A stretch of DNA of 5,246 nt from the IMG/VR virus record IMGVR_UViG_2529292908_000004; one strand, given 5' to 3'. Below, in pieces: positions 1-5,246 of the stretch. How positions within the stretch are numbered: the stretch's first letter is position 1; every line of letters begins with the position of its first letter. The position numbers and the translations under genes were made by a program. Under the pieces are notes generated by a model. That model was not told where the DNA came from. It did no database searches and was given only the letters and a program-made list of their open reading frames with translations. Source of the DNA: a virus. Lineage: Duplodnaviria; Heunggongvirae; Uroviricota; Caudoviricetes.

Positions 1-42
1 CGCACCGAAAATGTCAGCCAGCTGCTTTTTGTTGACTTCCAT
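1..42 (-). CDS. nohA: Terminase small subunit (Nu1 homologue), N-terminal 14 codons only; gene continues past the window start
   Basis: Minus-strand translation from ATG at 42-40 gives MEVNKKQLADIFGA, matching the N-terminus of lambda gpNu1 as I recall it. It lies immediately downstream of the cos site, as in lambda. Confidence 0.85.
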   Translation of the reverse strand, partial: MEVNKKQLADIFGA

Positions 43-290
43 TGTTCATTCCACGGACAAAAACAGAGAAAGGAAACGACAAAGGCCAAAAAGCCCGCTT
101 TCAGCACCTGTCGTTTCCTTTCTTTTCAGGGGGTATTTTAAATAAAAACATTAAGTTACGACGAAGAAGAACGGAAACACCTTAAACCGGAAAATTTTCA
201 TAAATAGCGAAAACCCGCGAGGTCGCCGCCCCGTAACCTGTCGGATCACCGGAAAGGACCCGTAAAGTGATAATGATTATCATCTACATA
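43..290. other. Lambda-type cos site: cosN with the 12-nt cohesive end at 220-231, cosB Nu1-binding repeats and an AT-rich IHF-like segment at about 60-180, cosQ-side flank at 232-290
   Basis: Minus strand of 220-231 reads GGGCGGCGACCT, followed by CGCGGGTTTTCGCTATTTATGAAAATTTTCC, which matches my memory of the lambda left end. Inverted GTCGTTTCCTTTCT-type repeats at about 64-82 and 108-124 and a CGTTTCCGTTCTTCTTC element at about 160-178 correspond to the R1/R2/R3 arrangement. The flank 232-250 reads as the lambda right end (GATCCGACAGGTTACG on the minus strand). Confidence 0.85.
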
Positions 291-430
291 TCACAACGTG
301 CGTGGAGGCCATCAAACCACGTCAAATAATCAATTATGACGCAGGTATCGTATTAATTGATCTGCATCAACTTAACGTAAAAACAACTTCAGACAATACA
401 AATCAGCGACACTGAATACGGGGCAACCTC

Positions 431-664
431 ATGTCAACGAAGAACAGAACCCGCAGAACAACAACCCGCAACATCCGCTTTCCTAACCAAATGATTGAAC
501 AAATTAACATCGCTCTTGAGCAAAAAGGGTCCGGGAATTTCTCAGCCTGGGTCATTGAAGCCTGCCGCCGGAGACTGTGCTCAGAAAAAAGAGTTTCTTC
601 TGAAGCAAACAAAGAAAAGAGTGACATTACTGAATTGCTCAGAAAACAGGTCAGACCAGATTGA
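431..664 (+). CDS. ynfO: Small YnfO/YlcI-like prophage protein, 77 aa; possible ribbon-helix-helix DNA-binding fold (inferred)
   Basis: 77-aa ORF in the position ynfO occupies in Qin (between the Nu1 gene and ydfO). The segment RNIRFPNQMIEQINIALEQKGSGNFSAWVIEACRRRL has a strand-helix-G-x-S-helix pattern typical of RHH proteins. No obvious Shine-Dalgarno before the ATG. Confidence 0.65.
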   Translation: MSTKNRTRRTTTRNIRFPNQMIEQINIALEQKGSGNFSAWVIEACRRRLCSEKRVSSEANKEKSDITELLRKQVRPD

Positions 665-721
665 AGCAATTTAGATAATCGTGCAGACTACGCCCCCTCA
701 TATCACATGGAAGGTTTATCT

Positions 722-1132
722 ATGGATCAGGTAGTCATTTTTAAACAAATATTTGATAAAGTTCGAAACGATTTAAACTATCAATGGTTTTATTCTGAGC
801 TAAAACGTCACAATGTCTCACATTACATTTACTATTTAGCCACAGAGAATGTTCATATTGTATTAAAAAATGATAATACAGTGTTATTAAAGGGCCTAAA
901 AAACATTGTGTCTGTCAAATTTTCAAAGGATAGGCATCTTATAGAAACGACCTCTAATAAGCTGAAATCCAGAGAGATCACATTTCAGGAATACAGAAGA
1001 AACCTTGCTAAAGCAGGAGTTTTTCGGTGGGTTACAAATATCCACGAACAAAAAAGATATTACTATACCTTTGATAATTCATTACTATTTACTGAAAGCA
1101 TCCAGAAAACTACACAGATCTTACCACGCTAA
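722..1132 (+). CDS. ydfO: YdfO/YbcV-family (DUF1398) prophage protein, 136 aa from the ATG at 722; alternative upstream ATG at 707 would give 141 aa
   Basis: Open frame 707-1132. GGAAGG at 709-714 sits 7 nt before the ATG at 722, so 722 is the better-supported start. Translation resembles the Qin YdfO / DLP12 YbcV family from memory. Confidence 0.75.
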
Positions 1133-1283
1133 ACCATAACGTCCGGCTTCTCTCACTCCTGAGCCGGACTGCATTGGTTTAATAAAAACCATCAACAATT
1201 GTGATTTAGATATTCGGAACCATTCAAATATAACAAAACCCCGTAAAAACGAGGTTTATGGATAAATTTTATTATTGAATACA

Positions 1284-1456
1284 TCAGATTAAATTAATCT
1301 TGACATCATAGCTTTCAAGACCCGTCATTTTTTCCCGTGCGGTAAACTGAATACTGGTAACTTCTTTCCCGGTCTTTTTCTTAAGTTCAATAATTTTTTT
1401 GTTATATATTCAGAAATATCTGCTTCTGCTTTTGTTTTTAAGTTTTCAATATTCAT
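1284..1456 (-). pseudogene. gnsB: gnsB-like gene (GnsA/GnsB family) interrupted by a -1 frameshift at an A7 run (plus-strand T7 at 1394-1400)
   Basis: From ATG at 1456 (GAGG 5 nt upstream) the minus strand reads MNIENLKTKAEADISEYITKK, then runs out of frame to a stop after 43 codons. The -1 frame from the A-run reads IIELKKKTGKEVTSIQFTAREKMTGLESYDVKINLI*, and the two parts together align to the 57-aa GnsA/GnsB family. The ORF track missed it because both pieces are short. Confidence 0.6.
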
Positions 1457-1627
1457 CATTTCCTCTTTTAGTCTGTTATGACTTTCCAGTTACACAGTAA
1501 GTCGATTATATGGTGCAAACGTGTAAAAGATAAGATGAAACATCGCAATAATCAACATACGATAGTCTAAATTTTACACAAACAGACAAAGAGAATTTTC
1601 CTGAATTATCAATGCAATAGCATCAAA

Positions 1628-1783
1628 TCAACTCAAGAGCCTTATTGCTGCTTCCAGAATTTCTTCTGAAGTAACATGTCGATCCGCGGCTACATAAATG
1701 ACTTTATGATCTCCGGTCAGAGATGGAAACCCTGCGGCCATTACAGTAAGGTGTGTTTTTTCGCCATTTGGATATTCACGCAT
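1628..1783 (-). CDS. ynfN: YnfN-like small protein, 51 aa from the ATG at 1783; in-frame alternative starts at 1804 (ATG) and 1819 (GTG)
   Basis: Open minus-strand frame 1628-1819. The 51-aa length and the position between gnsB and cspI match Qin ynfN as I remember it. GGAG lies 12 nt upstream of the 1783 ATG; start choice is uncertain. Confidence 0.55.
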   Translation of the reverse strand: MREYPNGEKTHLTVMAAGFPSLTGDHKVIYVAADRHVTSEEILEAAIRLLS

Positions 1784-1901
1784 GATGGTGTTAACTCCAG
1801 TCATCGCTGGCACTACCACTGCTGGTTCAGAGTTAAAAAAACTATGATTTTTTTCATGATGTTACCGTAGTATGTGAGTATCCATCGAATAGACACCAAG
1901 C

Positions 1902-1921
1902 AAAAAAGCTCCCGAAGGAGC
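1902..1921 (-). terminator. Rho-independent terminator on the minus strand: GCUCC-UUCG-GGAGC hairpin followed by U6
   Basis: Plus 1908-1921 is GCTCCcgaaGGAGC. On the minus strand this is a 5-bp GC stem with a UUCG tetraloop followed by TTTTTT (plus A6 at 1902-1907). It lies downstream of cspI and upstream of ynfN. Confidence 0.6.
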
Positions 1922-2128
1922 CTTCATTTTCACTTTTTTAAATCCAACGACAGACGGCTGGCATTTAAGTATTGTGAAATATTATCAAATGTAATCATCA
2001 TTGATTTACAAAAGATACATTTTGCCCCGAAAGGATTCATGTCAGAAACATCAAAAGATGATGTTCTATACTGGGAACCATGACAACACGGGCATCTAAA
2101 GTGAATATGGTTTGTAATATTGTCTACC

Positions 2129-2341
2129 TCAAAGCGCCACTACATGAACAGCGGCAGGACCTTTAGGTCCGTTCTCAATACCAAATTCAACTTCCTGATT
2201 CTCAGTTAATGTTTTGAAATCGTTGCTCTGAATTGCTGAGAAATGGACAAACACATCTTTGCTGCCATCTTTCGGCGTGATGAAACCAAAACCTTTTTCA
2301 GGGTTAAACCATTTCACTAAACCAGTCATTTTGTTAGACAT
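2129..2341 (-). CDS. cspI: Cold shock protein, CspA family, 70 aa
   Basis: Translation [70 protein letters not shown] carries the RNP1 (KGFGFI) and RNP2 (VFVHF) motifs and matches CspI from memory. AAGG lies upstream of the ATG as in cspA. Confidence 0.93.
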
Positions 2342-2492
2342 AATTATTACCTTTTGAAGAAATTAGCCCTTGGGCAGAATGGTCCGAAAAAAAATATCAG
2401 AGAGAAAAACCAACAAGGAAATCTCAAGAGGTACAAATAATAAAATTATAACAATGACTGCTTCAGATAAATTTGTAACAAACCAGAACACC

Positions 2493-2521
2493 ATTAACGC
2501 ATGATTAACCACCCATAGCAA
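2493..2521 (-). promoter_or_regulatory. Candidate cspI promoter: -35 TTGCTA (2521-2516), 17-bp spacer, -10 GTTAAT (2498-2493), with an AT-rich upstream region
   Basis: The hexamers resemble the cspA promoter (TTGCAT / CTTAAT). The predicted start near 2486 gives a leader of about 145 nt, typical of cold-shock csp genes. Minus strand 2522-2580 is AT-rich, like an UP element. This is sequence pattern only. Confidence 0.35.
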
Positions 2522-2703
2522 GGATTACTTTTGTAAAGAAAAACACAGCAATGAAAGAATAGCTTTATTTATTAATAAAACGTGTCATTCTGATTAAGAC
2601 CTTTTATCTTACCCTTAAGATTTCAGGAATTTTGGCTCATGGAAGAGTCCTTTTTATTTAAATTTTACATTCCGCGATGTAAATGTTCCGATTTAATATT
2701 ACC

Positions 2704-3727
<1,024 letters not shown>

Positions 3728-3731
<4 letters not shown>

Positions 3732-4039
3732 AGATATTTATGATGAGGACGCTCGTGCTTATTGGCAGGATTTTCAATCTTAAAGGAGTACTGATGCTGC
3801 AGATAAGACTCAACTTTTTCTGACAATTTTTCTGCTACTTCCAGGAAGACTTGCCGGACGCTCCTTCTGGCTGCTGCCTCATAAAACTCCAGCGCAGCTC
3901 CTTCAACACGGTCCATGGCGACATCCAGGTCAAAAATTTCACCGTCAAAGCGTTCTTTGTCCTGTAAGGCTACAGTTACCGTAACTTTATTCTCAAAATT
4001 ACGGACTCCTTTCACAACCAGTTCATAGTCTTGAGTCAT
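3728..4039 (-). CDS. ydfR: YdfR-family (DUF1327) protein, 103 aa, located between the holin and endolysin genes
   Basis: 103-aa ORF with no transmembrane segment; matches Qin YdfR in length and position from memory. Starts 4 nt after the essQ stop and overlaps the rrrQ start in ATGA. Confidence 0.85.
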
Positions 4040-4043
4040 TGGA

Positions 4044-4259
4044 TTACTCTCCTCTCGCAGCCTTACGCCTGTCTTCTTTAATCTTGAAATAAAGATTTGT
4101 CAGATACGTCAGCAGGCCAAAAACCAGGCTACCCAGCACACCGATTGCAGCCCACTGTGACGGAGTTACTTTATCGAGTAACTGCAATGCCCAGAAACCA
4201 GCATTACCCGCCGATGTGCCATAGGCAACACCTGTTGTTAACTTATCCATTGATTTCAT
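4044..4259 (-). CDS. essQ: Pinholin (phage 21 S-type class II holin), 71 aa, with a dual-start motif (Met1 at 4259, Met4 at 4250)
   Basis: Translation [71 protein letters not shown] has two transmembrane segments and a charged C-terminus, closely resembling S21. The further N-terminal extension in the ORF track (to 4334) is not supported. Confidence 0.9.
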
Positions 4260-4478
4260 ATCCTCACCCCGATGTACACGGATGGTGCAATATGTTTGAA
4301 AAGATCGGAGTCTACGGGGTAGTTTTGACAGCACACGTTGTTCTCAACGGCGCTAAAAAAACATACACATTAAAAATGTGGGTAATTATTTTGAAAGAAA
4401 GTCATATATAAAATAATAATACGAGAAATGTTTTCATATTTAGTGTACTGTATACGGCCATTTATACAGGAAAAGCCT

Positions 4479-4649
4479 ATGTCAGAACGTAAAAACTCAA
4501 AATCACGCCGTAATTATCTCGTTAAATGTTCCTGCCCAAACTGCACCCAAGAGTCAGAACACAGTTTTTCAAGAGTACAAAAAGGTGCCCTTTTGATCTG
4601 CCCTCATTGCAACAAAGTATTCCAGACAAATCTTAAAGCTGTAGCCTGA
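4479..4649 (+). CDS. Small zinc-ribbon protein, 56 aa, with two Cys pairs (CSCPNC ... CPHC), divergent from the holin; possibly YnfU-like
   Basis: ATG at 4479 is preceded by AGGA 7-8 nt upstream. The basic N-terminus (MSERKNSKSRRN) followed by CxCxxC-x19-CxxC is a zinc-ribbon arrangement. The upstream in-frame ATG at 4428 lacks a Shine-Dalgarno. The YnfU identification is from memory and is uncertain. Confidence 0.6.
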   Translation: MSERKNSKSRRNYLVKCSCPNCTQESEHSFSRVQKGALLICPHCNKVFQTNLKAVA

Positions 4650-4705
4650 TTGATTTTATTAGTAACAAGTATTTTTTATATTTTAATAATATATTTAAAG
4701 CAGAT

Positions 4706-4731
4706 AATAAAAAACCCGCCTGAGCGGGTTT
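4706..4731. terminator. Hairpin terminator AAACCCGC-CTGA-GCGGGTTT: strong in the minus direction (followed by T6), weaker in the plus direction (T3)
   Basis: Perfect inverted repeat at 4712-4719 / 4724-4731. On the minus strand the GC stem is followed by TTTTTTATTATCTG. It could end the plus-strand zinc-ribbon gene and/or act as a tR'-like terminator for minus-strand transcripts entering the lysis cassette. Confidence 0.55.
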
Positions 4732-4956
4732 GAGATTGTGGTGCTTTTTGTGGGAGTCATCCACTTACGCACTTTGTTTTGCCATGCCAGCAGTTAGCTT
4801 CTGCTGTAAAACTATTCATGCAGCAAACCTGCACTTCACCACAATGGTTAGCATACTTTTCCTGATTAAGATTTTGCCAAATATGCTAGCCATTGTTTCA
4901 TGTATTGGACCTCCTTACTTTTTATTAAAGAGATCCAATATTCACTACTCTGTCCG

Positions 4957-5246
4957 GGTGATGCTGCCAACTTACTGATTTAGTGTATGATGGTGTTTTT
5001 GAGGTGCTCCAGTGGCTTCTGTTTCTATCAGCTGTCCCTCCTGTTCAGCTACTGACGGGGTGGTGCGTAACGGCAAAAGCACCGCCGGACATCAGCGCTA
5101 TCTCTGCTCTCACTGCCGTAAAACATGGCAACTGCAGTTCACTTACACCGCTTCTCAACCCGGTACGCACCAGAAAATCATTGATATGGCCATGAATGGC
5201 GTTGGATGCCGGGCAACTGCCCGCATTATGGGCGTTGGCCTCAACA
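4957..5246 (+). mobile_element. IS1 insertion sequence, left end (first 290 bp of about 768 bp); continues past the window end
   Basis: Starts at 4957 with the IS1 terminal inverted repeat GGTGATGCTGCCAACTTACTGATTTAGTGTATGATGG, followed by insA in the expected position and frame. Confidence 0.93.
5012..5246 (+). CDS. insA: IS1 InsA (transposition repressor / N-terminal part of the InsAB' transposase); GTG start, truncated by the window end
   Basis: From GTG at 5012 (GAGG 5 nt upstream) the frame reads (M)[77 protein letters not shown], which matches IS1 InsA. The track ORF at 4983-5195 is in a different frame and is spurious. Confidence 0.9.

What the first reader, a model, noticed from the sequence alone, without database searches (positions are those of the whole stretch)
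431..1132. ynfO-ydfO: a small RHH-like protein followed by a DUF1398 protein, next to cos and opposite to the late genes
These two plus-strand genes are separated by about 57 bp and lie between cos and the cold-shock cargo, oriented against packaging and lysis genes. That orientation is where lysogen-expressed accessory modules are usually found. The first product has a strand-helix-Gly-x-Ser-helix pattern suggestive of a ribbon-helix-helix DNA binder, and the second is a domain-of-unknown-function protein. Small DNA-binding protein plus effector is the layout of many toxin-antitoxin and exclusion systems, but nothing in the sequence proves such a role.
Basis: inference. Interest (0 to 1): 0.45.

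Follow-up and report, generated by a model that had tools for sequence, protein, structure and literature searches.

The report
Known lambdoid prophage genes ynfO and ydfO
These are two already catalogued accessory genes of a Qin-type lambda-like prophage of E. coli: a small, probably ribbon-helix-helix DNA-binding protein, and a protein of unknown function whose structure is solved. They sit side by side here through a local rearrangement and do not look like an obligate toxin-antitoxin-style pair.

Summary
ORFs at 431-664 and 722-1132 (+) are the RefSeq genes ynfO (Pfam DUF3950, YlcI/YnfO family) and ydfO (DUF1398; its sequence matches PDB 2HH8). They lie 200 bp from cosN (220-231) and run opposite to nohA and the lysis genes.

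The RHH call for YnfO is supported, but only by several weak signals that agree. The two-gene-module idea is not supported.
- Phage lambda, DLP12 and O157 prophages carry both homologues ~690 bp apart, with an oppositely oriented gene (ybcW/lambdap79) between them. In Qin, 54 bp replace 613 bp of lambda.
- YnfO-like genes occur without DUF1398 in most cases: 155 versus 43 phage records, and 8362 versus 3876 places in E. coli genomes.
- One prophage has ydfO without ynfO.
- The YnfO C-terminal tail is not conserved.
- A PdhR-type dyad sits 61-73 bp upstream of the DUF1398 start in every layout, so ydfO appears to carry its own control region.
- Neither protein matches a PADLOC defence model or a toxin family.

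Most likely, YnfO is a small cos-adjacent RHH regulator and YdfO is separately controlled cargo of unknown biochemistry. Known genes, low novelty.

The parts
1..42 (-). 5' end of nohA (lambda Nu1-type small terminase / DNA-packaging gene)
   Evidence: RefSeq annotation of the identical stretch in strain ML35. tblastn with a lambda Nu1 sequence written from memory matches at 98%.
220..231 (.). cosN 12-nt cohesive-end sequence (AGGTCGCCGCCC, the reverse complement of the lambda left end)
   Evidence: Read from the sequence. Window 232-593 aligns to lambda 48502-48141 at 98.3%.
269..287 (-). Fur-box-like site (16 of 19 matches to GATAATGATAATCATTATC) in the spacer between cos and ynfO. It is a candidate only.
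   Evidence: One match with 3 mismatches; 0.01 expected by chance. The stretch is identical in lambda.
329..361 (.). Imperfect dyad ATCAATTATGACG / CGTATTAATTGAT, 70-100 bp upstream of ynfO. It is a candidate operator or promoter region (inference).
   Evidence: Inverted repeat I1, 13-nt arms, 85% complementary. Conserved in lambda. The strict sigma-70 scan found no promoter in 150-1500.
431..664 (+). ynfO, 77 aa, DUF3950 / YlcI-YnfO family. The predicted RHH core is about residues 10-50. The tail from about residue 51 is not conserved.
594..647 (+). Qin-type junction segment. These 54 bp stand in for 613 bp of lambda (lambda 48140-47528: the 3' end of the 64-aa ORF, lambdap79/ybcW and the p78 upstream region). 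The segment encodes most of the non-conserved YnfO tail.
   Evidence: blastn of window against lambda. Its edges overlap the two copies of the repeat TGCTCAGAAAA(A/C)AG at 578-591 and 636-649.
646..662 (.). PdhR-type dyad AAcaGGTcagACCAgaT, inside the last codons of ynfO and 61-73 bp upstream of the ydfO start
   Evidence: Listed as a genomic-SELEX PdhR site for Qin in PMC7660256. The core GGTCAGACCAGAT lies at the same distance from the DUF1398 start in Qin-type, lambda-type and ynfO-less layouts.
722..1132 (+). ydfO, 136 aa (an alternative in-frame ATG is at 707), DUF1398. Its sequence matches the solved structure PDB 2HH8.
   Evidence: 79% identical to lambdap78.
1141..1169 (+). Stable hairpin just after the ydfO stop, between the convergent genes ydfO and gnsB. 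It is a likely transcript-end structure.
   Evidence: MFE -21.9 kcal/mol for the 68-nt stretch 1128-1195, z -5.67, 0 of 200 shuffles as stable. By contrast 655-725, between ynfO and ydfO, is unstructured (z +1.82), and no terminator-like site lies there.

Best explanation
ynfO and ydfO are two separate, non-essential accessory ('moron'-type) genes. They sit in the variable slot between the lysis cassette and cos of lambda-like phages and are transcribed against the late operon. YnfO is a small dimeric ribbon-helix-helix DNA-binding protein of the YlcI/YnfO (DUF3950) family. In lambda-type packaging modules it holds a fixed position 200 bp from cosN. It most likely acts as a transcriptional regulator, probably repressing its own leftward promoter in the spacer between cos and ynfO (inferred). 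YdfO is a soluble DUF1398 protein of unknown biochemistry, and one of several alternative cargo genes in this slot (others are bor and ybcW). It carries its own 5' control region, which begins at a PdhR-type dyad, so the host can switch it on independently of ynfO (partly shown in the literature for the DLP12 copy; inferred here). The tight ynfO-ydfO spacing in Qin comes from a local replacement of 613 bp by 54 bp relative to lambda. Read-through from ynfO into ydfO is physically possible, but it is not what defines the pair.
For: Identity and family. RHH: the conserved core K-x-I-R-F-P / helix / N-F-S-A-W-V / helix; AF2 shows an extended segment 14-18, H19-32 and H37-73 at pLDDT 72.8; 45 of the 50 top Foldseek PDB hits are RHH or RHH-like proteins such as ParD, NikR, Arc, MazE9, CopG/StnY, MatP, VapB, HicB and NikA; the HicB-like PHROG matches at E 0.01 over its C-terminal region; a CopG-family chain matches at E 0.87; Arc aligns in register, P 0.0036. 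Independence: lambda carries a 64-aa YnfO homologue (98% identical over 54 aa) and lambdap78 (79%), with lambdap79/ybcW on the other strand between them. An O157 prophage encodes the identical YdfO protein in that layout. There are 155 phage records with a YnfO-like ORF against 43 with a YdfO-like one, and 8362 against 3876 places in 5426 E. coli genomes. In Stx-type phages DUF3950 stands alone between Rz and HNH/terminase, and in ev243 it is followed by bor. L115 has ydfO plus ybcW without ynfO, beside a different terminase. The dyad GGTCAGACCAGAT always lies 61-73 bp before the DUF1398 start. PdhR binds this site in Qin in vitro, and ybcV mRNA falls 10-fold in a pdhR mutant (PMC7660256). ydfO mRNA is strongly inducible in K-12 (PMC4077768). 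Regulator role of the family: in a satellite, a DUF3950 gene is divergent from the primase/packaging operon, and two perfect GGTACGTACC palindromes flank a TATAAT before its start. Dispensability: lambdap78 knock-down has no effect (PMC10695390), and the whole Qin prophage can be deleted (PMC3105296).
Confidence: 0.55

Rival explanations
1. Regulator-plus-target operon that is not a TA system. YnfO is the dedicated transcriptional regulator of the leftward accessory transcript. In Qin it is co-transcribed with ydfO and controls it; in lambda it would control p78/bor from a distance.
For: The genes share a strand, are 57 bp apart, and have no terminator or stable structure between them. A YnfO-like gene heads the anti-late slot whatever cargo follows: ydfO, ybcW plus ybcV plus bor, or bor alone. 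Nearly every ydfO copy has one upstream.
Against: In Stx-type phages the YnfO-like gene has no downstream cargo at all. L115 has ydfO without it. In lambda, DLP12 and O157 prophages a convergent gene lies between the two. ydfO keeps its own conserved dyad and spacing in all layouts, and host PdhR controls the DLP12 copy.
Confidence: 0.2
2. Type II toxin-antitoxin, abortive-infection or superinfection-exclusion pair, with YnfO as RHH antitoxin and YdfO as toxin or effector.
For: The layout of a small RHH protein followed by a larger protein resembles many type II TA loci. The Foldseek hits for YnfO include many RHH antitoxins: ParD, MazE9, VapB, KacA and HicB. ydfO appears in the TraDIS 'essential' list as used by PMC8229198, which is odd and unexplained.
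Against: Co-occurrence is one-sided and the spacing is not conserved. The tail that would bind the toxin differs completely between Qin, lambda and Stx-type proteins, while the partner stays 79-100% identical. YdfO hits no toxin family and neither protein hits PADLOC. YdfO gave a solution NMR structure as a single-chain entry; that it was overproduced in E. coli without YnfO is inferred. In a TA pair the antitoxin, not the toxin, should resist disruption. Knock-down of lambdap78 is neutral.
Confidence: 0.07
3. YnfO acts at cos or on DNA packaging rather than on transcription, for example by binding DNA next to cosQ/cosN or by modulating the small terminase. Its neighbourhood with ydfO would then be incidental.
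For: The gene sits at a fixed 200 bp from cosN and ~390 bp from the nu1 start, and it stays there beside nu1 variants of 36-99% identity. In Stx-type phages it abuts the HNH/terminase genes. In satellites the DUF3950 domain is fused to the N-terminal part of a Terminase_2 small-terminase domain (P0190, P0208). It is listed among accessory genes of capsid-forming PICIs (PMC13612085).
Against: It lies on the strand opposite to the packaging genes and is antisense to the late transcript. Lambda packaging has been dissected in great detail without such a factor (background knowledge). Divergent family members sit in non-phage contexts, next to cytochrome bd genes or between fimbrial and restriction genes.
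Confidence: 0.08

Closest known systems
Right end of phage lambda: unannotated 64-codon ORF (complement 48110-48304), lambdap79 and lambdap78
   Same: The YnfO homologue is 98% identical over its first 54 residues and lies at the same distance from cos. The DUF1398 homologue is 79% identical. DNA identity is 98.3% and 84.4% in the two flanking blocks. lambdap78 is non-essential.
   Different: Lambda has 613 bp, including the oppositely oriented lambdap79 (ybcW homologue), where Qin has 54 bp. Lambda also has bor downstream. The YnfO tail differs.
DLP12 prophage ylcI-ybcW-ybcV (E. coli K-12) and the equivalent O157 prophage region
   Same: The same two protein families lie beside nohD/cos. The same PdhR-type dyad lies upstream of the DUF1398 gene. 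ybcV expression depends on PdhR.
   Different: ybcW lies between them, convergent with ylcI and divergent from ybcV. In Qin that gene is absent.
Ribbon-helix-helix regulators (Arc/Mnt of P22, CopG, NikR N-domain, ParD/MazE-type antitoxin DNA-binding domains)
   Same: The predicted strand-helix-turn-helix topology, a G-x-N-x-S turn before helix B, small size, and a Foldseek hit list made almost entirely of these proteins.
   Different: There is no significant sequence or structure score to any solved member. The dimeric beta-ribbon and DNA binding were not tested. There is no conserved partner-binding tail as in antitoxins.
Lambdoid morons bor and lom
   Same: They sit between late-gene modules, run opposite to late transcription, are present or absent among close relatives, and are dispensable for lytic growth.
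   Different: bor and lom have known products and lysogen expression. No phenotype is established for ynfO or ydfO.

Membership tests
Pfam DUF3950 / NCBIfam YlcI_YnfO_N | Profile match above the curated cut-off | tested here: met
   PF13132: 75.6 bits against a cut-off of 25. NF041551: 36.6 bits against 30.
Pfam DUF1398 (YdfO/YbcV) | Profile match above the curated cut-off; identity to the solved family member | tested here: met
   PF07166: 157.5 bits against a cut-off of 22. PDB 2HH8 'ydfO' matches at E 9.5e-87, identical over 136 residues apart from one conservative substitution near the C-terminus.
Ribbon-helix-helix (Arc/MetJ/CopG) superfamily | N-terminal beta-strand, helix A, G-x-S/T/N turn, helix B, within about 45 residues | tested here: met
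   The family alignment conserves I-R-F-P, a helix, then N-F-S-A-W-V. AF2 gives an extended segment 14-18, H19-32 and H37 onward.
Ribbon-helix-helix (Arc/MetJ/CopG) superfamily | Significant sequence or structure similarity to a solved RHH protein | tested here: inconclusive
Ribbon-helix-helix (Arc/MetJ/CopG) superfamily | Homodimer with an intermolecular two-stranded beta-ribbon that binds repeated DNA half-sites | not testable with these tools
   Only monomer prediction was available. No binding assay was possible. The candidate dyad 329-361 is noted only as a lead.
Type II toxin-antitoxin system | The two genes form a conserved, tightly linked pair that is inherited together | tested here: not met
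   155 against 43 phage records and 8362 against 3876 genomic places. The genes are separated by an opposite-strand gene in lambda, DLP12 and O157 prophages. ydfO occurs without ynfO in L115.
Type II toxin-antitoxin system | The second gene belongs to a known toxin family | tested here: not met
   Pfam, NCBIfam, PHROGs and PADLOC give only DUF1398 / phrog_413 or no match at all.
Type II toxin-antitoxin system | The antitoxin has a conserved toxin-binding region in addition to the DNA-binding domain | tested here: not met
   The sequence after about residue 50 is unrelated among Qin, lambda, Stx-type and other members.
Type II toxin-antitoxin system | Toxicity of the second product, neutralised by the first | not testable with these tools
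   The only evidence is indirect: a solution NMR structure of YdfO as a single-chain entry.
Known anti-phage defence systems (PADLOC-DB 2.0) | Match of either protein to a defence-system model | tested here: not met
   No family matched either protein at E up to 1.
Phage moron / lysogenic-conversion cargo | Inserted between functional modules, oriented independently, and present or absent among close relatives | tested here: met
Phage moron / lysogenic-conversion cargo | Own promoter and terminator; expressed from the repressed prophage | tested here: inconclusive
   There is a hairpin after ydfO and a conserved PdhR dyad upstream. ydfO and ybcV transcripts have been measured in K-12 (PMC4077768, PMC7660256). 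No consensus promoter was found and no transcription-start data were available.

The most novel reading that the evidence does not exclude
The YlcI/YnfO (DUF3950) RHH proteins could be a so far unrecognised class of cos-proximal regulators, shared by lambdoid phages and their satellites. Encoded 200 bp from cosN and antisense to the late transcript, they would gate expression of whatever cargo sits in the slot between lysis genes and cos, or interfere with the packaging of competitors. The satellite forms, which are fused to a small-terminase DNA-binding domain, would then be packaging-redirecting derivatives. YdfO would be one of the cargoes under this control.
Probability: 0.1. Interest if true: 0.5.

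Novelty: already known. Interest (0 to 1): 0.18.

Why it matters
Both genes are named K-12 genes of unknown function with homologues in phage lambda itself, so any firm function would add to a heavily studied phage. What this analysis adds is modest.
- The pair should not be treated as a TA or defence candidate on layout alone.
- DUF3950 can reasonably be read as an RHH DNA-binding domain.
- ydfO appears to travel with its own PdhR-type control site.
- The database labels 'head protein' and 'putative envelope protein' for the DUF1398 homologues have nothing behind them here.
- The oxidative-stress phenotype that one paper quotes for YdfO seems to belong to YfdO of CPS-53.

Tried and rejected
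1. AF2 of YdfO from a single sequence gave pLDDT 43.6. The solved structure 2HH8 could not be submitted to fold search.
3. Both homologue searches were saturated by near-identical E. coli sequences and by error-ridden copies from ~3.5-kb contigs that carry the lambda right end. Distant DUF1398 members could not be reached, so co-occurrence outside Escherichia was not tested for DUF1398.
4. The genome-contig scan returned the lambda right end in assemblies labelled Pseudomonas, Kitasatospora, Flavobacterium and others. I treated these as lambda DNA contamination, not as real distribution.
5. The oxidative-stress phenotype quoted for YdfO in PMC4077768 was followed to its source, PMC3105296. That paper names YfdK, YfdO and YfdS of CPS-53 and never mentions ydfO in its main text. 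I rejected it as evidence; its supplements were not checked.
6. The PHROG label 'head protein' and the GenBank label 'putative envelope protein' for DUF1398 were rejected. The gene lies outside the head module, I saw no long hydrophobic segment on reading the sequence, and the protein was solved by solution NMR.
7. The strict sigma-70 scan found no promoter in 150-1500. The hand-picked -10/-35 candidates were too weak to report as features.
8. TraDIS 'essentiality' of ydfO could not be checked in the primary paper because the cap on papers was reached.

Full report
WHAT IS THERE. The window is the right end of a Qin-type lambdoid prophage of E. coli. Megablast finds it at 99-100% identity in about 1,480 complete E. 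coli genomes. The RefSeq annotation of the identical stretch in strain ML35 gives these genes:
- nohA (- strand, ending at window 42);
- ynfO (431-664, +, 'YlcI/YnfO family protein');
- ydfO (722-1132, +, 'DUF1398 domain-containing protein');
- on the - strand: gnsB, ynfN, ynfR, ynfQ, cspI, rzpQ, rrrQ, ydfR and the holin gene;
- ynfU (+).

The match to ML35 ends at 4956. From 4957 the window continues into an IS1 element. The lambda cohesive-end sequence is at 220-231, and window 232 corresponds to lambda 48502.

Both are real genes. Pfam gives DUF3950 (E 2.7e-21) and DUF1398 (E 1.7e-46). dN/dS is 0.14 for the YnfO core against a Stx-phage homologue and 0.18 for ydfO against lambdap78. YdfO matches the protein solved as PDB 2HH8 over all 136 residues, apart from one conservative substitution near the C-terminus.

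IS YnfO AN RHH PROTEIN? Probably yes. An alignment of the query with genuinely divergent family members (33-57% identity) conserves K-x-I-R-F-P, then a helix, then a short variable turn, then N-F-S-A-W-V-x-x-A-C. After about residue 50 nothing is conserved. AF2 with that alignment (pLDDT 72.8) gives an extended segment at 14-18, a helix at 19-32 and a helix from 37. That is the RHH topology as it looks in a monomer.

Several weak signals agree with this:
- Foldseek against PDB has no hit with E<1. However, 45 of the 50 best hits are RHH or RHH-like proteins: ParD, NikR, Arc, MazE9, StnY/CopG, KacA, MatP, VapB, HicB, CdbA, NikA, YiiF and plant TCP domains.
- The 'HicB-like' PHROG matches at E 0.01 over its C-terminal region.
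- The family profile finds a CopG-family chain at E 0.87.
- hhalign puts N-I-R-F-P in register with N-L-R-W-P of Arc, a sequence I wrote from memory (P 0.0036).

ARE THE TWO GENES A MODULE? The comparative evidence says no.

(i) Phage lambda carries both genes. An unannotated 64-codon ORF (complement 48110-48304) is 98% identical to YnfO over 54 residues. lambdap78 is 79% identical to YdfO. They lie ~690 bp apart, with lambdap79 (the ybcW homologue) on the opposite strand between them. DLP12 has the same layout, with ylcI convergent with ybcW and ybcW divergent from ybcV. An O157:H7 prophage also has this layout and encodes a YdfO protein identical to the one in the window.

(ii) The alignment with lambda shows that window 232-593 matches lambda 48502-48141 (98.3%) and window 648-1151 matches lambda 47527-47023 (84.4%). 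So 54 bp in Qin stand where lambda has 613 bp. The close spacing, and most of the YnfO C-terminal tail, are products of that junction.

(iii) The YnfO family is much more frequent than DUF1398. There are 155 against 43 phage records. At least 40 of the 43 also have a YnfO-like ORF. In 5,426 complete E. coli genomes there are 8,362 places against 3,876.
- In Stx-type phages the DUF3950 gene stands alone between Rz and the HNH/terminase genes.
- In phage ev243 it is followed by a small ORF and bor.
- Divergent members sit next to cytochrome bd genes, next to integrases, between fimbrial and restriction genes, and in satellites. None of these has DUF1398 nearby.

(iv) One prophage (L115) has ybcW and ydfO beside an unrelated terminase, with no YnfO-like ORF.

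(v) The putative partner-binding tail of YnfO differs completely between Qin, lambda and Stx-type proteins, while the DUF1398 partner stays 79-100% identical.

(vi) Neither protein hits any PADLOC model, and YdfO hits no toxin family.

A caveat applies. Almost every ydfO copy does have a YnfO-like gene upstream on the same strand. Most of these copies are near-identical DNA, and the YnfO-like gene is a fixture of the lambda-type cos flank. The association is therefore what linkage alone would give.

HOW ydfO IS PROBABLY CONTROLLED. The homology between Qin and lambda upstream of the DUF1398 gene begins at a dyad, GGTCAGACC. The string GGTCAGACCAGAT lies 61-73 bp before the DUF1398 start codon in Qin-type loci, lambda-type loci and the ynfO-less locus. 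In the window it is at 649-661, inside the last codons of ynfO. A genomic-SELEX study lists exactly this sequence (AAcaGGTcagACCAgaT) as a PdhR site in Qin, and the homologous site between ybcV and ybcW in DLP12. ybcV mRNA fell 10-fold in a pdhR mutant (PMC7660256). ydfO mRNA rose 117-fold by qPCR after ionic-liquid shock, in a growth-phase-dependent way (PMC4077768). It was also one of four Qin genes that changed on DicC induction (PMC11430063).

So ydfO looks like cargo with its own host-responsive control region. No terminator or stable structure separates it from ynfO, and a strong hairpin follows it. Read-through from ynfO is therefore possible but not required.

WHAT YnfO PROBABLY DOES. 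My best inference is that it is a small RHH transcriptional regulator. In an E. coli-type satellite (integrase, D5-type primase, its own small terminase and capsid gene) a 60-aa DUF3950 gene is transcribed divergently from the primase/packaging operon. That is the classic position of a repressor gene. Two perfect GGTACGTACC palindromes flank a TATAAT just before its start codon. A second DUF3950 gene next to it is fused to the N-terminal part of a Terminase_2 domain. In the window, an imperfect dyad lies at 329-361 and a Fur-box-like site at 269-287 (16 of 19 matches; 0.01 expected by chance), both in the 200-bp spacer between cos and ynfO and both conserved in lambda. These are candidates only. 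A role at cos or in packaging is a minority alternative, suggested by the fixed position next to cos and by the terminase fusions.

LITERATURE CHECKS. No paper in the library assigns a function to ynfO, ydfO, ylcI, ybcV, DUF3950 or DUF1398.
- lambdap78 is non-essential in a CRISPRi screen (PMC10695390).
- The whole Qin prophage can be deleted (PMC3105296).
- PMC4077768 states that YdfO over-expression raises oxidative-stress resistance and cites PMC3105296. That paper attributes the effect to YfdK, YfdO and YfdS of CPS-53 and does not mention ydfO in its main text. This looks like a gene-name mix-up.
- ydfO is in the TraDIS 'essential' set as used by PMC8229198. That conflicts with Qin being deletable, and I could not examine it further.

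VERDICT. The module/TA/exclusion idea is not supported. These are known genes of unknown function in a well-known variable slot of lambdoid phages. Novelty: already known. Interest: low.

Noticed in passing
window 4957-5246: An IS1 element begins here (GGTGATGCTGCC...). The IS-free strain ML35 matches only up to 4956 and continues to cspB, so in this window IS1 is inserted between ynfU and cspB.
   Followed up: partly
window 269-287 (- strand); lambda about 48447-48465: A Fur-box-like sequence GTAGATGATAATCATTATC (16 of 19 matches to the consensus; 0.01 expected by chance) lies about 40-55 bp from cosN. It is conserved in lambda. From memory it is close to cosQ, so it may belong to cos rather than to iron regulation.
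   Followed up: partly
L011-L041 (genome contigs) and many ~3.5-kb ENA contigs among P0014-P0120 and P0251-P0353: The lambda right end (64-aa ORF, ybcW, p78) appears at 100% protein identity in assemblies labelled Pseudomonas, Kitasatospora, Flavobacterium, Brevibacillus, Cohnella and others, often as ~3.5-kb contigs. This is almost certainly lambda control DNA carried into public assemblies. Frameshifted copies inflate the apparent diversity of both protein families.
   Followed up: partly
literature: PMC4077768 versus PMC3105296 (also PMC9181523): The oxidative-stress phenotype attributed to YdfO seems to be a confusion with YfdO of prophage CPS-53. PMC9181523 also prints ydfO where its own text says yfdO.
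   Followed up: yes
ydfO, window 722-1132: ydfO is among the 358 genes scored essential by TraDIS, as used in PMC8229198, although the whole Qin prophage can be deleted. This is unexplained. It may reflect low insertion density in AT-rich or H-NS-bound DNA. The primary data were not seen.
   Followed up: no
L129 5540-6363 (also L130, L131); L005 4001-4390: A satellite-like island has two tandem DUF3950 genes, the second fused to a Terminase_2 N-terminal domain. Two perfect GGTACGTACC palindromes flank a TATAAT before the first gene. Four or five TTAACAC repeats precede the second gene.
   Followed up: partly
window 578-591 and 636-649: A direct repeat TGCTCAGAAAA(A/C)AG has copies that overlap the two edges of the 54-bp Qin-specific segment replacing 613 bp of lambda. 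It may mark the recombination junction.
   Followed up: no
L042 3700-4400 (E. coli ECGI0523): This is a decayed copy of the same ynfO-ydfO pair. Both reading frames are broken by multiple frameshifts and stops, so the pair is not maintained in every lineage.
   Followed up: partly
lambdap78 and homologues (phrog_413; GenBank records of lambda, HK629, HK630, DE3, O276): DUF1398 homologues are labelled 'head protein' or 'putative envelope protein' in databases. Nothing found here supports either label.
   Followed up: partly
P0122 and P0235: Database 'proteins' join a DUF3950 part to a DUF1398 part in one chain. In P0122 the intergenic stretch is translated through and part of YdfO is missing, so it looks like a gene-calling or sequencing artefact rather than a natural fusion. 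P0235 (233 aa, both Pfam domains) was seen only in the table.
   Followed up: no

Follow-up and report, generated by a model that had tools for sequence, protein, structure and literature searches.

A split gnsB in a Qin-type prophage

The sequence analysed here, called the window, is the whole 5,246-nucleotide stretch of the IMG/VR record IMGVR_UViG_2529292908_000004. We found that its sequence is that of a cryptic lambdoid prophage of E. coli, of the Qin type, of which it makes up the late-region and cargo part. Positions 1636326-1641282 of MG1655 aligned to positions 1-4956 of the window with seven substitutions and one gap, and the gene order was that of K-12: the start of nohA, then ynfO, ydfO, gnsB, ynfN, ynfR, ynfQ/ymcF, cspI and rzpQ/rzoQ, followed by rrrQ, ydfR, essQ and ynfU. 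In the active phage PhiR42_1 this module is 99.6% identical, and its gnsB is intact. A sequence-only reading of the window had placed gnsB in a cold-shock cargo cluster, and the presence of cspI, ymcF/ynfQ, ynfR, ynfN and gnsB agrees with this. The features used below are as follows.

1284..1459, minus strand: gnsB of the GnsA/GnsB family, Qin prophage, with a one-nucleotide contraction (from translations, the Pfam family PF08178 and comparison with MG1655)
1394-1400, minus strand: run of seven A (A7; A8 in the intact allele), at which the frame changes; formally an A_AAA_AAA heptamer (from the sequence)
1325..1393, minus strand: out-of-frame tail LLNLRKRPGKKLPVFSLPHGKK of the 43/44-aa zero-frame product, with its stop at 1325-1327 (from translation)
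1236..1257, minus strand: intrinsic-terminator-like hairpin with a T tract just 3' of the gnsB stop (stem of nine pairs, four of them G-C)
1628..1857, minus strand: ynfN, frameshifted by an 8-to-7 contraction at 1835-1841 (a T run in the sense strand), the same state as in MG1655
4957-5246, after ynfU in the window: end portion of an IS1 copy, 100% identical to IS1A in locus L005

The prophage cluster cspI-ymcF/ynfQ-ynfR-ynfN-gnsB (window positions 1284-2341) parallels the chromosomal cluster cspG-ymcF-ymcE-gnsA (MG1655 1051461-1052240). The place of ynfN in the one is that of ymcE in the other, and each of these two genes has 76 codons. YmcE is the reported partner of GnsA. BLASTP gave no match between YnfN and YmcE, and homology of the two was rejected. 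At the other end of the window, IS1 at the exact junction 4956/4957 was not found in complete E. coli genomes or in the retrieved loci. The IS1 copy in locus L142 is oppositely oriented and lies some 80 bp from this point, and is therefore a different insertion.

The minus-strand open reading frame 1459..1325 encodes MMNIENLKTKAEADISEYITKK and then LLNLRKRPGKKLPVFSLPHGKK before it reaches a stop codon; in the -1 frame, read from 1394 to the stop at 1284-1286, the translation is IIELKKKTGKEVTSIQFTAREKMTGLESYDVKINLI. The start used in K-12 is the second ATG, at 1456. When the two frames are joined at the A7 run (T7 on the plus strand), 21 and 36 codons make up a 57-aa protein identical to K-12 GnsB, whereas the product as written from the second ATG has 43 aa. 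The translations thus agree with the sequence-only reading both on the split and its codon counts and on its claim that a -1 shift at A_AAA_AAA would restore a normal protein. In MG1655, gnsB is intact at 174 nt. The window's copy has the same locus and the same neighbours as this K-12 gene (b1550, Qin) and, once repaired, encodes the identical protein; it differs in that its frame is broken after codon 21/22 because one A of the A8 run is missing.

We compared both forms with Pfam PF08178 (GnsAB_toxin), a profile of 54 positions with a gathering cut-off of 27 bits. The repaired 58-aa sequence matched the full length of the profile (positions 1-54) with 120.2 bits (E = 3e-35). The 44-aa product as written matched positions 1-32 only, with 50.3 bits, and the uninterrupted frame of about 57 codons that is expected of the GnsA/GnsB family is broken at 1394-1400. 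By these matches and translations, the window's gnsB is a disrupted GnsA/GnsB member, a predicted pseudogene allele. Runs of seven A are not enriched in the window (nine observed, 6.1 ± 3.5 expected). Two terminator-like sites were found in the region where 0.4 were expected, one of them the hairpin 3' of gnsB.

A8 is the common state and A7 a recurrent minority

The sequence-only reading had proposed an alignment with other gnsB alleles to see whether A7 or A8 is the usual length. Exact-match counting found the gnsB locus in 2,139 records from 5,426 complete E. coli genomes, and A8 proved to be the common state by far, with about 2,090 of these records (~98%), MG1655 included. The exact A8 80-mer accounted for about 1,428 records, and about 660 further records held a 96%-identical allele of A8 length, in one of which (L006) the A8 was checked. 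The A7 79-mer was present in 41 of the 2,139 records (1.9%) and the A9 81-mer in four. As an independent sample, IMG/VR was scanned with a gapped pattern; 117 loci were found, 107 with A8, eight with A7 and two with A9. A7 is about ten times commoner than A9; this excess, like that in ynfN (13:2), could reflect a mutation bias or weak selection.

Next, the surroundings of the A7 copies were compared over 3.1 kb. A7 was found on at least three local haplotypes that are 62-132 substitutions apart from one another, and each of them was matched by an A8 strain. The A7 strain 01_3327, for example, showed no difference from the A8 strain E2865 over this distance. Likewise, the window, ER1709, UTAK-1, OkiPb01711 and SW071611, all A7, showed no difference from MG1655 and PhiR42_1, both A8, and the A9 strain FORC 064 was identical to this same haplotype group of the window. 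Furthermore, A7 occurs on two downstream backbones, one with ydfO/ynfO/nohA and the other with DUF1398, a hypothetical gene and a DUF1441 terminase. Together, the several haplotypes, the two backbones and the identical A8 counterparts indicate that A7 arises recurrently in E. coli. Certain copies are also clearly inherited within lineages, as AZ155 and GZ04-0086, isolates from different Chinese cities, have in common an IS3-marked haplotype and A7. A7 gnsB is a real and recurrent, probably null, allele at roughly 2-7% of loci.

A7 is probably not an assembly error

We considered whether the source strain has A8 and its consensus lost one base through a homopolymer sequencing or assembly error. 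Compared with its closest haplotype, the A8 locus L099 of IMG/VR, the window shows two 8-to-7 contractions, in gnsB and in ynfN, and no substitution, a pattern that sequencing noise also makes. Such noise does occur in public records: four runs are expanded in L098, several are contracted in L134 and in L142, and UTAK-1 has an extra frameshift in rzpQ. However, the other two 8-nt runs of the window remain at eight and all of its 7-nt runs at seven, and the T7 of ynfN is the state of the MG1655 reference and is therefore a genuine allele elsewhere. A7 is also shared by independent isolates of one lineage, AZ155 and GZ04-0086. At least one other single-nucleotide indel was present in 38% of the A7 loci and in 38% of the A8 loci, a comparison compatible with either error or none.

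Independent assemblies of the A7 sequence also bear on this question. A SPAdes contig from ENA (L141), labelled 89x coverage in its name, matches window positions 1-4956 with no mismatches and has A7, differing at the ynfN run only. The exact 43-aa product was found in 2,217 index blocks of public assemblies (NCBI, ENA, Logan and IMG); at least 1,000 contigs contain it, and at least 1,000 the intact product. These many assemblies, together with L141, make an assembly error less likely for A7, and for the present record we consider it unlikely. As an allele, A7 is certainly real, and the comparisons suggest that it is probably real in this record too. The sequence-only reading had left three explanations standing, namely an assembly error, a true pseudogene and recoding. 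Since A8 is common, A7 is recurrent and thousands of independent assemblies contain it, the plain frameshift allele is the one that these data support.

The slippery heptamer and programmed recoding

The third of these explanations holds that programmed -1 frameshifting or transcriptional slippage at A_AAA_AAA has been selected and yields full-length GnsB. The heptamer is formally valid. It lies in the layout ACA AAA AAA TTA, which fits X_XXY_YYZ in the zero frame, and a slip at this site restores the wild-type protein exactly. In addition, some IS elements employ A_AAA_AAA together with stimulators (PMC4066793). We looked for the other signs of a recoding site. In the 30 nt upstream of the heptamer there was no Shine-Dalgarno-like motif and no GG dinucleotide. 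The 94 nt downstream folded with a minimum free energy of -11 kcal/mol (z = +1.15), worse than shuffled sequence and with no hairpin, and folding of the whole 211-nt gene region was no better than that of shuffled sequence. Thus neither an upstream Shine-Dalgarno-like element nor a downstream stem-loop or pseudoknot was found around the heptamer.

The two-frame arrangement was not conserved among homologues either: about 98% of E. coli loci have a single frame, and the A7 form, at about 2% of loci, is polyphyletic. E. ruysiae and eight Citrobacter species representatives read ACA, ACC or ACT followed by AAA AAA ATN in one frame, and the gnsA paralogues read CAA AAA ATC, also in one frame, so that all intact homologues are single-frame. 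Beyond the truncated N-terminus, whose Pfam match ends at profile position 32, no function could be recognised in the zero-frame product.

The published efficiencies point in the same direction. In E. coli, unstimulated A_AAA_AAA is among the heptamers with -1 frameshifting above 0.10%, against a background of 0.055%, and the best unstimulated motif-to-background ratio is 10 (Sharma et al. 2014, PMC4066793); unstimulated efficiencies are of the order of 0.1-0.5%. In a large share of bacterial genomes, coding regions show evident selection against transcriptional slippage once a run reaches about nine A/T (Baranov et al. 2005, PMC1088944). A conserved run of about nine or more was not found at this site, where the run is seven in the window and eight in the intact allele.

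Known sites provide a further comparison. The A_AAA_AAG of dnaX and the A_AAA_AAN of IS1 and the IS3 family are likewise heptamers of lysine codons at which both tRNA-Lys can re-pair in the -1 frame. In contrast to gnsB A7, those sites are conserved and yield two functional products. All of those E. coli sites except IS1 are accompanied by a Shine-Dalgarno element and/or a stem-loop or pseudoknot (PMC4066793), which gnsB A7 lacks. Programmed recoding, as suggested from the sequence alone, thus found no support in conservation, stimulators or homologues, and we consider its probability close to negligible.

The gnsB run behaves as an ordinary indel hotspot

We then used the 117 IMG/VR loci to measure how often homopolymer runs of the module depart from their modal length, with the following non-modal fractions.

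gnsB run, 8 nt: 8.5%
ynfN run, 8 nt: 15%
non-coding run 5' of cspI, 8 nt: 22%
rzpQ run, 8 nt: 0% (n = 47)
three 7-nt runs: 0-2%

The 8-nt A/T runs of the module are all indel hotspots, and that of gnsB is ordinary and not special among them; the coding runs were less length-variable than the non-coding run 5' of cspI. This last run, an A8 at 2387-2394, lies about 45-50 nt 5' of the cspI start codon, in the 5' UTR or promoter region. It is the most length-variable of the module, with 16 loci at seven, 83 at eight and eight at nine among 107 IMG/VR loci. For ynfN, the intact 76-aa frame (T8) was present in about 85% of IMG/VR loci, and only a 51-aa remnant is annotated in MG1655. As the MG1655 copy is also contracted, what is left of the 76-aa frame in the 51-aa K-12 YnfN is its C-terminal part.

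These fractions bear on the idea that the A8 tract has been selected as a contingency switch, by which a toxin-like prophage gene would undergo phase variation. A7, A8 and A9 all exist naturally and the change recurs; the A8 tract is retained across gnsB alleles that have diverged and in several homologues from Citrobacter; and both Pfam and PGAP call the family a toxin. However, a phase-variable tract is expected to vary more than comparable ones, with its switching tied to a phenotype, and gnsB (8.5%) did not exceed its variable 8-nt neighbours, falling below ynfN (15%) and the non-coding run (22%). In other Citrobacter homologues the tract is interrupted, which leaves an in-frame A7 (ACC or ACT AAA AAA ATA), without consequence. 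Eight bases is also shorter than typical phase-variable tracts. A selected switch is accordingly very improbable in our estimation. There is a similarly slight chance that the A8 tracts of gnsB, ynfN and the cspI leader act jointly as mutable switches, with A7 gnsB as a 'pseudo-pseudogene' expressed via -1 slippage. If this were true, expression of the cold-shock and membrane-lipid cargo of the prophage would be tuned, and the A7 allele would retain a low, physiologically useful level of toxin-like GnsB.

A one-base contraction as the likely cause of gnsB loss

Among the explanations considered, we judge it likely that gnsB A7 is a loss-of-function allele produced when a homopolymer in the coding sequence contracted by one base, from A8 to A7. 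Replication slippage would most likely be the event that drops one A from the A8 run. The same contraction has occurred many times in E. coli, with inheritance in some lineages. The contracted gene is predicted to encode a 43/44-aa peptide made of the first 21-22 residues of GnsB and an unrelated tail, and the function of this non-essential prophage cargo gene would be lost. Full-length GnsB would then come only from unstimulated ribosomal or transcriptional slippage, at about 0.1-0.5%, which would be incidental and not selected. Given the low unstimulated frameshifting (PMC4066793) and the slippage threshold of about nine (PMC1088944), full-length GnsB from the A7 allele should be no more than a trace, like that from any such frameshift mutation, although a trace may still be biologically meaningful.

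By the same reasoning, the slippery heptamer would be a by-product of the mutational mechanism and not a recoding signal. The case shows that even a formally perfect slippery heptamer where two frames meet can simply be the mark left by a homopolymer that lost one base, and that counting run lengths across a population decides such cases fast.

Public records of gnsB

The state of the window's gnsB is already annotated and is thus a known kind of frameshift allele. PGAP labels A7 and A9 copies of gnsB 'frameshifted'. Two such RefSeq pseudogenes, DQ225_RS18255 of ER1709 and I3W_RS10415 of RM10042, have an allele identical to the A7 of the window, with no difference at the level of the gene, and ER1709 also has the T7 of ynfN, like the window. 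In newer PGAP runs, the same A7 sequence is given as a 41-aa CDS with an ATA start, WP_349812768.1 (L010, L013, L014, L017 and L018; 2528-2653), which is probably an annotation artefact. For annotation, A7 gnsB is better labelled a frameshifted pseudogene than a 41-aa or 43-aa 'toxin'.

Several other records of the family were also observed. In E. coli LR-03 (L008, 2446-2500), IS1 adjoins a gnsB remnant whose match begins inside the A-run; truncation by the IS1 insertion or by a deletion would be a second, independent route of gene loss. E. coli ECGI0523 and Shigella flexneri SFBU0723, listed as 'complete' species representatives (L167-L169), have gnsA and gnsB copies broken by several indels and internal stops, a sign that these assemblies may be error-rich. 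Finally, gnsB or gnsA sequences 100% identical to those of E. coli are present in metagenome-assembled genomes named Veillonella parvula and Mucilaginibacter sp. (L148 and L162), and a UniRef name places one gnsB/gnsA-type protein in Lysinibacillus; these three assignments are likely binning or contamination errors.

Follow-up and report, generated by a model that had tools for sequence, protein, structure and literature searches.

Organisation of the ynfU locus

The stretch of DNA analysed here (5,246 nucleotides, hereafter the window) matches the Qin prophage of E. coli K-12 over positions 1–4956, with nine substitutions, all located at 45–179, a single-nucleotide deletion at about 1393 and complete identity over the remainder; from 4957 to its end it is occupied by an IS1 element, whereas the K-12 prophage runs on toward cspB. 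The genes of this region and the hairpin that follows ynfU are as follows:

1930–2118, co-directional with cspI: gene of the YmcF/YnfQ family (PF23641), directly downstream of cspI
2129–2341, minus strand: cspI (K-12 annotation), with a cspA-type thermoregulator leader
2704–3201, minus strand: rzpQ, spanin (K-12 annotation)
3198–3731, minus strand: rrrQ, lysozyme (K-12 annotation)
3728–4039, minus strand: ydfR (K-12 annotation)
4044–4259, minus strand: essQ, holin of 71 residues (Pfam Phage_holin_2_1, E = 4.4e-34; K-12 annotation)
4479–4649, plus strand: ynfU coding sequence, specifying a basic tail (residues 1–16) and then a predicted four-cysteine zinc ribbon with an invariant S-E-H-S-F block
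4712–4731, minus strand: intrinsic-terminator-like hairpin, AAACCCGC-TCAG-GCGGGTTT then TTTATTATCT, consisting of a G+C-rich stem and a T-run

ynfU, the sole plus-strand gene of this stretch, is divergent from the holin gene essQ, with 219 bp separating the two start codons. The original prediction for this DNA had proposed a 56-residue plus-strand frame whose basic product carries a CxCxxC…CxxC pattern, inserted on the opposite strand between the terminator and the holin gene; both the protein (10 K+R versus 3 D+E, pI 9.6, net charge about +7) and its site are borne out by the sequence. Equally correct was the assignment of this site to the Q–S interval, regarded as a location for cargo genes: antiterminator Q is absent from the window and lies about 1.5 kb further right in K-12 and intact relatives, from which the order of the interval (Q(ydfT)-cspF-cspB-ynfU-essQ in K-12) is taken.

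The hairpin at 4712–4731, 63 nt past the ynfU stop codon, is the only one nearby, and it is oriented for the other strand; the plus strand has just TTT after the stem. In K-12 the same hairpin follows cspB, a gene convergent with ynfU, and it probably ends cspB transcripts and perhaps, weakly, those of ynfU. A weak Rfam Trp_leader match at 4706–4790 (21.7 bits versus 41) corresponds to this terminator hairpin.

Coding evidence and predicted zinc ribbon of YnfU

The 56-codon frame opens with the ATG at 4479 and closes with a TGA that ends at 4649, encoding the 56-residue protein MSERKNSKSRRNYLVKCSCPNCTQESEHSFSRVQKGALLICPHCNKVFQTNLKAVA. Its DNA shows 100% identity with ynfU from the Qin prophage in K-12 strain MG1655, the surrounding 501 bases match many E. 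coli genomes, that of MG1655 among them, without a single difference, and the locus is carried by 1653 out of 5426 complete genomes of this species. RefSeq labels the frame 'ynfU: putative zinc-binding protein YnfU' (K-12 protein WP_211180497.1), and two curated families match it over essentially their whole profiles, namely Pfam PF23499 (YnfU; 107.3 bits, cut-off 27, E = 3.5e-31, profile positions 1–49 of 49) and NCBIfam NF038384 (79.4 bits against a cut-off of 36, E = 1.1e-22, profile positions 1–51 of 52). In addition to these scores, it has the two CPxC knuckles and the real reading frame that characterize the family; in sequence, in its position between essQ and cspB and in its knuckles, the gene itself shows no difference from K-12 ynfU.

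Comparison of 76 distinct ynfU coding sequences from 85 loci yielded a median dN/dS of 0.117 over 829 pairs limited to dS values of 0.2–2, indicative of purifying selection, and the two remaining frames are closed by stops in nearly every pair. In a survey of 80 species (one genome per species, with the open reading frames within 4 kb called and clustered), the start codon is ATG in 78 cases and GTG in the other 2, and is preceded by a GGA Shine–Dalgarno core in all 80. A 73-residue version, which a mechanical list of open reading frames begins at ATG 4428, was rejected: an upstream in-frame stop occurs within 17 codons in 39 of the 80 species, and indels near the Shine–Dalgarno element break its frame.

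The start of ynfU was found by Weaver et al. in 2019 through Ribo-RET/Onc112 ribosome profiling; a western blot of a chromosomal SPA-tag fusion confirmed the protein, whose level was the highest among the small proteins newly identified in that study and which, assayed in tagged form in MG1655 grown in LB at 37 °C, was present in both exponential and stationary phase (bioRxiv 10.1101/511675). PIRT-seq independently re-detected the gene (PMC12350097). The gene is thus already known, having been named, annotated and experimentally detected, and it is virtually certain that the frame in the window is ynfU and genuine. That the frame arose by chance in AT-rich spacer DNA, for which its small size speaks and nothing further, is excluded by the dN/dS value and the closure of the other frames, by the two curated family matches, by the published detection of start site and protein, and by the conservation of the cysteine pattern described below; the original prediction was right to treat the frame as a gene. 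Its description of an uncharacterised zinc-ribbon protein stands insofar as no function is assigned to YnfU in the literature searched that mentions ynfU, but not insofar as the frame was already annotated, with families of its own and evidence of translation.

The cysteines of YnfU follow the pattern C17-x-C19-P-x-C22 ... C41-P-x-C44, in which the knuckles C19-P-N-C22 and C41-P-H-C44 are about 18 residues apart and enclose the S-E-H-S block. Across 28 sequences reaching down to 30% identity, P20, C22, S29, L39 and C44 are invariant, and C19, S26, H28, C41, P42 and F48 are kept in at least 90%; the cysteine spacing on which the original prediction had staked its validity is conserved. Members at 30–42% identity lack C17 while keeping C19-P-x-C22 and C41-P-x-C44, so that the zinc ligands of YnfU are predicted to be C19, C22, C41 and C44. 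The zinc site is deduced from motifs, no metal analysis of YnfU being present in the literature searched; two CPXC zinc knuckles were also noted by Weaver et al., together with a moderate modelling match to PA0128 (bioRxiv 10.1101/511675). The basic composition of the protein recurs in distant members. The family is narrow and confined to Enterobacterales, with 41 matches at E ≤ 0.001 among 1.84 billion cluster representatives; its named hosts belong to Enterobacteriaceae and include Escherichia, Citrobacter, Klebsiella, Raoultella, Enterobacter, Kosakonia, Salmonella, Atlantibacter and others.

An AlphaFold model based on a wider alignment (pLDDT 75.8 overall, 81–87 over residues 11–50) has a zinc-ribbon topology with both ends disordered. 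The best Foldseek matches of this model are archaeal ribosome-bound small zinc-finger proteins and HVO_2753 (probability 0.77–0.97, E 0.08–0.26), and a profile search of PDB sequences retrieved Tim15 (E 0.012), ribosomal protein L44e/eL42 (E 0.028) and a Methanosarcina ribosome protein (E 0.19), the last of which was matched by both methods; none of the matches obtained amounts to a significant structural relative. The archaeal C(P)XCG micro-proteins (HVO_2753 and its ribosome-bound relatives; PDB 6ydh, 9o17_AZ, 9fhl_C and 7zhg_C) share with YnfU a size of 50–65 residues, the CPxC knuckles, the ribbon topology and a basic character. As modelled, the fold of YnfU is a generic zinc ribbon from which little more can be read, and of its features the conserved basic composition alone leans toward nucleic-acid binding. 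A likeness to the zinc domain of PyrI, the regulatory chain of ATCase, was discarded: Foldseek matches to it were obtained with a model of pLDDT 65 and are gone with that of pLDDT 76, and hhalign gave the PyrI C-terminal domain a probability of 4.3% over 17 columns.

The region upstream of ynfU

Between the essQ and ynfU start codons, the following elements can be recognized:

4391–4420, plus strand: promoter-like TTGAAA-18 nt-AATAAT, 10 of 12 consensus matches; Escherichia version only
4423–4428, plus strand: candidate weak −35 element GAGAAA; family consensus (G/A)AGC(T/A)A, 17 nt upstream of TAnnGT
4443–4451, plus strand: candidate −10 block GTGTACTGT; family consensus GTGTAtGGT, with hexamer TACTGT at 4446–4451
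4448–4469, no strand: perfect 7-nt inverted repeat CTGTATA-N8-TATACAG; Escherichia version only
4468–4472, plus strand: Shine–Dalgarno element AGGAA, read from the sequence, 6–10 nt before the ATG

Several blocks in the 60–70 nt before the ATG are conserved across genera, in the order (G/A)AGC(T/A)A, 17 nt further on (C)GTGTAtGGT, then CC(A/C)TT and the Shine–Dalgarno element. The T, A, G and T of TAnnGT are invariant in the leader alignment, and this hexamer lies 27–32 nt before the ATG in 78 of the 80 ynfU loci; the longer form GTGTAnnGT is found at this place in 56 of the 80, compared with 0.019 occurrences per kb elsewhere, and also precedes a YnfU homologue of 38% identity. Moreover, an invariant G precedes the invariant T of this hexamer by exactly 21 nt, corresponding to the −33/−12 geometry of a sigma-70-type promoter. 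Judging from this conservation and spacing, the blocks probably represent a weak −35 (4423–4428) and a −10 element (4446–4451) of a ynfU promoter, a placement that would imply a leader of about 20–25 nt.

The site at 4391–4420 has a stronger-looking consensus than the conserved blocks but is unconserved outside Escherichia; such a consensus match is by itself no proof of function. The inverted repeat at 4448–4469, which overlaps the −10-like hexamer and extends into the Shine–Dalgarno element, is likewise missing in other genera. On its left side it resembles a LexA half-site. As a complete LexA (SOS) box the repeat was rejected, its CTG-to-CAG gap being 16 nt rather than 10 and the element being absent in other genera, and so was a Zur box: a Zur-like left half-site stands alone (GAAATGTT, 4425–4432), with no right half and no counterpart in other genera.

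RNAalifold detected no consensus pairing of the kind expected of a thermosensor or riboswitch in 50 ynfU leaders. No Rfam family matches the ynfU leader, and RF01766 finds nothing there even at E ≤ 1, its sole match in the window being upstream of cspI (2102–2487, minus strand, 112.8 bits); ynfU differs in this respect from cspA-type cold-shock genes, and the missing leader, together with good expression at 37 °C, argues that it is not a classical cold-shock gene. Shimada et al. (2017) reported RpoH- and RpoE-holoenzyme SELEX peaks in the essQ–cspB spacer and credited them to essQ (PMC5493296), ynfU not yet being annotated; relative to ynfU these peaks can be located no better than to about ±150 bp, and no clear sigma-E or sigma-32 consensus was seen near ynfU.

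Genomic contexts and possible roles of ynfU

Eight of 50,697 phage records carry ynfU. In the Qin-like phages PhiR42_1 and HannyBb the order is the same as in K-12, with ynfU divergent from the holin gene, and Tritos and 2H10 carry ynfU at 98% identity at the level of the gene match. Klebsiella phage ST13-OXA48phi12.4, whose copy is 59% identical, has ynfU on the opposite strand between a Q-like gene and a holin with no EssQ match, and in phage PHB10 the gene is located by the integrase, with a cspB/cspF-like pair as its neighbours and well away from any holin. Every examined phage or prophage copy that has lysis genes shows ynfU in the orientation opposite to the lysis and late genes. In HannyBb, ARAGORN found no tRNA array between Q and ynfU, and the many tiny open reading frames annotated in this interval look like over-calling.

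Beyond phages, the picture is dominated by cold-shock genes. A csp paralogue lies within 1 kb of ynfU in 52 of the 80 species loci, of which 32 have it convergent and within 600 nt downstream, 13 downstream on the same strand and 7 upstream, and a cold-shock-domain protein is the sole neighbour family common to most ynfU loci. A functional tie to the holin and late operon, as implied by the original prediction, is not reflected in these counts, given that an RrrQ-like lysozyme is found within 4 kb in 9 of the 80 loci and Q in 6; overall, about 10 species have ynfU beside lysis genes and about 70 have neither a lysis gene nor Q within 4 kb.

Many copies of ynfU lie among housekeeping genes. In Klebsiella and Raoultella these include alpha-acetolactate decarboxylase and a LysR regulator, and lldPRD and an aldehyde dehydrogenase are further examples of such flanks. 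No csp gene is nearby in 28 of the 80 loci, and two distant homologues are solitary and also without csp, one between lldPRD and an oxidoreductase and the other among DinI, Usp and ydhR. Given roughly nine csp genes per 5-Mb genome, about 0.4% of 2-kb intervals would be expected to contain one, so that the linkage of ynfU and csp exceeds chance by a wide margin; the 80 species share ancestry, and the count of 52 overstates the number of independent cases. Counting independent ynfU contexts by shared neighbours was uninformative as a result of single-linkage chaining through generic families.

Taken together, these observations suggest that ynfU is an autonomous cargo gene, or moron, whose own promoter would allow expression in the lysogen independently of Q-dependent late transcription. 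With csp paralogues of the cspB/cspF/cspI type it may form a small accessory set, found in chromosomal islets and in some lambdoid Q–S intervals, which would not be part of the lysis machinery and would serve a host-level function; the zinc ribbon and the Lys/Arg-rich tail may contact RNA or ribosomes and so take part in the RNA handling that involves the adjacent Csp chaperones. Autonomy is suggested by the position on the strand opposite to the lysis genes, by the conserved promoter-like blocks and by the stand-alone chromosomal copies, and the gene is situated, as expected of a moron, in the Q–S interval. The link to csp is based on the proportion of loci with a paralogue within 1 kb, on the frequent convergent arrangement and on the same pairing in PHB10; against it stand the loci and the two distant homologues that have no csp gene nearby, and the hitch-hiking of two small cargo genes is a fair alternative reading of the linkage. 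RNA or ribosome binding is suggested by the basic charge, the Foldseek matches to archaeal ribosome components and the weak profile matches to L44e/eL42 and the Methanosarcina ribosome protein. Considered as a whole, from the identity of the gene through the csp-associated cargo module to the RNA or ribosome mechanism, this account has nearly, though not quite, an even chance of being right; a part for YnfU in Csp-type RNA handling through RNA or ribosome binding is, taken separately, a tentative proposal.

A broader version of this proposal, which must be regarded as doubtful, is that YnfU works together with Csp chaperones by binding RNA or the ribosome and that enterobacterial csp genes and tiny zinc-ribbon proteins form recurrent two-component stress modules, carried by lambdoid phages in the Q–S interval to condition the lysogen. 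If so, YnfU would pair with Csp proteins of the cspB/cspF type and YmcF/YnfQ with those of the cspG/cspI type, and the modules would tune translation or mRNA fate. Like YnfU, YmcF/YnfQ (PF23641) is tiny and cysteine-rich (about 60 residues, CPCC...CxxC) and encoded beside a csp paralogue; its gene is co-directional with that csp gene, whereas ynfU is usually convergent. Homology between YnfU and YnfQ was rejected on an hhalign probability of 1.8%.

As the main rival to this reading, YnfU might instead modulate one larger host or phage protein, as many bacterial small proteins do, with the zinc ribbon acting as a protein–protein module. The invariant surface block S-E-H-S-F-x-R-V-Q-K-G could provide an interface, and the discoverers expected protein modulation for most small proteins (bioRxiv 10.1101/511675); weighed against the conserved, strongly basic composition, the absence of any conserved neighbour besides csp that would hint at a partner, the insignificance of all matches and the failure of PyrI mimicry, this is a credible but rather unlikely role.

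Regulation of the late or lysis operon, toward which the original prediction leaned, either by YnfU as a transcription factor at the region upstream of S or by antisense transcription or collision with Q-dependent transcripts, would accommodate the divergent apposition of ynfU and holin gene in Qin-type phages and prophages, the adjacency to the holin gene in the Klebsiella phage whose holin has no EssQ match, and the orientation that is always opposite to the late genes. It is rendered improbable by the many species loci without lysis gene or Q, by the copies with housekeeping flanks, by the PHB10 copy near integrase and csp genes, and by strong purifying selection in non-phage contexts, which argues for a host-level function. 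Antisense transcription or collision would follow from the geometry, and since intact inducible phages share the arrangement, it does not at any rate conflict with normal lytic growth. The case of ynfU warns against inferring function from adjacency to a holin.

The Q–S interval and other moron sites often carry genes involved in conflicts between phages, and with its position in this interval and its expression from the prophage in uninduced cells ynfU could be a lysogenic-conversion factor for superinfection exclusion, defence or anti-defence; this is very improbable, as YnfU is matched by no PADLOC model and only weakly by PHROG families of unknown function, and most copies lie in chromosomes, alone or together with csp. 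A part in zinc handling (buffer, chaperone or zinc-responsive factor) would be in line with the predicted single Cys4 site and the Zur-like left half-site upstream in E. coli, but is the least probable of these roles given that the half-site lacks its right-hand counterpart and is not found in other genera, that one structural zinc per 56 residues is typical of a fold-stabilising site and that no zinc-uptake genes are conserved nearby.

As a discovery, ynfU is of limited weight because the gene was already named, annotated and detected; as an orphan lead, YnfU keeps some value, being one of the better-expressed small proteins of E. coli K-12 that await characterization. The predominance of csp over lysis linkage, together with the promoter-like block conserved upstream, is a modest, testable addition that is unmentioned in the literature searched.

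In its organisation, ynfU under the cargo-gene reading is analogous to morons of the lambda bor type, which are likewise small genes, placed at a late-region junction, read against the late and lysis genes, and active in the lysogen without induction. The two are unrelated in sequence: bor, a lipoprotein gene, follows Rz, whereas ynfU is placed before S and encodes a zinc ribbon of cytoplasmic type; moreover, unlike bor-type morons, most members of the YnfU family are found outside phages.

Upstream region of ynfU and the spacer between essQ and cspB

Immediately before ynfU, the Escherichia version of the locus, and only this version, carries a perfect inverted repeat that overlaps the -10-like hexamer and extends to the Shine-Dalgarno sequence of the gene:

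4448–4469, inverted repeat CTGTATA-N8-TATACAG

In its left half it resembles one arm of a LexA box, yet the two arms are not spaced as LexA requires, and a LexA site at this position was accordingly rejected. Genomic SELEX has placed RpoH- and RpoE-holoenzyme peaks in the K-12 spacer between the holin gene essQ and the cold-shock-protein gene cspB (window about 4260–4960); these were assigned to essQ at a time when ynfU had no annotation (PMC5493296), and they might belong to ynfU instead.

A second csp-associated Cys-rich gene and the ynfN neighbour

In addition to YnfU, the window encodes a second small Cys-rich protein beside a csp gene, YnfQ, bringing the number of such pairs to two; homology between YnfQ and YnfU is not detectable. 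The genes discussed in this section are:

1628–1819, ynfN
1930–2118 (−), ynfQ, a tiny Cys-rich protein (CPCC...CxxC; Pfam YmcF-like) with an annotated ATT start
2129–2341 (−), cspI, 10 nt upstream of ynfQ

YnfN is a relative of a 76-aa protein, matching no Pfam or NCBIfam family, whose gene lies divergent from ynfU, about 400–650 nt upstream and on the other strand, in 23 of the 80 species (loci L041, L050, L065 and 20 others). In Qin, ynfN and ynfU are separated by cspI and the lysis cassette, as if these had been inserted into an older ynfN-ynfU-csp islet.

Departures from K-12 at the two ends of the window

All nine substitutions relative to K-12 fall within 135 bp at the left end of the window (45–179), in what corresponds to the nohA–ynfO interval of K-12, and this clustering is suggestive of a boundary created by recombination or mosaicism. 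The 4.7 kb that follow are identical to K-12 except for a 1-nt deletion at about position 1393, which shifts the frame of gnsB (1325–1459) so that its product is 44 aa long, compared to the 57-aa GnsB of K-12.

The right end holds the following elements, the last of them an IS1 copy:

4834–4818 (−), second terminator-like site
4841–4896, inverted repeat of 18 nt, 89% complementarity
4903–4940, inverted repeat of 15 nt, 87% complementarity
4957–5246, left end of IS1, starting at 4957, with the insA reading frame next

The two repeats and the terminator-like site fall within the stretch that corresponds to the cspB 3′ region of K-12. At the junction point, K-12 has no IS1 and runs on into the cspB 3′ region, its cspB stop codon lying 57 bp further on; the exact junction was found as a single piece in no complete E. 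coli genome of the collection searched.

Loci in unexpected taxa and in phage HannyBb

Four ynfU-bearing contigs are labelled Veillonella parvula (MAG; L008), Vagococcus sp. (L030), Kocuria sabuli (L040) and Bacillota MAG (L042); their gene content is enterobacterial, and they are therefore probably contaminant or mis-binned.

In phage HannyBb, the deposited annotation of the interval between ynfU and Q (L002 4300–7350) lists about 20 tiny "hypothetical" ORFs and lacks cspB and cspF, yet tblastn finds both there at 100% identity. This interval contains no tRNA genes, and the distance from cspF to Q is about 2 kb longer than in K-12.

Follow-up and report, generated by a model that had tools for sequence, protein, structure and literature searches.

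The window analysed here, a stretch of 5,246 nucleotides from a Caudoviricetes record (IMG/VR IMGVR_UViG_2529292908_000004), very probably holds the left part of an IS1A element inserted in an AT-rich, non-coding spacer of the Qin prophage, in an Escherichia coli strain close to ML35 and K-12, as judged from sequence identity and position. The element cuts no protein gene. On comparison with uninterrupted relatives, the original prediction that IS1 interrupts the antiterminator gene Q or the late promoter pR' is refuted. IS1 lies instead within the path that leads from pR' to the holin, 1.1–1.2 kb downstream of Q and pR'. What adjoins the far side of the element is close to evenly balanced between an ordinary insertion and a rearrangement, with a slight lean to the former.

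Qin prophage context

Positions 1–4956 of the window form a single collinear match to the cryptic lambdoid prophage Qin, with 99.96% identity to ML35 and 99.84% to K-12, in an alignment that spans nohA' to the spacer downstream of cspB. Gene order agrees along with sequence. RefSeq mapping and Pfam place the nohA 5' end first, followed by ynfO, ydfO, gnsB, ynfN, ynfR, ymcF, cspI and rzpQ; after rzpQ/rzoQ come rrrQ, ydfR, the holin gene, ynfU, a hairpin at 4712–4731, 225 bp of unannotated DNA and IS1. The features that bear on the insertion, up to its edge, are as follows.

2704–3201, minus strand: rzpQ, an Rz-type spanin with DUF2514 (Pfam DUF2514, 7.7e-39)
3198–3731, minus strand: rrrQ, endolysin (phage lysozyme), intact (Pfam Phage_lysozyme, 1e-23)
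3728–4039, minus strand: ydfR (DUF1327), intact (Pfam DUF1327, 1.1e-53)
4044–4259, minus strand: essQ, class II holin of 71 aa (PGAP label essD), intact and equal to that of K-12 (Pfam Phage_holin_2_1, 4.4e-34)
4479–4649, plus strand: ynfU, zinc-binding small protein of 56 aa (Pfam YnfU, 3.5e-31; RefSeq annotation of K-12 and ML35)
4712–4731, minus strand: intrinsic terminator-like hairpin, AAACCCGCTCAGGCGGGTTT plus TTTATTATCT (terminator scans)
4732–4956, minus strand: remaining 3' part of a non-coding structured stretch after cspB (K-12 alignment and RNA folding; no annotation)
4948–4956: 9 bp of target DNA adjoining the IS1 end, CTCTGTCCG, the expected target-site duplication of a simple insertion

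The lysis genes in the window are identical to those of K-12. Another ORF, at about 2754–3008, is embedded in rzpQ as an Rz1-type frame, which we take to be rzoQ, as in K-12. The holin–endolysin–spanin cassette is unbroken, in line with the earlier statement that the lysis genes are otherwise intact. ynfU is oriented convergently with the region downstream of cspB. The window departs from K-12 Qin by a 1-bp deletion in gnsB and by seven substitutions in its first 180 bp, and from K-12 and about 1,600 other genomes by the presence of IS1 at this site.

Two 1-bp homopolymer deletions are the sole differences between the window and ML35. One lies in gnsB (minus strand, about 1284–1456), where position 1394 falls in a run of T7 rather than the T8 of ML35 and K-12; the frame shifts after codon 21 and is cut to 43 residues. 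Either gnsB is a true pseudogene here, or the length of the run was misread in sequencing. The other lies in ynfN (minus strand) at 1835, with A7 as against A8 in ML35, and the frameshifted allele is the RefSeq pseudogene of K-12. The seven substitutions relative to K-12 crowd into positions 1–180, covering the nohA 5' end and the DNA upstream of it, whereas the remaining 4.8 kb beyond position 180 are identical to K-12 save for one indel. This clustering suggests a recombination boundary near nohA. An Rfam cspA thermoregulator was also detected at 2102–2487 on the minus strand (112.8 bits, gathering score 78), where it extends over cspI together with the 5' leader of that gene; in K-12, the copy at cspB matches the same model with 158.8 bits.

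IS1A at the right end of the window

The IS1 portion comprises four features.

4957–5246, plus strand: left 290 bp of IS1A, running off the window end (identity to the IS1A of strain B18271)
4957–4979: IRL, 23 bp, GGTGATGCTGCCAACTTACTGAT, equal to the start of full-length IS1
4964–4991, plus strand: promoter-like site CTGCCA-16-TATGAT, partly within IRL (consensus scan)
5012–5246, plus strand: first 78 codons of insA, with a GTG start at IS1 nt 56, running off the window

Positions 4957–5246 match the first 290 bp of the annotated IS1A of B18271 (L002, 4886–5175) with 100% identity over 290 bp (E 1e-154). Full-length IS1 is 768 bp long, and IS1 matches number in the thousands in E. coli genomes. 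Homology to Qin breaks exactly at 4956|4957 and the first base of IRL is position 4957. The breakpoint is unambiguous in the alignment, since the window reads ...CTCTGTCCG|GGTGATG where K-12 reads ...CTCTGTCCG|TATCTC. IRL and the right end of IS1, GGTAATGACTCCAACTTATTGAT, are imperfect inverted copies of one another. The insA frame from 5012 bears the N-terminal zinc ribbon (Pfam Zn_ribbon_InsA, PF03811, 1.2e-21) and helix-turn-helix (HTH_Tnp_IS1, PF12759, 9.2e-23) that characterize the IS1 family. Its match to the NCBIfam model transpos_IS1 (NF033558, 8.2e-22) stays under the full-length cut-off because only 78 residues of the protein are present. Together, the identity over 290 bp, the terminal repeat and the InsA domains confirm, far above chance, that an IS1 end begins at 4957. 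The 9 bp to its left at 4948–4956, singled out earlier as a possible duplication, are confirmed as CTCTGTCCG.

The element agrees with IS1A of Escherichia coli and Shigella in its 23-bp IRL and in the position of insA at nt 56, and its visible 290 bp show no difference from it. IS1-family elements also contain an insB' frame, joined to insA by a −1 programmed frameshift to yield the InsAB' transposase, and a right inverted repeat (IRR); here insB', the frameshift site and IRR lie beyond the window. The promoter-like site at 4964–4991 is presumably the IS1 insA promoter, given its position. Both insA and its promoter region face away from the lysis genes. No outward hybrid promoter directed from IRL toward the holin was found, as inspection by eye gave no acceptable −10 element at the right spacing and the promoter scan gave none.

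Insertion in a non-coding spacer downstream of cspB

The junction corresponds to 6307|6308 of the K-12 locus (L001), where cspB occupies 6364–6579 on the minus strand; IS1 is therefore 56 bp beyond the stop codon of cspB. There are no RefSeq features at the insertion site in about 1,600 genomes, and no tRNA was found in the region. In uninterrupted K-12 the three minus-strand frames over the site are open for 6, 31 and 15 codons from stop to stop. Two such frames had been read as the 3' end of an interrupted gene. They exist, ending at 4925 and 4866, and are open for just 15 and 31 codons without the element. In uninterrupted genomes they hit stop codons 5 and 16 nt past the junction; they are not the end of an interrupted gene. 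Frames over the insertion site had no family match in Pfam-style or NCBIfam searches. The target interval has a G+C content of 33–39%, as would suit IS1, which is known to favour AT-rich targets.

A 99-codon open stretch on the plus strand at this site was considered as a gene and rejected on thin data. It has no Pfam-style or NCBIfam match, PGAP annotates nothing there, and one RAST-style phage annotation calls it "hypothetical". Between variants it has accumulated 4 synonymous versus 7–10 non-synonymous codon changes and thus gives no sign of purifying selection. The stretch runs antisense to a strongly structured region, described below, which IS1 cuts inside its first hairpin, 56 nt after the cspB stop.

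Position of Q and the late promoter

In K-12 and ML35 the antiterminator gene quuQ (ydfT) lies at 7514–8266 of L001 on the minus strand, 1.2 kb past the insertion point; the intervening DNA contains cspB and, in the opposite orientation, cspF. By homology the quuQ product is a true Q of the lambda type (Pfam Antiterm, 3.6e-54; Q-lambda chain of PDB 7ubm, 4.6e-36; PHROG 127, 2.9e-105). Right after the quuQ stop codon is a promoter-like TTTGCA-18-TAAAAT at 7483–7454, followed about 45 nt later by a GC-rich hairpin, AAAACCCGCTGATGAGCGGGTTTT, with a T-rich tail at 7408–7385 (flagged by the terminator scan on the plus strand only). As consensus matches, the promoter-like site and the hairpin would form the expected pR'–tR' layout.

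The window itself has no Q homologue or fragment in its ORF list or by Pfam. The lambdoid late-control module is neither contained in the window nor interrupted by IS1, and in relatives it occupies 7385–8266 of L001. The original prediction nonetheless measured the local geometry well, with about 700 bp to the holin and about 225 bp to the hairpin (the measured values are 698 bp, to the holin start at 4259, and 226 bp, to 4712–4731). It was also right that IS1 lies upstream of the lysis cassette, between the cassette and the Q/pR' of IS-free relatives; the error was to place it at the Q/pR' site itself. The hairpin at 4712–4731, taken earlier for tR', is located 1.3 kb downstream of the Qin pR'-like promoter and closes off the structured stretch 3' of cspB; the tR'-like hairpin is a different one, found after the promoter beside quuQ.

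It is thus extremely improbable that IS1 interrupts the Q gene or the late promoter, that the minus-strand frames represent the 3' end of that gene, and that the lysis genes are silent for this reason. Such a reading would fit the location of IS1 upstream of the holin on the coding strand and the lack of any Q gene in the window. However, comparison with the IS-free prophages of K-12 and ML35 reveals that the junction DNA is non-coding spacer, that the frames over it close within a few codons and match no family, and that quuQ with its promoter and hairpin is found 1.1–1.2 kb further on, behind cspB and cspF. The same distance applies in the phages 2H10 and PhiR42_1.

The order Q–cspF–cspB–spacer–holin also recurs in two phage records, PhiR42_1 and 2H10, the latter classified by ICTV as a Glaedevirus. 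Of these two, only PhiR42_1 has ynfU annotated between spacer and holin. In HannyBb the gap from Q to cspB is longer still. Four complete phage records (PhiR42_1, HannyBb, 2H10 and PhiR63_1; L013–L016) carry the Qin late region at 95–100% identity, with cspF, cspB and cspI present. The occurrence of a Qin-like late region in phage records implies that the cold-shock morons and the long gap between Q and holin are native to a living phage lineage. Q and the holin therefore lie 1.9 kb apart as an inherited property of that lineage, and the distance is no mark of decay.

A predicted structured RNA region downstream of cspB

The roughly 310 nt from the cspB stop to the terminator at 4712–4731 have a predicted folding energy of −105.2 kcal/mol, compared with −72.8 ± 5.1 kcal/mol for shuffled sequences (z = −6.4). 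This structured region corresponds to window positions 4700–4956 on the minus strand and to 6050–6366 of L001 in K-12, with a core at about 4712–4852, and its first hairpin spans the IS1 insertion point. The last ~140 nt, together with the terminator, recur at 75–82% identity outside this lineage, in the unrelated phages PHB10 and Cyrano and in about 90 E. coli plasmids, phage-plasmids among them. The PHB10 copy lies downstream of a cspB homologue, and the plasmid copies are next to dnaE. In an alignment of six sequences of the 140-nt element, seven predicted pairs have changed on both sides with pairing kept, and indels break every reading frame. At gathering score Rfam offers no family for the region downstream of cspB, only the cspA thermoregulator upstream of cspB and cspI; at a relaxed E-value the matches are sub-threshold (Trp_leader, 21.7 bits; isrK, 18.3 bits). 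These observations, from three lineages only, are suggestive of a candidate small RNA or 3'UTR element.

An 11-codon ORF, MKQWLAYLAKS, is present within this region at 4866–4901 on the minus strand, behind a near-perfect Shine–Dalgarno sequence (AAGGAGG, 4910–4916) that is buried in the second hairpin, a predicted 14-bp stem. The 2H10 variant reads MKQWPAYLAIT; the peptide sequence differs, while length and Shine–Dalgarno sequence are kept.

A speculative and rather unlikely reading is that the DNA hit by IS1 belongs to a conserved structured RNA module, so far unannotated, located after cspB. If so, a small RNA or 3'UTR element carried by the phage would be cut off by IS1 from cspB and from the Q-dependent late transcript, and would itself survive intact in the window at about 4712–4852 on the minus strand.

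Simple insertion, rearrangement or artefact

The window stops at IS1 nt 290, so that the right end of the element and the second copy of any target duplication lie outside it. A simple insertion would have a right junction consisting of IRR followed by CTCTGTCCG and TATCTCTACTCAGG..., and likewise of IRR followed by CTCTGTCCGTATCTCTAC... and then cspB. In a megablast search of 5,426 complete E. coli genomes the exact IS1 junction was not recovered; every full-length junction match consisted of two pieces 190–450 bp apart, representing IS1 at other nearby sites. Neither the exact 42-nt junction pattern nor the predicted right junction with an 8- or 9-bp duplication was found among GTDB species representatives and metagenome contigs. 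The IS1 junction was also absent from the plasmid collection, the products of five junction-spanning ORFs had no exact match in the protein collection, and literature searches on quuQ and Qin yielded no mention of this IS1 insertion.

Absence of the junction from every public collection searched would be expected if the contig had been misjoined to, or had ended in, a repeated IS1 and the real genome had no IS1 here. The termination of the window within IS1 points the same way, and the two single-base homopolymer differences from ML35 may be a sign of reads or an assembly of modest quality. Such an artefact is nevertheless very unlikely. The switch occurs exactly at base 1 of the IS1 terminal repeat, as transposition gives and a random mis-join rarely would, the 290 bp of IS1 exceed usual graph overlaps, and IS1 insertions are common in the essQ–quuQ interval of finished genomes.

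Ten other independent IS1 events between essQ and quuQ were characterized in complete E. coli genomes (loci L002 and L004–L012; K-12-equivalent interval L001 5762–7247), each at a different position and none at K-12 6307|6308. Half of them are simple insertions with 8–9 bp duplications (L004, L005, L007, L010 and L012). Two of the five are within a gene (cspB or ynfU), one lies at the start of cspF, and two fall in the tR'–cspF and essQ–ynfU gaps. These involve the same element, the same prophage and the same 1.9-kb AT-rich interval as the window, and include CEA106S (between tR' and cspF), EC06 (inside cspB), F3_13_1_3 (inside ynfU) and cS76a (between essQ and ynfU). In the other five, which lack a duplication, a deletion or an inversion has removed or displaced Q, and Qin now adjoins distant DNA. 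Its new neighbour is manD (L002), flxA (L006), rspB (L008 and L011) or an inverted hokD–ydfU segment (L009). Across the ten loci, IS3 copies break the holin or endolysin in three strains.

With the window, the 1.9-kb interval has received at least 11 IS1 events in about 1,640 genomes, compared with ~6 expected under a crude uniform model based on a median of 10 IS1 places per genome. As this count is little above the uniform expectation, we do not claim the essQ–quuQ interval as an IS1 hotspot.

We lean slightly toward a simple insertion rather than a rearrangement. The alternative is somewhat less probable yet deserves serious weight: neighbouring DNA would have been deleted or inverted through IS1, so that cspB, cspF, quuQ and perhaps all of the early region were lost or moved elsewhere. 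Five of the ten other events took that form, whereas the remaining five are simple with target duplications, and the window itself favours neither state. If the rearrangement were true, the lysis cassette would be left without Q and pR' and would be effectively dead.

Expected effect on late transcription

In an uninterrupted prophage, minus-strand late transcription would begin at the pR'-like promoter just after quuQ and meet the tR'-like hairpin. The transcript would next cross cspF in antisense, then cspB, the spacer and the terminator at 4712–4731, and would pass ynfU, again in antisense, before entering the holin, ydfR, endolysin and spanin genes. Without Q, transcripts from pR' would be expected to end at tR', and read-through from cspB or from IS1 would meet the strong hairpin at 4712–4731. 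Since these terminators would stop Q-less read-through, the lysis genes should be insulated with or without IS1, and the element would change little.

Q-modified polymerase is described as termination-resistant and as suppressing polarity in the passage of PMC12360218 that cites Forbes & Herskowitz (1982). On that description, a simple 0.8-kb insertion should leave Q-dependent lysis expression in place. The cassette would lose Q and pR' only if IS1 had also deleted or inverted the DNA beyond it. Silencing of the lysis genes would thus follow in the rearranged case only, because Q is removed or displaced there.

IS1 splits the structured region 3' of cspB and parts the gene from the terminator at 4712–4731, and the 3' processing of cspB mRNA could change through this separation.

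Known counterparts and meaning

DLP12 of K-12 carries an IS5 in nmpC, between quuD (Q) and the essD–rrrD–rzpD lysis genes. The window resembles DLP12 in having an IS between the Q gene and the intact lysis cassette of a defective lambdoid prophage. It differs in that the element belongs to another IS family and its target is non-coding, whereas nmpC is interrupted in DLP12. More generally, cryptic prophages are well known to acquire insertion sequences and to undergo IS-mediated deletions (discussed in general terms in PMC6379469). IS1A and Qin are each known; the insertion site is unrecorded in the collections searched, and the kind of event is familiar.

The expectation that Q and pR' directly adjoin the holin should be corrected for the Qin-like lineage, in which about 1.9 kb of moron DNA (cspF, cspB, the structured spacer and ynfU) parts Q from the holin, phage records included. 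The IS1 allele in the window is an ordinary strain-specific insertion that can serve as a strain marker. Taken with the ten other IS1 events, half of them deletions or an inversion, it shows the piecemeal erosion of the region between Q and holin in Qin.
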